This document shows, one piece after another, positions 1-64,000 of a stretch of 64,000 nt of DNA. Positions within the stretch are counted from its first letter, which is position 1, and each line of letters begins with the position of its first letter. The stretch comes from an uncultured Clostridia bacterium. GTDB taxonomy: Bacteria > Bacillota > Clostridia > TANB77 > CAG-508. The position numbers and the translations under genes are program-made. The notes under the pieces were generated by a model. It had not been told where the DNA came from. It made no database searches and saw nothing but the letters and a program-made list of their open reading frames with translations. The DNA is taken from NCBI GenBank assembly GCA_944386715.1, contig CALXCD010000002.1, forward strand, positions 12,869-76,868, read 5' to 3'.

Positions 1-584
1 ATTTATCATTAGATGACAGCAAAAAGCTTTTAGATGTTAGTTCTAATGAAGATAACAGAAATTGTGAACGTGACCATGCTATTCTTACCTTGTTTTTAAA
101 TTGTGGTTTACGTTTGTCTGAATTAGTGGGAATTAATTTACAGGATATTAATTTTGAAGATTGTAAATTAAATGTTATTGGGAAGGGAAATAAAGAAAGA
201 ACGATTTATTTAAATAAGGCTTGTATGAAAGCAATTGCTGATTATTTAGAAGTTCGTCCTAAAGAAGGGGTAAAAAAAGATAAAAAACTTTCTGACAAAG
301 CCTTGTTTTTGAGTGAAAGAAAAGAAAGAATTGGTAGAAGAACGGTTCAGTATATAGTGGATAAAGAATTATCATTAGCTGGATTAGATACCAAAAGATA
401 TTCTGTTCACAAATTAAGACATACAGCAGCTACTTTAATGTATCAATATGGGAATGTCGATATTAGAGCATTGCAGGTTTTGCTTGGTCATGAAAGTATT
501 TCTACTACTGAAATTTATACACATGTGGATAATGAACAAGTTCGTAATGCGGTTGAAAAAAATCCTTTAGCTATGTTAGATTGA
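1..584 (+). CDS. Tyrosine recombinase, XerC/XerD (phage-integrase) family; 5' end lies outside the window
   Basis: Frame 3 is open from base 3 to the TGA at 582-584. The translation RDHAILTLFLNCGLRLSEL ... HKLRHTAATLMYQ ... LLGHESISTTEIYTH shows the R / HxxR / Y catalytic pattern. Confidence 0.85.
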   Translation, partial: LSLDDSKKLLDVSSNEDNRNCERDHAILTLFLNCGLRLSELVGINLQDINFEDCKLNVIGKGNKERTIYLNKACMKAIADYLEVRPKEGVKKDKKLSDKALFLSERKERIGRRTVQYIVDKELSLAGLDTKRYSVHKLRHTAATLMYQYGNVDIRALQVLLGHESISTTEIYTHVDNEQVRNAVEKNPLAMLD

Positions 585-793
585 TTGCCAAAGGGGACGT
601 TCCTTTTTGGCATATTTTTTCTTATTAGTTACTATTGAATAAATTTAAAAAGTAGGTATATATTCATATTTTTGGACAAAACATAGCTGGGGTTTAACAA
701 TCCGGGTCTTGTCTGCAAAATATGAATATATACCTACTTCTTTATGCTATTTATAAAACATGCCAAAAAGGAACGTCCCCTTTGGCAATCAAT
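580..793. repeat. Nested palindromic element, copy E0 of the conserved-core hairpin family
   Basis: A perfect 34-bp inverted repeat at 580-613 / 760-793 (ATTGATTGCCAAAGGGGACGTTCCTTTTTGGCAT) encloses an AT-rich stem (651-676 / 712-738). The loop of that stem is the family core at 677-711, in reverse orientation. Confidence 0.9.
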
Positions 794-3439
794 TTATAAT
801 TGTTCTAATACAGTTTGTAACATTTCTTTATATTTAGCAAGTTTAGCTTTTTCTTCTTCAATTTTACTTTGAGGAGCTTTATTAACAAATCCTGGATTGC
901 TTAGCATTTTTTCACACCTAGCAACTTCTTTTTCTAACCTTATTTTTTCTTCTTCTAATCTTTTTCTTTCTTCTTCAAAATCTATTAATCCTTCTGCAGG
1001 AAGGTAAAATTCGATTCCTTCTTCTATGATATGAATAGCGTTTTCAGGGATATTATCTTTATTGTTTTGTATTTTCATACTATCTGCAAAAGCCAATTTT
1101 AAAAGCATTCCTTCTGATTCTTGTATTTCTTTCGTGTTATCTTGTGTTACTATAATTAATTTTGCTTTTTTACTTGGATGAATATGTTTTTCGTTTCTAA
1201 TATTTCTTATCTCTATTATCATTTTTTGTAATTTTTCTATTAATGCTTCTTCTTTATCAAAAGTAATATTCTCACTTTTGTTTGGCCAATCAGAAACCAT
1301 TAATTCTTTTTCATCCTCTGTTATTAGGCTACTATAAATTTCAGAAGTAACAAAAGGCATAAATGGATGTAGTAGTTTTAAAGAAGTACAAAAAACTTCA
1401 TTCAATACAAAAGATACTCTTGTTTTATCTTCTCTATCTTCCCCATTTAATCTTGTTTTTACCATTTCGATATACCAATTACAAAAATCATTCCAAATGA
1501 AATTATATATTTTGTCTAGTGCAATTCCTAAATCATAGTGTTCCATATTGTCTGTTATTTCTTCTACTAATTTGTTTAGTTTGTTAAGAATCCATTTATC
1601 TTCTAGTTTTAATGATTTGTCACTCATTTTTTTGAAAGAGATAACTTCTTCGTCTGTTACCATATTTTTCGTAATAAATTTAGCTGCATTCCATATTTTA
1701 TTTGCGAAATTAGAAGCTTGCTCTAATTTTTCTGGCATATAACGAATATCATTTCCCATCGTGGTACCAGATAATACAGAAAATCTTAAACTATCTGCTC
1801 CATATTGGTCTATTACTTCTATTGGGTCTACTCCATTTCCTAATGTTTTTGACATTTTTCTTCCTTGACTATCACGTACAATACCATGTATTAAAACATC
1901 TTGGAATGGTTTTTGTTTCATAACTTCTAATCCTGAGAATATCATTCTTGCTACCCAGAAGAAAATGATATCATATCCTGTTACTAATACATTAGTTGGA
2001 TAAAATGTTTTTAAGTCTTCTGCTTCTTGATTTGGCCATCCAAGTGTTGAAAAAGGCCATAGTGCAGAGCTAAACCAGGTGTCTAGTGTGTCTGGGTCTT
2101 GTTTAAAATTAGTACTTCCACATTTTTCACATTTTTCTGGCATTTTTTTAGCAACATGAATATGTCCACATTTTTGACAATAATATGCTGGTATTTGGTG
2201 ACCCCACCATAATTGTCTAGAAATACACCAATCTTGTATATTTTCCATCCAGCTAAAATATGTTTTTTCATATCTTTTAGGGATGAATTTAATTTCATCT
2301 TCTCTTACTGCTTTGATTGCTGGCTCAGCTAGTTCTTTCATTTTGACAAACCATTGTGTAGAAATTTTAGGTTCAATTGTATTTTTACATCTTTCGCATT
2401 TTCCCACATTATGTGTATAATGTTCTACTTTTACTAAATTTCCTAATTCTTCTAGTTTTTCTACGATTTTTTCTCTTGCTTCTAATAAGTCCATTCCCTG
2501 ATATTCTGGAACTAAATTTCCCATTTTAAAGTTTTCATCAAATACTTCTATGATTGGTAAATGATGTCTTAAACCTGCTTGGTAATCATTCATGTCGTGT
2601 GCTGGTGTGATTTTTACACATCCTGTTCCAAAATCTTTTTCTACAAATTCATCTGCAATAATTGGTATTTCTTTATTCATGATTGGTAAAATACAAGTTT
2701 TTCCAATTAAGTCTTGATATCTTTCATCTTCTGGATGAACAGCAACTGCAGTATCCCCTAACATGGTTTCTGGTCTAGTAGTTGCTACTGTAATATATCT
2801 ATTTTTCTCTCCTGTAATTTGATAACGAATATGCCATAAATGAGTATCTTCTTCATGATATTCTACTTCTGCATCAGAGATAGAAGTATTACAATTGGTA
2901 CACCAGTTTACCATTCTTTTTCCTTTATAAATAAATCCTTTGTTATATAAATTAACAAATTGTTCTAAAACGGCATCAGATAGTCCTTCATCTAATGTAA
3001 ATCTACGTCTTTCCCAATCACATGAACATCCTAATTTTCTTTGTTGATTTTGAATGGTTCCTCCATATAAATGTGTCCAATCCCATGCTTCTTCTATGAA
3101 TTTTTCTCTTCCTAAGTCTTGTTTTGTCTTTCCTTCTGCTTTTAATTTTTGTACTATTTTCATTTCTGTTGATATAGATGCATGGTCAGAACCAGGAAGC
3201 CATAAGGTATTATATCCTTGCATTCTTTTAAAACGAATTAGAATGTCTTGAAGTGTGCCATCTAAAGCATGCCCCATGTGTAATTTCCCAGTTACATTTG
3301 GTGGTGGCATCATAATACAATAACTTTCTTTGTTTTTGTCCATGCTAGGTTTGAAAAATCCTTCTTTTTCCCAATGTTCATATAAATCATCTTCAAAATT
3401 TTTTGGGTTATAAGTATCTGCTAATATTTTTTTACTCAT
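794..3439 (-). CDS. valS: Valine--tRNA ligase
   Basis: Class-I aaRS motifs PPPNVTGKLHMGH and KMSKT plus a C-terminal coiled coil. The likely start is M26 of the ORF (MSKKILADTYNP), preceded by AGGAGGAAG. A T-box leader lies upstream. Confidence 0.95.
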   Translation of the reverse strand: MSKKILADTYNPKNFEDDLYEHWEKEGFFKPSMDKNKESYCIMMPPPNVTGKLHMGHALDGTLQDILIRFKRMQGYNTLWLPGSDHASISTEMKIVQKLKAEGKTKQDLGREKFIEEAWDWTHLYGGTIQNQQRKLGCSCDWERRRFTLDEGLSDAVLEQFVNLYNKGFIYKGKRMVNWCTNCNTSISDAEVEYHEEDTHLWHIRYQITGEKNRYITVATTRPETMLGDTAVAVHPEDERYQDLIGKTCILPIMNKEIPIIADEFVEKDFGTGCVKITPAHDMNDYQAGLRHHLPIIEVFDENFKMGNLVPEYQGMDLLEAREKIVEKLEELGNLVKVEHYTHNVGKCERCKNTIEPKISTQWFVKMKELAEPAIKAVREDEIKFIPKRYEKTYFSWMENIQDWCISRQLWWGHQIPAYYCQKCGHIHVAKKMPEKCEKCGSTNFKQDPDTLDTWFSSALWPFSTLGWPNQEAEDLKTFYPTNVLVTGYDIIFFWVARMIFSGLEVMKQKPFQDVLIHGIVRDSQGRKMSKTLGNGVDPIEVIDQYGADSLRFSVLSGTTMGNDIRYMPEKLEQASNFANKIWNAAKFITKNMVTDEEVISFKKMSDKSLKLEDKWILNKLNKLVEEITDNMEHYDLGIALDKIYNFIWNDFCNWYIEMVKTRLNGEDREDKTRVSFVLNEVFCTSLKLLHPFMPFVTSEIYSSLITEDEKELMVSDWPNKSENITFDKEEALIEKLQKMIIEIRNIRNEKHIHPSKKAKLIIVTQDNTKEIQESEGMLLKLAFADSMKIQNNKDNIPENAIHIIEEGIEFYLPAEGLIDFEEERKRLEEEKIRLEKEVARCEKMLSNPGFVNKAPQSKIEEEKAKLAKYKEMLQTVLEQL

Positions 3440-3509
3440 TTTTCTTCCTCCTTTTTGTGGTAAGTTAAAAACATTATTTTTGCATGATGAGAAATTGTTT
3501 TTTCTATCA

Positions 3510-3765
3510 TACAAAAAGCTCGCCCCAATATAAGGGCGAGTTTAATTCTCACGGTACCACCTTAATTATTATTTTTCAATAATATCTTAATTAGCTTTTA
3601 ACGCAGCTCACACGGATATCTTACTTATATTTTCAGAATATCAACTAAAAAAGCTACCTTCTGTTTACCTTTTATTTAAGAAGCTTCCAGCCTAAGACTT
3701 CTATTCTCTAGAATTAAGTATAAACATACTCCTCTTTTTTCTTGTTTTTTATTATTGTGCCTTAA
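3510..3765 (-). promoter_or_regulatory. T-box leader (Val specifier) of valS
   Basis: On the minus strand: an AGAGA motif in stem I, and a specifier loop AAAAGGUAAACAG with the GUA codon at 3668..3666. The T-box sequence AAGGUGGUACCGUGAG is at 3563..3548. The terminator CTCGCCC-N8-GGGCGAG plus U-run is at 3540..3519. Confidence 0.85.
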
Positions 3766-3810
3766 TTATATCTTATTTATTCAGATTTGTCTAGTATTTT
3801 TCAAACAAAA

Positions 3811-3833
3811 ATAGCACCTTTTAAAGGAGCTAT
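3811..3833 (-). terminator. Rho-independent terminator after rpmF
   Basis: On the minus strand, ATAGCTCC-TTTAAAA-GGTGCTAT is followed by TTTTGTTTG. Confidence 0.6.
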
Positions 3834-3838
3834 CTCAT

Positions 3839-4030
3839 TTAAGCATTTTCAGTTTCTTTTTTAGCAATTACTTCTTTACCATCATAGTAACCACAATTTT
3901 TGCAAACTCTGTGTGGTAATACTGGTTCATGACAGTGTGGACATGTTGCTAATGTTGGTTTTTCTTTTTTCCATGTTGATCTTTTGCTATGTGTTCTTGC
4001 TTTTGACCATCTTCTTTTTGGTTGTGCCAT
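3839..4030 (-). CDS. rpmF: 50S ribosomal protein L32
   Basis: 63-aa protein MAQPKRRWSKARTHSKRSTW ... CPHCHEPVLPHRVCKNCGYY, with the typical L32 N-terminus and a CxxC..CxxC zinc ribbon. Confidence 0.95.
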   Translation of the reverse strand: MAQPKRRWSKARTHSKRSTWKKEKPTLATCPHCHEPVLPHRVCKNCGYYDGKEVIAKKETENA

Positions 4031-4118
4031 TTTTATTCCCTCCTTGCTATTCGAAATAGATGTATCTATTTTTTTATTTTTCTTTTTTAGTCACTATAAG
4101 ATTATACAGGTAATTTGA

Positions 4119-4688
4119 TTATTTGTCAATACTTCCCTTAACAATATTTTCATATACTTGTTTTATATTTTTCTTTGTGTAAGTTTTATCTAAACCATTT
4201 TCTTTTACTTGTGTAAAAATTTCAAAAATAAATTTGTCCATTTTTTCATGAATTAATATTTTTCCTTTTTCTTTTTCTAAATAATAATTTAATTCATATT
4301 CTGGAGTCCAGTCTTCTCCCGCATAGATAATTCCAGCTGCCATTTTGTCACATATCATTTCTGCTGCATAAGGATATGGCATAATAGGTGTTTTTTCTGG
4401 TGCATCTAAATCTACCCAATATTCGTAATGATGTCTATTTCTTCCTTTATGATGAAGCCATGCTTTGGAATATCCATTTTTTTCTCTACATACAATAATA
4501 GGACTCCTTTTCCCATTATAATATTTTACACTTTCCCAAAATTCTGTTGGAGAATATTTGGATAAATCATGTACTAGCCCCCTCCATGGTATTCCTATTT
4601 TACAACATAATTTGAATACTACCCATTTATGTTTGGTGATTAATTTGAAGTGTTTTAGTGTGTTTGCTAATGTTATTTTTTCTTCCAT
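4119..4688 (-). CDS. Conserved hypothetical protein (DUF5662-like, His-rich HHKGRNRHHYEYW motif)
   Basis: 201-aa ORF. An internal ATG at 4688 (MEEKITLANTLKHF) has AAAGGA upstream, whereas the first ATG has no RBS. Family assignment is from memory only. Confidence 0.6.
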   Translation of the reverse strand: MEEKITLANTLKHFKLITKHKWVVFKLCCKIGIPWRGLVHDLSKYSPTEFWESVKYYNGKRSPIIVCREKNGYSKAWLHHKGRNRHHYEYWVDLDAPEKTPIMPYPYAAEMICDKMAAGIIYAGEDWTPEYELNYYLEKEKGKILIHEKMDKFIFEIFTQVKENGLDKTYTKKNIKQVYENIVKGSIDK

Positions 4689-4820
4689 TTTTGGTCCATT
4701 CCTTTCTGTGTAATCCTTTCTCATTCTAGTTTACTACATTAATTCTTTAAAATCAATAAATTTTATTTCCTTTTTTGCATATACTAATATATAACATATA
4801 GAAAAATAGGAGGACAAAAA

Positions 4821-6669
4821 ATGTGTGGACTTGTTGGATTTTGTAATTTCCAAAAAAATCTTACAATAGATAAAAATATTTTAATAAAGATGAATCAAAC
4901 TTTATCAAAAAGAGGACCTGATGAAGAAGGTTATTACATAAAAGAACATATTGCATTAGGTCACAAAAGATTAATTGTAATAGACCCAGAGGGTGGCAAA
5001 CAACCAATGGTAGAAACTTTTTATGAGAAACAATATGTTATTTGTTACAATGGTCAAATTTATAATACAAAGGAATTAAAGCAAATTTTGCTGGAAAATG
5101 GATTTACTTTTCAGGGGCATAGTGATACAGAGGTTTTATTGAAAGCATATATTTACTATGGTAAAGATGTTGTACATCATTTGAATGGTATTTTTGCTTT
5201 TGCTATTTGGGATGAGAAAGAACAGGAACTTTTTTTAGCAAGAGACCATTTTGGAGTAAAGCCTTTATTTTATACTATTCAAAATAATACCCTTATTTTT
5301 GCTTCAGAAATAAAGGCTATTTTTGCTTATCCTGGTATCGAAAAAATATTAGACAAACAAGGAATTAGTGAATTGTTTGGAATTGGTCCTGCTCATACTG
5401 CTGGAACTACTGTTTTTAAAAATATTTATGAAATAAAACCTGCTCATTTTGCTATTTTTAATCCTTCTGGACTTCATATAGAAAGATACTGGAAATTAAT
5501 TTCTAAACCTCATGAGGATAATTTAAAACAAACTTGTGCAAAACTAGAATTTCTATTAAATGATTCTATTACACGTCAATTGGTATCTGATGTTCCTTTA
5601 TGTACTTTTCTTTCAGGTGGTTTAGATTCTAGTATTATTACTAAATATGCTGCAGATTATTGTCAAAAAGAAGGTTTACCTCCTTTAGATACATATTCTA
5701 TTGATTATGTAGATAATGATAAAAATTTTGTTAAAAGTGATTTTCAGCCCAACTCTGATAGTTATTATATTGGTCTAATGAGTAAGAATTTATATACCAA
5801 ACATCATTCCATTGTGATTGATACTCCTGAACTTGCTACTGCTTTAGAAGATGCTATGATAGCTAGAGATATGCCAGGAATGGCTGATATTGACTCTTCC
5901 TTATTACTATTTTGTAAAAATGTTAAAAAGGAAATGACAGTTGCTTTAACTGGTGAATGTGCTGATGAGATTTTTGGAGGATATCCGTGGTTTTTTAGAG
6001 AGGATGCTTTACATAGTAATACTTTTCCTTGGTCTATTGCAATAACAGAAAGACAAGAATTATTAAATCCGTCTATTAGCTCCAAAATTAATTTAAAACA
6101 ATATATTGATTATCGATATCAAGAGAGTTTAAATGAAGTAGAAATATTAGAAACAGATTCTACCGAAACTGCCGAAAAGAGAAAAATTTCTCATCTTACT
6201 TTAAATTGGTTTATGCAGACTCTTTTAGACCGTTCTGACAGAATGGCTATGTATCATGGTTTTGAACTTCGTGTTCCTTTTTGTGATTACAGATTGGCAG
6301 AATATGTATGGAATATTCCTTGGGAGATGAAAGCTTTGAATGGTCGTGAAAAAGGATTGCTTCGCTATGTTTGTAGAGATTTTCTTCCTGCTGAGATTGT
6401 GGATAGGAAAAAATCTCCTTATCCTAAAACACATAATCCTACGTATTTGGCTAAAGTAAAAGAAATGCTTTCTTCTATTATGCAAGACAAAGGGGCTCCT
6501 ATTAATGATTTGTTAAATAGGGATTCTATTTTGGATATTTTAAATACAGATGGTAAGGCTTTTACAAGACCTTGGTTTGGGCAATTGATGACTCGGGCCA
6601 CAGCTTATGGCTTATTTGTGCCAGGTTAATATGTGGCTTGAGAAGTATGAGCCTAAGATTGAACTATAA
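4821..6669 (+). CDS. asnB: Asparagine synthase (glutamine-hydrolysing), with an apparent frameshift near the 3' end
   Basis: MCGLVGF Ntn-glutaminase start and SGGLDSS PP-loop. The called ORF stops at 6629, but the +1 frame from about 6594 reads GPQLMAYLCQVNMWLEKYEPKIEL* (to 6669), a typical AsnB C-terminus. Confidence 0.9.
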
Positions 6670-6686
6670 TTTATCCACTTTTAAAT

Positions 6687-6711
6687 TTGAGGTCGCAATT
6701 TGCGACCTCAA
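6687..6711. terminator. Perfect 25-nt palindrome hairpin downstream of asnB (TTGAGGTCGCAA T TTGCGACCTCAA)
   Basis: 12-bp perfect stem lying 18 nt after the corrected asnB stop, with a T-rich tract downstream. It is a paralogue of the intragenic palindrome at 7470-7506. Confidence 0.6.
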
Positions 6712-6810
6712 GTTTCCATATTTTTTTACCAACCATATATAGAAAATGGTTCATTATTTTGTAACCTCACGAAAATGGTTATCAACATAATTCTAATTGT
6801 TTATCTTCCT

Positions 6811-7749
6811 TCATATAGCTTCCTTCAATTTTTTTATATATTCTATATCATCTATTTTTGAAATTGCAAAACATTTCTTTCCCAAATCTTTTAATGATGC
6901 TCCTATATGATACAGTTCTTTATTATCTATTACGATAAATCTATCATGAAACTTATTCGTCATTGCTACTTTTAAGGTTGGATATTGTTTATTAAATTTA
7001 TTTATATCCAATTTATTCAAATTACTATTTTGCGAAGTCAAAATCACAACTTTTACATTTTTATTTTTCTTTGATAACATTTTCAAAATACTATCATCTA
7101 TGTAATTATCAATAATTAATACTTTTTGTTTTGCTTTCTTTATAATATCTATAACTAAAATATATGCATCATAAATTTGTCCATCAAAAAATATGCTTTG
7201 TCTACATTCTGATTCTTGTTTTCTTTGCAATTCATCAAATACTTCGTCAAACTTCTTATCATGCTCTAACAATTGGTCTTTAATATTATTTATTTCTTGG
7301 AAAAATTGACCATTTGTAATTATAAATTTTCTCATTTCTATAAAAGCTTTCATAATGCTAATACTAACATTAACTGCTATGTCACTTTTTAGTAGCGCTG
7401 AAAGCATTGCTATTCCTTGTTCTGTAAATACATACGGCATATATCGTCTACCACCATAGTTTTGTTTTTCAAAACTTGAGGTGACAAATTGGCACCTCAA
7501 GTTTTGAAATTCTTTTTGTTCTAATTGAAAACAAAATTCCTTTGGAAATCTTTCAATATTTCTTTTTACTACACGATTTATATATTTAGTTTCACAATGA
7601 TATAAATTTGCTACATCACTATCTAGCATTACTTGTTTTCCTCTAATTGTATAAATCAAATTTTTTATGTTTTCTGTTTCATATTTTACTACATCTGATT
7701 CTTTATTTACTAGTATAATATTGTTGTCTTCTTTTTCCATAATTATCAC
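6811..7749 (-). CDS. ORF6N-domain DNA-binding protein with a C-terminal PLD-like (HxR variant of HKD) domain
   Basis: N-terminal region: IRGKQVMLDSDVANLY ... FPKEFCFQL ... NLRCQFVTSS ... GGRRYMPYVFTEQGIAMLS. C-terminal region: KVLIIDNYID ... FHDRFIVID ... GASLKDLG. Confidence 0.8.
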   Translation of the reverse strand: MIIMEKEDNNIILVNKESDVVKYETENIKNLIYTIRGKQVMLDSDVANLYHCETKYINRVVKRNIERFPKEFCFQLEQKEFQNLRCQFVTSSFEKQNYGGRRYMPYVFTEQGIAMLSALLKSDIAVNVSISIMKAFIEMRKFIITNGQFFQEINNIKDQLLEHDKKFDEVFDELQRKQESECRQSIFFDGQIYDAYILVIDIIKKAKQKVLIIDNYIDDSILKMLSKKNKNVKVVILTSQNSNLNKLDINKFNKQYPTLKVAMTNKFHDRFIVIDNKELYHIGASLKDLGKKCFAISKIDDIEYIKKLKEAI

Positions 7750-7824
7750 TTTCCTTGCGAAATACTTATAATAACATATTTATATCATTCACCGCTTTAT
7801 TTTTTAGTGCATTTATTATAATTT

Positions 7825-8052
7825 TTATGATATTACTGTGTTATATATTTTAAAACAATTTGATCGTATATTTGATATTAAAGGCAATGCTGGCTCAGAC
7901 AAATTATAGCAAAAATTAATAATTCCTGCATCTTTTAACCATTCTATTGATGATGCATACTTTCTTTCTCCAACATTTTCTTCATCTTCCTTTATTTCTG
8001 AAAACAAAAATTTCTTATTCTTCTTTGATAATTGTATTGGTATGCTATTAAA
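7825..8052 (-). pseudogene. Fragment of an AAA-ATPase with a DUF4143 domain
   Basis: Only the segment ...KKNKKFLFSEIKED...YASSIEWLKDAGIINFCYNLSEPALPL...FKIY is present. The roughly 300 N-terminal residues and the C-terminal end are missing, and there is no ATG start. Confidence 0.6.
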
Positions 8053-8079
8053 TGTATTTATAATTTTTTGTTAATTTAT

Positions 8080-8200
8080 GCAAATTTTTATGAGGACTTT
8101 TAAGCCGCTTTCGCAAGTTTTTACGATGACTTTTGGAATTTAATTGCAAGTTTTTACAACGACTTTTTACGTTTGATTACAAGCTTTTAAATAACTTTTT
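8080..8200. repeat. Four imperfect direct repeats of ~22 nt phased every 33 bp
   Basis: GCAAATTTTTATGAGGACTTTT (8080), GCAAGTTTTTACGATGACTTTT (8113), GCAAGTTTTTACAACGACTTTT (8146) and ACAAGCTTTTAAATAACTTTTT (8179). Confidence 0.85.
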
Positions 8201-8379
8201 ATAGATACCACTCCAGCTATAGTTAGATTATTTTATCCCATGGTAAAAAAATGATGGTAAATACTAATCTAGTTTACTAGTTATATTTATGATAAACAGA
8301 TAATTCATTTGAATGGTTATACACCAATTAGCAAAAAAATATTCTATACTTATTTCTAAATATAGAATATTTTATCATC

Positions 8380-9543
8380 TTATTTTGCAAACAACACTTT
8401 TTCTGATTTATATTGTTTTATAATATGTACAAACACTAAACTGATATAAATAATTGTAGATATTGCCATCAAACCAATATTTAATAAATCTATTGTTCCA
8501 TTGTTTATATCTGTAAATATCAATGTAAAGTTTAAGAATGGTACTATTGAAAGGATTGGTGTTGTTGTTATTCCCATCATAAATGCTATCATACCTGGAA
8601 AGAATGATATAAATGTTAATGGTGTTAATGCACTTTGAGCTTCTTTAAATGTTTTAGATGTACTTGCAATAGCAATACATAAGCCACTTATAAAGAATGA
8701 GTATGCTATTATTACGATTACTGCAAATAGTATTGTAATTGGCGAATACATTACATCCATTCCTTCATAAATGCTAAACATATTCTTTGTAATCATCAAT
8801 GATATTATTGCTAAAGCTAAACTTATTAATCCTGTGATAATTGATGATACTGTAACTCCTAAAAACTTTCCTACAATTATATCTCTACTTTTTATTGGAA
8901 ATGTAAGTAATGTTTCTAATGTTCCTCTTTCTCTTTCACCTGCTGTTGTATCTGTTGCTGGATATGTTGCTGAAACTGTTATTGCCATCATTATAAAAAG
9001 AAAAGCATAATTTTTGATATAGTCCGCAAAGTAATTATCCTGCTCTAATACATTTTCTTCAACTGTTATAATGTTTAACACTTCATTTGGATTCATATTG
9101 TTTTCTTGCAAATAGCTTTGTTGTAAATATTGTTTATATGTATTAAAATATGTTTCCATTAAACTACTTGCAAATGTACTATTATCAGAACCATCTGTAT
9201 TTATAATGTATTTATTATCTTGTTTTGTTATATAAAGATTAATCTCACCATTATCATACTTTTGTTTTAATTCTTCTTCATTTCCATTTATCATTTCAAT
9301 ATTCATTTCTTCAGCAATACTTTTTTCTGCATCAGCCATTTCATAAGAAAATCCTATTTTGTTATATTCACTTACATCTTTACTAACTTGTGATTCAAAC
9401 AAGGCTGACATTCCAATTACTAAAAGAGGTATAAATATTGGTATTACAAGCATCATTGCTAAAGATTTTTTATCTCTAAATAATTCTCGAAGTTCCTTTT
9501 TTAATATATTCCATAAATTATTCTTCAACTGAAACACCTCCAA
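8380..9543 (-). CDS. ABC-2 family transporter permease (NatB-like)
   Basis: 387 aa with an N-terminal TM segment, a large extracytoplasmic loop and five C-terminal TM segments. It overlaps the stop of the ATPase gene upstream. Confidence 0.8.
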   Translation of the reverse strand: MEVFQLKNNLWNILKKELRELFRDKKSLAMMLVIPIFIPLLVIGMSALFESQVSKDVSEYNKIGFSYEMADAEKSIAEEMNIEMINGNEEELKQKYDNGEINLYITKQDNKYIINTDGSDNSTFASSLMETYFNTYKQYLQQSYLQENNMNPNEVLNIITVEENVLEQDNYFADYIKNYAFLFIMMAITVSATYPATDTTAGERERGTLETLLTFPIKSRDIIVGKFLGVTVSSIITGLISLALAIISLMITKNMFSIYEGMDVMYSPITILFAVIVIIAYSFFISGLCIAIASTSKTFKEAQSALTPLTFISFFPGMIAFMMGITTTPILSIVPFLNFTLIFTDINNGTIDLLNIGLMAISTIIYISLVFVHIIKQYKSEKVLFAK

Positions 9544-10279
9544 TCAATGTAAAAAATGCATCTCTTAAATTTGTTGTATTTGTATCTCTTTTTATTTCTT
9601 CTGGTGTACCAGTTTTTATCATTTTACCTTTATTTATCATAATTACTCTATTGCATATATTTTCTGCTTCTTCCATGTAATGTGTTGAATAAAGTATTGT
9701 TTTCCCTTTATCTCTTTCTTCTTTAATAAAGTTTAATATAATTTGACTAGATATAATATCAAGTCCTGTCGTTGCTTCATCTAGAATGTAATATTTAGGA
9801 TTATGTACTAAACATCTTGCCAAGTTTACCTTTTGAGTTTGTCCAGTTGATAAATTTGCAATTTTGTTATATAAAAATTGTTCCATACCTAATATTTTTG
9901 TGATTTCTTTTATTCTTTTTTCGCTATTTTTTTTATCTACTCCATATATATCACAACACATTTTTAGTAATTCATAAGTTGATAATGTATCATAAATTTT
10001 TGTATTTCCTGATAGATAAGCAATATTTTGCTTGATTTCAATTTCATTATCTTTATAATTCATTCCATCAAAACTTATTTTTCCTGTTGTTGGTTCTAAT
10101 ATTCCTGCTATCATTCTAAGTAGCGTTGTTTTTCCTGCTCCATTTGGTCCTAATATCCCTATTATTTCTCCGTCATTTGCCTCAAAGGTGATGTCATTGT
10201 CTGCATAAAATTCTTCTCTTTCTTTTTTGTTTTTGTTTCTAACAAATTTCTTTGTTATATGCTCTACAGTAATCATCAC
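9518..10279 (-). CDS. ABC transporter ATP-binding protein
   Basis: Walker A GPNGAGKTT, signature LSTGQ and Walker B YILDEATTGLD. Confidence 0.92.
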   Translation of the reverse strand: MMITVEHITKKFVRNKNKKEREEFYADNDITFEANDGEIIGILGPNGAGKTTLLRMIAGILEPTTGKISFDGMNYKDNEIEIKQNIAYLSGNTKIYDTLSTYELLKMCCDIYGVDKKNSEKRIKEITKILGMEQFLYNKIANLSTGQTQKVNLARCLVHNPKYYILDEATTGLDIISSQIILNFIKEERDKGKTILYSTHYMEEAENICNRVIMINKGKMIKTGTPEEIKRDTNTTNLRDAFFTLIGGVSVEE

Positions 10280-10404
10280 TTTCTCCTTCCTCTTTTTATT
10301 CTTACATGCAACATTATGACATATTATTAAATAAAAAACAAGATATTTGACTCACTACTTTTAGTACATTAAAATAGACCAGTCGTGAAACTGGTCCATG
10401 AAAA

Positions 10405-12066
10405 TTATATGATTTTATCCGCTAATTCATATTGTTTATTATATAGATATTTATTTGTTATAACTGTTGTTACTATATATAATATTCCTAATATTCCAAT
10501 TCCTAAATATACATTTATATCTTTCAATAAAAATACCAATCCTACCATTATTGCAATGTTAAACATTGCAAGTAACATTGGAAAAATTAAATTTAGGTTT
10601 TGTTTTGCAACTGCATATTCAGAATCCCAATTTAATTTTGGTCTTTTTAAATCTACAATAATCATTACTATACTTTGAAAAATTCCCATTATAGTTGCAA
10701 CAACAAATAATGCAATTAAAGTCATGATTGGTAAATTCAAAAGATATTGAGCTATTCCTAATGTAACAATAATTGTCACAATATTCATTATGATATTGGG
10801 AATAATTTTATACATATATTGCTTATACAAAGATACAGGTATATATTTCATAAATACTGCATTTTCTCCATCTCTTGATATAGCTGTAATTGAAATATAG
10901 ATAAACATGGTAAAGAATTGTATCACTCCTAAAATAATACAAGCAATGAAAAATGTATTTGTAGGCATTTGTTGTAACATCTGGGTAATTTGCTCTAATC
11001 CCATTCCATCGCTATTAAATCCTGCAAAAACAACTACAACCATTACAATTGGTATTAAAATTGCTGGTAGTAAACATTGCATTAAAAATACTGGATTTCT
11101 TGCCATATTTTTAAATTCTTTTCCGACATAACTTTTGTATAATTTGCTATTTCTATATTCTTTTTGGTTAATTTCTTTGTTTGAACTAGATGTTCCTCCT
11201 CCAAATAGATTACCTACTAACCCTTTAAAGTATATTTTTTGAGCAATTACCATATATAAAATAAATCCTACTATTGTAATTCCTAATGTTTTTAATATTT
11301 CCACTATTGCAGTGAATAATGAATTTGTTGTTAATGCTTCCATTAAATAATCTACTGTTGGAACATACCCCTTGACTAATTCTATCATTCCATTTGCCTT
11401 AACTATCATTTGTGCCATTTCTTCATTTGTTAAATCCTGTTTCATTCCACTAGTTGAAATGGATAATGCGATAATAATTGCTAAAACTAAAAGTGTAGCA
11501 AATAACTGAAATTTGTTTCTATTTTTTGTAAGTTTTGCAAAACTCATAATAAACATTACGATTATACTGATTAACAGTACTGGTAATATTGGCACTAGAA
11601 TAACTGCAAAAATCGCTGTTAAGTAATATATAATTCCTGCTCCAGTTAATATTCCATACATTATAAGAGGAATAAAGCCTACCAAAAATATTATTAAATA
11701 TTCAGCAATTAGCATTACATTTGTTCTTGCAAGTATGATTTGATATGGCTTTAATGGTAGTGGCAGTAGATATTCACTATCTTTTGTAAAGTATAAAATA
11801 TTGATACATGAAAATATGGTTTGTATTATTACTAAACCAAATATCATAAATAAAATCATTCCTACAAATATTGTTTCTTGGTGTATTGCAATTAGTCCAT
11901 CTAGCAAGTTATATCCTAAAAATATAATCAGTCCTGCAAAGTATAAAAATAATAATCCATAAACTATAATTTTACTTTTTGACTTTGTAGAAATTCCCAT
12001 TCTAGCATCCATATTAGAAAAGGAATTTTTAAGAAATATTTTTGTTAATTTGATTACTTTATCCAT
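10405..12066 (-). CDS. Polytopic membrane protein, putative ABC-exporter permease component
   Basis: 553 aa with at least 12 hydrophobic segments. It lies immediately downstream of an ABC ATPase gene. Confidence 0.7.
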   Translation of the reverse strand: MDKVIKLTKIFLKNSFSNMDARMGISTKSKSKIIVYGLLFLYFAGLIIFLGYNLLDGLIAIHQETIFVGMILFMIFGLVIIQTIFSCINILYFTKDSEYLLPLPLKPYQIILARTNVMLIAEYLIIFLVGFIPLIMYGILTGAGIIYYLTAIFAVILVPILPVLLISIIVMFIMSFAKLTKNRNKFQLFATLLVLAIIIALSISTSGMKQDLTNEEMAQMIVKANGMIELVKGYVPTVDYLMEALTTNSLFTAIVEILKTLGITIVGFILYMVIAQKIYFKGLVGNLFGGGTSSSNKEINQKEYRNSKLYKSYVGKEFKNMARNPVFLMQCLLPAILIPIVMVVVVFAGFNSDGMGLEQITQMLQQMPTNTFFIACIILGVIQFFTMFIYISITAISRDGENAVFMKYIPVSLYKQYMYKIIPNIIMNIVTIIVTLGIAQYLLNLPIMTLIALFVVATIMGIFQSIVMIIVDLKRPKLNWDSEYAVAKQNLNLIFPMLLAMFNIAIMVGLVFLLKDINVYLGIGILGILYIVTTVITNKYLYNKQYELADKII

Positions 12067-12087
12067 CCACTTTCTTCCTTTCCCATA

Positions 12088-12810
12088 TTATTTTTCTGTA
12101 ATTTCTAAGAATAAATCTTCTAATGAAGCATTTTCTTTAAATTTTTGTTTCATCTCATCAAATGTTCCTACAAATACTAATTTTCCTTTGTTTATAATTC
12201 CTACTCTGTCACATAATTTTTCTGCTACTTCTAATATGTGTGTTGAGAAGAATACTGTTTTTCCTGACCTTGCGTGTTCTCTCATCATTTCTTTTAAATC
12301 ATAAGATGATTTCGGATCTAGTCCTGTCATTGGTTCATCTAATATCCAATTCTTTGGTTCTGAAAGTAAAGCTCCACATATAACTATTTTTTGCCTCATA
12401 CCATGTGAATAGCTTTGAATTTGATTATTTAACTCATTATATATTCCAAACTTTTTAGTAAGTTCTTCTATCTTTTCCTTTCTCTTATTTTGTGGTACAT
12501 CATAAACATCTGCCATAAACATTAAATATTCTATTCCCTTTAATTTTAGAAACATATCAGGACTATCTGGTACAAATCCAAAATTTTTCTTTGCTTCTAA
12601 TGGCTCTCTTTTTATACTTTTACCATCTATTAAAATATCTCCTTCATCAATATTTAATATTCCTGTTATCATTCTTATTGTTGTTGTTTTACCAGCTCCA
12701 TTTGGTCCTAAAAACCCAAATATTTCTCCATTTTTAATTTCAAGATTTAAGTTCTCTACTGACTTTTTCCCTTTTACATAGGATTTTGAAACATTCTTTA
12801 TTTCAATCAT
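12088..12810 (-). CDS. ABC transporter ATP-binding protein
   Basis: Walker A GPNGAGKTT, signature YSHGMRQ and Walker B ILDEPMTGLD. Confidence 0.92.
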   Translation of the reverse strand: MIEIKNVSKSYVKGKKSVENLNLEIKNGEIFGFLGPNGAGKTTTIRMITGILNIDEGDILIDGKSIKREPLEAKKNFGFVPDSPDMFLKLKGIEYLMFMADVYDVPQNKRKEKIEELTKKFGIYNELNNQIQSYSHGMRQKIVICGALLSEPKNWILDEPMTGLDPKSSYDLKEMMREHARSGKTVFFSTHILEVAEKLCDRVGIINKGKLVFVGTFDEMKQKFKENASLEDLFLEITEK

Positions 12811-12824
12811 TTTTCGTACCTCCC

Positions 12825-13451
12825 CTATTTTCTATTTTTATAAAATAAATATGACGAATATATTGTAGTTAAAACAGCACAAACTATAAGTATTATCATT
12901 AATATAAAAGACACTATTGAATTTAGAAATGCTGAAATTATAAATAGTAATCCCATTATCACAAAGAAATATCCTGCTGGTCTTTTTACTTTTTCCCAAA
13001 AATCTTTTCTTACATAATACATTTGTAATTTATTGATTTCAGTTTTGGGCATATAATTTCCTATAATCATAAAAATTATTCCCAATGTTATACATACAAT
13101 TATTCTCATATCTAATTCAATTCCTGCACCATAAGCTAACATTGTTAAATAACATACCATTCCAATTATAGGTATTATCCATTTATAAATGGTTATATAT
13201 TTCTTATTTTGCTTTTTTTGTTCCATACAATCACTTGATATACAACAAATTATTTGTAATGCTGTCATAAGTAGTGGAATACCAAACAAAGCAAATTCTT
13301 TAGGTGCAAAACTGTTAGGTTCATTGTTTAGTCCAAAGTGTACTGCCATTTGTTCTGGTAATTGATTATATAAAATTACTCCAAATATTGTTGGTACTAT
13401 GCACATTAAAGTTGTTATAATTAAAATTTTCCAATCAATTCTTTTCTTCAT
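12825..13451 (-). CDS. SdpI/YhfL-family membrane protein (DUF1648 + SdpI-like)
   Basis: Multi-TM protein directly after an SdpR-type regulator. The likely start MKKRIDWK at 13451 overlaps the regulator stop by 17 nt. Confidence 0.7.
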   Translation of the reverse strand: MKKRIDWKILIITTLMCIVPTIFGVILYNQLPEQMAVHFGLNNEPNSFAPKEFALFGIPLLMTALQIICCISSDCMEQKKQNKKYITIYKWIIPIIGMVCYLTMLAYGAGIELDMRIIVCITLGIIFMIIGNYMPKTEINKLQMYYVRKDFWEKVKRPAGYFFVIMGLLFIISAFLNSIVSFILMIILIVCAVLTTIYSSYLFYKNRK

Positions 13452-13734
13452 TGTTATTATCTCCCTTCTTATCATCTTTTCCAAATTGATAAATCCAAAC
13501 TAGTATCTCTTCAAAAACAGATGTGTTTAGTTCATAATAAATATAATTTTTATATTTCTCTTCTTTTACTAAATCTGCCTTCTTTAAATAGGATAAATGA
13601 TAAGATACTGATGCGTTTGTTATATTAAATTTATCTGCTATATCACCAGCTGTCATCTTTCCTTTTCTTAACATTTCTAGTATATTTCTTCTGACAGGGT
13701 CTGATATAGCTTTTAATGTTTCTGACATTCCCAT
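13435..13734 (-). CDS. ArsR/SdpR-family autorepressor
   Basis: KAISDPVRRNILEMLRKGKMTAGDIADKFNITNASVSYHLSYLKKADLV, a winged-HTH region of ArsR/SmtB type. Confidence 0.88.
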   Translation of the reverse strand: MGMSETLKAISDPVRRNILEMLRKGKMTAGDIADKFNITNASVSYHLSYLKKADLVKEEKYKNYIYYELNTSVFEEILVWIYQFGKDDKKGDNNNEEKN

Positions 13735-13749
13735 ATACTCACCTTCACT

Positions 13750-13825
13750 ATTTAGATATTTGTCTAAATAGATTTTACTATTTTAATTTTATAATGTCAA
13801 TAGATATTTAGAGATTTATCTAAAT
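13750..13825. promoter_or_regulatory. Two palindromic operator candidates ATTTAGA-N6-TCTAAAT upstream of the SdpR-like gene
   Basis: ATTTAGATATTTGTCTAAAT at 13750-13769 and ATTTAGAGATTTATCTAAAT at 13806-13825, 16-90 nt upstream of the regulator start. Confidence 0.6.
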
Positions 13826-14001
13826 AGTTTTATAAATAAAAAAATACCTATATTTCAAACTGTTTTTTACATTTATACAAGTCAATTTCCTTGAATTTTA
13901 CGATAAAATATAGTATAATTTAATTTGAATTATGTATTTGAAACCATAAAAGCAATCACTTGGAGGTTTCAAAGCCTCCAAAAAATTTTAGGAGGTTTGA
14001 C

Positions 14002-14145
14002 ATGAGGAAAAAATCTACTGCATTATTAAATTTGTATTCTTATCACGACAGGAAACGGTCTATTACTGAACATTGGAAGGATAAATCATCTAGATTAAAT
14101 GTATATTTAAATCGTTCTCATAGTGAAAGAGCAAAAAAGAAATAG
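14002..14145 (+). CDS. Small highly basic protein (47 aa), function unknown
   Basis: ATG at 14002 preceded by AGGAGG at a 7-nt spacing, encoding MRKKSTALLNLYSYHDRKRSITEHWKDKSSRLNVYLNRSHSERAKKK. The hairpin AAGAGGATT..AATCCTCTT plus T-run follows at about 14156-14190. Confidence 0.5.
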   Translation: MRKKSTALLNLYSYHDRKRSITEHWKDKSSRLNVYLNRSHSERAKKK

Positions 14146-14192
14146 TGCATATTTTAAGAGGATTAGTTTGAAATATAACCAATCCTCTTTTT

Positions 14193-14853
14193 CTATTTCC
14201 AATATTCACTTATTATACTTGCTAATTCTTTTGGATTCTCTGTATTTACTTCATGTCCTGCATTTTTTATAATTTCTAATTTACTTGCTTTTATATTCCT
14301 ATTTAATTGTTTTGCACTTTCCATATTTACATTATCTTTTTCGCCACATAAAATTAATGCTTGGCATTTTATATTATCTACTTTTGATTTAATATCTAAA
14401 TCTGCCATTGAATTCGTTAAATTGATAAAATCATTCTTCTTTATTCCCATATTTTCAAATGTACTTTTAGGCATAAATCTGAATATGAGATTTTGCAATT
14501 TAAACATCTTTTTTGATATTTCGTATGGTGTACCTACAAGTATTATAGAATTTACCTTTTCTGGATATTCTATCGCATAATCAATAGATAATATACCTCC
14601 TAATGATAAACCACATAAGTTTATTTTTTCTTTAAAAGAATTACAATAATCACAAAAAGTTCTATATATATTTTCATAATTTATTTCATAATTTTTAGCT
14701 AATTCAAATAAATTTGGATTTTCTGCTTTTATATTACTTTTATCTAATTCTTCTATAATCTTATCCCAACTTTTTTCTGTTTGACCTAATCCATGTACTA
14801 ATATATGTTGTTTTTCCTGCTCTTCCTACTCCTATTATCACTATATTTTTCAT
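14193..14853 (-). CDS. Alpha/beta hydrolase, with an apparent frameshift near the 5' end
   Basis: The frame of the called ORF stays open upstream: HILVHGLGQTEKSW ... LCGLSLGGILS nucleophile elbow ... GHEVNTENP. The only start (ATG at 14853, TAATG overlap with the upstream stop) is in another frame, and the switch lies near 14819-14830. Confidence 0.75.
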
Positions 14854-15788
14854 TACTTTATTTTCCTTTCATATTTCACTAATAAGTTTGCCACTTCTAC
14901 ATCCATTCTTGCCACTGCTTCCATTGTTACTCCTGCTATATGTGGTGTTACGATTACATTATTTCTTTTTATGTTTAAAATATCTTTATAATTTTCGGCA
15001 TCAATATCTAAACCAACATTAAATGTCTTATTTTCATCAGCATACTTAATTAATTCAGACATATCTACAAGTTCTCCCCTTGAAGTATTTATGAAGGTGG
15101 CTGTTTTTTTCATTAGTTTAATTTTATCTTTAGAAATTAAATTTTTATTTTCTTCAGTTAAAGGTATGTTAATTGTTATAATATCAGCATTTGATAACAC
15201 TTCATCTAAAGACACGAATTTAATTCCTTGTTTTATTAAATCTTGATGTTTTTCTGGATTTAATGTATTACAAATAATGTTCATATTAAATGATTTCGAC
15301 ATTCGTATTACTTCATGAGAAATTTTCCCAGCACCAATGATTCCAAGTGTACTACCAGTTATGTCATTACTTCTCATAGATAAATTTCTTCTATTTTCGC
15401 CTTTTAATGAAATATCATTTGCTTCTATAATTCTCTTTTTTAATCCTAATATTAATGCAAATATATGCTCTGCTACTGATATAACATTTGAATTTTGGCA
15501 GTTAATTATTTTGATTTTATCATTTTCTAGGAATACTTTATCTATATGATCTAATCCAACAGATAATGTTGCTATTATTTTTTCCTTTGTTGTTATTGGT
15601 AACATATCTTTTGTGAATTTATCTTCTATTCCGATTATAAGGATATCATATTCATTTAATAATATAACCAATTCATTTTTATCTGGTCTTTTATCTGAAT
15701 TTGAAATATCTAATTGTATTCCTGCATTTCTAATTATTTCACATGCTTTTTTATCTAAATTTTTTATTATACTATATGCTTTTAACAT
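14853..15788 (-). CDS. D-isomer-specific 2-hydroxyacid dehydrogenase family protein
   Basis: NAD-binding GIIGAGKISHEV and a catalytic-domain end NVIVTPHIAGVT. Confidence 0.85.
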   Translation of the reverse strand: MLKAYSIIKNLDKKACEIIRNAGIQLDISNSDKRPDKNELVILLNEYDILIIGIEDKFTKDMLPITTKEKIIATLSVGLDHIDKVFLENDKIKIINCQNSNVISVAEHIFALILGLKKRIIEANDISLKGENRRNLSMRSNDITGSTLGIIGAGKISHEVIRMSKSFNMNIICNTLNPEKHQDLIKQGIKFVSLDEVLSNADIITINIPLTEENKNLISKDKIKLMKKTATFINTSRGELVDMSELIKYADENKTFNVGLDIDAENYKDILNIKRNNVIVTPHIAGVTMEAVARMDVEVANLLVKYERKIK

Positions 15789-15999
15789 CTTTTTCTCCTT
15801 AAACTAATTTTCTTTCACATATTATCATAATAATAAAAACTTTTCAATGCACATAATTTCTGAAGATAGTATCAAGTTATTTTATCATCTCTTTCATTTG
15901 CGTTTATTATGTAAATATGATATAATACTATTTGAAACTTATTAATATGATATTGCTTTTTTGCAGTATCTTTTGTAACTATATGGAAAGAGGTATATC

Positions 16000-16521
16000 A
16001 TGACAGAAAAATTTATGGCAATTTTAAACTCAATAGGAACTTATCCACCCAACTTTGTTACGGATTTCTCTATCTATCGGAACTGCTATGCACATGCTTT
16101 AAATTGTATGTTTGAAGATAGAGATTATTCAGTATATTCACCTGGTGCTATTTGTGCTACTTTTAATGATAGTGATGTTATGAATGATAGCGTTGATGGT
16201 AGCTACTATTTTAGAGATGACTTATTTATAAAATTGATAAAAAGAGATTGTTCTGTTTTGTCAATTAAGGCTGATTGTTGCAATTTTGATTCTAAGATAG
16301 AGGAAAATGCTTATAAAATTGCCCTGACTTATTCTAAAGCAGAAAATGATTTTCATTTTATCAGGCAAAATGCTGATGGTTTATGGTCTCATAAGCCTGG
16401 TTTTGGCAATATACATCACATAATCAAAAGTCAACTTATTCCTTATCATGGTGAATCACACATTGAAGTATATGGTGCTCCTTACAGAGTTGTTGAAATT
16501 ATGAAGTTACAGAAGTTTTAA
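16000..16521 (+). CDS. Hypothetical protein with a Cys...His signature (possible papain-fold hydrolase)
   Basis: 173 aa with no signal peptide. Motifs RNCYAHALN and DFHFIRQNADGLWSHKPG. GAAAGAGG lies upstream of the ATG and two hairpins lie downstream. Confidence 0.6.
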   Translation: MTEKFMAILNSIGTYPPNFVTDFSIYRNCYAHALNCMFEDRDYSVYSPGAICATFNDSDVMNDSVDGSYYFRDDLFIKLIKRDCSVLSIKADCCNFDSKIEENAYKIALTYSKAENDFHFIRQNADGLWSHKPGFGNIHHIIKSQLIPYHGESHIEVYGAPYRVVEIMKLQKF

Positions 16522-16587
16522 TTTTAAAAGCAGTACGCATTAATATAAAGGGCACACTGCTTTTGCCATATGTAATAGGTATGGTTA

Positions 16588-16608
16588 AGAGGTCACAATG
16601 TGACCTCT
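16588..16608 (+). terminator. Hairpin AGAGGTCACA-A-TGTGACCTCT downstream of the 16000-16521 gene
   Basis: 10-bp perfect stem followed by ATTTTAAAAAA. A second hairpin (AAAAGCAGTACGC / GCACACTGCTTTT) lies at about 16526-16565. Confidence 0.5.
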
Positions 16609-16692
16609 ATTTTAAAAAATGTTCAATTATTCTGTCCCATATTATCTTCCTCCTGCCAATTTTGGCTTTTTGTAAAATAACTAAATTTAGGC

Positions 16693-16947
16693 TTAACAGA
16701 TATCTATGATATTTCCTGCTTTAACCTTTAGCCTTATTGCATCTCCACTTCTTTTATTTTTCCAAATTTTTCGGTAATCAAAATCGTATTTGTAAAATTT
16801 TTTTGAAAACCTTCTTCCATTTTGAAAAACAAATTCAAGTGTAATGGTATCAATATCTTCTTGTTTTGTTTGTACATCTTTTATTGTTGTTTCTAAAACT
16901 TCAATAGGTGCTTCTGATTGCTGTACTAAAAATTTTCTTCTCCTCAT
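16693..16947 (-). CDS. Hypothetical small protein (84 aa)
   Basis: An ORF with AAGGAGAA upstream. I recognise no motif. Confidence 0.45.
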   Translation of the reverse strand: MRRRKFLVQQSEAPIEVLETTIKDVQTKQEDIDTITLEFVFQNGRRFSKKFYKYDFDYRKIWKNKRSGDAIRLKVKAGNIIDIC

Positions 16948-17148
16948 TTTGTTTTCTCCTTATTGAATTTTATATTAAACACTTTGTTCCTGCATTATCT
17001 CTTGATTTTAGTTATCTCTCCTTTCTTATTGTTTAATGAGGATATATTCTACATCGTATTTACTTGTATCTTTTATAGTTTAACATATTTTTATGATTAT
17101 TTTGAAGATATCCATAAGTAAATATTAGTTTTCCTTTTCTATGAAAAA

Positions 17149-17173
17149 AATCCAGCTCTTATCGAGCTGGATT
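17149..17173 (-). terminator. Rho-independent terminator after the LysM gene
   Basis: On the minus strand, AATCCAGCTCG-ATAA-GAGCTGGATT is followed by TTTTTTT. Confidence 0.75.
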
Positions 17174-17216
17174 AGATTCCTATTCAGCAATCTAGAGTGA
17201 TGAGAGTTTTCAATTT

Positions 17217-17675
17217 TCATTTGATTACCAAATAATCACCTGCATAAATAATATTTGCATTTGTGATGTTTTGGTTTTGTTTTAGTAATTCTTCTACTGA
17301 AGTATTATACTTTTCGGCTATTGTATTTAAAGTATCTCCTGGCTGTATTACGTATTTACTGACTGCAATTTCAACAGTACATATAGTATCATCAAAATCG
17401 CATTCATTTATTTCCCAGTAAATTGGAAGATTTTTTCCCTTTAAAGTATTATATAAGTCTTTACTTTGATACTCCATAGGAACAATCGTAACAATAGCCG
17501 CTTTCACTGCATCTTTCTCAAACTTACTTTTTAGCTCATCCATTTCAGATATGCTAAACCATGAAGCAATTTGGATAAAGTCGCATTTATCATCTATAGA
17601 AGATACAACTTCTTTGTATGTTTCGGCTCCTTTACTTTTAAAAATTTTGTATTGAACATCTTTATGATGATTCAA
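17217..17675 (-). CDS. LysM-domain protein, 5' region apparently disrupted
   Basis: C-terminal LysM: YVIQPGDTLNTIAEKYNTSVEELLKQNQNITNANIIYAGDYLVI. The same frame stays open about 150 nt further upstream without any ATG, and other frames continue to an ATG at 17917. Confidence 0.7.
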   Translation of the reverse strand: MNHHKDVQYKIFKSKGAETYKEVVSSIDDKCDFIQIASWFSISEMDELKSKFEKDAVKAAIVTIVPMEYQSKDLYNTLKGKNLPIYWEINECDFDDTICTVEIAVSKYVIQPGDTLNTIAEKYNTSVEELLKQNQNITNANIIYAGDYLVIK

Positions 17676-17990
17676 GGAGCTTACAGTCCAAACTAACCGG
17701 TCTTTGTTGTTATCTTGTTGCTTCTGTTTTAAACAATATGTTTTTACTATATCTGAAACATAACTGAATCCGTTATAAACGGAAATTTCTGATAAGTCAT
17801 ATAACTTTTGATGTCTTTACTTCAGTGTCTTCCCCTGATGTTAAATCATCGGGTGATAAAGCATATATTTTTCTATTTCTTCCTTGTATTTATTAATATG
17901 GTTATTTTTGTCATCATATTATAGAAAAAGTCAAAATAAATAGATGAAAACAAAAAAATCCAACTCTTATTTGGTCGGATTTTTCTGTTT

Positions 17991-18410
17991 TTAAACTCTA
18001 TCCCTATTTAGGGGATGGCTTTTTTTGCGAGCTAGCTTTTTGTCAATGGCAATTAGCAAATATCCCAATGTAAGGATAAATATTGCTATTCCTATAATCC
18101 AATAAACAATTCCTTTTATGCCTAGCACTTTATAATCTAAAAAGAAATAGGCAAATTCTCTAGAACCACCAATACTGTAAAAAACACCTCCTTTTGCATG
18201 AAAAAGATAGACAAAACAAACATATGCACCTGGTAGTATTAGCCACAACCATGGGTAATATATTTTATAAGTACCTTTTTCATCCAAAATCAAGTAATCC
18301 AAAACGACAAGTACAGGAGACACTATGTGAACAAGTATATTTCCAATTGCTTTGCCTGTTATGCCTTCTGATACTTTGTACATAGGGAAATCATTTGGCA
18401 GTAATGCCAC
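17991..18410 (-). CDS. Integral membrane protein, function unknown, possibly 5'-truncated
   Basis: 139 aa with about four TM segments. Only 35 nt separate its start from the sortase stop, and there is no clear RBS. Confidence 0.5.
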   Translation of the reverse strand: MALLPNDFPMYKVSEGITGKAIGNILVHIVSPVLVVLDYLILDEKGTYKIYYPWLWLILPGAYVCFVYLFHAKGGVFYSIGGSREFAYFFLDYKVLGIKGIVYWIIGIAIFILTLGYLLIAIDKKLARKKSHPLNRDRV

Positions 18411-18445
18411 TAAATTTTCTGTCGGGAATTTACTGTCGCAAAATG

Positions 18446-19276
18446 CTACTTTACAGTAGAGCTTTTTTTACCAACAACTGCAAACCTACCATCTTCTACA
18501 TGATAAGAACAAGTGGATAAAGTAATTAATTGTTCTGGATATGTTGCAGTTGTATCTATGGTATACAAAGATGCTTTTTTCGCATTTTCTACGAATTCAT
18601 TATACTCTTTTTCTGTTGGTGCATTTACAAAATAATAATATCGAAATACATTTTTTTCTGATTTATAATATACCCTGGATTTAAAAGCAGAAATAATTTC
18701 ATATTCTGCATCTTCCTTTTCTGTGGTAAAACGAATAACAGGATGTTCTTGATAAAATTTTTTATTTTCATATTTTAACAATTCTTGAAACATGGTGCCA
18801 TTTTTTAAATTGTGCCCATACATTAATAAGTTACTACTTGGCACTTTCCAATCATAATCTTTTGTTAAAAAAATAGAACCATTTTTAGATTTTTCCTTTT
18901 TATAATTATGTGTCATATAATATTCATTATCCGTACCTTGTAATACAGGATAATTGATACTGGTCCCTTCTATTTCAATCCATCCAATTATATCTGAATT
19001 TTCTTCTTGAAGTGTTTTTACCTGAAGCATTCTTTCTGTTTCTTCTTTTGTATCCTCATTTGCTTCCATTTTTATATCTTCTTTTATTTCTTCTTGTATA
19101 TTTTCTGGTTTTTCCTCTATCTTTATGGTATTTAATAAATTGTTCTCTTCTTCCGCTTCTTTTTTTAATGAAAAAAAGTCTATGATATATATAGCAGATA
19201 TGATAATAAGGAAACTAAAAAACAGAAAGATTAAATAATATAATACTTTGTTTTTTGCCTTTAAATTCTTTTTCAT
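18446..19276 (-). CDS. srtB: Class B sortase
   Basis: N-terminal TM segment; IGWIEIEGTSINYPVLQG ... MYGHNLKNGTMF ... LITLSTCSY (catalytic Cys). Confidence 0.85.
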   Translation of the reverse strand: MKKNLKAKNKVLYYLIFLFFSFLIIISAIYIIDFFSLKKEAEEENNLLNTIKIEEKPENIQEEIKEDIKMEANEDTKEETERMLQVKTLQEENSDIIGWIEIEGTSINYPVLQGTDNEYYMTHNYKKEKSKNGSIFLTKDYDWKVPSSNLLMYGHNLKNGTMFQELLKYENKKFYQEHPVIRFTTEKEDAEYEIISAFKSRVYYKSEKNVFRYYYFVNAPTEKEYNEFVENAKKASLYTIDTTATYPEQLITLSTCSYHVEDGRFAVVGKKSSTVK

Positions 19277-19388
19277 TTAACTCTCCTAAGATTATAATAA
19301 GAATCTGGCTCAGGCATTAGCAATCAAAGATTACAGCCTAAGTACCCCAGAATCTTGTTATCTAAGATAATAAGGATAGACATTTTGT

Positions 19389-20519
19389 CTATCCTCTTCT
19401 ATCCTTTTTTTTCATTAAAATAATAACTGTTGTTGAGAATAACATTACTAAAGTAGCAATTCCTAAATAGTTTTCTATACCAGTTTTTGGGGTTTCGTCT
19501 TTTTCACCTTTTCCTGTTTCTGGTTCAGGTACTACAGGTTCTGGTTCTGTTTTTGCTTCAGAAATTTTTGCATAAATTGTTGTATCAGCATCTAACGGAT
19601 TATTAAAATCAAATGCATTTGTAAATCCTGCATCTGTAAAGAATCCCTCTACTACCATATTTCCTTGTAATGTTACATGTGATTTTAATAAATCTTCTGT
19701 TATTGTTTTACCTGCATCTACTACAATTTTATTTGTTTGGTCATTTGCAATTAATGTTATCATTACTTTTTGCGAATCTGTATTAGGTGTTGCCTTTTCT
19801 GGTAAAGCAGTTTCAGAGATAACATTATCAGCAGCATCTGTTAAAACAACTTTATCTCCTGTAACGGCAACTTTATTGGTTGTATTAGGTGTATTGGTTA
19901 TTGTGAATTCTGTAAGATGTCCATTTTCAGCAGCTCTAACTACATTTTCATTAGTATCAGATGTTAATACACCATTCATGACTAAACTTGGGTTATTGGT
20001 AGCAGCAGCTCCTTTGTCTATTTCAATACCATTATTAGCCCCTGTACCATTATATCCTAAATGTAAATTTCTTACTTCTACATTACCACCATTTGCAAGA
20101 ACTGCTCCATATTTAAATCCTGTAATAGAAACATTATCTAGTATTACAGTTGCACCATCATAAGATTGTACACCATATTTAGGTCCATTTTGTAAGTTTA
20201 TATTTTTTAGTGTCAATTTAGCAGCAGAGAATTGTGCTGTAAACATAGTTTGATTTCCTGATGTTGATGTCCAACTACTAGAACCTGTTATGGTATATCC
20301 ATTACCATCAATGGTCATTTCTTTAGCAATTACAATAGGTTTTGTTACTGTTATATTGCTTTGTAAAGTGACAGTCGCTCCTACATCTGCACTTGAAATT
20401 GCATTATTTAAAGATTCTTCATCTGTTACAGGTGTTTGAGCATTACTGAAATTTGGGATTACTAAAAATATAGTAAGTATTAATAAGAAAAACATGATTA
20501 ATTTTATTGTGTTTTTCAT
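19389..20519 (-). CDS. Sortase-anchored surface protein with a right-handed beta-helix region
   Basis: Signal peptide; repeats such as LTLKNINLQNG / VILDNVSITG / VEVRNLHLG. C-terminal sorting signal TPKTG + hydrophobic segment + KKKDRRG. Confidence 0.8.
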   Translation of the reverse strand: MKNTIKLIMFFLLILTIFLVIPNFSNAQTPVTDEESLNNAISSADVGATVTLQSNITVTKPIVIAKEMTIDGNGYTITGSSSWTSTSGNQTMFTAQFSAAKLTLKNINLQNGPKYGVQSYDGATVILDNVSITGFKYGAVLANGGNVEVRNLHLGYNGTGANNGIEIDKGAAATNNPSLVMNGVLTSDTNENVVRAAENGHLTEFTITNTPNTTNKVAVTGDKVVLTDAADNVISETALPEKATPNTDSQKVMITLIANDQTNKIVVDAGKTITEDLLKSHVTLQGNMVVEGFFTDAGFTNAFDFNNPLDADTTIYAKISEAKTEPEPVVPEPETGKGEKDETPKTGIENYLGIATLVMLFSTTVIILMKKKDRRG

Positions 20520-20663
20520 TTTTTCACCTCCTTATTAATTCTATTTTCTCTCTTTTTCTTCATTTTTATTTATTTTTTCTTAAATTTTTTAAATTAAATT
20601 TTTCCAGTATAAATAGTATTTTTAAGTGATATTTCTTATCACTTAAAAAAAGATTAGTTTTAT

Positions 20664-21635
20664 CTAACCTTTTTCAAATATGATTAAAGTTACACTGTTC
20701 CAAAGCATCTTCCAATAGAAATTTTTTGAATCTTTATTCTCATTTTCTAATTCTTCTTGTTTAGATGATTGTTCCACTTCCTGAACACTATTGGTTGTAG
20801 ATAATAGTTCTGGGTGTTCTTGATAAATTTTATTTAATTGGTTTCGATTTGCTTCTTGTTCTTCTTGATATGTTTTTTCTTCTTCTGCATTTCTTTTATA
20901 AACATCAACTGTATATATTTTTTGAGTTTCTCCTCCTTTTGAGGTAACTGTAATAGATATGGTATTGTTCCCTTCTTTTAAATCTTTATTTCCTATGACA
21001 TTAACTGTATTCTTATCGTTTTGTGGTACTGCTAATATTTTTATATCTTCTGTTGCATTAGAAATTTCTGCCTTATAATTAGTTATATTAGCATCAAATG
21101 GTGGTGTTAATAATACATTTTCTATCGCTAGGTTTTCTAAATTTGCATTTATTTCCTCCGCTTCTGTTGTACTTGTACTAACATTGTTATCTTCTCCAAT
21201 GGAAATCGTAACATTTTGAAACTCTGTTTCTATTTCATTTCCATTTGCATCATAAAATTCTCCATTTAATACAAAATTACAAATACCTTCTCCTATGGCT
21301 TTCCATTTAAAATTTGCAATAATGCCGTCTATTTCATTTAGTCCGCCAGTTTCATCATACCAAACTTTTGTTACTTTATTTCCGCTAATAGAAGTATTTT
21401 CATCTTGCTTAATATATTCCACTTTCGTATCATCAAAATAGATTTCTAGGTTATATGCAGCACATTTACTACCTTGTATCAAAATATTGATTTGGGTTTC
21501 CTCTTCTAATTTTATATTGTTTTTTGTAGTGGTTGCTGTTACTTTCGCACTTGCTGCAATACTATTAGAAAAAGAAAGTACAATAAAACTTAAGGTTAAT
21601 ACTATAATTTTATATTTTTTCATTTTAAAATTCAT
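20664..21635 (-). CDS. Cohesin-like + cadherin-like beta-sandwich surface protein
   Basis: Signal peptide. The N-terminal module (QINILIQGSKCAAYNLEIYFDDTKVEY...) is cohesin-like. The middle segment NLAIENVLLTPPFDANITNYKAEI...YTVDVYK is a cadherin-like beta-sandwich. The start could be 21635 or 21623. Confidence 0.7.
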   Translation of the reverse strand: MNFKMKKYKIIVLTLSFIVLSFSNSIAASAKVTATTTKNNIKLEEETQINILIQGSKCAAYNLEIYFDDTKVEYIKQDENTSISGNKVTKVWYDETGGLNEIDGIIANFKWKAIGEGICNFVLNGEFYDANGNEIETEFQNVTISIGEDNNVSTSTTEAEEINANLENLAIENVLLTPPFDANITNYKAEISNATEDIKILAVPQNDKNTVNVIGNKDLKEGNNTISITVTSKGGETQKIYTVDVYKRNAEEEKTYQEEQEANRNQLNKIYQEHPELLSTTNSVQEVEQSSKQEELENENKDSKNFYWKMLWNSVTLIIFEKG

Positions 21636-21708
21636 TCCTTTCTTACTTTGCTCTAAACACATACATTGATTTTTGTTGGAATTCATAATTGTCTTATTAT
21701 GATATTAG

Positions 21709-21797
21709 AAAATCTGATATATAGCTATTTGAAAATCAAGACCCAGATTGTTACACCCCAGCTATGTTTTGATTAAAAATAGCTATATATCAGGTTT
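21709..21797. repeat. Conserved-core hairpin, copy E1
   Basis: Stem AAAATCTGATATATAGCTATTT.. / ..AAATAGCTATATATCAGGTTTT, with the core at 21737-21771. Confidence 0.9.
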
Positions 21798-21821
21798 TTA
21801 TTAATTGTTATTAATATTATT

Positions 21822-21980
21822 GTTGCAATTCACAGCCGTTTTATATAATATTAGAAAAGCCTGATATATAGATATTTGAAAATCAAGACCCGGATTGTTA
21901 CGCCCCAGCTATGTTTTGATTAAAAATAGCTATATATCAGGCTTTTCTGAATTATTAACTTATTTACTGTGAATTGTAAC
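21822..21980. repeat. Conserved-core hairpin with an outer GTTRCAATTCACAG inverted repeat, copy E2
   Basis: Outer IR GTTGCAATTCACAG (21822-21835) / CTGTGAATTGTAAC (21967-21980), inner hairpin 21853-21948, core 21884-21918. Confidence 0.9.
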
Positions 21981-22007
21981 ATATTATTCTTTGCAAACTA
22001 TTCTTTT

Positions 22008-24270
22008 TTATTGCTCTATTGTTTTTAGCCCCAAAATATGTCTTTGTATTAGTAATAAATCAACAGATGTTGGTTTCTTTCCATTTTTATTGATATTTCC
22101 GGCCTTTTGGTAAATAGGTTCTAGGAATTGAAGTTCTAGAATATGTCTTTGTAAAACTAATAAATCCACACTATTTATTCTTCCATCTCCATTGACATCT
22201 CCATATAAAATAAATTCATAACTTTTTAATAAATTTTCGTTTTCTTTTATTTGTAGTTTACAGTTGGTTCCTACTTTATCTTCATTTGACAAAGCTTCAT
22301 TTTTACTATTTACGATTTCTGTTTCTAAATTGGTTATGATATTTTTCTTTATTTCTGAAACCGTATTGTTGTTGTCAGGAATTCCTGTTATATAGATTTC
22401 TTGATGTTTTAGTGGTTCTTGAAAAATAATTTCATTTTCCCCTAAATTTCTTGTTACAATAACATGACATTCTGTTTGGATATTATTATTTTCTTCTGAA
22501 ATAACTTGTATTTTGCTATTTCCTTCTATGAGAGCTGTAATTATTCCATTTTCATTTATTGTAAGCACATCCTCATTTTCTACTTTATATAGGATATTAG
22601 GGTTATCCGCATCTTCTGGTTGTACTTTAGCATTTAAAGAATAAGTTTCTCCCACAGAAAGATAAATTTCGCTTTCTTCTAATTCTATTCCTGTTACTTT
22701 ACTTGTTACCTGAATAGATATTGTTCCCTTTACATCGCTACCTTCTGCTTTTGCTGTAATAACAGCTGTTCCTGCACGTAGTGCTGTGATATTCCCTAAA
22801 TTATCTACCATGACAATAGAAGAATCACTAGAAGACCATTGTATTTTATTATCCTTTGCTTCTACTGGAAGGATTTCTATCTCTATTTTCGCCTTTTCCC
22901 CTTTAGAAATTATTGGATTGTCTATTTTTAAATGGATTTGTTCAATTGGCATAATAGGAGCGGTTTCTGTTACATAGTTTTGAAAAATATATCCAATGAT
23001 TCCATTTTCTAATTTTACTTTGTCCCATTTTTCTCCATTTTGAATACCTTTTCCTATTCTTGTCATTTTATCCCATTGATTTACTTGTGTAATGACCTCA
23101 TAAGAGGTACTTGGACCTGTCCTGATATTCACTTTTGAGCCATTAGAATATACAGTTGTATTATCTGTTTGATAATCTGATTCTAAAATATTAGGATTGC
23201 TTGTTGCAATCTCAGGCATATTATTGTAAATAGGAATAATAAAGTGCATTGGGGAATCTATTAATCCATTATTTTTATATCCTTGATAAATCGATTTTGA
23301 TTCACTATATGGTGCTAAAACATTTGTCATGTATTGATGCCAAAATAGTTCTCCTCCTTTTGTATCTGTTACATGAAATTTTTGAAAATAAACTGTATTT
23401 TGTCCTACATTGATATAACTAGAACCAATAAAAATTCCTCCACCTGTAATAGCTTTTTCTTTATTATCCCATGGAATTAGGTATTTATTTTTTGTTTCTT
23501 GACTAGCACCTTTTCCATCTCTTGCATATTTTAATCCATTGATAATCGCTCCCATTGGCTCTGCTGAACTTGTAGCACCAATATTATAAAAATTATATAA
23601 TCCCTTAAATCCTTCTACTGTTCCGCTAATAGAACTGTGAGATAAGAATGGTCCTACTTCTTGTTTGATACGGGATGCTAAATGATAAGGGCTTACCTTG
23701 GAGGTAATTGCTGCTTTTAATATTAAATCAGCATAAGTTTCTTCCATATTGTAATTATTTCCGGTTGCTATCCAGATAGCTTACTTTTTGCCTATAAAAT
23801 TCTGTTCCATATAATATTTTTTCAATTCCTTCTATTTGACTCATATTACTATCATAAGACAATGTCTCAAATTGAAAAATTCTAACTTCATTTAAAAAGT
23901 TTCTTGGGTCCATACAATATTCTACTGCTTTTTTGGATGCATCTACCCATCCAGCATCTACTTCTACATTATATTCTCCTGGTTTTGTATTTTTCCAATT
24001 ATCGGAATAGTTTTTAGGTACTAAATTTTTTCCAAATATGTTTTCTTGTTCTATTACATAATTCCAATCCAAATTCGTATATAGGGCTGTAAAACTCCAA
24101 TTAGGATGTTTGTTTTTTAATTCTTGCAAATAAGGTTGATAGGTACTCGGAAAGATTTCAATATCCTTACTTTGCTTTTCAGAGGCATGTGTAAAAAACA
24201 TCATACTGAAAAACAAGATGACTAATACACTACATAGAATAAAATATTTGTATTTTTGTAAAAATTTCAT
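22008..24270 (-). CDS. Secreted N-acetylglucosaminidase (GH73-type) with SH3-like, two Big_2-like modules and a C-terminal type-I dockerin; split by an apparent frameshift
   Basis: ORF 23755-24270 carries the signal peptide and N-domain. ORF 22008-23747 carries the catalytic region (VSPYHLASRIKQE), the Ig-like repeats and the dockerin DVNGDGRINSVDLLVLQRHIL / NKNGKKPTSVDLLLIQRHIL. The ORFs are 7 nt apart in different frames. Confidence 0.8.
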
Positions 24271-24920
24271 TTTTGTTCATATCCTTCCTCAGGACTTGCT
24301 TTTACAATAATTCTTTCTTTGGAATCTTTTGTACAAGTGATTAATGTGGTTTCTATTTTTCCATTTGTTTTTTGTGATAAACATTTTGTCTGTTCTGGAA
24401 AAACTGTATAAATATCATTTACTTTATACTCAATTTTTCCATTTTCATTATCAGAAATAAATAGGGTGTCTCCTATTTTTAATTTATATAAGTTTTTAAA
24501 CATATTGTTGTTTTGAAAATTATGTCCGACTACACAAAAATTTCCTATTTCATTTGGTTCAGTTCCCCAGAATTTAACAACTGATACTTGCAAAGCTTGT
24601 TCTGAATAATTTTTTAAAATATAGGTTTCCAGTTGAATGGTTGGAATTTCTAATTTCGCAATGACATCATATCCTTTCCATTCTTTTGGTACTTCACTTT
24701 CTAAAGGATGTTTTGCATTTTGTAGTAGCATTTCTTTTGTGGATATTTTTGTATCTTCTATTGTAGTATTTGTCTTACTTACCTGTATATTTTCTTTTAG
24801 ACTTTCACTTCTATTTTGTATCTTTTTTTCTTCATAAATATTCCATATTATCATTATCAAAATTCCGAGTAGTATTGTTAACAAAGTAATACTTATTACT
24901 AAGCGAACTTTTTTTGTCAT
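24267..24920 (-). CDS. Sortase (class A/D-like)
   Basis: N-terminal TM segment; IPTIQLETYIL ... VVGHNFQNNNMF ... TLITCTKD (TLxTC catalytic motif). Confidence 0.85.
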   Translation of the reverse strand: MTKKVRLVISITLLTILLGILIMIIWNIYEEKKIQNRSESLKENIQVSKTNTTIEDTKISTKEMLLQNAKHPLESEVPKEWKGYDVIAKLEIPTIQLETYILKNYSEQALQVSVVKFWGTEPNEIGNFCVVGHNFQNNNMFKNLYKLKIGDTLFISDNENGKIEYKVNDIYTVFPEQTKCLSQKTNGKIETTLITCTKDSKERIIVKASPEEGYEQK

Positions 24921-24984
24921 TTGCTTTTCCTCCTCGTGCTTTCTAGTTACAACTTTCTTTTTATTATATATTAAAGTTAGATTA

Positions 24985-25075
24985 AAAAACCTGATATATA
25001 GCTATTTGAAAATCAAGACCCGGATTGTTAAGCACCAGCTATGTTTTGATTAAAAATAGCTATATATTAGGTTTT
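24985..25075. repeat. Conserved-core hairpin, copy E3
   Basis: Stem AAAAACCTGATATATAGCTATTT.. / ..AAATAGCTATATATTAGGTTTTT, with the core at 25014-25048. A degenerate outer motif CTTAGTGAATTAGTAAC lies at about 25092-25108. Confidence 0.9.
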
Positions 25076-25128
25076 TATAAATTGTTAGTATCTTAGTGAA
25101 TTAGTAACGTTTTCTAAAAATTATGTGT

Positions 25129-26220
25129 TTATTTTTGTTTGTTTTTTGCTTTTTGGTTAAAATACCATATAGATATGACTAATAGTATTATCATAAATGC
25201 TATTGGAAGATAAGTGTTAATACCTGTTTTTGGTAATTGAGCTGGCAATTGTTCTTCTTCTTCATTTTCTGGTGTCATTTCTACTTCTGGAGTAGTTGGT
25301 GTTTCTTCAGGTAGCGGAACTGTTGTTTCTTCATTTTCGCCCGGATTTGTGTTTTCTGGTGGTGTAGGTGTTGTTGCAGTTTCTAATACTGTAAATTGGA
25401 ATGTTTCTTCTGCAATAACGTTATCAGAGTTATCTCTATCAATTAATTTTAAAGTAATGCTATAATCTCCTGCTTCACTAAAGGTCGCATTTACATTTAA
25501 AACTTGAGAAACATCTTTTCCTCCAATTTTATACCCTTGCGCATCTCCCCATCCACTTTGTATAATATCATGGTCTAATTGTGCTTGATCTTTTCCTATT
25601 AATGTTACATTTCCTGTTCCTGGCGTTGTTGCTTCTGCAATAAGTCTTGCATGCTCATAGTATTTCCCCATTGGTGAAGAATAAGATAATGTCATTTCTT
25701 TTGCTTCCCCTTTAATGATTTCCCCTGTATGCTCTAATTTTAATGTATAATCAATATATTCTGGTTCCACTGTTACATTTTTGACAATAGGTATGGTAAT
25801 GTCATCATAACTAACAGAGGCATCTGCATTTGCTAAACCTTCTGCTGTTACACTGAATTCAGTTGGATTTGATGTCGTGATATCTGCTTTTGCTCTAAAT
25901 GTTACACTCATATTTGTTCTAGGACTGGTTCCTCCTGTTGAATCATAAAATGTTACTCTTACTTTTGTAGATGTATCATTGGCAGTTCCTCCTTCTGCTG
26001 AAACATATTCAAAGATGTTATTATCATAAGCAATATCAAATGTATAAGCACCTAAATCTTGTCCGAATTCTATCATTACTTTTACTTCTTCTCCTGGACG
26101 TACTGTTGTTTTATCTGTTTGTATATCAATTCCTCCTAATGGTGCTGCATAACTTTTGATGGAAAATACAGTGAATAATAAAATAAGTAATATGGATATT
26201 ATGCTAATTATTTTTTTCAT
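25129..26220 (-). CDS. Sortase-anchored cohesin-domain surface protein
   Basis: Start MKKIISIISILL with AAGGAGGAA upstream. Cohesin-like module: VRPGEEVKVMIEFGQDLGAYTFDIAYDNNIFEYVSAEGG...VTFYDSTGG...VTFRAK. C-terminal LPKTG + TM segment + KAKNKQK. Confidence 0.8.
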   Translation of the reverse strand: MKKIISIISILLILLFTVFSIKSYAAPLGGIDIQTDKTTVRPGEEVKVMIEFGQDLGAYTFDIAYDNNIFEYVSAEGGTANDTSTKVRVTFYDSTGGTSPRTNMSVTFRAKADITTSNPTEFSVTAEGLANADASVSYDDITIPIVKNVTVEPEYIDYTLKLEHTGEIIKGEAKEMTLSYSSPMGKYYEHARLIAEATTPGTGNVTLIGKDQAQLDHDIIQSGWGDAQGYKIGGKDVSQVLNVNATFSEAGDYSITLKLIDRDNSDNVIAEETFQFTVLETATTPTPPENTNPGENEETTVPLPEETPTTPEVEMTPENEEEEQLPAQLPKTGINTYLPIAFMIILLVISIWYFNQKAKNKQK

Positions 26221-26357
26221 AAAAAATTTCCTCCTTTTTTGTTTTTCATTTCTAGTATGAGAATTTTTTTTATTTTGTATGTTAGCAAATTTTTTCTTTT
26301 TTTCTATTTTTTGGAATAAAATTGGCATGATAAAAAACTTTTGTCATAAAAAGAAAA

Positions 26358-26379
26358 CCTCTCACTTTCAAGTGAGAGG
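26358..26379 (-). terminator. Rho-independent terminator
   Basis: On the minus strand, CCTCTCACT-TGAA-AGTGAGAGG is followed by TTTTCTTTTT, 23 nt after the upstream stop. Confidence 0.75.
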
Positions 26380-26401
26380 AAAAACTTTTTTACTCGAAAA
26401 A

Positions 26402-26956
26402 TTATTTAATTTTTAGTTCTGATGTTAATAGTTTTGGTGATTGATATTTTCTCAAAAGTCCATGATAGATTTCTTGTAATCCTTCTAATTTTTTAAAATC
26501 CTCTGGTCTTACAATCTCTGGCAAATTTGTTTTTATGCCCGCTTTTTCTAAGAGATATTTGACAAATTCGGCACAATAAAATGTGTATTTTTTCTGTATT
26601 TTTATATGAAATCCGACTGCAAATAATCCAATAATATTAAATTTATATTTCTTTTTTTCTCTTTCTATTTGTTTAATAGTATTTTCTATTTTTTCATATT
26701 GTTCGTCTGTTACTTCAAGTGCATATATTTTTGCAGTTGTTTTATAAAATCTTTTGAAAGTTCCCTTATGAATATATTCTTGTACAAATCCAGCCCAGAG
26801 TGGTGTATATGGGTTTAGCCTTCCAAAACTATACATATGTTTTAATTCTATATCTAATGCGATAGATACATGTGAAAATTCATCTTTTGTATAGCTTTTT
26901 ATTATTTTAGATATCATGGTTCCTGTATATGTTAAAACAATATAAATTTTCTTCAC
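26402..26956 (-). CDS. YiiX/YebB-like permuted papain-fold (NlpC/P60 superfamily, C92) hydrolase
   Basis: SKIIKSYTKDEFSHVSIAL ... YKFNIIGLF ... FYCAEFVKYLLEKAGI. Family assignment is from recalled motif order. Confidence 0.65.
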   Translation of the reverse strand: MKKIYIVLTYTGTMISKIIKSYTKDEFSHVSIALDIELKHMYSFGRLNPYTPLWAGFVQEYIHKGTFKRFYKTTAKIYALEVTDEQYEKIENTIKQIEREKKKYKFNIIGLFAVGFHIKIQKKYTFYCAEFVKYLLEKAGIKTNLPEIVRPEDFKKLEGLQEIYHGLLRKYQSPKLLTSELKIK

Positions 26957-26982
26957 TTCACCTTTTCCCCTTTTATCTTTTT

Positions 26983-29595
26983 CTATCCCATTTTCTCTTT
27001 TATTTTTACTAGCGTATTTAAAGCATCAATTGGTGTTAATTCATCTAAATTAATTTTATCAATTTCATGTGCTATTTCTGCAATTTTGTAATTAAACATA
27101 TCAAATTGACCTTGCACTTGTTTTTTATCTTGTTTTTCTTGTTTCTTTTCTGATAAAATGCTTTTTCTTTCTAATGTTCTTAAAATTTCATTTGCTCTGC
27201 TAGTTACTGCTTTAGGCACACCTGCCAGTTTTGCAACATGAATTCCATAGCTCTCATCTGTACCGCCTCTTACAATTTTTCTTAAAAAGATAATATCTTC
27301 TCCTTTTTCTTTGACTGCAATAGAATAATTTTTGATTCCTTCTAATTTTTCTTCTAATTGTGTTAATTCATGATAGTGTGTAGCAAATAGAGTTTTTGCT
27401 CCGCATTTTTCTTTGTCAGCAATAAATTCTGCAACTGCCCATGCAATAGATAATCCATCATAAGTAGAGGTTCCTCTACCAATTTCATCTAAAATAATTA
27501 AACTATTGGGTGTTGCTTCTTTTAAAATAGTAGCTACTTCCATCATTTCTACCATAAAAGTACTTTGTCCCATACTTAAATCATCAGATGCTCCTACCCT
27601 TGTAAATATTTTATCTACAACTCCTATTTGAGCTTTATCTGCTGGTACAAAACTTCCTACTTGTGCCATTAGTGTAATTAATGCTACTTGCCTCATATAG
27701 GTGGATTTTCCTGCCATATTAGGACCTGTTATAATAGATAGCCTATTTTCTTCTTTATCTAAATAGGTATCATTTGCAACAAATGCTCCTGCTCCTAGCA
27801 TTTTTTCAATAACAGGATGTCTTCCGTTTTGGATATCAATAACTCCTAAATTGTTTACTTCTGGCATACAATAATTCATATCTTCTGCTACTGTTGCAAA
27901 AGATACTAATACATCTAGACTAGCTACCGCTTCACTTGTTTTTTGCAATCTACGAATATTTTTTGCAATTTCTTCTCTAATTTGTGTAAAAGCATTATAT
28001 TCTAAATTAACTACTCTTTCTTCTGCTCCTAGAATTTGATTTTCTAGGTTTTTTAATTCTTCTGTAATATATCTTTCTGCATTAGTTAATGTTTGTTTTC
28101 TAATGTATCTTTCTGGTACTTGGTCTAAAAATGATTTCGTAACTTCCAAATAATAACCAAATACTTTATTAAATCCTACTTTTAAGTTTTTGATTCCTGT
28201 TTTTTCTTTTTCTTCTAGTTCTAATTGAATTAGCCAATTTTTGCCTTCTATTTGAGCTGTTTTTAAAGTATCAATTTCAGGGTCATATCCTAATTTAATG
28301 ATACCTCCCTCTTTAATTGTCATCGGTGGGTCATCTACAATTGCCTTATCAATTAATTTATGGATATCTTGTAATTCATCCAGATTTTCATTAATGTCTT
28401 TTAATAATTCAGTTTGACAGTTACTAAGTGCATGTTTTACTTCTGGTAATTTGTATAATGAATTTTTTAAAGTTATCATATCTCTTGCATTGGCATTCCC
28501 ATACGCCATTTTTCCTGCTAAGCGTTCGATATCATACACTTTTTTTAAAGCTTCTACTAAATCTCCTCTTAGCATGATATTTTCTTTTAATTCTTTTACT
28601 GCATTTAATCTTCTATTAATTTCTAAACTATCAATTAATGGGTCATTTAGCCATCTTCTTAATTGTCTTCCTCCCATAGAAGTGGCAGTTTTGTCTAGTA
28701 CCCAAAGCAAAGTTCCTTTTTTGCTTTTATCTCTCATTTTTTCTGTAATTTCTAAGTTTCTTCTAGCATTGATATCTAAAGACATATATCTTGAAATTTG
28801 ATAAACAGTAATTTTGTTAATATGACCTAATGTTGTTTTTTGTGTTTGTGTAATGTATTCTACTAAAGCATTGATACTTGGTACTGCAATATTTTTGTTT
28901 TCTATATTGGATATTTCTTTTCCGGTACTATCCACAAATTGAAAATTCTTGTTTAATTCACTCGTATCTTCTTTGAAAAATGAATCATTAAAATTGGTTA
29001 TGTATAAATCAAACCTTTCTTTTATTTTATTGATTTCTTCTGTGCAATCTCCCATCATGGAATTAACAACTAATTCAGATGGTGTATATCTTGCAATTTC
29101 GTCTAATAATTGTGGGAAATTATGATTATCTTTTATTTCTGCTGCATAAAATTCTCCTGTTGAAATGTCACATACACTAATTCCAAAATAGATTCCTGTT
29201 TTGAAAATAGACATGATAAAATTGTTTTTTCTTTCTTCTAACATGTTGCTATCTACAATGGTTCCTGGTGTGACTACTCTAATAACTCCTCTTTTTACAA
29301 TTCCTTTTGCTGTTTTTGGGTCCTCTAATTGTTCACAAATTGCTACTTTATATCCTTTTGCTATTAATTTTGCAATATAGCTTTCTGCTGCATGATATGG
29401 TACACCTGCCATTGGTGCACGTTCTTCTTGCCCACAATCTTTTCCTGTTAATGTGATTTCTAGTTCTCTGGATACTAATATGGCATCATCAAAAAACATT
29501 TCATAAAAATCCCCTAAACGATAGAACAAGATACAATCTTTATATTGCTCCTTTGTTTCTAAATATTTTTGCATCATTGGCGAATATTCTGCCAT
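26983..29595 (-). CDS. mutS: DNA mismatch repair protein MutS
   Basis: 870 aa: N-terminal PMMQKYLETKEQYKDCILFYRLGDFYEMF, Walker A GPNMAGKSTYMRQ, and DEIGRGTSTYDG. Confidence 0.97.
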   Translation of the reverse strand: MAEYSPMMQKYLETKEQYKDCILFYRLGDFYEMFFDDAILVSRELEITLTGKDCGQEERAPMAGVPYHAAESYIAKLIAKGYKVAICEQLEDPKTAKGIVKRGVIRVVTPGTIVDSNMLEERKNNFIMSIFKTGIYFGISVCDISTGEFYAAEIKDNHNFPQLLDEIARYTPSELVVNSMMGDCTEEINKIKERFDLYITNFNDSFFKEDTSELNKNFQFVDSTGKEISNIENKNIAVPSINALVEYITQTQKTTLGHINKITVYQISRYMSLDINARRNLEITEKMRDKSKKGTLLWVLDKTATSMGGRQLRRWLNDPLIDSLEINRRLNAVKELKENIMLRGDLVEALKKVYDIERLAGKMAYGNANARDMITLKNSLYKLPEVKHALSNCQTELLKDINENLDELQDIHKLIDKAIVDDPPMTIKEGGIIKLGYDPEIDTLKTAQIEGKNWLIQLELEEKEKTGIKNLKVGFNKVFGYYLEVTKSFLDQVPERYIRKQTLTNAERYITEELKNLENQILGAEERVVNLEYNAFTQIREEIAKNIRRLQKTSEAVASLDVLVSFATVAEDMNYCMPEVNNLGVIDIQNGRHPVIEKMLGAGAFVANDTYLDKEENRLSIITGPNMAGKSTYMRQVALITLMAQVGSFVPADKAQIGVVDKIFTRVGASDDLSMGQSTFMVEMMEVATILKEATPNSLIILDEIGRGTSTYDGLSIAWAVAEFIADKEKCGAKTLFATHYHELTQLEEKLEGIKNYSIAVKEKGEDIIFLRKIVRGGTDESYGIHVAKLAGVPKAVTSRANEILRTLERKSILSEKKQEKQDKKQVQGQFDMFNYKIAEIAHEIDKINLDELTPIDALNTLVKIKEKMG

Positions 29596-30308
29596 AAACT
29601 GTCCTCCTTTTGCATCATCTTTTCTTTATATGTATTAAAATCTTCCCCTTCATATTTAGGTAATTCATATGTTTCTTTTAACTTTTCATCTAAAATTTCT
29701 TTTCCTTGGTATATAAATTTCACATTTTGTAAATTGCTAAAATCTTCTAATGTTACTAACATGCTATTTGATGTTTTTTGGATATAACATAATCTTTGAT
29801 AAATTTCTTGTACATCATGATTTAATAATTCACTATGCCCTTTCACAATATACTCCAACAAATTTACAATTGTATTTTCTATTTTGATAGCAAAGCAGGA
29901 TAAAAAGGTTGCATATATTTCTAAATCTAATAGACTTATATTAAAAATATTGGGATTTTTTTTAATCAGTTTGTTTGTATCACTTGCCGTCATAAAATAA
30001 TAGCTGTCTAATGTTTGGCAAATTGGTTTTATTTTTTTGTTAATATCTAATGCAATTAACTTTTTGTTTTTTTGAATCATGTGAATTACATCTTCTTTGT
30101 AAATAGCTTCCTGTGTTTCATCATTAATATCCTGATTTCTTGTTTGAAAATATTTTAATATTTGTGTTAGATTTTCAATAAATTTTTGTTTTGATATGTC
30201 TTGTCCTTTTTGTGTTACTACAACATAGATATTGGCAATATCTTTTACATCTATTCCTAATTTTACTAATGCTTTCACATTTTCTTGATTAATTTCATTT
30301 GTTTCCAT
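29574..30308 (-). CDS. Hypothetical helical-repeat protein (mTERF-like repeats suspected)
   Basis: 244 aa lying between miaB and mutS and overlapping the mutS start by 22 nt. Repeat-like segments: LVKLGIDVKDIANI, MIQKNKKLIALDINKKIKPICQTL, LIKKNPNIFNISLLDLE. Confidence 0.6.
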   Translation of the reverse strand: METNEINQENVKALVKLGIDVKDIANIYVVVTQKGQDISKQKFIENLTQILKYFQTRNQDINDETQEAIYKEDVIHMIQKNKKLIALDINKKIKPICQTLDSYYFMTASDTNKLIKKNPNIFNISLLDLEIYATFLSCFAIKIENTIVNLLEYIVKGHSELLNHDVQEIYQRLCYIQKTSNSMLVTLEDFSNLQNVKFIYQGKEILDEKLKETYELPKYEGEDFNTYKEKMMQKEDSLWQNIRQ

Positions 30309-30338
30309 CTTTACTTACATTCCTTCCTTTTCTTTTGC

Positions 30339-31773
30339 TTATTTTTCACCTTTTAGATACCACATATGTTCTGATACGATTTTTAAATCTTGCATGGTAC
30401 CTATCCACTCTTTTGGTCCTTCAAAAATAACTACTTTATTACTATCAGTTCTTCCTGTTAGCATTTTACTGTTATTTTTGCTTTCTCCTTCTACTAGAAC
30501 TTTTTGGGTTGTTCCTATATATTTTTGATTATTTTCTTCTATTTGACTTTCTACTAAAGCTTTTAGCCTATTAAATCTTTGATGTTTTATCTCCTCTGGA
30601 ATTTGGTTTTCCATTTTATCTCCTGGAGTTCCTATCCTTCTAGAATAGATAAACATATATACTTGTTCAAATTTTACTTTTTCTACAACATCTAAAGTGT
30701 CTTTAAATTCTTCTTCTGTTTCTCCTGGGAATCCTACAATAATATCTGTAGAAAGTGTTAGATTTGGGATTTTATTTTTCATCTTTTCAACTAAATTCAA
30801 ATATTGTTCTTTGGTATATTTTCGGTTCATTTCTTTCAATACTTTTGTATTTCCAGATTGAAGCGGTAAATGAATTAATTTACAAACTTTTTCGCAATCT
30901 GCAATGGCTTGAATAACATCATCAGTAAAATCTTTTGGATGTGGAGATACAAAACGTATTCTTTGTATTCCCTCTATTTTGTTAATGGCTCTTAATAAAG
31001 TGGCAAAAGAGTTTACTCCTTCATATTCTTCAAATGGAATTTGTTTTTCTTTTTCTACTCTTAAATAAGAATTCACATTTTGACCTAATAAGGTAATTTC
31101 TTGATAGCCTTGTTTTGCAAGCTCTTTTACTTCTTCTATAATAGCTCTTGGTTTTCTACTTCTTTCTCTTCCACGTACATATGGTACAATACAATAACTG
31201 CAAAAATTGTTACATCCATTCATAATAGTAACAGATGCCTTTATGCTACTTTCTCTTTTGATTGGTAATCCTTCATGAATTTCCCCATCAATATCTATAA
31301 TATCTTCTTGTTTTCTTTTTTCTTGTAATGCCTGATATAAATCTTCTGGGAAACGATGTAAGGTATGTGTACCAAATAAAATATCTACAAAAGGATAACT
31401 TTCTTTTATTTTGTCTGTAATATGTTTTTCTTGCATCATACATCCACCAATTGCAATAATAATCCCTTTTTCTTCTTTTATTTTTTTTAGTTCTCCTAGT
31501 TTTCCAAAAAGTTTATCTTCTGCATTTTCTCTGACGCAACAAGTATTAAATAGAACGATATCTGCTTGTTTGGTATCTTCTGTTTTATCATATCCCATTT
31601 TTTCTAACATACCACATAACTTTTCGGAGTCATTTTCATTTAATTGACATCCCATTGTTAAAATGTGGTATTTTTTTTCTTTGTTTCCGAGATAATTGTT
31701 TTACTTTTTCCATGTATTTTTGTTGTATTTTTATTTCCTCATTTATTTCCAAATTTTTTCTCTCCTTTTTCAT
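30339..31773 (-). CDS. miaB: tRNA-2-methylthio-N6-dimethylallyladenosine synthase, with an apparent frameshift in a poly-A run near the 5' end
   Basis: GCQLNENDSE MTTase N-domain, radical-SAM CNNFCSYC, and a TRAM C-terminus. The frame is open upstream (..KKYHILTMGCQ). The N-terminal 31 codons (MKKERKNLEINEE...) sit in the -1 frame, joined at the A8 run (plus-strand T8 at 31671-31678). Confidence 0.9.
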
Positions 31774-31981
31774 TTTGAACAGTAACATTTTATTACATTT
31801 TGTCACTTTTTGCAACTGTGGTCGCAAAAATTTTATAAATATTTTATGTGAACAGTTAAAATTGCTTTTGTGATAGATTTCGTTTAAAATTAAAAGCAGA
31901 TTTTATCTACTCTAAATTCATACTTTAAATTTATGAGACGTGTTTTTCTTGTAAATATATCTGTTACAATCAATCAAAAAA

Positions 31982-32008
31982 GAGTTCAGCACTTTTCTTG
32001 CTAAACTC
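31982..32008 (-). terminator. Rho-independent terminator after the HAD hydrolase gene
   Basis: On the minus strand, GAGTTTAGCA-AGAAAAG-TGCTGAACTC is followed by TTTTTTG. Confidence 0.7.
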
Positions 32009-32135
32009 CATATTTTATCGGTTAATTTTTATATCACGCTTTTCTTACATAAATGTCTAATACACTATTTTTTTATGCTGCATTAGTAGACTTTTTGATA
32101 ACAAATTTTTTATATAAGAAATCTGTAGTATTTCA

Positions 32136-32798
32136 TTAAATAATATCTAATAATTCTTTCATTGATCTTATTTTATAATCTGGCTCTATTAAAGCTTCTT
32201 CTTTTTTCTTCCATTTGTTATTTATATTTTGCTCATACCATATAGTCTTTACACCTAATACTTTTACTCCTAATAAATCTTCTAGTAGCTCATCACTTAC
32301 AAATGCAATTTTATTATATTCTTCTTTTGGAATTTCTTCAAATGCTTTCATATATACTTTTAAATTTGGTTTTCTTTCTTTTACTTCTTCTGAAATAACT
32401 ACTTTTTTAAAATATTTTCTTACATCTTCACGTTTTAAAATATATTCAACATTCCTAATAGAATTATTACTTATAATTCCTAAATAATAACCTTTTTCAT
32501 ATAATTTAACAATAGTCTCTCTTGTCTCGTCATCTAAAATATGAGATTCTAATAATAGCATATCGATTTTTTCTAAATCTTCTTCTGCTATATTTAAGAT
32601 TGATGATAAATCTTTATATATTTCTCTTTCTGTAACCTTTCCTAGAGAATTTAAAATTTGATAGTTTTTCCATTTTCTAAATATATCATCCCATTTTAAA
32701 TTATATTTTTCTAATATATTATTTATTTTATCATCAACATTTTCAAATTTACTGATTAATGTATATCCCCAATCAAAAAATATGTATTTATATTTCAT
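32136..32798 (-). CDS. HAD-superfamily hydrolase
   Basis: Motif I IFFDWGYTL (DxG variant), motif II GIISNN, and a C-terminal FVSDE. Confidence 0.75.
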   Translation of the reverse strand: MKYKYIFFDWGYTLISKFENVDDKINNILEKYNLKWDDIFRKWKNYQILNSLGKVTEREIYKDLSSILNIAEEDLEKIDMLLLESHILDDETRETIVKLYEKGYYLGIISNNSIRNVEYILKREDVRKYFKKVVISEEVKERKPNLKVYMKAFEEIPKEEYNKIAFVSDELLEDLLGVKVLGVKTIWYEQNINNKWKKKEEALIEPDYKIRSMKELLDII

Positions 32799-32799
32799 C

Positions 32800-33180
32800 T
32801 TATCTTTCTTCTCCTTTATCTTTTATATTATGTATTTCTTCAATAATCTCATGTTCAAAAAATCTTTCTTGAAATTCTACTAATGCCTCAATTTGTTGTT
32901 TAGTATATATCCTTTCTTCAGGAGCAATCACTAATTTATCGTCATCATCATCCAATCTATGTATTGCAGCTATACATTTTCCTTCATATTCTTCTACTGG
33001 TTCAAATATTCCTACTATATATGCATCTAATTCTTCACCATCTCCACTAATTGTATTCGGAACATACCCATAATTAATTGGATATATGAAATTCCATTTA
33101 GGATGCTTTGAACCCATTGGTCTATCCATAACAACTTTGACTTTCTTACCCAAAAAATCTTTATAACTTACTTTTTTCAT
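32800..33180 (-). CDS. Inorganic diphosphatase-like protein (short family-I PPase fold)
   Basis: YPINYGYVPNTISGDGEELDAYIVG ... HRLDDDDDKLVIAP, resembling the PPase metal-binding Asp clusters. Confidence 0.6.
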   Translation of the reverse strand: MKKVSYKDFLGKKVKVVMDRPMGSKHPKWNFIYPINYGYVPNTISGDGEELDAYIVGIFEPVEEYEGKCIAAIHRLDDDDDKLVIAPEERIYTKQQIEALVEFQERFFEHEIIEEIHNIKDKGEER

Positions 33181-33483
33181 TTATTTTTTATTTTATCATA
33201 TTTTTTAATAATTTCATATACCTTTTAATCTCTTTATAAAATATTAAAAACTTATAAAATAAAGCAATGATATTTTAAATTTATATAAATCTTAACGATA
33301 TCATTCTTTTTAATATTAAAAAAATCCTAAAATAACTCGTTTTTAATTTCTATCATAAAAGTAATTGTAATTATAAATAATTTTTGTACAGTTTTTGTAA
33401 AAAATTTATCTTGTATATCCCTAAAAAATTGTGATATAATGTTTTATAATAAATATAAGAATATATGTATAAAGGTGATTTTA

Positions 33484-34155
33484 ATGGGGAAATTTGATTC
33501 TATTTTAAAAAGTCAAACTGCAAAAAAGTATTATTCTTCTCATGTAGAAGATTTGTATAGAAAAGCACATATCTCAGGTGAGGTAGATTATGATTATTTT
33601 GAAAATTTAAATGTACAAGATTTACAAGATTATAATAAAAAGAAAAAATATAATTATGATTTAATATCTTTATGGGCAATTTTAGAAATGAGAAAATATC
33701 TTGATTTTCAATTAGGCAATACCTATAATCCTTATTTCTTAGAAGATAATAGCTTAGTGCCTATTAAAAATTTGCCAGATTATGATTATATGCCAGAAAA
33801 AGCAAGAGTGCAATCTTTGTTGGATATTAAATTTGTGAAAAAATTTATTCTAGAAGGGATTACTTTTAGTAATGTTTATATAGCAACTTATGAAATTATG
33901 GATATGAATAATGTTTTTAGACCTTTTGTCCAATTTTTTACAAAAAATGAATTCGGAAAATTTGTTGAAATTGCTTATGGATATGATTCTAATGATAATG
34001 GCAATGTGGAATTATTTATTCCTTCTTTTAATTATCCTGTATTTTTGACTCCAAAAGGATTTATTGGACTTCCTCTTTCAGGAAAATTTATTAAATTGAA
34101 TGTATATGATTACATTACAGAGCATGATATTGAAAAATTATTAAAGAATAGCTAA
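33484..34155 (+). CDS. Hypothetical protein
   Basis: The ATG at 33484 is preceded by AAAGGTGA. The earlier ATG at 33439 lies inside a TGTGATATAAT extended -10 box. I recognise no motif. Confidence 0.6.
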   Translation: MGKFDSILKSQTAKKYYSSHVEDLYRKAHISGEVDYDYFENLNVQDLQDYNKKKKYNYDLISLWAILEMRKYLDFQLGNTYNPYFLEDNSLVPIKNLPDYDYMPEKARVQSLLDIKFVKKFILEGITFSNVYIATYEIMDMNNVFRPFVQFFTKNEFGKFVEIAYGYDSNDNGNVELFIPSFNYPVFLTPKGFIGLPLSGKFIKLNVYDYITEHDIEKLLKNS

Positions 34156-34350
34156 TATTGCCAAGGGGACGTTCCTTTTTGGCAACTTTTATATCTTACT
34201 TTATTCAAAAAAGTTAATATATTAATATTGGCAGACAAAGACCCGGATTGTTATGCCACAGTTAAGTTTTTGTCTAAAATATTAATATATTAACTTTTAT
34301 TTTAAAAATATAAGTTGCCAAAAAGGAACGTCCCCTTGGCAATATTAGCT
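34150..34350. repeat. Nested palindromic element, copy E4 of the conserved-core hairpin family
   Basis: A perfect 38-bp inverted repeat at 34150-34187 / 34313-34350 (AGCTAATATTGCCAAGGGGACGTTCCTTTTTGGCAACT). Inner stem 34213-34294, core 34236-34272. Confidence 0.9.
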
Positions 34351-34388
34351 ATAAAAAAAGTAGCTGATTAAATATCGCTACTTTCTTT

Positions 34389-34601
34389 TTATGCAAGACC
34401 GTATTTTTTCTTAAATTTATCTGCTCTACCTCCAACTGTTTCTTGTCTTAGATTTCCTGTCCAGAATGGATGACATTTAGAACATACGTCTACTTTTATA
34501 TCTTTTTTTGTTGAACCAACTTCTAATACATTTCCACAAGCACATGTGATAGTTGTTTGGTTGTAATTTGGATGTATTCCTTCTTTCATTTTCAAGTTCA
34601 C
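34389..34601 (-). CDS. rpmE: 50S ribosomal protein L31 (Zn-ribbon type A)
   Basis: MKEGIHPNY ... CACGN ... [10 protein letters not shown] ... [10 protein letters not shown]. Confidence 0.95.
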
Positions 34602-34669
34602 CTCTTTCTTTTTTCTTGAATAATATGACTGTTTTTTATCATATCATATTTTTTTTATTTTTTCAAGTA

Positions 34670-34834
34670 TTATTTTTCATTATTTTCACTTTTTTGTTCC
34701 TGATAAACATATTCTGCAGAAGATATCATTTCTGTGTCTAAAGAAAGTTTATTTATTAACTTCCACATAATATTAAAGATACATGCTATTATTAATATTA
34801 ACATTCCTATTTTTTTCCAATATTTTGCAAGCAT
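34670..34834 (-). CDS. Possible small membrane protein (54 aa), below the ORF-track cutoff
   Basis: ATG at 34834 preceded by AGAGGGATAAAT, encoding MLAKYWKKIGMLILIIACIFNIMWKLINKL..., with one TM segment. Confidence 0.3.
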   Translation of the reverse strand: MLAKYWKKIGMLILIIACIFNIMWKLINKLSLDTEMISSAEYVYQEQKSENNEK

Positions 34835-34964
34835 ATTTATCCCTCTTTCTTTTTTGTTACATTTTTATTATACTTTTATTTTGTAAAATTGTCAACTTTT
34901 AAAATTATATTTTATAGCTTAACAGACACCCTTTATATAAAAGAGTGTCTGTTAACTCAAGACC

Positions 34965-35558
34965 TTAATTGCAAGCAAGCTTTAATATAGCCTGCTTAAT
35001 TTCGTTCTTTGTGTTACTGTCCAGCCAAAAGAATTCTTCCGACTCCTGCTCAGAAACAATTTCTCCTGTTAATTCTGCTAAAATTTCTTCTACTAGATAG
35101 CGATTTACTGGTACTCTTCTTGCCATTAATTCCTTAACTTCTTTAGTTTTTTTGACTCGTAATAATTTATGTCCTATTTCATGCCCTATAACAAGTTCTC
35201 CAGGTGCTCTTCTAGCTCCTATACAAGTATTATTATCAATCAAGATATTTCCATTTTCACAGAAAGCTCCCGTTGTAATTTCAAACAATGGTAGTATTAT
35301 TATTTCTTGCCCTTTTAAATATCTTAATGGCATTTGAGATTGTTCATATTGTGTGATAATTTTTTTCATTGCCCTAAAATATTGTGGAAAAAGCATTTCT
35401 TCAGCAAATTTCATGATGTTTTCTTTCTTTTCAGATTTACATTTTCCCATCGCGGCAGCAGTCTCCGGATTTGAATCTACGTCTGGTACTGGTACATAAC
35501 ATGTTACATGTGTTTTGTTCCGCAACCATGTTTCGGATTTTATAAATTTTTCTGCCAT
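34965..35558 (-). CDS. Putative zinc metallopeptidase (HExxH)
   Basis: The motif VIGHEIGHKLL is the only one I recognise. 197 aa, no signal peptide. Confidence 0.55.
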   Translation of the reverse strand: MAEKFIKSETWLRNKTHVTCYVPVPDVDSNPETAAAMGKCKSEKKENIMKFAEEMLFPQYFRAMKKIITQYEQSQMPLRYLKGQEIIILPLFEITTGAFCENGNILIDNNTCIGARRAPGELVIGHEIGHKLLRVKKTKEVKELMARRVPVNRYLVEEILAELTGEIVSEQESEEFFWLDSNTKNEIKQAILKLACN

Positions 35559-35772
35559 ATTTATGACCTCCTATATCAGCAGTATACTATATAGTTACAT
35601 AATTATTATACATTACTTATTTCTTTTTGGCAATAATAATATGTCCAATTATGTTTATTTTTAATAATGATATTTTCTTGATGTTTCTATTTTATAATAT
35701 GTAATCTATATGATGGAAAAAGCAAGCCAAGGACTTTTATATAAAATCCTTTGACTTGCTTTTTTGTAGTAC

Positions 35773-36501
35773 TTAATCTAACCATCTATTTTCTAAATAG
35801 TAAAAACCGATTACTACTAGTACTATTAGTATAGCCCACACTACCCAAAAAATTACAATTTCATGTCCTCTTTCTAGGTATTCTATGGTTTCTTCGATAG
35901 TTTGATTATTGTAAAATGAAGTTTCGTTAATAGTTTCATCTTTCAGAGAAGTAAAAATTGTACCCTGAAAACTTGTAGCTGTGCCATAATATACATTTCT
36001 CTTATGGTATCCTGTACTTATTGTTTTAATGTAACCACTTGATGGAAATGGAATTTTATCATACTCAAACTCAACATTTAAAAATGAAATTTTTGTTGCC
36101 GTTTTCTTATATGTTCTCATTGTATCCCAAGTCCAATACTGTTCTATCTTTGTTCTGGTATGTGTTTTCCCATCAGAACCCGTATATGTCTCTGTCACAG
36201 TTCTGGTGTGCATTCTATATTCTTGTTCTTCTTTTTTTATGTAAGAATATTTTCCTTCTATTTCGGGAAAATTAACAGGATCTAATGTTTCCAAATTCCC
36301 GTATACAAATGCATTTCCAATATTTGTTTTCATTCCATACCGGAATAATTCTTCCTCAGAATCAATTTGAACGGCAGAGTCATATTCTTGATATTTTTCA
36401 AGCATATGTTGTTGTATTTTTCCACTAATATAAAAACCAATTATTAGCATTACACTAACGATTACAATACTTGCTATAATCTCTCTTTTTTTAATTTCCA
36501 T
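35773..36501 (-). CDS. Membrane protein with N- and C-terminal TM anchors, function unknown (LemA-associated)
   Basis: 242 aa. It starts 12 nt after the LemA stop, so the two are probably co-transcribed. Confidence 0.65.
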   Translation of the reverse strand: MEIKKREIIASIVIVSVMLIIGFYISGKIQQHMLEKYQEYDSAVQIDSEEELFRYGMKTNIGNAFVYGNLETLDPVNFPEIEGKYSYIKKEEQEYRMHTRTVTETYTGSDGKTHTRTKIEQYWTWDTMRTYKKTATKISFLNVEFEYDKIPFPSSGYIKTISTGYHKRNVYYGTATSFQGTIFTSLKDETINETSFYNNQTIEETIEYLERGHEIVIFWVVWAILIVLVVIGFYYLENRWLD

Positions 36502-36512
36502 TGTGTTATCCT

Positions 36513-37058
36513 CTAATCAAAGAGGTTTTGAGGTGCATCCTCAGAAACCTCATAATCAAGTTTCTGAAATTCTATTCTTTCATAGCCTGTTAAGGAAAGA
36601 AAGAATTTGTTAATTGGATTTAGTGTATAGGTATTATATCTCCCCACTGCTTTATTATAGGATTCTCTCGTTTCTGCTATTTTATTTTCTGTTATAGATG
36701 ATTCTTTCATGAACTCTTTATAATTATCTTGACTACTAAGTTGAGGATAGTCCTCTAACACAGCATTTATGATATTATTGACTTCATTCATCATATCATC
36801 TGATATAGTTCTACGTGTATTAATAACATCCATGAGAGTTTCATATTCATGTTTGTCATATGATTTGATAGCATCGGCTAAGGTTGGAAGCAAATCCGCT
36901 CTCCGCTTTTCTTGAACTTTAATTGCTGACTTTGCATCTGTTACTTTCTCTGCATAAGCAATAGCATTTGCTGTTATAGAATTGATTCCTACAATTATTA
37001 CGATAATAGATGCTACAATTGCTGCAATAGCGATTAAAATAGACTTGTTAATCTTCAT
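36513..37058 (-). CDS. LemA family protein
   Basis: Start MKINKSILIA with AAGGAG upstream, one TM segment, and KRRADLLPTLADAIKSYDKHEYETL ... YNKAVGRYNTY. Confidence 0.85.
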   Translation of the reverse strand: MKINKSILIAIAAIVASIIVIIVGINSITANAIAYAEKVTDAKSAIKVQEKRRADLLPTLADAIKSYDKHEYETLMDVINTRRTISDDMMNEVNNIINAVLEDYPQLSSQDNYKEFMKESSITENKIAETRESYNKAVGRYNTYTLNPINKFFLSLTGYERIEFQKLDYEVSEDAPQNLFD

Positions 37059-37397
37059 GATATATCTCCTTTTCTTGAAACACAATTTTTTATTCCATAT
37101 TCAATTTTCAATTTACGTTTTGTTCTATTAACGAAATCTTCTAAGTTTTCATGTTTTCCCTCCTTAAAATTATTTAAGTAGCCTTGTTATAAGTACTACA
37201 CATTTTCAGCATTGCATATGATGCAATTTTATATAAATATTATATACTATTTTACATAATTTTGCAAATTGCCCATGCTTGTAACTGTGAAACATTTTTG
37301 TTATTTTTTTTTAATTTTGTTTCACATTTTTGATTAAATTGCCATTTATGTATCAATGTTTTGTATAATTTTCTAAATATGGTAAATACTAATTTGG

Positions 37398-38129
37398 GTG
37401 ATTAAATTGAAAAAAAATAAATGGATATTAACTATTGTTATTTTAGCTGTTATTGTCGGATTTACTGTTTTCTTTTTCTGGAATAATAACAATTCTCAAA
37501 ATGGAGAAAATTATGAAGCAACCAGAACTTCTCAATCTAATCATATAGAAAATACTAATACTGAAAATCTTACTAACACAAGTACTCCTCAAGAAAATGC
37601 AAATACATCTCCAGAGGATACAAATAATACTCCAAATGTGGTAACAAAAGGAGTAACCACACCTCAACCTGTGGAAGAAACTATTGCTAATTTTTCTACC
37701 AAAATTTATACCAAAGATAGTAGCAGACAAAATAACATTAATATCACTTGTCAAGCTTTAAATGGTACAATTGTAGAAAATGGTGCTACTTTTTCATTTT
37801 GTAATACAGTAGGTCCTGCAACTACTGCTAAAGGATATCAAAAGGCTGATATTTTTGATAACAAAGGACAAAAGAAAAAAGGACTTGGTGGTGGAAATTG
37901 TCAAATTAGTACGACTTTATATAACGCTCTTTTGGCTGTTCCAAGTTTAGTTGTAACAGAAAGACATGAACATAGTAATAAAGTACCTTATGTACAAGCT
38001 GGTAAAGATGCAGCAGTTGCTTATGGTAGTTATGATTTAAAATTTAGAAATGATTCTGGTCATAGTGTTAAAATACTTGCAGAATCTGATGGCGAAACAG
38101 TATCTGTTGCTTTATTATCTATCAAATAA
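37398..38129 (+). CDS. VanW-family protein
   Basis: TM segment, low-complexity linker, then FSFCNTVGPATTAKGYQKA ... GGGNCQISTTLYNA ... RHEHS ... GKDAAV. Confidence 0.85.
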   Translation: MIKLKKNKWILTIVILAVIVGFTVFFFWNNNNSQNGENYEATRTSQSNHIENTNTENLTNTSTPQENANTSPEDTNNTPNVVTKGVTTPQPVEETIANFSTKIYTKDSSRQNNINITCQALNGTIVENGATFSFCNTVGPATTAKGYQKADIFDNKGQKKKGLGGGNCQISTTLYNALLAVPSLVVTERHEHSNKVPYVQAGKDAAVAYGSYDLKFRNDSGHSVKILAESDGETVSVALLSIK

Positions 38130-38181
38130 TATCTAAAATAAAGATTCCCCCTCTTTTTTATTTGGGAGAATCTTTTTTGCT

Positions 38182-39441
38182 TTATGTTCTTAATAAATCT
38201 ATCCATTTATATACTATTTCTTTTGTCATGGTAAATAAATTGATTTTTTCTACGCTTTCTTTTGCTACTAAATTAACTGTTGTAAGGAGTTTTCCATCTA
38301 AAGAATAAGTAGCCTCTCCTACTTTTTGACCAGCTGTAATTGGCGCTTTTATGTTATCATCTAATGTTATTGTTTGTTCCACTTGTTTATCTTTTCCTTT
38401 TTCTAACAAAACTCCTGCATCTTCTTCAAATACAATTTCTATGGCTCGTTTTACTCCTTTATTTACTGTCACAGTTTGAGCAACCTCTTGCTTTTTAGCA
38501 AATTGTTTAAAAGAATATGTGTTAAATCCATAGTCTAAAAGTTTTTGTGCTTCTGCAAATCTTACCTTTGTAGAAGGTGCTTTCATGATAACAGCAATTA
38601 AGGATAAATCGTCACGTGTAGCGCTTGCAGATAAATTATATAGTGCTAAGGATGTAGAACCTGTTTTTAGTCCTGTTGCCCCTTTATAAGTTCTAATTAG
38701 TTTGTTGGTATTTGCTAATTGTGATTTCCCATCACGCAAGGAATCTGTCCAAATAGTTGTATATTTGGTGATGTCTGGATGATTTTTTAATAATTCTCTA
38801 GACATTAAGCTGATATCATAACTAGAAGTCACATGACCATCTTCATCTAATCCATGGCAATTTTTAAATGTTGTGTCATTCATTCCTAGTTCTTTTGCTT
38901 TGTCATTCATCATTTGTACAAATGCTTCTTCTGAACCAGCAATATATTCACTCATGGCTACTACACAATCATTAGCAGATGCTACGCAAATTGCTTTTAG
39001 CATTTCATCTACTGTTAAAGTTTCTCTCGGGTCTAGCCAAATTTGAGAACCTCCCATAGATGCTGCATTCTCAGAACATGGCACATTATCTGTTAAGGAT
39101 ATTTTTCCAGAATCTATTGCTTCCATAATTAGCAAAATACTCATGACTTTTGTAACAGAAGCGGGTCTTAATTTTTCATGCATATTGTGTTCATATAATA
39201 TTTGACCTGTGGACTGTTCTATTAAAATGGCACTTCCAGATTCTAAATTAAGGCTATTACTTGGTGCATTATCATCTTGTAAATTGTTATCAGAAGAATT
39301 AACATTGATGATATTTTCATCTATTTCTTTAGAATTAGTGGACCATACATAAATGCTATCTTCTGCTAGGCTAGGTACTAGCAATGAAAAGCTAAGAATC
39401 ATTACCAATAGGATACTGATACATAGTTTTAATTTTTGCAT
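38182..39441 (-). CDS. D-alanyl-D-alanine carboxypeptidase (PBP5/DacB-like)
   Basis: Start MQKLKLCIS with GGAGGAG upstream, signal peptide, SxxK (ASVTKVM), KTG (LKTGST), and a C-terminal PBP5 domain. Confidence 0.88.
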   Translation of the reverse strand: MQKLKLCISILLVMILSFSLLVPSLAEDSIYVWSTNSKEIDENIINVNSSDNNLQDDNAPSNSLNLESGSAILIEQSTGQILYEHNMHEKLRPASVTKVMSILLIMEAIDSGKISLTDNVPCSENAASMGGSQIWLDPRETLTVDEMLKAICVASANDCVVAMSEYIAGSEEAFVQMMNDKAKELGMNDTTFKNCHGLDEDGHVTSSYDISLMSRELLKNHPDITKYTTIWTDSLRDGKSQLANTNKLIRTYKGATGLKTGSTSLALYNLSASATRDDLSLIAVIMKAPSTKVRFAEAQKLLDYGFNTYSFKQFAKKQEVAQTVTVNKGVKRAIEIVFEEDAGVLLEKGKDKQVEQTITLDDNIKAPITAGQKVGEATYSLDGKLLTTVNLVAKESVEKINLFTMTKEIVYKWIDLLRT

Positions 39442-39570
39442 AAAATCTCCTCCATGTCTTTTAACTGTTATCAATATATGCCAAAGAAATTTAAATATTC
39501 TTGTAAAATTTAATAATATATGGTACACTTACAAGAAATGTTAGCATAAGATAAATGAAGGAGTTTAAAA

Positions 39571-40734
39571 ATGGATTTAGACACTATGACAAATTTAGTA
39601 TTAAATAATGAATATAAATTGCATGAAAAGCCTTTACCACCTAATCAAAGCCAGCCTTCTACACAAAAGAAAAGAGGCTATGGCTTAGATGAATACTATG
39701 AAGAAGAAAGACTTTCTAATGAGCAACATCCTCTTTCAGAAGACAACTCATCTATGAAAAATGCAAAATCTAAAAAAAGAAAACGCACCAAAAAGCAAAA
39801 GATTCTTTTGGCTATTAAAATTTTAATTATTTTTATTTTATTCTGCATTGCTTTTCTATTTGTTTTCTTTAAGACTAATATTTTTCAAAAATATAAAGAA
39901 CTTTGGGTTCAAACAGCAATGACAACAATGAATCATCAATATTTAGCGACATGGTTTTTATCAGATGAAGAAATTCAAGAAATTATGAGTCATTTGGAAG
40001 TACAAAATAATGAAAATTCTGATTCTAATGATATTCTGGTTGGCAAAAATAATGGTGATGTTACTATCGAAAAGATTACAGGAACTGGATATGTAGGTTA
40101 TGTCATGACTATTCCAGATGCTTCTAAAGTAAAGTTGGTAGATGGTAGAAAAAGTAATAGAGGTTCTAAGCTTAGTGAAATTGTAACATCTAATAATGCC
40201 TTAGCAGGAATTAATGCTGGTGGATTTTCAGACCCTGGTGGTGTTGGAAATGGTAATATTCTATGTGATGCTGTTATCATGAATCAAAAGTTGTTATCTG
40301 GAAATAAATCTACGAGATATAGTTTAATTGGCTTAAGTAAAGACCATAAATTAGTATTGGGAAAATACAATTACCAGGAAGCAATTAATGCAGGGATTCA
40401 GTCTGCTGTGGAATTTGGTCCATTTATTATTGTTAATGGTAATAAACAAATTAAAAATGCAAATTCTGGTGGAATTCAACCTAGAATGGCTATTGGACAA
40501 AAAAAGGATGGTACCATGCTCTTTGTTTGTATTGATGGAAGACAGCCTGGATACAGTATAGGTACTACTCTTCTTGAGTTACAAAATATTTTTGAAAGAT
40601 ATGGTGCTTACAATGCAGCTAATTTAGATGGTGGTTCTTCTGCAACAATGTATTATAATGGTAAAGTGATTAATAAAACATCTACTCCTATGGGAGAACG
40701 TTATTTACCTAATGCTTTTATTGTAGAAAAATAA
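39571..40734 (+). CDS. Phosphodiester glycosidase family (DUF2233) membrane-anchored protein
   Basis: TM anchor; INAGGFSDPGG ... RMAIGQKKDGTMLFVCIDG ... AANLDGGSSATMYYNG. Confidence 0.8.
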   Translation: MDLDTMTNLVLNNEYKLHEKPLPPNQSQPSTQKKRGYGLDEYYEEERLSNEQHPLSEDNSSMKNAKSKKRKRTKKQKILLAIKILIIFILFCIAFLFVFFKTNIFQKYKELWVQTAMTTMNHQYLATWFLSDEEIQEIMSHLEVQNNENSDSNDILVGKNNGDVTIEKITGTGYVGYVMTIPDASKVKLVDGRKSNRGSKLSEIVTSNNALAGINAGGFSDPGGVGNGNILCDAVIMNQKLLSGNKSTRYSLIGLSKDHKLVLGKYNYQEAINAGIQSAVEFGPFIIVNGNKQIKNANSGGIQPRMAIGQKKDGTMLFVCIDGRQPGYSIGTTLLELQNIFERYGAYNAANLDGGSSATMYYNGKVINKTSTPMGERYLPNAFIVEK

Positions 40735-40801
40735 TAGCTATTAAATAAATACAATTTGCGAAAAGGGATTCTATTTTTAGAACCCCTTTTTTTCGTATTT
40801 T

Positions 40802-41612
40802 TTATTTATCAAATACTTTATAATAATAGGCTTGTATCTCTGGAAGTAAGCTATCTAGATAAATAACATTATCATTTTTATCTTCTATTTTCATATTGGG
40901 GAAAGTTCTTATCATTTTTTCATCTCCCCAAAATGTCATAATCCAATTAGACAAAGTTGGATTTCCATAAATTTTATCGTAGTTTTCTAGCATTTCTTCT
41001 TGCTTTTCTACTGGTATATTGTTTTCTTTTACCATTCTAAGAATGAAAAATTGTTGTGCAAAACAAGTAGCAATACAATCTAATGCTAAAAAAACAATGA
41101 TACATAAAATAATTGTTTTCAAAATGTTGGTAGGTATTTTTTGTTTTATTTTTCTCATTATTTTATCTATGAATGGATTTACTTTTTTGACTAGGAAGAT
41201 AGTTAGAATTCCCCAGAAGAAAGAATATAAAAGACATATTCTTCCATTGACATTTAAGATATAATTTTCATAACTCCACCATTGTGTATGAAGAATCGCT
41301 TCTATTAAAAAACTAAATAGGTATTCTATTACAGAACCTATCAAAAAACCTACCATAAATAATTTAAAATTGCTTTTCTTGAAGTAAGATGAGAATACTA
41401 AGATAAGTACTCCTCCTATTCCATAAATCCCGCAAGAATGGTCCATATAGAAAACTCTGTCTACATTCCCATACCCCTTTTGTGATGATTCCAAAAAGAG
41501 TTTCTACGATATATCCTAATATACTATATAGAATAAAATATGCCATCAGTTTCCAAATACTAATTCCGAATAATGTGATTTTTCCCCTTTTTTCTTCTTT
41601 TTGTTCTGCCAT
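40802..41612 (-). CDS. Membrane protein of the putative ABC-transporter type IV family (DUF1113), with an apparent frameshift
   Basis: ORF 41364-41612 ends ..ECRQSFLYGPFLRDLW.. while ORF 40802-41494 carries ..CGIYGIGGVLIL... The joined reading YGPF(L/C)GIYGIGGVL is the family core. The switch lies near 41432-41440. Confidence 0.7.
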
Positions 41613-41726
41613 TTTACAAAATCACCTACCTTTTTCTTTCTTGCCGTTATTTTATCACATATTTTTTTCTTTTCCTAGATAATTCATAAATTCTTCTCTT
41701 TTTTAATATTTTTAAATGGTGATATT

Positions 41727-43202
41727 TTGAGAAGAAGAAAAGCATTTTTAATGAATGGAATTATATTAACAATAACTTCTTTTTTTATGAGAAGTATTGG
41801 AATGATATTTAATTTATATGTTTCTAATCAAATTGGTTCAGAAACTGCTGGTATTTTTAGTTTGATTATGTCTGTTTACCTTTTTTGTGTTACGATTGCG
41901 ACTTCTGGTTTAGGTCTTGCTTGTACCAATCTTGTTTCTGAACAGTTTGCTAAAAATAATTTTCAGCAAGGTTTTAAAGCTGTTAAAACTTGCTCTATAC
42001 TTTCTGTTGTTTTAGGGCTAGGAAGCGGGCTTCTTGTTTGCACTTTTTCTGATGTAATTGCTAATAATTGGCTACATAATAGTATTTCTAGTATGCCTCT
42101 TTATCTCATTGCAATTGGTTTGCCTTTTATTGCCATATCTTCTGTAATTAATGGTTATTTTTCAGCGGTTCGAAAAGGATATCGAAATGCTATATCTCAA
42201 ATTTTTGAACTTATTATTAAAATAATTGTTACTGTTGTTTTATTAAAATTTTATATTTCTGATGGAGTAGAATCTGTTTGCATTTGTCTTATTTTGGCAG
42301 ATGTTATTTCAGAAATCTGTTCTTGCACCCTTTCTTTTTTGTTATATCAATTGGACAAAAGAAAATATCATATTCCTAAAATAACCAAAATCACTTTTAA
42401 GAAAAGAATTTTTCAAATAGCCTTTCCGGTTTCTATCACTTCTTATATCCGCTCTGGTCTTAATACATTAAAACAATTTATTATTCCGGCTCAATTAGCC
42501 CTCTTTGGATTTCCTTATTCAATGGCGTTATCAGAATATGGTAAAATATCTGGAATGGCAATGCCTTTGATTATGTTTCCTAATCTTTTTGTTACTTCTT
42601 TTAGTGGATTATTAATACCTGAATTTAGTAGTTTTTCTGCTAAAAATAATCAAAAAAGATTACTAGAAATCTGTCATATTGTATTTCAAATAACAGGCAC
42701 ATTTTCTATTTATGTTTCCAGCATCTTTATTTGCTTTTCTAATGAATTTAGTTTTTTGGCTTTTCAAAATTTAGAATGTGCTAATTATATTTATACCCTA
42801 TCTTTTTTGATTTTATTGATGTATTTAGATAATATTATTGATAGCATGTTAAAAGGATTAAATAAACAATTTGGTGTCATGATATGCAACATTTTAGATT
42901 TAGTAATTACGATAGGTGCTTTGTATTTTTTACTACCCGTTTGGGGAATGAGTGGATATCTTTTAGCTACCTTTATTAGTGAGATTTTTAATTTTTTGGT
43001 AAGCTATATACAATTACATAAAGCAATCGGGTTTCATCTTTCTTTTTCGAAAGTAATCTTTATTCCTAGTATTTGTGCTTTTTTTAGTTATTTATTCTTG
43101 CAGCTTATTTGCTTTTATGTTACAAATATGTCTTTTTTACTAAAGATTTTACTTTTTACTGCTTGTTTTATTTTTTGCTATTTTGTTCGGCTTTGTATGT
43201 AA
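41727..43202 (+). CDS. spoVB: Stage V sporulation protein B / MurJ-type MOP flippase
   Basis: 491 aa with about 14 TM segments. N-terminus: AFLMNGIILTITSFFMRSIGMIFNLYVSNQIGSETAGIF. The start is TTG at 41727 or ATG at 41751. Confidence 0.75.
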   Translation: MRRRKAFLMNGIILTITSFFMRSIGMIFNLYVSNQIGSETAGIFSLIMSVYLFCVTIATSGLGLACTNLVSEQFAKNNFQQGFKAVKTCSILSVVLGLGSGLLVCTFSDVIANNWLHNSISSMPLYLIAIGLPFIAISSVINGYFSAVRKGYRNAISQIFELIIKIIVTVVLLKFYISDGVESVCICLILADVISEICSCTLSFLLYQLDKRKYHIPKITKITFKKRIFQIAFPVSITSYIRSGLNTLKQFIIPAQLALFGFPYSMALSEYGKISGMAMPLIMFPNLFVTSFSGLLIPEFSSFSAKNNQKRLLEICHIVFQITGTFSIYVSSIFICFSNEFSFLAFQNLECANYIYTLSFLILLMYLDNIIDSMLKGLNKQFGVMICNILDLVITIGALYFLLPVWGMSGYLLATFISEIFNFLVSYIQLHKAIGFHLSFSKVIFIPSICAFFSYLFLQLICFYVTNMSFLLKILLFTACFIFCYFVRLCM

Positions 43203-43293
43203 AAAACTTGGTAAGTAAGAAATTGCAAAAAAAATGAAAGAGAAGGGATATGAATTAGAAAATATAATTGAAATAACAAATTTATCTACAAAA

Positions 43294-43323
43294 GAAATAG
43301 AGAGTTTGTAGGCTCTCTATTTC
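43294..43323. terminator. Bidirectional hairpin between convergent spoVB and dpaB
   Basis: GAAATAGAGAG-N8-CTCTCTATTTC, an 11-bp perfect stem with T-rich flanks. Confidence 0.6.
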
Positions 43324-43325
43324 TT

Positions 43326-43911
43326 TTAGACTCCTAATAGAATAGGATTTATTTGTTCTCCTTCTAAAGCATATTCTATTGTTTTTATAATATATTCTGG
43401 GTCAAATACAATAGACCTTGGTTTTGTAATAGGATTATCTTGTTTAAATGGTACAAAATAATAATTTTTCCTATTTAGTAATTTTCCTATGTTTTCTGCA
43501 TTTCCACTTAATCCGTTATTGGTGGATGGAGCAATCACAAGTGGTAGGTTATTTCTCAAATGTGATTTTGCAGCCATAACAGCAGGGGTATCTATTATAT
43601 CACACGCCAGTTTTGCCATGGTATTTCCAGAACATGGCGCAATTATCATAATATCTGTCATTTTTTTAGGTCCGTATCGGTTCACTTCCTGTTATGGTAT
43701 GAATCATTTCTTTCCCTGTTATTTCTTCAATTTCTTTGATAAAGTCTTTTGCTTTTCCAAATTTCGTATCTAGTCCATAGCTATTAAAAGACATAACTGG
43801 TATAATTTCAGCACCTTTTTCTTTTAATTCTTTCATTTTAGGAATGACTTTATGAAATGTACAAAATGAACCTGTAAGTACGAATCCTATTTTCTTTTCT
43901 TTTACATCCAA
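43326..43911 (-). pseudogene. dpaB: Dipicolinate synthase subunit B (flavoprotein), frameshifted; no dpaA adjacent
   Basis: ORF 43666-43911 reads KIGFVLTGSFCTF...ITGSEPIRT*. ORF 43326-43685 reads ..YGPKKMTDIMIIAPCSGNTMAKLA.... The joined SEPIGPKK matches the B. subtilis SpoVFB AEPLGPK region. The switch is at about 43674. Confidence 0.8.
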
Positions 43912-44177
43912 AATTTACATTTCCTCCTTTCTTTCTACATTGCTATATAATATGTTTTTATGTAAATTTTGGATTTTGTTTTATGGTAACTTTTTAGATT
44001 TTCTCTACATAAATTTTATCATTTACTGCTACTACTGTATATTTGTGAATATTTTTTTACTAATTTTATTAATACTTCGTTACCCTAAATCTTACGAAAT
44101 ATAGGTGTACCCTACTTCTACAAGAATTAGTAAAATTAAGAAGTATCCTAAAAAATAGGAACCCTCTTATGATTTCT

Positions 44178-46229
44178 CTATAAGGTCACATTATTTCCAA
44201 ATCTCGCTTTTAATTTATCTTTTGATTCTTGTGATAAATTTATATTATTTCTTAAATCTATTTTAGTATTTGGATTTAATTCCAATAATGCAGTTGCATC
44301 TATGATAGAATTATTGCTTAAGTCGATTGTTAAATTAGTATTATTTTTTAACGCTTTTAAATTTTCTAAATCTTCACTCCATAATGTATTCCCTCTTAAG
44401 CTCAGATTTGTTAAATTAGCAAGTTTTGAAAAGTCTATCATTCTTCCATGTAAATTTGTTTGATTTAAATTCAAAATCTTTAAATTTGTTATTGTCGATA
44501 TTGTATTTAAATCCTTTATATTACTACTTGTACTTAATGATAGCGTAGTTAATTTTTTAAATTTTGATAAGTCTGGTATTTCTGTTAAAGAACTATTAGA
44601 AGATAACATCAATTTTGTTATTTTATTAATATCACAATTTACTATCGTTTTTAAGCTTTCAGTTGATACTGTTAATAAATCTAAATTTGAAATGATATCT
44701 TCTATTTCAACTAAATCGACATTATTATTATTTCCTGATAAATATAGTGTTTTTAAATTACTTAAATTGTTTATTGCTTTTATGTTTGTAATCTGATTAT
44801 TAGATAAGGTTAAATTTGTCAAGTTTGTCATATTTTTTAATATCTCTTGTGAATTTTTGTCTTCTAATGTTAACTTATTATCATTTAAGTTTAAAGTAGT
44901 TAACTGTGTTAAATCTTCTAACAATTCTAATGTTTCTAATTTTTGACTAGATAAATTTAAAACTTTATAATTTGTAAATAATCCTAATTTATCTACATCT
45001 AAATTAATTGTTCCTCCTCTGTCTAATATTTCTCCTATTTTATTTAATGCTTCTAATCTTTCACCAGTATAATTACTTTTATTTCCATCTATTTGTGAAT
45101 TAGTTTTTAAATTTAATGTCATTAATTTATTATTTGCACTTAATGGAGTTATATCTATAATTTGGTTGTTACCTAAATTTAAAATTTTTAAATTTTTTAA
45201 AGATTCTAACCCTTCAATTTTAGTTATTTTATTATTTTCTAAATTTAATTCTTCTAAATCTGACATGTTTTCTAATCCTTTTATTTTACTTATATTATTT
45301 AGAGATAAATTTAATTTTTTTAAATTAGTTAATTCCATAATTCTACTCATATCTGTTATAGCTTGATTGGTAATTATTAAATTTTGTAAACTTTTACAGT
45401 GTTTCAAAGCATCTATTATTCTATTATAATCATTACCCGCAAATCTATAAAAAGTTTCTAAATTATTAAGTTTTGATATCGCTGAATAATCTTTATCTGG
45501 TCCATATACTATTGTTAAATTTGTTAATTTCGTACAATTTTCTATTCCATCCATTGTTGTAATTGGCGGAATGTTACTTCCATATTCTCCTAATGTCAAA
45601 CTTTCTAAATTAGGAAAAAATATTAAATCTTGCAAATTATCCACAGAAGTATTGGCTATTGTTAAGCTTGTTTGATTCTTCATCCATTTGAATTTCATTT
45701 CTTCTTCTGTTACTCCTGAAATCTTGGATACATACTCACTAAACGCTTTACTTGCAAACCTTATTTCTGTCTCATCTTCTAATATTTTATTGTTTATATT
45801 ATCACCGTATTCTTTTCCATTACTTGCTATGTATTTTACATTTAAATTGTCATCTATTAAAAATACATCTTTTAATTCTACTATATTTCCTTTTCCTAAT
45901 CCCTGCATTTCTTCTATTGCGTTTTCTTTTAAAGTATAATACATATAATAGTTTTCATCTTCTCCTTGTTGTACTGTTCTTTGTACTTTGCCCTCTGCCA
46001 ACAATATTTCTGGTGTTAATTGTTCCCCTTCTATTCTTTTTTCTCCTTGTTCTAATTTAAGAGCTTCTTTTACTGCTCCTACTGCTGTTTCTATTTTACT
46101 ACTACTTGCTCTTGTCAATATTCCGTTATTTCCTGTCAATGTTGCAATTGCTACTCCTGCTAATATTAGCAATACTACTATTGTTACCACTAAAGCGATT
46201 AATGTTATTGCTTTTTCTCTTTTTATCAT
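44178..46229 (-). CDS. Pseudopilin-type N-terminal anchor + internalin-like leucine-rich-repeat protein
   Basis: The N-terminus KAITLIALVVTIVVLLILAGVAIATLTGNNGIL resembles a class-III (prepilin) leader/TM but has Ala instead of Glu at +5. About 20 22-residue LRRs (LxxLxxLxLxxNxIxxI) follow. Confidence 0.8.
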   Translation of the reverse strand: MIKREKAITLIALVVTIVVLLILAGVAIATLTGNNGILTRASSSKIETAVGAVKEALKLEQGEKRIEGEQLTPEILLAEGKVQRTVQQGEDENYYMYYTLKENAIEEMQGLGKGNIVELKDVFLIDDNLNVKYIASNGKEYGDNINNKILEDETEIRFASKAFSEYVSKISGVTEEEMKFKWMKNQTSLTIANTSVDNLQDLIFFPNLESLTLGEYGSNIPPITTMDGIENCTKLTNLTIVYGPDKDYSAISKLNNLETFYRFAGNDYNRIIDALKHCKSLQNLIITNQAITDMSRIMELTNLKKLNLSLNNISKIKGLENMSDLEELNLENNKITKIEGLESLKNLKILNLGNNQIIDITPLSANNKLMTLNLKTNSQIDGNKSNYTGERLEALNKIGEILDRGGTINLDVDKLGLFTNYKVLNLSSQKLETLELLEDLTQLTTLNLNDNKLTLEDKNSQEILKNMTNLTNLTLSNNQITNIKAINNLSNLKTLYLSGNNNNVDLVEIEDIISNLDLLTVSTESLKTIVNCDINKITKLMLSSNSSLTEIPDLSKFKKLTTLSLSTSSNIKDLNTISTITNLKILNLNQTNLHGRMIDFSKLANLTNLSLRGNTLWSEDLENLKALKNNTNLTIDLSNNSIIDATALLELNPNTKIDLRNNINLSQESKDKLKARFGNNVTL

Positions 46230-46522
46230 TGTTCTTTTCTCCTTCTTTTGTTTTTCTTTATTCTATTTTATGAAGGAAATTTTTTCAATGATAAGTTGTT
46301 TCTTTCTTAATAACTTTTTTACATAAATTTTTACTTTGTCTTTTTCTATGATTTTATCAAAATTACTCTTTTTTTGCTTGTTTTCTTGTTCTTTGGACTT
46401 CTTAAAGAACCTCATGTATAATATAGATTATGTATGAGATTCTTTATTTTTTAATTCTATTCATTATTAATCTTCATATTTTTTTATCTTTAGCAACACT
46501 CAAAGTTTTAGCATAATTTCAT

Positions 46523-48106
46523 TTATTCTATAACCCAAAGTGAAACTCGAGCAGATCCAGGAGAGTAAGTTTCATAATTTCTTCTTGTTGAAGCACTTTC
46601 ATTAAAAAGACCTGATGACCCCCTAGAAACGCAAGGTGCATTTCCATTATATTTTTCTAAAGTATACTCCCAGACATTTCCTGCAAAATCATATATGTTT
46701 AAACTTTTGTTTTGACTTACAGCACCAGTAGTATAATACCATTGTTCATTCTCAGTTTTTCCATTGTTCCTTTTTTCATTCCATATTGCTTCTTCTGTTG
46801 CCAACTCATAATATCCTTTATCTATATTAAAAACAGAATTTTTGTAATTCCCCCATGCTTTACTATACTCATTATTTGTAAGCCATTCAGATCCATAAAT
46901 ATTTCTATTATCAAATTTTTCTATGAATACGCATACTATATCCCATTGAATTCCAAACATTAGTGAACTTTTCATATTTTCATACTCTAAACTTTCTGCC
47001 AACATTTGTGCTTGACTTTGAGTAATATACGTATATGGTACAGCATTTTCTTTACTTATTGGAGTTGCTAGGTTTTCTATTGATGGTGCAGCATTGTTTT
47101 TTATATCTGTACTAATGTTTGTGTCTTTGCTTACGGTATATTCTTTTATATCAGTTCTAGTAATATCATTAGCTTTATTACTACTATTCACAACGTCAAT
47201 TCCCATTTCGTATCTAGCTATATAAAATCCATTATGTTTGTATATACTTTTAAGCATATCTTGATATAGTTTAGCATATTCATTTTCTGTCATATTTCCA
47301 TTTGTATAATAAATAAATTTATCTCCATTATAATATCCATATAATCCACTTTCCTTATCTCCATACCAAGAATCTTCATAATTTTTATCTTGATAAGCAT
47401 TTGTATATTTCTTTAAAGCATTTTCTATGGATAAAAAGTACTCCTCAGTATCTTCTTCTGAACTTTTTACTTCTGTCCAGTCAACTCCCCAATTAGTATC
47501 ATTAATTATTGGTATCCAAACATATTCATTACCATCTTTATCTAATATTACAAGCCCCGTATTTATATTTTGTTCATTCTTTTCTTGTGATACTTTAAAT
47601 CCCTTTGGTATCACTGCTTCTTTATTATTCGAATTTGGATCTTTAAATATTGTATCTTTTTCTACTTCTGTCGTTGGCGGTGTTGTTACTACATCTCCTG
47701 TTTCTGGTGGATTTACAGGTGGTGTTGCTTCTCCTTCTACTGTTACATTTCCCTCGCTATCTACTGTTACCTCATATCCATCTACTGTTACTGTGATACT
47801 TCCATCTCCATTATCTTTGATATCACTTTCTTGTAATCCTAGATTTTCTTTCAAATTTTCTTTTAGTTTGTCCATATCAAACTTTCCATATTCATCAAAA
47901 CTTCCTGCTACTTCCATTTGCACTTTTTCTTTTGCTCCTGCTTTTTCTGTTTCTTCTTTTGCTTGGTTTGTTCTTGTTATTATTCCATTATCCCCTGTCA
48001 AAGTTGCAATTGTTACTCCAGCTAAGATTAGCAAAACTACGATAGTTAGTACTAATGCTATTAAAGTTATTCCTTTTTTATTTTCTAATTTGTTTTCAAA
48101 CTTCAT
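46523..48106 (-). CDS. Pseudopilin-type N-terminal anchor + C-terminal FGE-sulfatase/SUMF1-like domain protein
   Basis: Start MKFENKLENKKGITLIALVLTIVVLLILAGV with AAGGAGGA upstream. The C-terminus YDFAGNVWEYTLE ... SRGSS is reminiscent of the FGE/DUF323 fold. Confidence 0.7.
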   Translation of the reverse strand: MKFENKLENKKGITLIALVLTIVVLLILAGVTIATLTGDNGIITRTNQAKEETEKAGAKEKVQMEVAGSFDEYGKFDMDKLKENLKENLGLQESDIKDNGDGSITVTVDGYEVTVDSEGNVTVEGEATPPVNPPETGDVVTTPPTTEVEKDTIFKDPNSNNKEAVIPKGFKVSQEKNEQNINTGLVILDKDGNEYVWIPIINDTNWGVDWTEVKSSEEDTEEYFLSIENALKKYTNAYQDKNYEDSWYGDKESGLYGYYNGDKFIYYTNGNMTENEYAKLYQDMLKSIYKHNGFYIARYEMGIDVVNSSNKANDITRTDIKEYTVSKDTNISTDIKNNAAPSIENLATPISKENAVPYTYITQSQAQMLAESLEYENMKSSLMFGIQWDIVCVFIEKFDNRNIYGSEWLTNNEYSKAWGNYKNSVFNIDKGYYELATEEAIWNEKRNNGKTENEQWYYTTGAVSQNKSLNIYDFAGNVWEYTLEKYNGNAPCVSRGSSGLFNESASTRRNYETYSPGSARVSLWVIE

Positions 48107-48410
48107 TTTTTGTTTTTCCTCCTTGTTTTTCATTCTACTTTTTCTTTTGCTATTCTTTCCCTTTTTGTATTTTTTATTCTTTTAGTTTATCTTTGGCACC
48201 CCCTTATTTCTATATTATGTTTATATGTTATTACAGTTTTACATTTAGATTATAGCAATAAATATTTTCTTTGTACAGGAACTTTCTTCCACATTTTCAA
48301 TTTATTTTTTATATTCTTTTGTGAGTAACATAATTTTTTCAAAACAAAGAACTCATGTCTTTTTCTCTATAACAAGAATTATACATGAGTTCTTTAATTG
48401 TTACATTATC

Positions 48411-49559
48411 TTATACCATATTATGCACATCTGATTTAATGTTATCTTCATATGTTAATAAACTACCTATTTCTCCTCCTATAATCTCACCAGTTGTAGC
48501 ATCCACATAATAAGCATAATATCGTAAAGAATTATCTGTTTGTGATTTATCATATTCTATTACTACTCTCCAAACTTTTCTTACTCTTTCTTCTGTTTTA
48601 TAAAATACAGCATCATCTTTTATTTTATAGACATTCTCCCCTACTTTTTCTTTATTCCATTTACCAGATTCATATTCTTCACCATATTTTTCTCTTAAAA
48701 ATACAGATTCATTCATTTGCTCTATTTTTATTTCTGCTTGAATTGTTTTGATTTGTCCATCTGGATTTATTACTTTCTCTTTATTTTTTGCAATTTCCAT
48801 TGCTTCTTCTTTTGAAATAACTTGTTCATTGTTTTCATAAGCATAATTATCTATATCTAAACAATAAAGACTATTAATCGTTGGTATCCAGCCAATGAAA
48901 ACTTTTTCTGCTGGGTTTATTAAATCATCATATTTTTTATAAAATTCAGCATACCAAATATAGGAATCTGCTTCACTATTACCATTTCCTTTTAAAGATA
49001 GAAGTTCATAAGTTCCTTGGCTATTTTCTGGTTTGTATTTTTCTAATAGTTCATAAGCTACTTTCTTAGCCTCTTGCCTTGTAATTCCATAGTTTTCTGG
49101 GATAGTATAGCTTCTCGTTGGTATAGTAGCTGATTTGATGTTTCCTGTTTTTCCATCTATGACAAAACTTGCTTTTTGGGAATTCATATACCAATTATTT
49201 TCTTGTTCTTTCCAATCTTTTTCTAATACGATGTTTTGAATGGTTTCGTCTGAAAATCCAACTTTTTTCAAATATTCATTTCCTATTTTTTCCGCTTCTT
49301 GCTCTGAAATACATTGTGCTTTTTCTTCCTCCGTTATACCTTGTGTTATCTGATAAGAAGTTGGCTCTTTCCAAATTTTTTCATATACCGCACTTCCTGC
49401 ATATACAAGTCCTGCAGTTGTACCTATTGTTAAAATAAATGTGGCAACTAGTTTTGCTAAATTTCTTTTTGGTTTTTTTAATTCTTCTGTTTCTAAATTA
49501 GATATTGCTATTTTCATTCGTGATTTTGCTATAATGTCATTTTTCATTTTATCATTCAT
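48411..49559 (-). CDS. Putative anti-sigma factor: single-pass membrane protein with PepSY-like extracytoplasmic repeats
   Basis: It overlaps the sigma-factor stop (ATGA). TM segment at LVATFILTIGTTAGLVYAG. Three segments of the form I(S/T)xxEAxxIA. Confidence 0.6.
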   Translation of the reverse strand: MNDKMKNDIIAKSRMKIAISNLETEELKKPKRNLAKLVATFILTIGTTAGLVYAGSAVYEKIWKEPTSYQITQGITEEEKAQCISEQEAEKIGNEYLKKVGFSDETIQNIVLEKDWKEQENNWYMNSQKASFVIDGKTGNIKSATIPTRSYTIPENYGITRQEAKKVAYELLEKYKPENSQGTYELLSLKGNGNSEADSYIWYAEFYKKYDDLINPAEKVFIGWIPTINSLYCLDIDNYAYENNEQVISKEEAMEIAKNKEKVINPDGQIKTIQAEIKIEQMNESVFLREKYGEEYESGKWNKEKVGENVYKIKDDAVFYKTEERVRKVWRVVIEYDKSQTDNSLRYYAYYVDATTGEIIGGEIGSLLTYEDNIKSDVHNMV

Positions 49560-50103
49560 AATAATGATACCCCCTTTTTTCTAACACTTTTTTTAATTTT
49601 TGCCTGATTCTAAATAGTCGTGATTTTACTTTTGTTTCTGCTATTTTTAATGTATTTGCAATTTCTTTGATAGATTTAGCATAATAATAATAGGACATGA
49701 AAATTTCTTTATCTTCTTGCTTCATATTGTTGATTTCCATCATCATGATGTTATTTTTTTCTGTGCTTTCTATTTGCGTTTCTAAACCTTCTATTTCATA
49801 TAATGTATTTTCATGATTTTCTATTTCTACTGTATTTTTTAAATTTCTTATTTTTTTATAATATAAGTTTTTTAAAACTCCTACTAAATAAGATGACATA
49901 TCTTTTTCTAATTCTAATTTCTTTTGATTTTTCCAAACAACTAAGAATACATCTGAAATTATTTCTTCTATATCTTCGTCTTCTATATTGGGTTTCTTAT
50001 TTTTTAAAATAGTATATAGATAAGGTGTATAGTTTTCCATTATCTTTTCTATATTTAGTTCATCATTTTCCATATATTGTTTTATTAGATTTTTTTCTTT
50101 CAT
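49552..50103 (-). CDS. ECF-type RNA polymerase sigma factor
   Basis: 183 aa. Region 2: EDIEEIISDVFLVVWKN ... YLVGVLKNLYYKKIR. Region 4 HTH: IFMSYYYYAKSIKEIANTLKIAETKVKSRLFRIRQKL. Confidence 0.85.
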   Translation of the reverse strand: MKEKNLIKQYMENDELNIEKIMENYTPYLYTILKNKKPNIEDEDIEEIISDVFLVVWKNQKKLELEKDMSSYLVGVLKNLYYKKIRNLKNTVEIENHENTLYEIEGLETQIESTEKNNIMMMEINNMKQEDKEIFMSYYYYAKSIKEIANTLKIAETKVKSRLFRIRQKLKKVLEKRGYHYYE

Positions 50104-50190
50104 TTTTGTTCTAAACTCCCATTTGATATCTACATTTATATATTACCATTTTTTAAGAAAAAGTTACCATCCATTTTTATTTTTTATAAC

Positions 50191-50493
50191 TTGCCAAGAG
50201 GGAGATTTTTCATTCCTGACTTATATTTGGAAAAGGAAGATTATGAAAATAATTATATTATTGGGAAATATGGTCATTTAAGATTAGAATATTTAAAAAA
50301 TCATAAGAAAGCAGGATATACAATAATGTTTATGAACAAAACTTTAAGAAAACATATTGTTGAAATTGATAAACAAGCTAGAAATAGAGTAAAAATGCTT
50401 ATGAAACAAATGTTAGAAAGAAATCATATTAAAAGAATTTATTTATATTTGAAAATTCGCTTGACTTTTGCAAACAATTGTTTTAGAATGTAA
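50191..50493 (+). pseudogene. TnpV-like protein fragment
   Basis: FIPDLYLEKED....IGKYGHLRLEYLKNHKKAGY...LRKHIVEIDKQARNRV matches the TnpV core as I recall it. It lacks a proper ATG/N-terminus (TTG inside the terminal repeat), and the C-terminal tail diverges. Confidence 0.6.
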
Positions 50494-50529
50494 TATGAAG
50501 TTTGCTGAGATTGGAAGTGATTTTTATTT

Positions 50530-51390
50530 ATGAAAAATGAACTTATAAAAACAGAAATAATAGTAAAGGATACACCTATAAGTGTTATTAGAATTGATAA
50601 AACAGATTTTATATCATTAACTGATTTAGCTAAATATCAAAATTCAAGCGATCCATCTTTTACCGTAAAAAACTGGTTAAGAAGAGTTAGCACAATTGAT
50701 TATATAGGTCTTTGGGAACAGTTGCATAATTCTAATTTTAATTTGGTCGAATTCGACCAAATTAAAACTGAATATGGAAAAAATTCTTTTGCAATGTCTC
50801 CTACACAATGGATAAAAAGGACTAATAGTATTGGGATTATTGCAAAAGGTGGCAGATATAGCATTGGAACATTTGCACATCCAGATATTGCTTTTGAATT
50901 TGCAAGTTGGCTAAGTCCAGAATTTAAGCTATATTTAATAACTGAATTTGAGCGATTAAAAATTAATGAAGCATATCAAAATAAAATTGACTGGTCTGTA
51001 AAAAGGGAACTATCTAAAACTAATTATATTATTCATACAGATAGTATAAAAGAATTTATTGTTCCAACTCTAACTGAAAAACAAAAACAATATGTATATG
51101 CAAGTGAAGCAGATGTTTTAAATGTTGCTTTATTTGGAATGACAGCTAAAGAATGGAGAGATAAAAATCCTAATTTAGATGGTAATATTCGAGATTATAC
51201 AGACATTTTACATTTGGTTGTTTTAGCCAATCTTGAAAACTTAAATGCTGAAATGATAACAAGTGGAATTTCTCAAAGTGAAAGAATTGTAAAATTGAAT
51301 GACACAGCTAAAAAGCAATTAGAATTATTAAAAAATAGTAGTAGTATTCGTAGGTTAGAAAAAATGGATGAGAAATTAAAATTAGTGTAA
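50530..51390 (+). CDS. KilA-N domain-containing protein
   Basis: ISVIRIDKTDFISLTDLAKYQ ... NWLRRVSTIDYIGLWEQLHN ... GTFAHPDIAFEFASWLSPEFKLYL. Confidence 0.8.
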   Translation: MKNELIKTEIIVKDTPISVIRIDKTDFISLTDLAKYQNSSDPSFTVKNWLRRVSTIDYIGLWEQLHNSNFNLVEFDQIKTEYGKNSFAMSPTQWIKRTNSIGIIAKGGRYSIGTFAHPDIAFEFASWLSPEFKLYLITEFERLKINEAYQNKIDWSVKRELSKTNYIIHTDSIKEFIVPTLTEKQKQYVYASEADVLNVALFGMTAKEWRDKNPNLDGNIRDYTDILHLVVLANLENLNAEMITSGISQSERIVKLNDTAKKQLELLKNSSSIRRLEKMDEKLKLV

Positions 51391-51570
51391 AACAAAACAC
51401 ATTCATATTTTAAGGAAGTAAGCTTACAATAAATAATCTACTTCCTTTTCAACATAATCAATAGATGGACAAGCTATACAAGAGCCTGCACTTGAGTCAA
51501 TATAAATTTTATTAGGAGAGAATTATTTAGTGTTCTTAACTAAAGAGTTCTCCCTCTTGGCAAGTTAAAT

Positions 51571-52380
51571 CTATTCAAAATCTTTTAAATATGCAATGAA
51601 TTCTTCTAAGCAAAAATTCTTTTCTTTCATAAATTTAGCATTTTCTACACCAACATATCGATAATGCCATGGCTCATAATTAATTTTGGTTATTTCCTTT
51701 TTATCTGTTGGATATCTTAAAATGAATCCATAATCTGTACAATGTTCTATTAACCATTTTTGTACTTGTGTTTCTTCTTGTTTTTCATCTAATATTTGAT
51801 AATTCCTAGAAACAATATCTACCGCCATTCCCATTTCATGTTCACTTGTTCTAGGTAGTGTTACCCAATAAGAGGCTTCTATTTTTGCATTCTCACTAGT
51901 ATATCCTTGTCTTTTATATTGATTTACTTTTCTGTTATAAAGCGTTGTTTGTGTGTTTATGGTTCTATAACTAGAGCAAATATAGGGTTTTAGTCCTTGT
52001 TTTCTAGCATCTTGAAGCATTTGACTAAGGCTATCTGCAATTCTACTATCTACCTTATGGCTATATTCTATATTCTTTAATTCTACTTGATAATTTTCAG
52101 GAATTGGATTTTCTTTATTTACCAAAATTAAATTCCAATCTGTTGTTTTGCTATTGATTTCAGGTTGTTTTTTCTCCACAACAATAATCTCTTCGTTGTT
52201 TTCGTTTTCATTAGTAATGCTTGCAAATGTTTCTAATGTTTTTTCTTCTGCCTCTTTTATTATCTCTTTTTCTTTTATGTTGCTGACTATTGTTAATGTG
52301 ATTGCAATTACAATAACAAAACTACTAACTGAAAGAATTCTTATATTTAATTTTTTCTTTTTTTCTTTTTTATTTTTCAT
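51571..52380 (-). CDS. VanY-type D-alanyl-D-alanine carboxypeptidase (peptidase M15B)
   Basis: TM anchor; SSYRTINTQTTLY ... SEHEMGMAVDIV ... EPWHYRYVG. Confidence 0.88.
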   Translation of the reverse strand: MKNKKEKKKKLNIRILSVSSFVIVIAITLTIVSNIKEKEIIKEAEEKTLETFASITNENENNEEIIVVEKKQPEINSKTTDWNLILVNKENPIPENYQVELKNIEYSHKVDSRIADSLSQMLQDARKQGLKPYICSSYRTINTQTTLYNRKVNQYKRQGYTSENAKIEASYWVTLPRTSEHEMGMAVDIVSRNYQILDEKQEETQVQKWLIEHCTDYGFILRYPTDKKEITKINYEPWHYRYVGVENAKFMKEKNFCLEEFIAYLKDFE

Positions 52381-52540
52381 ACTTTTTTCCTTTATTTTTA
52401 TAAAAGCTAGCAATTATATATTAAAATTTTTGATATCTAACATTTTATATTTATATATTGCCATTTTTAACAAAAAGGTTACATTAACCATCAAAAAAAT
52501 ACTATATAGCCTTACTTTTAACTATATAGTATCTTATTCT

Positions 52541-53935
52541 TTAAATTTCTTCAACAGTATTTGATGTATTTCTATTATTTGGCAATAACATAATATCTTT
52601 TTTTCTATAAACTGATAATATGATTGCTAAACTTATCATATTGATAACTAAACTACTTCCTCCATAGGATACAAATGGTAAATTAAAGTTTGCTTCCATT
52701 CCTAAATTTAAATTCATGAGAATGTTAAATATGCTTTGTAAAATGAACATACTAGCAATTCCGATTATTAATAATTTACCATATAAATCTTTTATTTGGA
52801 TAGAATTGATAATTAATTTTACACTAAATAATATAATTAATGCTACTACTCCTATTGCTACTATCCATCCATAATGTGCTAGGATAGATATAAATGCATA
52901 ATTGGTGCCTTCATCAAATAATGTAATAGCATTACTCATATCTTCTGCTTCTCCAAAACTTTGTGCTGATTGGATAATTAAATTTCGATTGATTCCTAAC
53001 CAGCCTCCTCCTTGTGGGTCATTTTCAGGATGAAACCAAGTTTCTATTCTTTCTATCGTATATGGAGCATTTCCGATATAGAAAAATATACTTAGTAATG
53101 TTAGTAAAATAACAATACTCCACAAAATAAAAATTTTTTTCTTTCTATTTTCTTCTGTTTTCCATATCTTAACAGTCCCTAGTATTAAATAAATACTTCC
53201 TAAAATTAAAATAGAGACTTTAGATGGTATGATAAAAAAAAGTAATAAAGATAATATGCTTAATCCAATTATTTTTACCAAATTTATATTTATTTTTATG
53301 TTATTATCATCTAATATTTTTTGTATTTTACTTTCTTGATTTGTATTCATTAAAAATCCAATAAAAGCTAATATATATAATGGCATCGCAATTGTACTTG
53401 CAGATATGGTAACTCCTAACCCTAAAGATAAATATGGGATTCCATTAATATGGGCACCAAATAATAAGGTAACTATTATGATAATTGTTGCAAGTAGGTA
53501 AAAATATTTGCTATATTTTTTTAATTTTGTATAATCGAAAAAATATATGAAGATGCTTGCTATTATACCTATTACGAAAGCTACCATAAATTTTAGCATA
53601 TAGTTTAATTGTTCACCTGTTGTAACTGTATTGGTTGTCTTTATCCATGCAATGAGAAATCCAAAACATATTAAAACTCCGATGATTAGCACTAATTTCC
53701 AGTCTAGCTTTGGTCTATGAATTTTATTTAATTTTTTTCCTATTTCCACACTATCTCCCATTTGCTTAATGGCTTCACCTTCTGCTAACTCTTCTTGTAA
53801 CCCTTCTTGCATATAGTTTTCTTTGATTTCTTCTATATGATTTTTTAATTCTTCTGAAATACTTTCCCTAATTGGCTTATATCTTATCTGTTCACATACA
53901 GAATTTAGAAAATCCTTAATTTGCAAAAGAAACAC
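52541..53935 (-). CDS. FtsW/RodA/SpoVE-family protein fused to an N-terminal PadR-operon prefix domain
   Basis: N-terminal soluble helix bundle (NSVCEQIRYKPIRESISEELKNHIEE), then about 10 TM segments ending NLPFVSYGGSSLV. It overlaps the PadR stop. Confidence 0.8.
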   Translation of the reverse strand: MFLLQIKDFLNSVCEQIRYKPIRESISEELKNHIEEIKENYMQEGLQEELAEGEAIKQMGDSVEIGKKLNKIHRPKLDWKLVLIIGVLICFGFLIAWIKTTNTVTTGEQLNYMLKFMVAFVIGIIASIFIYFFDYTKLKKYSKYFYLLATIIIIVTLLFGAHINGIPYLSLGLGVTISASTIAMPLYILAFIGFLMNTNQESKIQKILDDNNIKININLVKIIGLSILSLLLFFIIPSKVSILILGSIYLILGTVKIWKTEENRKKKIFILWSIVILLTLLSIFFYIGNAPYTIERIETWFHPENDPQGGGWLGINRNLIIQSAQSFGEAEDMSNAITLFDEGTNYAFISILAHYGWIVAIGVVALIILFSVKLIINSIQIKDLYGKLLIIGIASMFILQSIFNILMNLNLGMEANFNLPFVSYGGSSLVINMISLAIILSVYRKKDIMLLPNNRNTSNTVEEI

Positions 53936-54254
53936 CTCCTAAAACTTGATTTATTCCATTACTAAATATTTTCCATTCTTCCTGTTTTTCTTTTAATGTG
54001 TTTTTCCCTTTCTTGGTTATGGCATAATATTTTCTGTTTTTTCCAGTTGTATTATCCCAATAAGATGTTATTAAATCATTTTCTTCTAAAGAATGTAATA
54101 TGGGATATAGTGTTCCTTCTTTTAATTCAAATACATTTTCTGATTTTTCTTTTAGTCTTTTTATCATCTCATAACCATACATGTTTTCTTCTTTTAATAA
54201 ATTTAAGACTAATAGAGTTGTGCTTCCTTTTAATAATTCTTTGCTGATTTTCAA
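53916..54254 (-). CDS. PadR-family transcriptional regulator
   Basis: LLKGSTTLLVLNLLKEENMYGYEMIKRLKEKS...LKEGTLYPILHSLEENDLI. Confidence 0.9.
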   Translation of the reverse strand: MKISKELLKGSTTLLVLNLLKEENMYGYEMIKRLKEKSENVFELKEGTLYPILHSLEENDLITSYWDNTTGKNRKYYAITKKGKNTLKEKQEEWKIFSNGINQVLGGVSFAN

Positions 54255-54377
54255 ATTTATCCCTCCTTATATAAAAAAATATACCTAGATATCCGATGTA
54301 TTTTTGTACATTGTATATCTAGGTATTGTTTTTGTCAATAATTTTCTAAAAAATTATAAAAAAATCTTGCAATATTT

Positions 54378-54536
54378 GTTACTATTCACAGTAAATAAGT
54401 TAATAATTCAGAAAAGCCTGATATATAGATATTTGAAAATCAAGACCCGGATTGTTACGCCCCAGATATGTTTTGATTAAAAATAGCTATATATCAGGCT
54501 TTTTTAATATTGTATAAAACAGCTGTGAATTGTAAC
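54378..54536. repeat. Conserved-core hairpin with the outer GTTAC(T/A)ATTCACAG inverted repeat, copy E5 (hairpin flipped relative to flanks)
   Basis: Outer IR 54378-54391 / 54523-54536, inner hairpin 54410-54505, core 54441-54475. Confidence 0.9.
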
Positions 54537-54542
54537 TAATAT

Positions 54543-55190
54543 TTATCTAGCATCATCTTTTTTTATGTGTTGCATTATTTGCCTTTTTCTTTCTTGAAAA
54601 GTTTCGTATACTTTATTTATTGTTTCAAATTCATCATCTTTTTTATCAGCATGTAATGCTCTTTGCCATTTAGTTGTTATCCATTTATCATAATATTCTA
54701 ATTTATCTGTGTTTTCTAATTCTTCTAATTGGCATAATAATTCATAATCATCTTGGTGAAAAATAGTAGCTTTTTCTTCTATTCCTCTTGCTATATAAAT
54801 ACCTGCCGGATATATATATAGTCTTTTTGTTTTCACCATTTCTAGCATTTTTTTTTCTACCTGTTCTTGCATTTCTTCTTCTGTCATTCCTATGTCATAA
54901 CTAAAATAATGAGATGGGTCGTTTCTTCTTGGAGAAGGGATGTCATTTAAATCTACAAAACGGTAAAATTGTGTATATAACTGTGTAGCTCTTTTGACAT
55001 TTTCTTTCCAAAAAGGCTCTTTCGGAGTTGTATATTCTTGTCTTAAAGAGTAATTTTTATCTTTTGCCTTTTTTTGATGTAATTCATGGTTAGCAAAATA
55101 TATCATGGCTTCTAGTACTTCCTCTCTATTGTCATAGCCATAATAAAATTTTTCTTCTAATTTTTTTTCTAATTTCTTTTTATTAACCAT
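54543..55190 (-). CDS. Hypothetical protein
   Basis: 215-aa charged, soluble ORF located 18 nt downstream of rfbB. I recognise no motif. Confidence 0.6.
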   Translation of the reverse strand: MVNKKKLEKKLEEKFYYGYDNREEVLEAMIYFANHELHQKKAKDKNYSLRQEYTTPKEPFWKENVKRATQLYTQFYRFVDLNDIPSPRRNDPSHYFSYDIGMTEEEMQEQVEKKMLEMVKTKRLYIYPAGIYIARGIEEKATIFHQDDYELLCQLEELENTDKLEYYDKWITTKWQRALHADKKDDEFETINKVYETFQERKRQIMQHIKKDDAR

Positions 55191-55208
55191 TTTTTACATC
55201 CCTATTTC

Positions 55209-56177
55209 CTATTTTAACCATTCTGGATTAGCTAAATACCAATCAATGGTTTTTACAATTCCATCTTCAAATTTTGTTTTTGGTAACCATCCTAATTCTT
55301 TACTAATCTTAGTTGGGTCAATTGCATAACGATAGTCATGCCCTTTTCTATCTTCTACATATTCTATTAAATCTTCTGATTTTCCTAATCTTTGTAAAAT
55401 TAATTTTACAATTTCAAGATTTCTTTTTTCGTTATGTCCACCGATATTGTATCTTTCTCCTGCAACTCCTTTATGAAATACTAGGTCAATTGCTTCACAG
55501 TGGTCTTCTACATATAACCAATCTCTAATGTTTTTTCCTGTTCCATAAACTGGTAATTTTTCATCTTTTAATGCTAATTTTATCATATGTGGAATTAATT
55601 TTTCATTGTGTTGATATGGTCCATAATTGTTAGAACAATTTGTTACATTGACATTCATTTTATAGGTTTCTTTATATGCTAAAGCAATTAAATCTGAACT
55701 TGCTTTTGAAGAAGAATATGGACTACTTGGTTTGATTGGAGATTTTTCTGTAAAATATCCTTCTTCTCCTAAAGAACCATATACTTCATCTGTAGAAATA
55801 TGAACAAATTTATTAGGACTGCCTTCTCCCCATTTTTGTTTAGCAGTTTCTAGCAAAGTATGTGTTCCCATGACATTTGTTTGTGTGAATACAAATGGAT
55901 TTTTGATACTATTATCTACATGTGATTCTGCTGCAAAGTGAATCACTCCATTAATATCATATTTTTCAAATATTTCTTTCATTTTTTCAAAGTCACAAAT
56001 ATCTGCTTGTATAAATGTGATTTTATCTTGTACTTTTTTAAGATTGTTTAAATTTCCTGCATAAGTTAATTTATCCACTACAATGATATTGTAATCTGGA
56101 TATTTATTTACAAAATATTCTGCAAAGTTTGCTCCTATAAAACCTGCTGCTCCTGTTACTAATACATTTTTACTCAT
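55209..56177 (-). CDS. rfbB: dTDP-glucose 4,6-dehydratase
   Basis: VTGAAGFIGANF, catalytic YSSSK, ...HISTDEVYG. Confidence 0.93.
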   Translation of the reverse strand: MSKNVLVTGAAGFIGANFAEYFVNKYPDYNIIVVDKLTYAGNLNNLKKVQDKITFIQADICDFEKMKEIFEKYDINGVIHFAAESHVDNSIKNPFVFTQTNVMGTHTLLETAKQKWGEGSPNKFVHISTDEVYGSLGEEGYFTEKSPIKPSSPYSSSKASSDLIALAYKETYKMNVNVTNCSNNYGPYQHNEKLIPHMIKLALKDEKLPVYGTGKNIRDWLYVEDHCEAIDLVFHKGVAGERYNIGGHNEKRNLEIVKLILQRLGKSEDLIEYVEDRKGHDYRYAIDPTKISKELGWLPKTKFEDGIVKTIDWYLANPEWLK

Positions 56178-56207
56178 TTTTTTCTTCCTTCCTATTGTTT
56201 ATTTTTT

Positions 56208-56789
56208 CTATTTTAAATTTTGAAATAAATCTGTTTCTTTTAATTCTTTTAAAGATGGCCATTTTGCGTCTTTTTCAGAAGTTAATAAATCGTCTATTTT
56301 CATATCTCCCATTGGCCAATCTATTGCAACATCTGGGTCATTCCATGCAAGACCACCTTCTGCTTCATGGTTATAGATATCATCACATTTATAAGTAAAC
56401 TCTGCTTCCTCTGATAATACTAAAAATCCATGAGCAAATCCTCTAGGTATCATAAACATTTTTTTATTTTCTTCAGAAAGAATCACACCTTCCCATTTAC
56501 CGTAAGTTTTGCTTCCAGGTCTTAAATCTACTGCAACATCAAAGACTTCCCCTTTAAGACATCTTACTAATTTTGCTTGTGTGTTTTCTTTTTGGAAGTG
56601 TAGTCCTCTTAATACACCTTTTTTAGATTTGGATTGATTGTCTTGTACAAAGTGATAATTTAATCCTATTTCTGAAAATTCTGTTTCACTATAAGTTTCC
56701 ATGAAATATCCTCTGTTATCTCCAAAAACAGTAGGTTCAATAATATATACTCCTTCAATAGAAGTTTCTTGTTTTTTAAATTTACTCAT
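56208..56789 (-). CDS. rfbC: dTDP-4-dehydrorhamnose 3,5-epimerase
   Basis: FGDNRGYFMETY ... QDNQSKSKKGVLRGLHFQ ... AHGFLVLS. Confidence 0.93.
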   Translation of the reverse strand: MSKFKKQETSIEGVYIIEPTVFGDNRGYFMETYSETEFSEIGLNYHFVQDNQSKSKKGVLRGLHFQKENTQAKLVRCLKGEVFDVAVDLRPGSKTYGKWEGVILSEENKKMFMIPRGFAHGFLVLSEEAEFTYKCDDIYNHEAEGGLAWNDPDVAIDWPMGDMKIDDLLTSEKDAKWPSLKELKETDLFQNLK

Positions 56790-56814
56790 TTTTATTTATC
56801 TCTCCTTTTTTGCT

Positions 56815-56943
56815 ATTGGTTCCAGGTTTGGATGCCAATTTTTTGGCATCCAAACCTGGAACCAATGCCAACTTTTTGGCATTTCAAACCTGGAACCAAT
56901 GCCAACTTTTTGGCATTTCAAACCTGGAACCAATGCCAACTTT
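56815..56943. repeat. Block of four 33-34-bp units (one inverted, three direct) between rfbA and rfbC
   Basis: The unit is TTGGCAT(C/T)(C/T)AAACCTGGAACCAATGCCAACTTT, at 56843-56875, 56876-56909 and 56910-43. The inverted copy at 56815-56838 forms a 24-bp perfect hairpin with 56843-56866. Confidence 0.92.
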
Positions 56944-57838
56944 ATTCTTCGCCGAATTTATTTTCTGCCAAATCTTTTAAATATTTTCCATATTCTGTTT
57001 TCATATATATTTCAGCTAATTTGGATAGTTGTTCTGCTGTTATCCATTTATTTTTGTATGCAATTTCTTCTGGGCAACATACTTGTAACCCTTGTCTTTT
57101 CTCTATGGTTTGTACAAAACTTGCTGTTTCTAGTAAAGCATCATGTGTTCCTGTATCAAACCATGTCATTCCTCTACCAAGTTTTTCTACTTTTAATTTT
57201 CCCATTTTCATGTATGCATCATTAATACTTGTGATTTCTAATTCTCCTCTTGCTGATGGTTTTACATTTTTTGCAATTTCTACTACGTCATTGGTGTAGA
57301 AATATAATCCTGGTACTGCATAGTTTGATTTTGGATTTTCTGGTTTTTCAACAATAGATATGGCTTTTCCATTTTCATCTATTTCCACTACTCCATAAGC
57401 TCTTGGGTCTTTTACATAATATCCAAATATGGTAGCTTCTTCTTCTCTACTACTTGCTGCTATTAATTTTTCTTTTAAGTGTTCACCATAAAACATATTG
57501 TCTCCCAAAATCATAGCAACATTGTCTTCTCCTATAAAGTCCTCTCCTATAATAAAGGCTTCCGCTAGTCCATTTGGTTTTTCTTGTACTTTATATTCAA
57601 AATGCATTCCCCATTGAGAACCATCTCCTAACAAGGATTGAAATACGACGATATCTCTTGGTGTAGAGATAATTAGTATTTCTTTTATCCCTGCTTGCAT
57701 TAAAACAGATAATGGATAATAAATCATTGGTTTATCATATACTGGCATGATTTGTTTTGAGATTGCGATGGTTAATGGATATAATCTAGTACCACTTCCT
57801 CCTGCTAGAATAATTCCTTTTCTGTTTTTCATTTTCAT
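56942..57838 (-). CDS. rfbA: Glucose-1-phosphate thymidylyltransferase
   Basis: Start [23 protein letters not shown] with AGGAAAGG upstream; ...[11 protein letters not shown]. Confidence 0.93.
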
Positions 57839-57855
57839 TCCGCCTTTCCTATTTC

Positions 57856-58719
57856 TTACATTTTTCCTTCTGCTTGTAGATATCTTTTCAAAGCATCTTC
57901 CCATTCTGGTATTTGAATTCCTTGTTCTAATAATTTTTCTTTACTCATTTGTGAATTTTTTGGTCTTTTAGCTTGTGTGATTTTCATCATTTCAATATAT
58001 TTTTCTGTAGTTACTGGATTTACTTGGCAGATAATTCCTGCATATTCAAAAATTGCTTTTGTGAAATCATACCATGTTGTAAATCCTTCGTTTGTTGCAT
58101 GATAGATACCATAAGGTATTTTCTTTTCTATGGCTTCTCCTATGATATTTGCTAAATCTTCTGCATAAGTTGGGCTTCCATGTTGGTCTGCTACTACATT
58201 AATTTCATCTTTTGTTTCTCCCAATTTTAGCATGGTTCTAACGAAATTGTTTCCATCTCCATATAGCCAAGCTGTTCTGAAAATATAGTATTTATCTGTA
58301 TTTTCTTTAATTTTTTCTTCTCCTTCTAATTTTGTGATTCCATAAGCTGTAACAGGATGTTTTTCATCCTCTTCTTTATATTCTTTTTCAATATCTAAAT
58401 CTCCACCAAATACATAGTCTGTACTAATATGTACTAATGGTGCATCTACTGTTTTTGCAGCAATTGCTAAGTTTTTTGGTCCATCTGCATTGATTTTTCT
58501 TACAATTTCTCCTGCTTCTTCTGCTTTATCTACTGCCGTATAGGCTGCACAGTTAATGATATAGTCTGGTTTTGCATTAGTTACGAATTCCATTACTGCT
58601 TTTTCATCTGTAATATCTAAATCTGCTACATCTGTGCAGATTAATTCATTTCCTTTTTCTAGTCTTTTTCTAACAGATTTGGCTAACATTCCATTAGCTC
58701 CTGTTATTAATATTTTCAT
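57856..58719 (-). CDS. rfbD: dTDP-4-dehydrorhamnose reductase
   Basis: [13 protein letters not shown] ... [13 protein letters not shown] ... YGITKLEGE. Confidence 0.92.
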
Positions 58720-58808
58720 ACGTACACTTCCTTTCTATTTTTTACGCCCTTATCATATCATTTATTACAAAAAAGTACAAGGTTTTCCTTGTACTTTTTT
58801 GACTAGCC

Positions 58809-59744
58809 TTAAAAATTTATTTTTTTATTAATAATAAATTGTGGTCTTTGTTTTGTTTCATCATAAATTCTACCAATATATTCTGACATAATCCAAATCG
58901 AAAGTAATTGTACTCCAGCAAAGAAAGTAATTGCCACCATTAAAGATGTCCATCCAGCAGATAATTGATTTAATTTTAAGAAGTAAGAAAGTAGTGCATA
59001 TATTAAAATTAGAATAGAGATAACAATAGATATAAATCCTAACAGTCCTACTAATTTTAAAGGTTTTGTAGAAAAACTAATAATACCATCAGAAGCTAAT
59101 TTTAGCATCTTTCTAAGCGGGTATTTTGTTTTTCCTGCAAATCTTTCTTCTCTTTCATATTCAAATGGAATTTGTTTATATCCTACCCAACTAAATAGTC
59201 CTCTTAAAAATTTATTGTGTTCTGGCATATTGTTTATGGTATCTACTACTTTTCTATCTACTAATCTAAAATCTCCTGTATCTTTTGGTATTTCTGTATC
59301 AGAAAGTGCATTTAAAATTTGATAAAACAATTTAGCAGATAATAGTTTAAATGGTGATTCTCCTTTTCTTTTCTTCCTTTTAGCATAAATGATTTCATTT
59401 CCTTGTTCCCATAATTGTATCATTTGTGGGATTAATTCTGGTGGGTCTTGTAAGTCGGCATCGATAATAATAATGGCATCTCCACTTACATGTTTTAGAC
59501 CTGCTGTTACTGCTGCTTGATGTCCAAAATTTCTTGAAAAGGAAATAACCTTTACTTTATCATCTTTGCTTGCAATGTTTTCTAGTATTTCTAATGTCTT
59601 ATCTTTGCTTCCATCATCTATTATAATTATTTCATAAGTATAGTCTGTTAATTTTTGCAGACATGCTGTTAGTCTTTTATAACATTCTTCTGCCACTTTT
59701 TCTTCATAATACATTGGTACAATTACTGAAATTTTTTTCATCAA
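58809..59744 (-). CDS. Family-2 glycosyltransferase, polyisoprenyl-phosphate glycosyltransferase (GtrB/CsbB-like)
   Basis: ISVIVPMYYEE ... IIIDDGSKD ... DADLQDPPE, plus two C-terminal TM segments. Confidence 0.85.
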   Translation of the reverse strand: MMKKISVIVPMYYEEKVAEECYKRLTACLQKLTDYTYEIIIIDDGSKDKTLEILENIASKDDKVKVISFSRNFGHQAAVTAGLKHVSGDAIIIIDADLQDPPELIPQMIQLWEQGNEIIYAKRKKRKGESPFKLLSAKLFYQILNALSDTEIPKDTGDFRLVDRKVVDTINNMPEHNKFLRGLFSWVGYKQIPFEYEREERFAGKTKYPLRKMLKLASDGIISFSTKPLKLVGLLGFISIVISILILIYALLSYFLKLNQLSAGWTSLMVAITFFAGVQLLSIWIMSEYIGRIYDETKQRPQFIINKKINF

Positions 59745-59844
59745 TATGGATACTCCTCTCCTTTTTTAACTTTTCTCATTCTACCACAAAATAAAAAAAA
59801 AAGAAAGTATATACCAAAACAAATGTTATATACTTTCTTAACTA

Positions 59845-62670
59845 CTAGAAGTATCTTCTGTAACAAATATTCATATCTACTTCTCCATCAATTCCATCTA
59901 AATGTCCTGTTGATGTAAATTGCCAGATGTCATGATATCCAGGGAATTGATATTCTTCTCCTGGCACATTTCCATCATTTTTTCCCCAAGATGCAACCCA
60001 AATTGAAAAATCTTCTGGAATTTGATTTAAATCTATTTCATTGATTAGCCAATCTTTAGAGGAATAGATTCCAGCTTTATATCCTGCTCCTTGCATTACC
60101 CTTCCAAATGCTAAACACATTTCTGTTTTTGTTTGTTTACTAAGTGTTGTTTCTTGTGTTGGGTCTTCTATATCATAAAATACTGGTAATTCAAATGTTT
60201 TTCCTTCTAAAAATCCTAGCATATTATAGGCTTCTTGAATGGCACCATCTACACCATCTGTTGCATAAGAATATAAGTATGCTCCTACTGGAATATTTCT
60301 TTTTTTAGCTTCTGCATAATTACGTTCAAAATATAAATCCTTTTGATAAGAATTTCTTCCATATCCAGCTCTAATAATTATAAAATCTACTTTTCCTGTG
60401 GTCATCAATTTATCAAAATCTATTACTCCTTGGTGTTCTGAAATATCAATTCCTCTATATTCTCTTTTATATTTTGGCACAATTCTCATTCTAATTGCCT
60501 CAATTCTTTTGCTTTGTCCTACTGTTCCTGCTACTTCGGCATCAATATACCATGCACTCCATCCTTTATCTTGTATATGTACTTGATATTCAATGGTATA
60601 GTCATCTAATCCAACTAATTTTATTTGAATAGCTTCAATTCTTTTACTTTGTCCTTCTGTTCCTGTCAAAGCTCCATCAGATACCCATCCTTGCCATCCA
60701 ATGCCTCCTACATGTGTTCTATATTCAATTTTTGCACCAGCAGGGGCATCTTGTAAATAAATTTTCAATGCTTCTACTCTTTTGCTTTGACCTTCTGTTC
60801 CTGCTAAAAATCCTTCTGCTGTTTCTTCCTGCCACCCAATTTTTTCTACATGTGCTTGATATATTACTTCTGGTTCTTGCACAGCATCTTCTGTTTTGAT
60901 AACTCTTATTTCAATTGCTTCAATCGCCCTTGTTTGCCCTTTAGTTCCTGCTACTTCTCCATCTTTTTTCCATTTTTGCCATCCATATCCTGCTACATGT
61001 GCTCTATATTCTATACTATAACCAGGCATATTTTCTAATTTTATTCTAATTGCTTCCAAAGTTTTTGACTGTCCTTCTGTTCCACCAATAGCACCATCAG
61101 ATACCCATCCTTGCCATCCAGTTCTTTCTACATATCCTTGATAACTAATTTTTGCTCCTTGTGGTGCTCCTACTAAATTTATTTTTAAACCTTCAATTCC
61201 TACACTTTGTGCCTCTGTTCCTGCCATAAATCCTTCTGCTCTTTCTTCTTGCCATCCAATATTTTGTACATGTGCTTGATAAGTAACTTGTGGCTCTTCA
61301 GTTATATTTTCTGTTTTTACTACTCTAATTTGGACTGCTTCTATATGTTTAGAAAATCCTGTTGAACCAGCCATCTCACCATCATGTTTCCATTTTTGCC
61401 ATCCGATGTCTTGTATGTATGCTCTATATTCTATACTATATCCTGGTAGATTTTCTAATTTTATTTTTACCGCTTCTAGGCTTTTAGTTTTCCCTTCTGT
61501 TCCTCCTATTGCACCATCAGATACCCATCCTTGCCATCCTAGCTCTTGTACATGTGCTTGATAAGTAACTTTGGCACCTTCAGGTACTCCAACAAGGTTT
61601 ATTTTTAAGGCTTCTATACTTCTATTTTCCCCTTGTGTTCCTGCAAGATATCCCTCTTGTTTCATAACTTGCCATCCTACCATTTGTGCTAAAGCTTGAT
61701 ATTCTACTGCTGGTTCTAAAATTTTATCTTCTTCTTTTACTAATCTTATTTGAATTGCTTCTATCGTTAGGCTTTCTCCTTCACCTCCTGCTGTTTCCCC
61801 ATCATGTTTCCATTTTTGCCATCCTGTATCTTGTATGTACACTCTATATTCAATACTATATCCTTCTATATTTTTTAGTCTTATTTGAATTGCTTCTATA
61901 TTTAAACTTTTACCTTCTGTTCCTGCTATAATACCGTTTGCTCTCCATCCTTGCCATCCTACTGTTGCTACATGTGCTTGATATTCTATTATTGCATTTT
62001 CTGGTGCATTTAGTAATTGGATATTGATTCCTTCAATACCATTATCTCCTTTTTCCTTCCCTGCAATTTCTCCATTTTCTACATAGTCTTCCCAACCAAT
62101 TGTTGCTACATGTGCTCTGTATTTAACTCCTAATGTCTCTTCAACAGCTTGGTTTTCTATATTCTCTTCCTGTAAAAAAATCTCTTCATCTTGTTTGATA
62201 ACTTCCTCTGCTTTATGGTTATCTTCTAATTCATTTGTTGCTGTATTTTCTGTATTTGTGTTATTCTCTTTTTCGCTATTTGTTGTATTGTTTTCAGCTT
62301 CATTGTCTGTTGCATTATTTGTTGTGTTGTTATTAGAATCGGTATTTGTATTTGTTGTTGTATTATCTGTGTTTGTTTGATTTTCATCACTTGTATTCGT
62401 ATTATCTGTATTTGTTTTATTTTCATCTGTTGTATTGCTACTACTTGTATTTTCATTTGTATTACTTTCTATTTTGTTTTCCGCTTCATTTATTGTATTT
62501 TCATTAATAGATTCTTCTGTTTCTTCCTCATTTAGGCTCTTTGTTAGTGTTTCCTCTTGTTCTGAATGGTTGACTTGTTCTACCGCTTTTGTGACAGATA
62601 TTGTGCTACCTATGATATTAAATAAAAATATAATAAGTATAAAACCTGCAAAAAATTTCATTTTTTTCAT
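59845..62670 (-). CDS. Secreted ChW-repeat protein with a C-terminal GH25 muramidase domain
   Basis: Signal peptide and an N/T/E-rich low-complexity linker, then about 12 ChW repeats (YRAHVATIGWQ.W..NG..AGT.G.S..IEAI.I.L). C-terminal GH25 domain: GIDISEHQGVIDFDKL....DFIIIRAGYG. Confidence 0.88.
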   Translation of the reverse strand: MKKMKFFAGFILIIFLFNIIGSTISVTKAVEQVNHSEQEETLTKSLNEEETEESINENTINEAENKIESNTNENTSSSNTTDENKTNTDNTNTSDENQTNTDNTTTNTNTDSNNNTTNNATDNEAENNTTNSEKENNTNTENTATNELEDNHKAEEVIKQDEEIFLQEENIENQAVEETLGVKYRAHVATIGWEDYVENGEIAGKEKGDNGIEGINIQLLNAPENAIIEYQAHVATVGWQGWRANGIIAGTEGKSLNIEAIQIRLKNIEGYSIEYRVYIQDTGWQKWKHDGETAGGEGESLTIEAIQIRLVKEEDKILEPAVEYQALAQMVGWQVMKQEGYLAGTQGENRSIEALKINLVGVPEGAKVTYQAHVQELGWQGWVSDGAIGGTEGKTKSLEAVKIKLENLPGYSIEYRAYIQDIGWQKWKHDGEMAGSTGFSKHIEAVQIRVVKTENITEEPQVTYQAHVQNIGWQEERAEGFMAGTEAQSVGIEGLKINLVGAPQGAKISYQGYVERTGWQGWVSDGAIGGTEGQSKTLEAIRIKLENMPGYSIEYRAHVAGYGWQKWKKDGEVAGTKGQTRAIEAIEIRVIKTEDAVQEPEVIYQAHVEKIGWQEETAEGFLAGTEGQSKRVEALKIYLQDAPAGAKIEYRTHVGGIGWQGWVSDGALTGTEGQSKRIEAIQIKLVGLDDYTIEYQVHIQDKGWSAWYIDAEVAGTVGQSKRIEAIRMRIVPKYKREYRGIDISEHQGVIDFDKLMTTGKVDFIIIRAGYGRNSYQKDLYFERNYAEAKKRNIPVGAYLYSYATDGVDGAIQEAYNMLGFLEGKTFELPVFYDIEDPTQETTLSKQTKTEMCLAFGRVMQGAGYKAGIYSSKDWLINEIDLNQIPEDFSIWVASWGKNDGNVPGEEYQFPGYHDIWQFTSTGHLDGIDGEVDMNICYRRYF

Positions 62671-62859
62671 TTGAATTCTCCTTTAACAATAATTTTAGTT
62701 ACAATCCTATTGTATCTTTCTTGTTGTTTTTTGTCAATTGTCTTTTCTTGGTAAATTTTGGTAAAAAAGACTACATTTGTAACTTTAAATAGTTTACATC
62801 TGTAATCTTTATTTGTCAATACTTTTTTGTTTATTTGTTTTAATTTTTTGAACTAAATA

Positions 62860-64000
62860 TTATACATATGAGTGCTCTACTTTTGGTACTGCATAGTATT
62901 TTTCATTGGAACTATGTATTTTTTGTTGCACTTCTGTTTTTAGTTTATCACTATCGATTTTCTCTTCTCTTGGTACCACTAAATCAAATATCAAATTGAT
63001 TCTTCCTCCACCATTTGTCATTCTAAAATCATGGATGGAATAATCTTTATTGATGTCTTTTACTATATTTTCTGTTATTTCCTTCATTTTATTAATTTCT
63101 TCATCATCCACTTCTATTGGGTCCATATGTATGGTTGTGATACAATTAAATTCATCATAAATATCTTGTTCCATTTTATCTATGATGTCATGTGCCATAC
63201 ATATATCACTATTTGCTGGTACTTCTGCATGGAAAGATACTATTTTTCTTCCTGGTCCATAATCATGTATCATCATGTCATGTATTCCCACTATCATGTC
63301 ATAATTTTGGGTAAATTCCTCAATTTCTTTTACCAATTCTGGGTCTGGTTTTGTACCTAATAATATGTCTATTGTTTCTTTTAGTGCTTTAAATCCTGTA
63401 AATAGAATAAATATAGAAACTAATATACTTACATATCCATCTATCGAAATATTGGCAAATCTAGCAATCATGGCAGATAATAAAACTACAGATGTAGATA
63501 TTACGTCTGAGATACTGTCATAGGCATTTCCTTTTATGGCTTCTGAATTTATGATTTTGGCTATTTTTTTATAAAATACAAATAGCCATAGTTTAGCTAT
63601 TATTGCAATGATTAATATGATAATGGTTATGTTGCTAATATCTGGCATAATTGGATTTATTATTTTGTCTACTGATGATTTGAATAATTCTATTCCTACT
63701 AGTATGATTAGCATATCTACAATAAAAGCTGCTATATATTCCATTCGTCCATGTCCCCATGGATGGTCATTGTCTACCTTTTTTTGTGACATTTTAAACC
63801 CTATCATGGTGATAACAGATGACCCTGCATCTGTTATATTGTTTAAACCATCTGAAATAATGGACATGGAATTGGAAATGATTCCTATTATGACTTTTAC
63901 AATAGATAATATGAAATTTACTATGATTCCTGTGATACTGGATAATGTTCCATATTTTGTTCTTACTTTTGTGTCTTTTACGTTTTTATCTTTTATGAAT
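62860..64000 (-). CDS. Cation diffusion facilitator family transporter; 5' end outside the window
   Basis: The frame is open to the window edge (..KYGTLSSITGIIVNFILSIVKVIIGIISNSMSIISDGLNN). DHPWGHGRMEY motif and a C-terminal cytoplasmic domain. Confidence 0.88.
   Translation of the reverse strand, partial: FIKDKNVKDTKVRTKYGTLSSITGIIVNFILSIVKVIIGIISNSMSIISDGLNNITDAGSSVITMIGFKMSQKKVDNDHPWGHGRMEYIAAFIVDMLIILVGIELFKSSVDKIINPIMPDISNITIIILIIAIIAKLWLFVFYKKIAKIINSEAIKGNAYDSISDVISTSVVLLSAMIARFANISIDGYVSILVSIFILFTGFKALKETIDILLGTKPDPELVKEIEEFTQNYDMIVGIHDMMIHDYGPGRKIVSFHAEVPANSDICMAHDIIDKMEQDIYDEFNCITTIHMDPIEVDDEEINKMKEITENIVKDINKDYSIHDFRMTNGGGRINLIFDLVVPREEKIDSDKLKTEVQQKIHSSNEKYYAVPKVEHSYV

Follow-up and report, generated by a model that had tools for sequence, protein, structure and literature searches.

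At the centre of BIME-1/RIP elements of E. coli and of Correia elements, between inverted ends, lies a conserved site for a binding protein (IHF). The pneumococcal SPRITE repeats resemble rho-independent terminators with AAAA/TTTT ends; the SPRITE, BOX and RUP families occur in clusters, and insertions of one into another are reported (PMC3049150, PMC10969869). The second of these sources, a 2024 review of prokaryotic MITEs (PMC10969869), mentions neither Clostridia nor Firmicutes. Template switching between inverted repeats is reported to homogenise their arms, to invert their spacers and to expand the arms (PMC8604942, PMC13100816, PMC8794818).

The element considered here, E0, lies between a convergent Xer-like gene and valS in the window, that is, the whole 64,000-nucleotide stretch of DNA that was analysed. 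We consider it probable (roughly 0.6) that E0 is a composite palindromic repeat with an H-X-H* architecture, belonging with REPINs, MITEs and SPRITEs, and that it is non-coding, non-autonomous and variable among strains. H is a terminator-type hairpin, X represents an abundant hairpin repeat and H* is an inverted copy of H; the repeat in X belongs to a previously undescribed family of small palindromic repeats of uncultured chicken-gut Clostridia, referred to below as the core family. E0 is 214 bp long and involves no ORF, and the locus is laid out as follows:

3-584 (+), 3' part of the gene for an XerC/XerD-like tyrosine recombinase (xer), not part of the element
580-613 (+), left outer arm, a perfect 34-bp inverted repeat (577-618 at 95%), with the xer TGA (582-584) inside it
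585-612 (+), H module TTGCCAAAGGGGACGTTCCTTTTTGGCA, a hairpin followed by TATTTTTTCT (613-622), together a consensus intrinsic terminator for the xer transcript
613-637, left spacer of X, with an inverted-repeat partner for its first 6 nt only
638-672, left half of the core-hairpin stem and left inner inverted-repeat arm, perfect over 650-672
673-716, apical 44-bp segment, present as its exact reverse complement between unflipped flanks in strain contigs L128, L130, L131 and L132
677-710 (-), family-defining loop motif AAGACCCGGATTGTTAAACCCCAGCTATGTTTTG, the 34-nt apical loop
717-751, right arm of the inner inverted repeat, from the repeat search
752-760, right spacer of X, which on the valS strand is the T-rich tail TGTTTTATAA
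760-793 (-), right outer arm, perfect over 34 bp and ending 1 base before the valS stop (794-796)
761-788 (-), H* module, the exact reverse complement of H and, with its tail, a consensus intrinsic terminator for the valS transcript
794-3439 (-), valS, 881 aa from its ATG, with a T-box leader at 3529-3751

An inverted-repeat search placed the outer arms at 577-618 and 755-796 (42 nt, 95% complementarity), while the sequence read directly gives mismatch-free arms at 580-613 and 760-793 (34 bp, 34/34 identical); the inner inverted repeat pairs 638-672 with 717-751 (35 nt, 86%). Exact matches to H occur at 585-612 (+) and 761-788 (-), against a chance expectation of 0 (100 shuffles), and each of these 28-nt modules forms a hairpin with a 12-bp stem by itself (-16 kcal/mol each). 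The 148-bp spacer between them is X. An earlier note on this DNA had claimed that E0 fills the gap between the two stop codons and that its outer 34-bp perfect inverted repeat is itself a hairpin module; both claims are confirmed from the sequence, with the xer TGA in the arm and the end of the valS ORF at 794-796 (-). The potential for nested or cruciform folding that it described is likewise borne out by the inverted repeats and the folding energies, positions 570-800 folding into one long hairpin on both strands (-107.3 and -106.7 kcal/mol; z = -16.8 and -15.4; 0/200 shuffles equally good). The flanks of E0 are inverted, not direct (ATTGA/TCAAT), and no direct target-site duplication surrounds either E0 or the copy at 34.2 kb.

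E0 had been called a 'copy' with good reason, as five further copies of its inner hairpin were found in the window by blastn, nhmmer and a covariance model (21706-21801, 21852-21949, 24983-25078, 34205-34299 and 54408-54506). The window thereby holds six core copies, or about 1 per 10 kb, and X is a hairpin repeat of ~100 nt. These sister copies are carried in different settings:

34158-34342 (+), sister element, H-X-H* like E0 (H 34158-34185, core 34205-34299, H* 34315-34342)
21822-21980 (+), MITE with core hairpin 21852-21949 and terminal repeats GTTGCAATTCACAG/CTGTGAATTGTAAC
54378-54536 (+), MITE of the 21.9-kb type with core hairpin 54408-54506 and an 8-bp duplication CAATATTT/TAATATTT
24983-25078 (+), core hairpin with degenerate outer ends, fixed in one orientation in 10 strain contigs

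The 34.2-kb element is flanked by a palindrome, AGCTAATA/TATTAGCT, again inverted and not direct. Beside the 21.9-kb MITE, which has an 8-bp target duplication (ATATTATT at 21814-21821 and 21981-21988), lies a partial tandem copy (21706-21801). Terminal inverted repeats with 8-bp duplications characterize the GTTACAATTCAG subfamily (21.9 kb, 54.4 kb, L012, L033 and L036), and 8-bp target duplications were seen at no fewer than six copies overall. Element boundaries were read by hand for clear cases, because the matches from an automated search for outer inverted repeats and duplications were for the most part spurious and AT-rich. An 'inverted target duplication' was also considered as a general signature of insertion and rejected, as H-X-H* elements in L009 and L030 have no palindromic flanks. 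H itself is present at only two loci in the 64 kb; H hairpins from several Clostridia share a conserved apex (GGGGACGTTCC) on a covarying stem.

Across the window and the first 48 related loci (L001-L048), 84 core copies were collected, all of them intergenic. The gene context of those classified (n=68) was tandem in 33, divergent in 22 and convergent in 13, and the loop showed no orientation bias relative to genes (13 same, 20 opposite). Exact matches to the loop pattern lie at 46 genomic loci in about 10 species of uncultured gut Clostridia. The same core is found with outer ends of at least three unrelated types and also alone (L007, L010 and L021). Invariant alignment columns cluster at the apex of the core hairpin, whose loop, given as AAGACCCGGATTGT... 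(34 nt) and AAGACCCGGATTGTTACGCCCCAGCTATGTTTTG, has a mean pairwise identity of 0.91 against about 0.55 for the arms; this conservation is partly ascertainment because 48/84 copies were fetched via the exact loop pattern. Most of the first 14 loop positions are invariant, each varying in at most 4/83 copies, and these 14 nt are near-invariant also among copies that the search pattern did not select. The loop is C-rich (CCC...CCCC) with unpaired C-runs, and the hairpin ends in AAAAG...CTTTT plus a U-run. Its stem cells are paired at 95%, with double changes at 15 pairs, and 0/500 shuffles reach such pairing. Rfam at the gathering threshold returned only the valS T-box across the whole window, and around E0 and the 21.9-kb copy (E <= 10) only sub-threshold, generic long-hairpin (miRNA-precursor) matches. 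A phage origin of the core family was rejected, the loop pattern having no match in 2.9 million viral contigs.

The comparison of the xer-valS junction among strains that the earlier note had called for revealed variation, with solo H, flipped and replaced alleles among the 10 strain contigs compared. A solo H (33 nt) stands between xer and valS in 4/10, E0 with its 44-bp apex inverted in another 4/10 (L128, L130, L131 and L132), a different X of the 34.2-kb type between the same H and H* in 1/10, and a different repeat family in 1/10; L047, from a species at 94% nucleotide identity, likewise has a different repeat family at the E0 site. At the 34.2-kb locus, L171, L175 and L179 have a solo H where the window has H-X-H*, so that solo-H alleles occur at both H-bearing loci. 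The empty allele is a copy of the left H and not a recombinant of left and right. At 54.4 kb, L137 and L139 have the apex flipped, the crossover falling within the outermost 13-17 bp of the stem; in seven other strain contigs, 96 bp of the element are deleted. The two arms of an element also have private variants in common, as seen in E0 (CCAAAGGGG), the 34.2-kb copy (CCAAGGGG) and L009 (CCAAGGTGGACATTCTT). The alleles could have arisen in either direction, from solo H to H-X-H* by insertion and inverted copying or the reverse by deletion between TTTGGCA repeats.

Separately, one metatranscriptome contig has 761-1089 fused to 617-652 in reverse complement. It was not counted as evidence for an inversion of the whole of X, as it may be an assembly ambiguity because the 34-bp perfect arms are longer than the 31-nt assembly word.

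Arms with common private variants and flipping apices are signatures of inverted-repeat template switching. Members of the family would spread by transposition in trans, by an enzyme that did not turn up in the fetched loci. In a copy already established, template switching between the inverted arms during replication would keep the arms identical, may extend them into the flanks, at E0 up to both stop codons, and would occasionally flip the spacer, while the short direct TTTGGCA repeats at the base of the hairpin may allow collapse to a single H. E0 itself is not demonstrably a product of transposition, because its flanks are inverted and lack a direct target duplication. What template switching by itself leaves unexplained is a loop far better conserved than the stem across species whose valS C-terminal fragment is only ~60% identical.

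For the host, E0 would be a passive, face-to-face pair of intrinsic terminators and a stable 3'-end hairpin for two converging transcripts. The terminator feature, a G+C-rich hairpin with a U-run at the 3' end of a gene, is found on both strands: two consensus terminators lie on opposite strands of E0 against 0.3 expected, and each H is followed by a T-run and faces its own gene. At the level of sequence, then, each outer module is a predicted intrinsic terminator for the gene it faces. E0 had been proposed to act as a strong bidirectional terminator, and of this the hairpin and T-run on both strands stand. The RNA contigs of E0 itself are sparse and of low coverage; none shows termination there, and one of them reads at least 36 nt past H*. 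Metatranscriptomes show high-depth transcription of core copies. In one of these data sets, X25, copy-specific unitigs with a depth of 278-310 run from rpmE through H* to the apex of the 34.2-kb copy, and depth falls from about 300 before the core hairpin to about 3 beyond it. These figures come from assembled contigs of one sample, without strand information or local depth, and suggest that rpmE transcripts end at the hairpin of the 34.2-kb copy.

The gene adjoining E0 encodes a 331-aa XerC/XerD-like protein (235 bits against an equivalog cut-off of 335), and E0 had been linked to it. That E0 is a folded-DNA recombination site of this tyrosine recombinase, attC-like or Xer/IMEX-like, would fit the adjacency, the quasi-palindromic, 11-6-11-like layout of the 28-nt H with its palindromic ACGT centre, and the polymorphism of the site among strains. 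However, the gene adjoins valS, with the same upstream glycosidase gene, in 10/10 strain contigs including the four with solo H; being present with or without E0, and with no recombinase beside the other copies, it does not sustain the proposed link. The integron-integrase model scores the protein at 92 bits against a cut-off of 265, E0 has no cassette array (its neighbours are valS and the glycosidase gene) and no GTTRRRY ends are visible in its sequence. Junction geometry led us to reject site-specific integration at H: integration would leave direct repeats or hybrid sites, whereas the right module is exactly the left one reverse-complemented, and the contrast between solo-H and H-X-H* alleles does not fit it. 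The apex crossovers fall in parts of the stem that are not conserved, a position that speaks for homology or template switching and not for a specific recombinase site. The adjacent recombinase thus probably plays no part in E0, and a folded site is disfavoured as highly improbable. The recombinase, together with the position of the apical segment between inverted repeats and the occurrence of both orientations among strains at two loci whose flanks are otherwise the same or nearly so, might also suggest a phase-variable invertible switch (inverton), flipped by a dedicated invertase and controlling neighbouring genes. We regard this as very unlikely: both orientations were never seen in one sample, and runs X1, X2 and X4 have, among the listed contigs that match E0 exactly, the window orientation only, although contigs can drop rare variants. 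The 25-kb copy has the same orientation in 10 strains, the crossovers fall in variable stem sequence, and the 44-bp segment contains no convincing promoter, with 9-of-12 consensus matches only.

Two further explanations concern the core hairpin. Its conserved loop could make it a substrate of a hairpin-recognizing single-strand DNA enzyme (a RAYT/IS200-type HUH tyrosine transposase or a new one) that reads the loop on the folded strand; a copy whose loop is damaged could then not be copied, which would keep the loop conserved. The idea bears on the spread of the family and is compatible with E0 as a composite palindromic repeat; it would account for a loop much more conserved than a stem whose pairing is maintained, for one core that recurs with at least three unrelated kinds of ends or alone, as if it were the unit of propagation, and for the conserved apex and covarying stem of H, and it has a precedent in REPINs with REP singlets as remnants (PMC3116915, PMC3337134). 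Yet no Y1/HUH (RAYT) gene was seen in the 8-kb loci around the copies, and about 370 kb of fetched loci yielded no transposase, mobilizing enzyme or parent insertion sequence near them. The other 83 copies have no recurrent neighbour gene, pairs of GTTACAATTCA ends separated by 0.5-3.5 kb have ordinary genes between them, and an all-vs-all comparison of ORFs of at least 150 aa from the 46 loci and the window returned no multicopy protein family near copies; the sole neighbour cluster, a VanW-like cluster of three, was dismissed as it is not a transposase. The apex moreover flips between strands without apparent cost or orientation bias, the 8-bp duplications of one subfamily are typical of DDE enzymes and are not produced by HUH transposition, and the loop conservation is in part an effect of ascertainment, so we consider such a substrate unlikely. 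Alternatively, the core hairpin may function as a structured RNA, as a multicopy small RNA or within 3' UTRs, with its C-rich loop pairing with G-rich targets or serving as a protein-binding site. Strong stem covariation, the unpaired C-runs of the conserved loop and transcription at high depth agree with this, but covariation in DNA palindromes can come from arm homogenization without RNA selection (PMC8794818), orientation relative to flanking genes is unbiased (13 vs 20), strains differ in apex orientation at two loci and there is no Rfam family. Nor do mismatches reveal a preferred RNA strand, with 48 G-U-compatible against 104 A-C mismatches on the loop-sense strand, a single invariant G.T set aside; an RNA function appears quite unlikely. 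More speculatively, the 34-nt loop and the H apex could be recognition structures of an undescribed hairpin-reading DNA enzyme of gut Clostridia, which inserts or copies at hairpins and makes inverted target duplications (solo H to H-X-H*). Although we rate this a long shot, such an enzyme would represent a mode of mobility apart from DDE cut-and-paste and known HUH single-strand transposition.

As small palindromic repeats, E0 and its relatives provide a well-delimited family for uncultured low-GC Clostridia, which live in the guts of chicken, rabbit and other animals. Close strains have the same loci empty, filled, replaced, flipped or partly deleted, which amounts to a natural experiment in inverted-repeat evolution. 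The core repeats supply stop codons and terminators to flanking genes, are usable as strain markers and disrupt short-read assemblies, as at the 34.2-kb locus, where contigs stop within the element. The almost invariant 34-nt loop, common to elements with unrelated ends, offers a handle for finding any protein that reads it.

With attC and IMEX (Xer/dif) sites, E0 has in common imperfect palindromes that may act as folded single strands and an adjoining Xer-like gene, but it lacks R/L core sites, a cassette array and an integron integrase, its neighbouring recombinase is independent of the element, and its boundaries are exact inverted copies in place of the direct repeats of H that integration would leave. 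Correia/NEMIS elements of Neisseria and BIME-1/RIP of E. coli are 100-200 bp long with terminal inverted repeats and form long hairpins that are co-transcribed with the genes beside them and can terminate transcription. The GTTACAATTCAG subfamily matches them in its defining terminal repeats and target duplication, whereas E0 has no direct target duplication and no parent insertion sequence came up in the fetched loci. The conserved motif at the centre of the core does not fit the IHF consensus, and Firmicutes are not known to have IHF.

All three published signatures of the template-switch evolution of inverted repeats, which includes quasipalindrome correction and small hairpin inversions, are seen here (PMC8604942, PMC13100816, PMC7202029); this is, however, a mutational process and not an element family, and it accounts for maintenance and dynamics rather than for dispersal or the conserved loop. 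The pneumococcal SPRITE, BOX and RUP repeats resemble the core family as small, AT-rich, tightly folding interspersed repeats of Firmicutes (PMC3049150, PMC10969869), and the AAAAG...CTTTT ends and U-run of the core hairpin recall the SPRITE ends described there. There is no sequence relationship between them, the core family is not enriched between converging genes (13/68), and the invariant 34-nt loop, apex flips and inverted duplication of a terminator module are absent from the features reported for them in the cited passages. E0 is MITE-like in being short (214 bp, below ~500 bp), non-coding and multicopy with terminal inverted repeats (its 34-bp arms), but unlike MITEs neither it nor the 34.2-kb copy has a direct target duplication, only the GTTACAATTCAG subfamily having one.

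The REP/REPIN system of Pseudomonas and Enterobacteria, mobilised by RAYT transposases, differs in host phylum, that of E0 being low-GC Clostridia, and in the spacer, which in E0 is 148 bp long and is another repeat with a conserved loop, whereas the loop of a REPIN is its variable part. The arms of the core vary around a nearly invariant loop, the reverse of REP with its conserved arms and short variable loop, and H is found at two loci in 64 kb, with no GTAG-type 5' motif and no RAYT gene in the fetched loci. Nonetheless, E0 shares with REPINs two short imperfect palindromes inverted around a spacer in a long-hairpin, extragenic and multicopy element, and its solo-H alleles are analogous to REP singlets, which are apparent remnants (PMC3116915, PMC3337134).

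E0, the 214-bp element at 580-793 between the convergent xer-like recombinase gene and valS, consists of nested inverted repeats. The 34-bp perfect repeat described in the earlier note was found, embedded in a longer outer repeat and enclosing an inner one:

577-618/755-796, outer inverted repeat, 42 nt, 95 % (perfect part 580-613/760-793, 34 bp)
585-612 (+) and 761-788 (-), 28-nt terminator-type hairpin module H, TTGCCAAAGGGGACGTTCCTTTTTGGCA, chance expectation none
638-672/717-751, inner inverted repeat, 35 nt, approximately 44 nt enclosed

The recombinase ORF ends at 584, within the left arm, and the valS ORF at 794-796, one base past the right arm, as had been stated. H, described there as internally palindromic, folds alone with a 12-bp stem (-16 kcal/mol), and the anticipated nested folding takes the form of one long hairpin on each strand (approximately -107 kcal/mol, z approximately -16).

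The junction comparison proposed in the earlier note was run on ten strain-level contigs chosen by an identical ribosomal protein L32, and E0 proved to be present (with a flipped apex), absent or replaced. In four contigs, the stop codons are separated by just 33 nt, comprising one H and a closing stem (TAA ATTGA TTGCCAAAGGGGtCGTTCCTTTTGGCAA TCAAT; -24 kcal/mol), an allele termed solo H. Another four carry E0 with its 44-bp apex (window 673-716) exactly reverse-complemented, the spacers, stems and outer arms retaining their orientation. In the ninth (L133:8238-8430), a different insert, akin to the 34.2-kb element discussed below, lies between the same H and its reverse complement, H*; its core copy is partly decayed, with several loop changes, and the site was either filled a second time, independently, or had its insert replaced via recombination between H-bearing loci. 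The last contig resembles BRZ_RS bin5, the nearest species genome (94 % nucleotide identity), in which the same two genes flank a different 88-nt spacer from another hairpin repeat. Contigs from several chicken-gut metagenomes exactly match the window's arrangement. The recombinase (331 aa, XerC/XerD-like, scoring under equivalog cut-offs) was present with the same neighbours in 10/10 contigs, whatever the allele; hence, it does not travel with E0, and the proposed link between the two is not upheld.

Strains for the 34.2-kb locus were picked by an identical upstream protein. Here, L171, L175 and L179 carry AGCTAATA-H-TATTAGCT, while the window, L172 and L173 carry AGCTAATA-H-X-H*-TATTAGCT, X being the insert. 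At both loci, the solo H is identical to the left H of the filled alleles, of which H* is the exact reverse complement. This junction geometry does not fit site-specific integration by a recombinase at H. An enzyme that reads hairpins and generates inverted target duplications appears improbable. Two routes are compatible with the alleles: H and H* terminate in a 7-nt direct repeat, (T)TTGGCA, and slippage from one to the other may have collapsed H-X-H*, which would resemble the REP singlets regarded as REPIN remnants (PMC3116915, PMC3337134), or X may have entered next to a terminator already in place, with H then copied in inverted orientation. The exact upstream protein was found on 16 contigs, all <2 kb, and six of the ten shown (L170, L173, L174 and L176-L178) end within H or the core, the inner hairpin repeat within X; hence, short-read assemblies of this organism break at these repeats.

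According to published work, polymerase template switching at inverted repeats can be recognised by arms that become homogenised or expand and by spacers that invert (PMC8604942, PMC13100816, PMC8794818, PMC7202029). Variants private to one element occur in both of its arms in E0 (CCAAAGGGG), the 34.2-kb copy (CCAAGGGG) and L009 of BRZ_RS bin5 (CCAAGGTGGACATTCTT); the arms have diverged in L008 and L030, as has the left arm of strains L128 and L131. In these two strains, both stem ends of the left H (CTGCCAAGGGGG...TTGGCAG) have changed together relative to other strains (T..A/T to C..G), a compensatory pair within the small hairpin that is independent of the right arm. A second apex flip, at 54.4 kb, separates L137 and L139 from the window and L145, its crossover falling in the outermost 13-17 bp of the stem, a part not conserved among copies; seven more strain contigs have a 96-bp deletion with CAAA microhomology at this locus. 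The 25-kb copy is fixed in ten strains, always in the same orientation. Template switching would account for the 34/34 identity of the E0 arms, their extension into both stop codons and the apex flips. In the metatranscriptome run X25, an RNA contig has 761-1089 (valS, H*) linked to the left spacer (617-652) in reverse complement, as would follow from inversion of the entire 148-bp X within its 34-bp arms; since the arms exceed the 31-nt assembly word, the junction may stem from ambiguous assembly.

Sensitive searches revealed five further copies of the core (approximately 100 nt) in the window, at 21.7, 21.9, 25.0, 34.2 and 54.4 kb, of which the 34.2-kb copy also has H on both sides. All window copies have the apical sequence AAGACCCGGATTGTTAyrCCCCAGmTATGTTTTG; E0 is the only one with it on the minus strand (677-710), the other five being in plus orientation. 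Stem sequences vary among the copies, with complementarity kept. An exact search with this loop pattern, using one genome per species, returned 46 loci which, one chance match aside, belong to approximately ten uncultured gut Clostridia bins from rabbit and other sample series; no match was obtained among the viral contigs searched. Profile searches detected 84 core copies in the window and first 48 loci, with at most five in any single 8-kb locus. The consensus hairpin from 41 aligned copies has 31 pairs, 15 with compensatory double changes. Pairing holds in 95 % of cells across 26 stem pairs vs 79 % in shuffles (0/500 equal), and shifting the partners by 1-3 columns lowers pairing to 36-52 %. 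Invariant columns cluster in the apex: most of the loop's first 14 positions are identical in 83/83 copies and none is changed in more than four, copies not selected by the pattern included. The loop has a mean pairwise identity of 0.91 and the arms one of approximately 0.55 (ungapped, and partly biased by copy retrieval), and the 34-nt loop is near-invariant between species that share only approximately 60 % identity in the valS C-terminal fragment.

The core copies are all intergenic, lying between co-directional (33), divergent (22) and convergent (13) gene pairs; between co-directional genes, the loop runs with the genes in 13 cases and against them in 20. Stem mismatches on the loop-sense strand show no preference for G-U-compatible pairs. 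Given this distribution, intergenic siting, orientation and mismatch pattern, the core family is an interspersed repeat at the DNA level rather than a strand-specific RNA gene. The core matched no Rfam family, the only match in the window at gathering score being the T-box leader upstream of valS (3529-3751, minus strand; 94.8 bits, gathering score 93). A 47-nt near-perfect palindrome at 54271-54338 (AATACCTAGATATAC...GGATATCTAGGTAT), immediately upstream of a PadR-family regulator gene and probably its operator, is a weak chance match to the core model (E = 0.03). A surface/cellulosome-like gene cluster (~18400-26400; sortases, cohesin, dockerin/Big_2, cadherin-like protein) contains three of the six core copies. 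In the related species (L136), it directly adjoins rpmF; in the window, approximately 14-16 kb of other genes intervene, and an asparagine synthase gene lies beside a DUF5662 gene and rpmF, as in strains L127-L135 where contigs extend.

The ends of the elements differ among subfamilies. At 21.9 kb, 54.4 kb and in many copies of the genome bin BRZ_PK bin13, the core is enclosed by elements of 139-159 bp with terminal inverted repeats of GTTACAATTCAG type and 8-bp direct duplications outside:

21.9 kb, ATATTATT, twice
54.4 kb, CAATATTT/TAATATTT
L033, CGACATTC, twice
L012, ATAAAATA, twice
L036, TAATTGTA, twice

By these two features, the GTTACAATTCAG-ended subfamily is a classical MITE. A 65-nt form (L019:328-392) lacks the core, and in the related species (L136), the site of the window's tandem 21.7- and 21.9-kb copies is just 24 nt long. 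Other subfamilies end in AGGATAATGGTT... (rabbit bin) or in H (E0), and some core copies have no outer ends; a conserved core common to elements with unrelated ends is the least ordinary feature of the family. No transposase was found near core copies.

H is a repeat module of wider distribution, as GGGGACGTTCCTTTT(N)GGCA recurs in other gut Clostridia, where it caps hairpins whose stems differ and covary (e.g. CGCCCAAA...TTTGGGCA in L149), and in Agathobacter and other Lachnospiraceae, where inverted-repeat elements with subterminal 19-nt tandem repeats carry it at their tips. These elements (L155:2487-2603, L163, L166, L160 and L169) have tips (GT)GGGGACGTTCCTTTTGGCAC, identical to the apex and 3′ arm of H, followed by the 19-nt arrays (nnnnnnCGCCCTTTGGCA), and no transposase was seen in them; in L167, an ordinary gene for a 205-aa membrane protein lies between two such ends. 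A second repeat family at 56832-56943 (related sequence from ~56810) is a tandem array (3.3 copies) of the 34-nt unit ATGCCAACTTTTTGGCATTTCAAACCTGGAACCA, which contains a TGCCAA...TTGGCA hairpin whose stem is common with H; this family occupies the valS-xer spacer of the related species (L047, L136), E0's place in the window.

The bidirectional terminator proposed for E0 is supported in sequence, each H being followed by a T-run on the incoming gene's strand; a consensus terminator scan of the filled allele returned exactly these two sites vs 0.3 expected. RNA contigs at E0 were too sparse to map ends, and one runs at least 36 nt beyond H*. At 34.2 kb, X25 contains a 291-nt unitig (34224-34514, depth 310) that leads from the highly expressed rpmE past the gene's weak terminator and past H* into the core, and a copy-specific 36-nt apex unitig (depth 278); just past the hairpin, depth is approximately 3, and the upstream gene has a depth of 8.5. 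UUUUUU follows the core stem on the rpmE strand. These contigs, which carry neither strand nor local depth, suggest that the long hairpin forms the rpmE transcript 3′ end. The same run (34355-34390; 34196-34310, minus strand) seems to record readthrough of rpmE's own short terminator-like hairpin and H*, ending at the core and U6; if true, this is a repeat-derived 3′ UTR of approximately 190 nt on a ribosomal protein mRNA. Other core-family copies also reach high depth in RNA contigs.

Neighbours, junction geometry and independence from the recombinase argue against reading E0 as an attC site or an Xer/IMEX element. MITEs with a conserved central site (Correia elements, BIME-1/RIP) are a third analogue, from which E0 is set apart by having no direct target duplication. 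REPINs, among the closest analogues, consist of two inverted short palindromes around a spacer, with singlets as remnants, but they combine conserved arms with a variable loop, which the core of the E0 family does not fit. Since E0 matches none of these (MITE, REPIN, attC or Xer/IMEX), we file it as a small palindromic interspersed repeat outside every named family, close to the pneumococcal SPRITE, BOX and RUP repeats, which are described as terminator-like, tightly folded and inserting into one another (PMC3049150, PMC10969869).

Follow-up and report, generated by a model that had tools for sequence, protein, structure and literature searches.

MITEs are known from several bacteria, including the Correia (CREE) elements of Neisseria, RUP of Streptococcus pneumoniae and bcr1 of the Bacillus cereus group, while ERIC/IRU sequences are imperfect intergenic palindromes of ~127 bp which occur in either orientation and have a conserved centre and compensatory changes in the hairpin. 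The repeats described here resemble the bacterial MITEs in size (100-200 bp), in being non-coding, and in having terminal inverted repeats and a short direct duplication. They are also alike in that their dispersed intergenic copies lie in both orientations, form a long hairpin, fall into subfamilies and include nested or tandem insertions. However, unlike in Correia, RUP and bcr1, the centre is no less conserved than the termini, the subfamilies differ in their arms by compensated changes, and the termini of some copies are replaced by another palindromic repeat. In addition, Correia duplicates TA, whereas the duplication here is 8 bp long and lies in AT-rich DNA. The likeness to ERIC/IRU consists of the intergenic imperfect palindrome, the conserved centre and the pairing kept by compensatory changes, but ERIC is proteobacterial, unrelated in sequence, and without defining termini and target duplications, both of which are found here. 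As in REP/BIME, the palindromes are intergenic, highly repeated and sometimes clustered, but the core hairpin is ~90 nt rather than 20-40 nt and has no GTAG-type 5' motif. Derivation from a REP or IS200/IS605 element was considered and dismissed, because target duplications are present, no transposase gene was seen flanked by copies, and the window holds no HUH gene.

The window, i.e., the whole 64-kb stretch of DNA that was analysed, has a G+C content of 28% and genes mainly on the minus strand. Its genes are found again exactly in many gut metagenome assemblies. The only Rfam pass in the window is a T-box leader at 3529-3751, located 5' of a ValRS gene, and this ValRS shares 65-79% identity with its counterparts in uncultured Clostridia MAGs, Clostridium sp. 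CAG:508 among them.

The original prediction placed six hairpins with a shared core in this DNA, and both a motif search and a covariance model located the cores where they were expected, at 677-711 on the minus strand and at 21737-21771, 21884-21918, 25014-25048, 34236-34272 and 54441-54475 on the plus strand. Allowing up to 2 mismatches, the motif GACCCGGATTGTTA has six matches in the window (minus strand, 695-708; plus strand, 21740, 21887, 25017, 34240 and 54444), while dinucleotide-preserving shuffles gave a mean of 0.11 matches and none of 100 reached six. The covariance model was built from 54 copies and used to search both the window and its relatives. Run over the 64 kb with filters off, it scored 97-114 bits at the six window copies, 41-53 bits at their own opposite-strand images and at most 25 bits in the rest, and no decayed extra copies were found beyond the six. 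As had been noted, CCGG is retained in five of the six cores and is rare in this DNA; these five make up a third of all CCGG in the window, which number 15 against the 24 expected from base composition.

An AT-rich stem had been described beneath every core, and a long inverted repeat indeed surrounds all six. The stems had also been read as three unrelated sequences, each fully paired, and neither part of that description survives the alignment of 54 copies from the window and related genomes. The stems align column by column and are homologous variants that share ..ATATAT-NNN-TATTT.. in the left arm and the complementary sequence in the right arm, and 10 of the 18 outer-stem pairs are at least 90% constant. 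Between the outer helix (~18-20 bp) and the inner helix (9 bp, ..CAAGAC/GTTTTG..) lies a conserved 3x2 internal loop (G-C/A-A facing A-A), and the inner helix contains an invariant G-T pair; both features are present in 54/54 copies. The unpaired centre of 23 nt consists of GACCCGGATTGT, ~6 variable nt and CCYYAGNTATG. Within it, GACCCGGATTGT and ..AG-TATG are near-constant and the roughly six positions in between vary freely. What does hold from the earlier description is that the stems change and the pairing stays. Paired cells amount to 95.2%, compared to 77% in column shuffles and 33-48% when the partners are slid, double changes occur in 18 of 26 stem pairs, and none of 500 shuffles matched the observed covariation score. 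Folded as single-stranded DNA, the copy at 21822-21980 forms one hairpin (-33.1 kcal/mol, z = -8.7). Across copies the loop is more conserved than the arms, a comparison in which core conservation is inflated because the copies were first gathered with a core-based seed, and for which the terminus-seeded search described below corrects only in part. A centre conserved beyond the termini is unusual for a MITE and counts against a plain MITE reading.

The hairpin is the middle of a larger unit of ~140-165 bp, nearly the whole of which forms one long imperfect palindrome. This unit is bounded by terminal inverted repeats of 11-14 bp (GTTACAAYTCA(C/G)AG / CT(G/C)TGARTTGTAAC), inside which follow, in inward order, short asymmetric spacers, the outer stem, the internal loop, the inner stem and the centre. 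The terminal repeats, 5'-GTTACAATTCACAG...CTGTGAATTGTAAC-3', lie at a fixed distance from the core, ~64 nt on its left and 76-80 nt on its right. When the sampled DNA was searched with the termini as seed, 21 of 22 matches adjoined a core, and the lone 22nd belongs to a copy that has lost its core by deletion between two AGCTAT microhomologies. Directly outside the termini there is an 8-bp AT-rich direct target-site duplication. Among all copies with both tips, the two flanks agree at 7/8 positions or more in 16 of 27 and at 8/8 in nine, while left and right flanks taken from different copies do so in 1.5% and 0.15% of pairings, respectively. In a stricter set, six of ten copies have flanks that agree at 7/8 or more, and 0 of 100,000 permutations reached the observed total. 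Termini and duplication are unrecognisable in ~12 copies (e.g., L008, L061, L067 and L091), and no clean empty-site allele of a GTTAC-ended copy was found among the strain contigs, only recombinational deletions. The original prediction included neither the terminal inverted repeats nor the 8-bp duplications, nor the outer arms of 42-45 nt found in two copies.

No ORF spans the element in the copies of 140-165 bp. Because of this and the small size, the terminal inverted repeats, the target duplication of fixed length and the many dispersed copies, the six hairpins are very probably the centres of a non-autonomous MITE family of ~140-165 bp. The family is new, of a known kind, and restricted to an uncultured lineage. 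It had been held that the hairpins could not be assigned to any known repeat or RNA family; this remains true with regard to RNA, as there is no Rfam match, but the terminal inverted repeats and 8-bp duplications now identify the kind of element as a MITE.

The second member of the tandem pair is full-length (21822-21980, plus strand), with the left repeat GTTGCAATTCACAG at 21822-21835, the core at 21884-21918 and the right repeat CTGTGAATTGTAAC at 21967-21980. Its target duplication, ATATTATT at 21814-21821 and 21981-21988, is perfect (8/8). The first member (21675-21811, plus strand) has a CCCAG variant of the core (21737-21771), and its ends have decayed to the remnants GTTGGAATTCATAAT at 21675-21689 on the left and AATTGTTAT at 21803-21811 on the right. 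The tandem pair thus reflects two separate events, i.e., an older insertion at 21675-21811 and a younger one at 21822-21980, directly next to the right end of the first and with a perfect duplication of its own. Another full-length copy, with partly decayed ends (GTTACAAC... and ...GTGAATTAGTAAC), lies at 24946-25108 on the plus strand around the core at 25014-25048, and its duplication agrees at 7/8 (GCTTTCTA at 24938-24945 and GTTTTCTA at 25109-25116). The full-length copy at 54378-54536 (plus strand, core 54441-54475) is likewise flanked by a 7/8 duplication, CAATATTT at 54370-54377 and TAATATTT at 54537-54544. Relative to the 21.8-kb copy, the centre of the 54.4-kb copy, including the arm mismatch, is flipped against the asymmetric flanks, and the same is seen in one copy outside the window (L024). 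We infer that these flipped centres arose by gene conversion between oppositely oriented copies, with the identical stems as homology.

The two remaining window copies represent a variant which we call type I. The first, at 34148-34352 on the plus strand, has the same hairpin body (hairpin 34213-34294, core 34236-34272) without the GTTAC ends. Instead it has inverted arms of 45 nt (34148-34192 and 34308-34352) that are 98% complementary and contain the palindromic unit TTGCCAAGGGGACGTTCCTTTTTGGCAA. The second, at 577-796 on the minus strand (hairpin 651-738, core 677-711), has outer arms at 577-618 and 755-796 that are 95% complementary, and between the hairpin and one arm it retains part of the usual terminal repeat (GTTACTATTGAATAAAT on the plus strand, from ~622). 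Two genes converge on this copy, which lies between their stop codons, that of a Xer-like recombinase gene (ends 584) and that of ValRS (ends 794); the spacing at this locus is unchanged in the strain contigs. The arms of both copies (42-45 nt) contain TTGCCAARGGGGACGTTCCTTTTTGGCAA, the palindromes continue for 6-11 copy-specific bases past the arms, and no direct target duplication is evident at either copy. The 28-nt unit TTGCCAA..GGGGACGTTCC..TTGGCAA is an independent palindromic repeat, which occurs as solo, core-free copies at many intergenic sites in other uncultured Clostridia MAGs and in this respect is REP-like. The window also contains a 34-nt unit at 56802-56941 that might be part of a REP/BIME-like system. 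The type I architecture is not a one-off, as BRZ_RS__bin5 has it as well, ~80% identical and with arm changes that are compensated. Type I copies would be derivatives whose normal ends have been exchanged for the REP-like unit, perhaps through template switching that extended the palindrome outwards.

True copies, defined in an exact search of one genome per species as a hairpin together with a core, were found only in low-GC uncultured Clostridia MAGs near Clostridium sp. CAG:508. The carriers include BRZ_PK__bin13, which has many copies, BRZ_RS__bin5, BRZ_PM__bin58, BRZ_FD__bin6, Lapin-004__bin73, a Hadza MAG and two Clostridium sp. MAGs, and the remaining matches of the scan were chance 15-mers in unrelated genomes. 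The window holds six copies in 64 kb, and 255 kb of carrier loci contain ~58. In contrast, the covariance model found none in 950 kb of DNA surrounding ValRS in 80 relatives, even those with a 79% identical ValRS, and the distribution is thus patchy. A comparison of orthologous regions downstream of ValRS showed neither conserved synteny nor a recombinase gene. The elements of the window are ~85-93% identical to those of BRZ_PK or BRZ_RS, while the DNA of syntenic genes is ~72% identical. One orthologous intergenic site is occupied by a copy in BRZ_PK (L050) and by a different repeat in the window. The 159-bp element gave no blastn match in plasmid and phage collections, and the 17 matches of the core 15-mer in IMG/VR viral contigs were all chance matches in unrelated sequence of higher GC. 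A search of the literature returned nothing relevant.

Several copies differ between strains, and in natural populations deletions, fusions and tandem amplification occur at them. In several samples of the window's species, a crossover within the tandem pair has turned its two copies into a single hybrid, 147 nt shorter. The L208 allele of the 34.2-kb copy lacks 158 nt and has kept one outer-arm unit, and the 54.4-kb copy has one allele with a partial deletion of 97 nt. A short contig runs from the 54.4-kb copy straight into the 21.7-kb copy, owing either to a deletion of 33 kb or to chimeric assembly. The copy at 24946-25108 is present in all ten strain contigs examined. Other copies are chimeric and combine a left arm from one subfamily with a right arm from a different one (in L028 the two parts are joined within the core), or have a single arm, and bare hairpins are also found in tandem arrays with a period of 95-97 nt. 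Site-specific recombination at the core was considered for the chimeras and flipped centres and set aside, since ordinary recombination or gene conversion between copies suffices. Similarly, a recombination site of the dif, lox or attC type was rejected because the arms vary while the 23-nt centre is conserved, and because the Xer-like gene lies beside one copy only.

Our results show that insertion occurs by a staggered cut which duplicates 8 bp of AT-rich target, as with DDE-type transposases. Duplications of 8 bp are made by IS256, ISL3, IS6, IS66, IS1595 and others, and the data make no choice among these. The GTTAC termini would be bound by a DDE-type transposase acting in trans. A Pfam scan of ~50 window ORFs found no transposase and a Xer-like gene as the sole recombinase, and no HUH gene was present among the scanned ORFs of the window. 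Clustering of ORFs near the copies gave housekeeping paralogues and no recurrent neighbour gene. To find a parent IS, ~1.3 Mb of low-GC loci were scanned for inverted termini separated by 0.5-4 kb; none of these had matching flanks, and the pairs obtained were the ends of separate MITEs.

The complementarity of the arms is probably maintained by concerted evolution at the DNA level rather than by selection on RNA. Candidate routes are intrastrand template switching and gene conversion, either between the two arms or between oppositely oriented copies, and well-paired master copies might also spread preferentially. Homogenisation would, however, erase GACCCGGATTGT, the G-T pair and the internal loop, which points to some constraint on the copies that seed new ones. 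The conserved centre would be a cis-acting feature of the element. It could be a further recognition site, given the likeness between GGATTGTTAC of the core and GAATTGTAAC of the right tip, although the match of 9/12 aligned bases is alone not statistically convincing, or it could serve as an asymmetric spacer without which so long a palindrome would not be viable.

The original prediction interpreted the conserved loop with replaced stems as a selected structure, either an RNA or protein-bound extruded DNA, rather than a decaying duplication, and placed all copies at gene 3' ends. A functional RNA of this kind, e.g., an sRNA, a protein-binding cis element, a bidirectional terminator or an mRNA-stabilising hairpin, would have its function in the apical loop, with the mobile element as a mere vehicle or with copies maintained by the host. 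The strongly compensated stem variation is what such an RNA would give, the full element folds stably as RNA (-62.1 kcal/mol, z = -12.5), the invariant G-T reads as a G-U wobble on the core strand only, and the stem base, preceded by A-runs and followed by T-runs, looks like a two-way terminator. However, the stem mismatches other than the invariant pair comprise 19 G-T and 17 A-C, and such similar counts speak against a strand-specific RNA. All true copies are intergenic, but among ~48 copies from the window and relatives with classifiable neighbours there is no orientation preference relative to the flanking genes: both genes are opposite to the core in 15, on the same strand as the core in 14, divergent in 13 and convergent in six. 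Location at gene 3' ends is therefore not a rule, as co-directional gaps hold 29 of the ~48 copies and 13 lie between divergent gene starts. Each of the six window copies does lie downstream of some gene, but this is true of any intergenic region in a co-directional array. Although RNAs in Rfam, including hairpin-rich motifs from gut metagenomes, also have a long hairpin with a conserved loop, no family reached its gathering score at the elements, even in a search that admitted E-values of up to 10, and the weak matches were generic plant miRNA-precursor hairpins (17-26 bits compared to gathering scores of 71-184). A consensus scan found no terminators in 21600-22050, and the count of consensus promoters was not above that in shuffles. 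In natural strains copies are lost, fused and half-deleted with no constraint seen, and at least one copy (L082, 6209-6294) has kept a perfect 17-bp outer stem around a decayed core (CCGG to TAAG), so individual copies are not all maintained. Together with the terminal inverted repeats and 8-bp duplications, the unbiased orientation and strand-symmetric mismatches argue for a DNA-level mobile palindrome over a strand-specific RNA function, and we regard the structured RNA as very unlikely. More specific candidates were also rejected: an intrinsic terminator, because the stem exceeds 30 bp, the loop is 23 nt and 13 copies lie between divergent genes, although the stem base with its T-run resembles one; the hammerhead and other small ribozymes suggested by the CUGAUA/GAAA look of one subfamily, because these bases are absent in other subfamilies and Rfam is silent; and a DNA uptake sequence, because the motif is confined to the hairpins.

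A different explanation is that the ~90-nt hairpin is itself mobile, its loop being recognised as extruded or single-stranded DNA by a structure-specific enzyme (the HUH/Y1 enzyme of a REP-associated tyrosine transposase or of IS200/IS605 type, or a recombinase), with the GTTAC-ended MITE as one of several carriers. The same centre does occur with at least three outer kinds (GTTAC termini, TTGCCAA..GGGGACGTTCC arms, or none recognisable), and the better conserved loop, the flipped centres, the L028-type chimeras joined in the core, the hairpin-only arrays and the tyrosine recombinase gene abutting one copy would all fit. Yet most scorable copies have ordinary termini and 8-bp direct duplications, whereas HUH single-strand transposition, as in IS200/IS605, produces no target duplication. 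Furthermore, no HUH or other candidate gene recurs near the copies or is present in the window, the flips and chimeras are explained by conversion or crossing-over between identical segments of 20-35 bp, and the recombinase gene is full-length, fixed, and located next to only one of the six copies. Mobility of the hairpin by itself is accordingly quite improbable. We also considered that the similarity is due to chance or low complexity of AT-rich DNA, or to assembly. AT-rich palindromes, many of them weak, are common in a genome of 28% G+C, but the excess of core matches over shuffles, the gap between the scores of the six copies and those of everything else, opposite-strand images aside, and the recovery of the same loci in independent assemblies from many samples make such an artefact practically negligible. 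A non-autonomous MITE family thus accounts best for the six hairpins. Within it, the conserved apex, i.e., the 23-nt loop, the 9-bp helix with its G-T pair and the 3x2 internal loop, might be a functional module of its own, recognised by a protein as extruded or single-stranded DNA and spread by different carriers (the GTTAC-ended MITE, REP-like arms or a bare hairpin), which we consider unlikely.

The family adds an undescribed MITE to a poorly known group, the uncultured small-genome gut Clostridia near Clostridium sp. CAG:508. At about one copy per 10 kb in the window, it is in practice a source of broken or chimeric metagenome assemblies and of structural variation at strain level. The compensated changes in its arms show that 'covariation' in a repeated hairpin need not mean RNA, which calls for caution in screens for structured RNAs. 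The conserved centre and the exchange of termini for a REP-like palindrome are minor puzzles in mobile-element research, and if the apex does prove to be a module of its own, it would imply structure-dependent mobilisation or a host-exapted function of a kind not described for MITEs.

The palindromic unit of 28 nt, TTGCCAARGGGGACGTTCCTTTTTGGCAA, is a REP-like repeat that stands alone. The window holds it at 577-618 and 755-796 and at 34148-34192 and 34308-34352, i.e., at the ends of the two type I copies, in which inverted outer arms of 42-45 nt enclose the core hairpin. Outside the window, the unit was found at loci L236-L267, with solo copies at many intergenic sites in other low-GC uncultured Clostridia MAGs, and the core was never close to these solo copies. 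At one of these loci, L259, the unit adjoins a relative of a second palindromic repeat, the 34-nt unit GTTGGCATTGGTTCCAGGTTTGAAATGCCAAAAA.

The 34-nt unit forms a cluster at 56802-56941, with three copies in tandem and one inverted, in the gap between an RmlA-like gene and a dTDP-sugar isomerase gene, and differs from the core hairpin family. At the orthologous site in the carrier MAG BRZ_PK__bin13 (L050 2056-2158), the core hairpin is found in place of the 34-nt cluster. An imperfect palindrome at 13747-13828, with 40-nt arms that are 75% complementary and a 2-nt spacer, is likewise separate from and unrelated to the family.

The type I copy at 577-796 lies between two genes and contains the stop codons of both, one in each outer arm. 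The 3′ part of an XerC/XerD-like tyrosine recombinase gene occupies 1-584 on the plus strand (strain contigs L217 and L218 carry the gene with a product of 331 aa), and on the other side lies the ValRS gene, immediately preceded by a T-box leader (3529-3751, minus strand) that scores 94.8 bits against a gathering score of 93. A run of cell-surface genes at 18446-26328 encodes two sortases as well as cohesin-domain, dockerin/Big_2/SH3, cadherin-like and pectate-lyase-like adhesin proteins, and its intergenic gaps hold three of the six window elements. Isolated phage-type regulator genes, encoding ORF6N/Rha-like and KilA-N domain proteins, lie at 6811-7749 and 50530-51390, and no further phage genes were identified near them.

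Rearranged copies were found in other loci. In the carrier MAG BRZ_PM__bin58, the bare hairpin unit is tandemly amplified at L049 5238-5492 and L037 6020-6255, where it repeats with a period of 95-97 nt in 2.4-2.7 copies that are 92-97% identical. The copy at L105 6940-7031, which adjoins a tRNA gene, is a chimera of the left arm of one subfamily and the right arm of another, and a deletion between two AGCTAT microhomologies has removed its entire core. Lastly, the 2.3-kb metagenome contig L203 (ERZ2916437 NODE_30505) was compared with the window at 54.4 kb and 21.7 kb, and runs from the gene at 54543-55190 through half an element directly into the region that precedes the 20664-21686 gene on its upstream side. 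Either 32.7 kb between two copies in direct orientation have been deleted, or the junction is a chimera that arose at the repeat during assembly.

Follow-up and report, generated by a model that had tools for sequence, protein, structure and literature searches.

The window analysed here, by which we mean the whole 64,000-nt stretch of DNA, has a G+C content of about 28%, and its relatives are exclusively MAGs of uncultured gut Clostridia. Its proteins include cohesin, dockerin, sortase, MutS and ValRS, and a T-box leader (3529-3751, minus strand, 94.8 bits) lies upstream of the valyl-tRNA synthetase gene (794-3514). At the left end, the C-terminal part of a XerC/XerD-like tyrosine recombinase gene (3-584, plus strand) runs past the end of the window, and its stop codon falls within the outer inverted repeat of the element at 577-796 described below. 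Two lone genes with phage-associated ORF6N and KilA-N domains (6811-7749 and 50530-51390) stand amid housekeeping genes. Several intergenic regions carry palindromes of their own. An imperfect palindrome with 40-nt arms that are 75% complementary (13747-13828) lies directly upstream of an ArsR-type HTH gene (13435-13734), and a 27-nt inverted repeat (54274-54333), probably a PadR operator, overlaps a near-consensus minus-strand promoter (TTGACA-17-TACAAT, 54338-54310) upstream of a PadR-family gene (53916-54254). Between two dTDP-rhamnose pathway genes, a hairpin repeat family other than the one studied here occupies 56800-56940, where it forms three tandem AAAAAGTTGGCATTGGTTCCAGGTTTGAAATGCCAA units and one inverted unit; the orthologous site in BRZ_PK bin13 (L058:2028-2162) has in its place a solo copy of the hairpin H, to which we now turn.

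The element at 54378-54536 consists of a left and a right terminal inverted repeat (GTTACTATTCACAG, 54378-54391, plus strand; GTTACAATTCACAG, 54523-54536, minus strand), two sub-terminal halves termed a and b, and a central hairpin module, H (54417-54498, plus strand, loop core 54442-54475), which scores 108.7 bits on the plus strand and 46.5 on the minus strand. It is flanked by 8-bp target-site duplications, CAATATTT (54370-54377) and TAATATTT (54537-54544), identical at 7 of 8 positions. In this copy of H, about 22 bp form the basal stem, followed by a 3x2 internal loop and 6-9 bp of apical helix; the family consensus gives a loop of about 29 nt, whereas folding 54417-54498 by itself as DNA (-20.2 kcal/mol, z -9.3) gives one of 23 nt. 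The parts follow one another as half b, H, half a. In the second element of this kind, at 21822-21980 (H at 21860-21941), they follow the commoner order of half a, H, half b, and the duplication ATATTATT (21814-21821 and 21981-21988) is perfect (8/8).

A covariance model built from 68 copies of H finds exactly six in the window, at 649-740 on the minus strand and at 21708-21799, 21855-21946, 24985-25076, 34208-34299 and 54412-54503 on the plus strand. On the loop strand their scores are about 93-109 bits, against 47-51 on the opposite one, and all six are intergenic. The copy at 21708-21799, older and in a degenerate shell, forms a tandem with the 21822 element. That at 24985-25076 sits in a degenerate a/b-like shell (about 24947-25118) and has the same orientation in 10 metagenome contigs. 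The two remaining copies belong to elements with a second type of shell, at 577-796 (H at 649-740), where the shell arms contain the hairpin TTGCCAAAGGGGACGTTCCTTTTTGGCA, and at 34148-34352 (H at 34208-34299), of which alleles without the H part exist; the latter element had been overlooked in the sequence-only reading. According to that reading, three further copies also appeared to share the 21822 configuration. For 21709-21798 and 24985-25076 the match is a weak one, to degenerate shells, and the 577-796 shell is of another type, so that its configuration is not comparable; the outer GTTRCAATTCACAG repeat is found in the window at the 21822 and 54378 copies only.

The arms of the second shell type (577-618/755-796 and 34148-34192/34308-34352) have in common the hairpin TTGCCAA(A)GGGGACGTTCCTTTTTGGCA. 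The 8-10 bp outside it form locus-specific repeats that are inverted, not direct (TAGATTGA/TCAATTTA at one locus and ATAGCTAATA/TATTAGCTAT at the other) and that take in the stop codons of the adjoining genes. Alleles L164, L168 and L172 of a second-shell locus retain one hairpin, consistent with deletion between 7-bp TTGGCAA repeats; for the short allele of the 34148-34352 element, we rejected a true empty site and prefer such a deletion.

The relation between the 54378 and 21822 elements is a flip of H with respect to its shell. Written as A-H-B, the 21822 copy consists of A = GTTGCAATTCACAGCCGTTTTATATAATATTAGAAAAG, the 82-nt H and B = CTTTTCTGAATTATTAACTTATTTACTGTGAATTGTAAC, and the proposal that the 54378 copy reads rc(B)-H-rc(A) holds on realignment: its left flank GTTACTATTCACAGTAAATAAGTTAATAATTCAGAAAAG matches rc(B) at 38 of 39 positions and its right flank CTTTTTTAATATTGTATAAAACAGCTGTGAATTGTAAC matches rc(A) at 34 of 38. 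H itself differs at a single base out of 82 (CCCCAGCT vs CCCCAGAT) and, as had been proposed, keeps its absolute orientation, with the asymmetric loop, the mismatch of AGAT in the 5' arm and AGCT in the 3' arm, and the bulge all on the plus strand. The flanks can be told apart. In global alignment of A and rc(B), like-with-like comparisons score 30-39 and cross comparisons 15.5-17.5, and the local scores of the 54378 flanks against those of 21822 are 34.5 and 41 when the pairing is swapped, as against 13.5 and 15.5 when it is not. The sequence common to A and rc(B) is limited to the outer 14 bp and the inner 7 bp, and the central 17-18 nt of halves a and b are unrelated; the outer repeat is thus not simply symmetric. 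Independent metagenome assemblies contain the 54378 arrangement again (contigs L002-L006), and contig L133 the 21822 arrangement. Since the same arrangements recur in independent assemblies and the flanks are distinguishable, the flip is real and not an assembly artefact.

The 159-bp A-H-B unit is a composite MITE, mobile as a whole. Its 14-bp terminal inverted repeats, GTTRCAATTCACAG, bound the two window copies and about 20 related ones on either side, and the 8-bp target duplication, 8/8 at 21822 and 7/8 at 54378, is intact to the same extent (8/8 or 7/8) in 10 of the 20 copies examined. At the 21822 locus, precisely the 159-bp element and one AATAATAT are missing from alleles L132 and L137, which read GAATAATAT directly followed by CAATAAC, while the site is filled in the window and in L133, with AATAATAT duplicated. 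An exact empty site together with a filled allele carrying the duplication means that the whole composite is a MITE that moved recently. The family thus combines terminal inverted repeats, a duplication of fixed length and a precise empty site with short, non-coding, multi-copy elements: those bearing H measure 141-159 bp, and the roughly 80 copies of H all lie outside ORFs of at least 100 aa.

A metagenome scan for the same ends spaced 30-60 nt apart yielded 21 loci with H-less MITEs of 60-85 bp, which have identical ends, 8-bp duplications and unrelated short interiors. Their hosts range from 24 to 45% G+C and come from diverse metagenomes, and H was absent from 132 kb of contigs bearing them. 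Because these H-less MITEs have the same ends on contigs devoid of H, the shell family extends beyond H, which is a passenger picked up in a single Clostridia clade. No parent IS emerged from the DNA examined, as a relaxed search for end pairs 0.4-4 kb apart returned only pairs of separate MITEs with no enclosed transposase; in the window, no transposase was found. A literature search on the shell end sequence found nothing relevant, BLAST of the composite against plasmids and phages gave no match, and scans of viral contigs turned up neither the H loop nor any MITE of the family, whether H-less or of composite size. A solitary shell end is present at L032:2172 among ABC-transporter genes. On another contig, two H-less MITEs of the shell family, in direct orientation and each with its own 8-9 bp duplication, flank a PD-(D/E)XK nuclease family 'transposase' gene (L147:6346-7542; PF12784, E 1.9e-42).

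H is a hairpin of 82-92 nt. About 80 copies of it, spread over at least 13 species-level MAGs of uncultured gut Clostridia, came out of a genome scan combined with a relaxed local search. From the outside inwards, A/T runs lead into a basal stem, with subfamily differences in its outer 4-8 bp, and then into a conserved stem rich in ATATAT; the 5' arm next has a small asymmetric internal loop, and an apical helix of 5-6 bp carries the loop of about 29 nt (GACCCGGATTGTnnnnCCCYAGMTATGTT), the best conserved part of H. The stem covaries, with 97.7% of cells paired and compensatory change in 15 of 24 pairs; none of 500 shuffles, and no slid control, came near these values. Loop conservation across at least 13 species-level genomes, together with covarying stems, points to a protein or nucleic-acid partner. 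The orientation of H with respect to its flanking genes is unbiased among the 80 copies (21 opposed, 16 co-directional, 15 divergent and 10 convergent), which makes an RNA role dependent on transcript polarity unlikely, and we have set aside an RNA function tied to host transcription on this ground. Counts of G-U vs A-C mismatches are too small to assign a strand to H. A scan of the window with Rfam 15 at gathering score returned the T-box leader only and nothing for H, and a permissive scan of 21600-22100 gave sub-threshold matches to generic hairpins (miRNA precursors) only. Scans of the element for promoter and terminator consensus stayed at chance level, and among the genes beside H copies we found no recurrent protein family. 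Resemblances to CodY, Rex, sigma-54, IHF, dif, the R388 nic site and a 16S rRNA segment, and a MITE-end-like motif in the loop, were considered and dropped, since each either falls on positions that vary in the family alignment or is only partial. Neither the composite nor H appears to have been described so far.

Other arrangements of H occur as well. In BRZ_PM bin58, three H units, some of them truncated, are arrayed head to tail with a period of 95-97 bp (L048:5977-6262 and L055:5221-5502). In BRZ_PK bin13, a composite element lies at the centre of an older H-like palindrome (L026:860-1150; AACTTTTGGTATATAGCTAGTTTTAATAAAA and, further on, its complement), and the orthologous site in a Hadza MAG (L093:6195-6335) carries a decayed H with a different, shortened loop.

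Typing the shell halves of each copy from the outer end inwards showed that each shell family has one dominant arrangement with rare exceptions. In the a/b family, the type seen in the window, (a,b) is dominant (21885 and, weakly, 21738 and 25015), with 54442 and L035 as (b,a) exceptions. The homologous c/d family has 6-8 copies of (c,d), a weakly assigned (d,c) copy at L113+5120 and a (d,d) copy at L033-5425; in e/f, about nine (e,f) copies stand beside a moderately supported (f,e) copy at L031+159; and in g/h, about six (g,h) copies stand beside a strong (h,g) exception at L081+4531, which on its left scores 27 for h vs 16.5 for g and on its right 35 for g vs 19 for h. Besides the window type, two shell types thus include copies with H flipped against the shell, and for a third the case is less clear.

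L035, the other (b,a) isoform, lies at another locus in another species-level genome (BRZ_RS bin5). As it occupies a different locus with its own duplication (7/8), the flipped isoform is heritable and able to transpose. Compared with the window, its arms show a paired double substitution in each arm (CCTGCTCTATAG/CTATAGAGCAGG vs CCTGATATATAG/CTATATATCAGG), and the variants GTTGAT, GTGGAT and GTTAAT are found among related H copies; the paired substitutions in L035, a paralogous copy, are the signature of arm homogenisation. At L039:134-225, the left and right arms come from two different H subfamilies. In natural populations, H is also a place of recombination and breakage. At the 21822 locus, six of 10 contigs have a hybrid single element, explained as the outcome of deletion between the tandem H copies (21708-21799 and the H at 21860), and in L139 a deletion at this locus begins in the loop; L007, L001 and L008 likewise have deletions that start from the hairpin tip. 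In L007 (ERZ2916437), a truncated H, with a junction of AATCAAAACATAG and ATGTATGTG, links two regions: on one side stand a 215-aa gene and the 54378 element's left half, on the other the upstream region of a cadherin-like gene at about 21650. The link reflects either a deletion of 32.6 kb, with a co-oriented H copy at each end, or an assembly made chimeric by the repeat.

Our preferred reading, to which we give slightly better than even odds (roughly 0.55), is that the flip results from occasional inversion across H's own inverted repeat and is not a genetic switch, in a composite MITE with an H core, both isoforms of which can transpose. The shell belongs to a widespread MITE family with GTTRCAATTCACAG ends, 8-bp duplications and the two unlike sub-terminal halves a and b, with the H module placed at its centre; the composite transposes as one unit, and the sole difference between the two window copies, as isoforms, is which way the H core points with respect to a and b. 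Exchange inside the symmetric outer stem of H and the adjoining A/T runs (18-19 bp on each side) would invert the spacer. The candidate routes are replication template switching between the arms, intramolecular recombination, and gene conversion from an oppositely oriented copy, for which heterology would be confined to the loop of about 29 nt. All three would invert the spacer and carry the inner-arm asymmetries along. The flip would be rare, heritable and on an evolutionary scale, leaving both isoforms transposable.

What we see of the arms fits such an exchange. The rare A·G mismatch stays 5' of the loop in both copies, so the exchanged segment would include the inner arms, and the breakpoints would consequently fall within the 18-19 bp symmetric block (AGAAAAGCCTGATATATAG / CTATATATCAGGCTTTTCT). 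Among the routes, template switching or recombination is favoured, because either would explain the paired multi-base compensatory changes (L035 vs the window, and the GTTGAT/GTGGAT/GTTAAT series), the symmetric (d,d) copy and chimeric combinations of halves, and the deletions that begin at the hairpin tip. Template switching between the arms of inverted repeats leads both to arm homogenisation and to spacer inversion (PMC8604942; PMC8794818), and, going by the citation of Elbeyioglu et al. (2017) in PMC10969869, in-situ inversion of Correia MITEs has been reported. Inversion in situ is a step that we infer, as each sampled locus shows a single orientation. The window copies are more alike in H (81/82) than in shell half a (34/38), and this could speak for a more recent arrival or a conversion of H, and against a flip in situ. 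Moreover, since there are shells without H, and H is found both alone and in shells of unrelated types, H got to the centres of shells by some route that lies outside the explanation of the flip, as does the conserved loop with its function.

That route leads to the rival which survives best, namely that H is a mobile module that inserts either way round at the centre of a palindrome or the tip of a hairpin, the two isoforms being independent insertions into empty shells. The sequence-only reading had offered an independent module of this kind as one of two options, and the modularity of H has been borne out: MITEs with identical ends but no H exist, solo H copies stand in tight intergenic spaces (L022, L112, L060 and L058:2061-2152), H is central in at least three unrelated shell types, and nesting at palindrome centres recurs (L026). 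Hairpins with a conserved loop and covarying stems are, in addition, typical recognition sites of HUH nucleases. However, the mobile unit demonstrated is the whole A-H-B composite, and the empty shells that such insertion would need occur in other organisms. Across 409 kb of H-bearing genomes, no a/b, c/d or e/f shell without H was found, and the sole candidate is a decayed g/h remnant (L090:540-606), ambiguous since deletion between TTTT repeats explains it equally well. Target duplications are lacking at the solo H copies, and no neighbouring gene was found to recur. Both window isoforms have the same rare AGAT/AGCT arm mismatch and identical junctions, and symmetric (d,d) and chimeric arms are expected from exchange within H, not from insertion. 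We thus consider independent insertion an unlikely source of the two isoforms, if one to be taken seriously. More doubtful still is a stronger form of the same idea, in which H would be an undescribed self-mobile hairpin whose loop is the recognition or nicking site of an enzyme, for instance one acting on single-stranded DNA; it would colonise hairpin tips (MITE centres, terminators) in either orientation, and the isoforms would be its insertion footprint.

The other option of the sequence-only reading was an invertible segment recombining within its own arms. Its geometry and the recurrence of flips agree with what we found, and with our preferred reading of occasional inversion; an active switch does not. 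A programmed inverton, flipped at its arms by a site-specific recombinase and altering the transcript or regulatory region of a neighbour, would have a fitting shape in H, where an 18-19 bp perfect inverted repeat forms the outer stem around an asymmetric core, and the XerC/D-like recombinase gene ending at 584 does so within the outer repeat of the 577-796 element. But no mixture of orientations is seen at orthologous loci, with one orientation per locus in up to 26 independent contigs with an orientable H from many samples (about eight reaching the loop at 54378, 10 near-identical ones at 24985 and eight H-bearing ones at 21822), these being consensus assemblies of close-relative strains at each of the three loci, in which a low-frequency inversion would be missed. 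No invertase or recombinase lies beside the 21822 or 54378 element, the Xer-like fragment at 3-584 being the sole recombinase of the window; five of the six window copies thus have no adjoining recombinase, and the Xer-like gene resembles the housekeeping dif recombinase. With promoter signals no higher than chance and the 80 copies unbiased in orientation to their flanking genes, a programmed switch is very improbable. Least probable of all, and in our assessment already refuted, is a trivial flip from effectively symmetric flanks or from misassembly at the repeat: the flanks do have symmetry in their outer 14 bp and inner 7 bp, and contigs do break or chimerise at H (L007; L117-L121), but the unrelated central 17-18 nt of a and b, the flank scores given above and the identical arrangement in independent assemblies contradict it.

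If occasional inversion is the right reading, the composite would be a natural example of a MITE that captured a second structured module, and the module's own inverted repeat would yield flip/flop isoforms, hybrids and deletions in wild gut populations. The use of this lies in repeat annotation and in understanding assembly breaks in AT-rich Clostridia MAGs, and no new principle is involved.

Among known systems, the REP/BIME and REPIN sequences resemble H in being intergenic hairpin repeats, often just downstream of genes, that form mosaic or nested arrays in both orientations. In REPINs, however, the arms are conserved and the spacer is variable, whereas in H the loop is most conserved and the basal stem varies; moreover, H sits in a MITE that makes target duplications, and no RAYT gene was seen beside its copies. 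We therefore rejected a REP/REPIN identity with RAYT (5' GTAG arms), given the reversed conservation pattern and the lack of a recurrent neighbouring gene family. An integron attC identity was likewise rejected, since the central part is conserved in H but variable in attC, and the copies are dispersed singly between housekeeping genes. The terminal hairpins of parvoviruses and poxviruses (flip/flop) are also imperfect palindromes that exist in two inverted-complement forms with respect to adjoining unique sequence, but they stand at the ends of linear genomes, undergo hairpin transfer at each replication and occur in both forms in equal amounts, whereas H is chromosomal and internal, with one orientation per locus. 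Invertons, for their part, have inverted repeats bracketing an asymmetric intergenic segment, as H does, but H differs in showing no population heterogeneity, no dedicated invertase and no relation of orientation to neighbouring genes.

Closest to the flip is template switching at quasipalindromes, which predicts compensatory multi-base changes and inversion of an asymmetric spacer with breakpoints in the arms, both of which are seen in H (PMC8604942, PMC8794818), although the evidence for it comes mostly from yeast, primates and E. coli reporter assays, and recombination or conversion gives the same product. Closest to the composite are the Correia elements of Neisseria, which are likewise short, non-coding, high-copy and intergenic, with terminal inverted repeats, target duplications, insertion polymorphism and, as in the composite, alternative combinations of end types. 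They differ in their ends (26 bp vs the 14 bp GTTRCAATTCACAG here), in their duplication (TA vs 8 bp) and in their host (Neisseria vs uncultured Clostridia), so that we rejected identity with a Correia element and regard the resemblance as functional only; furthermore, the whole Correia element flips between its terminal repeats, whereas here a nested internal hairpin flips. By analogy, then, the composite would behave like a Correia-type MITE with an internal quasipalindrome undergoing spacer inversion, and the flip itself follows from known processes.
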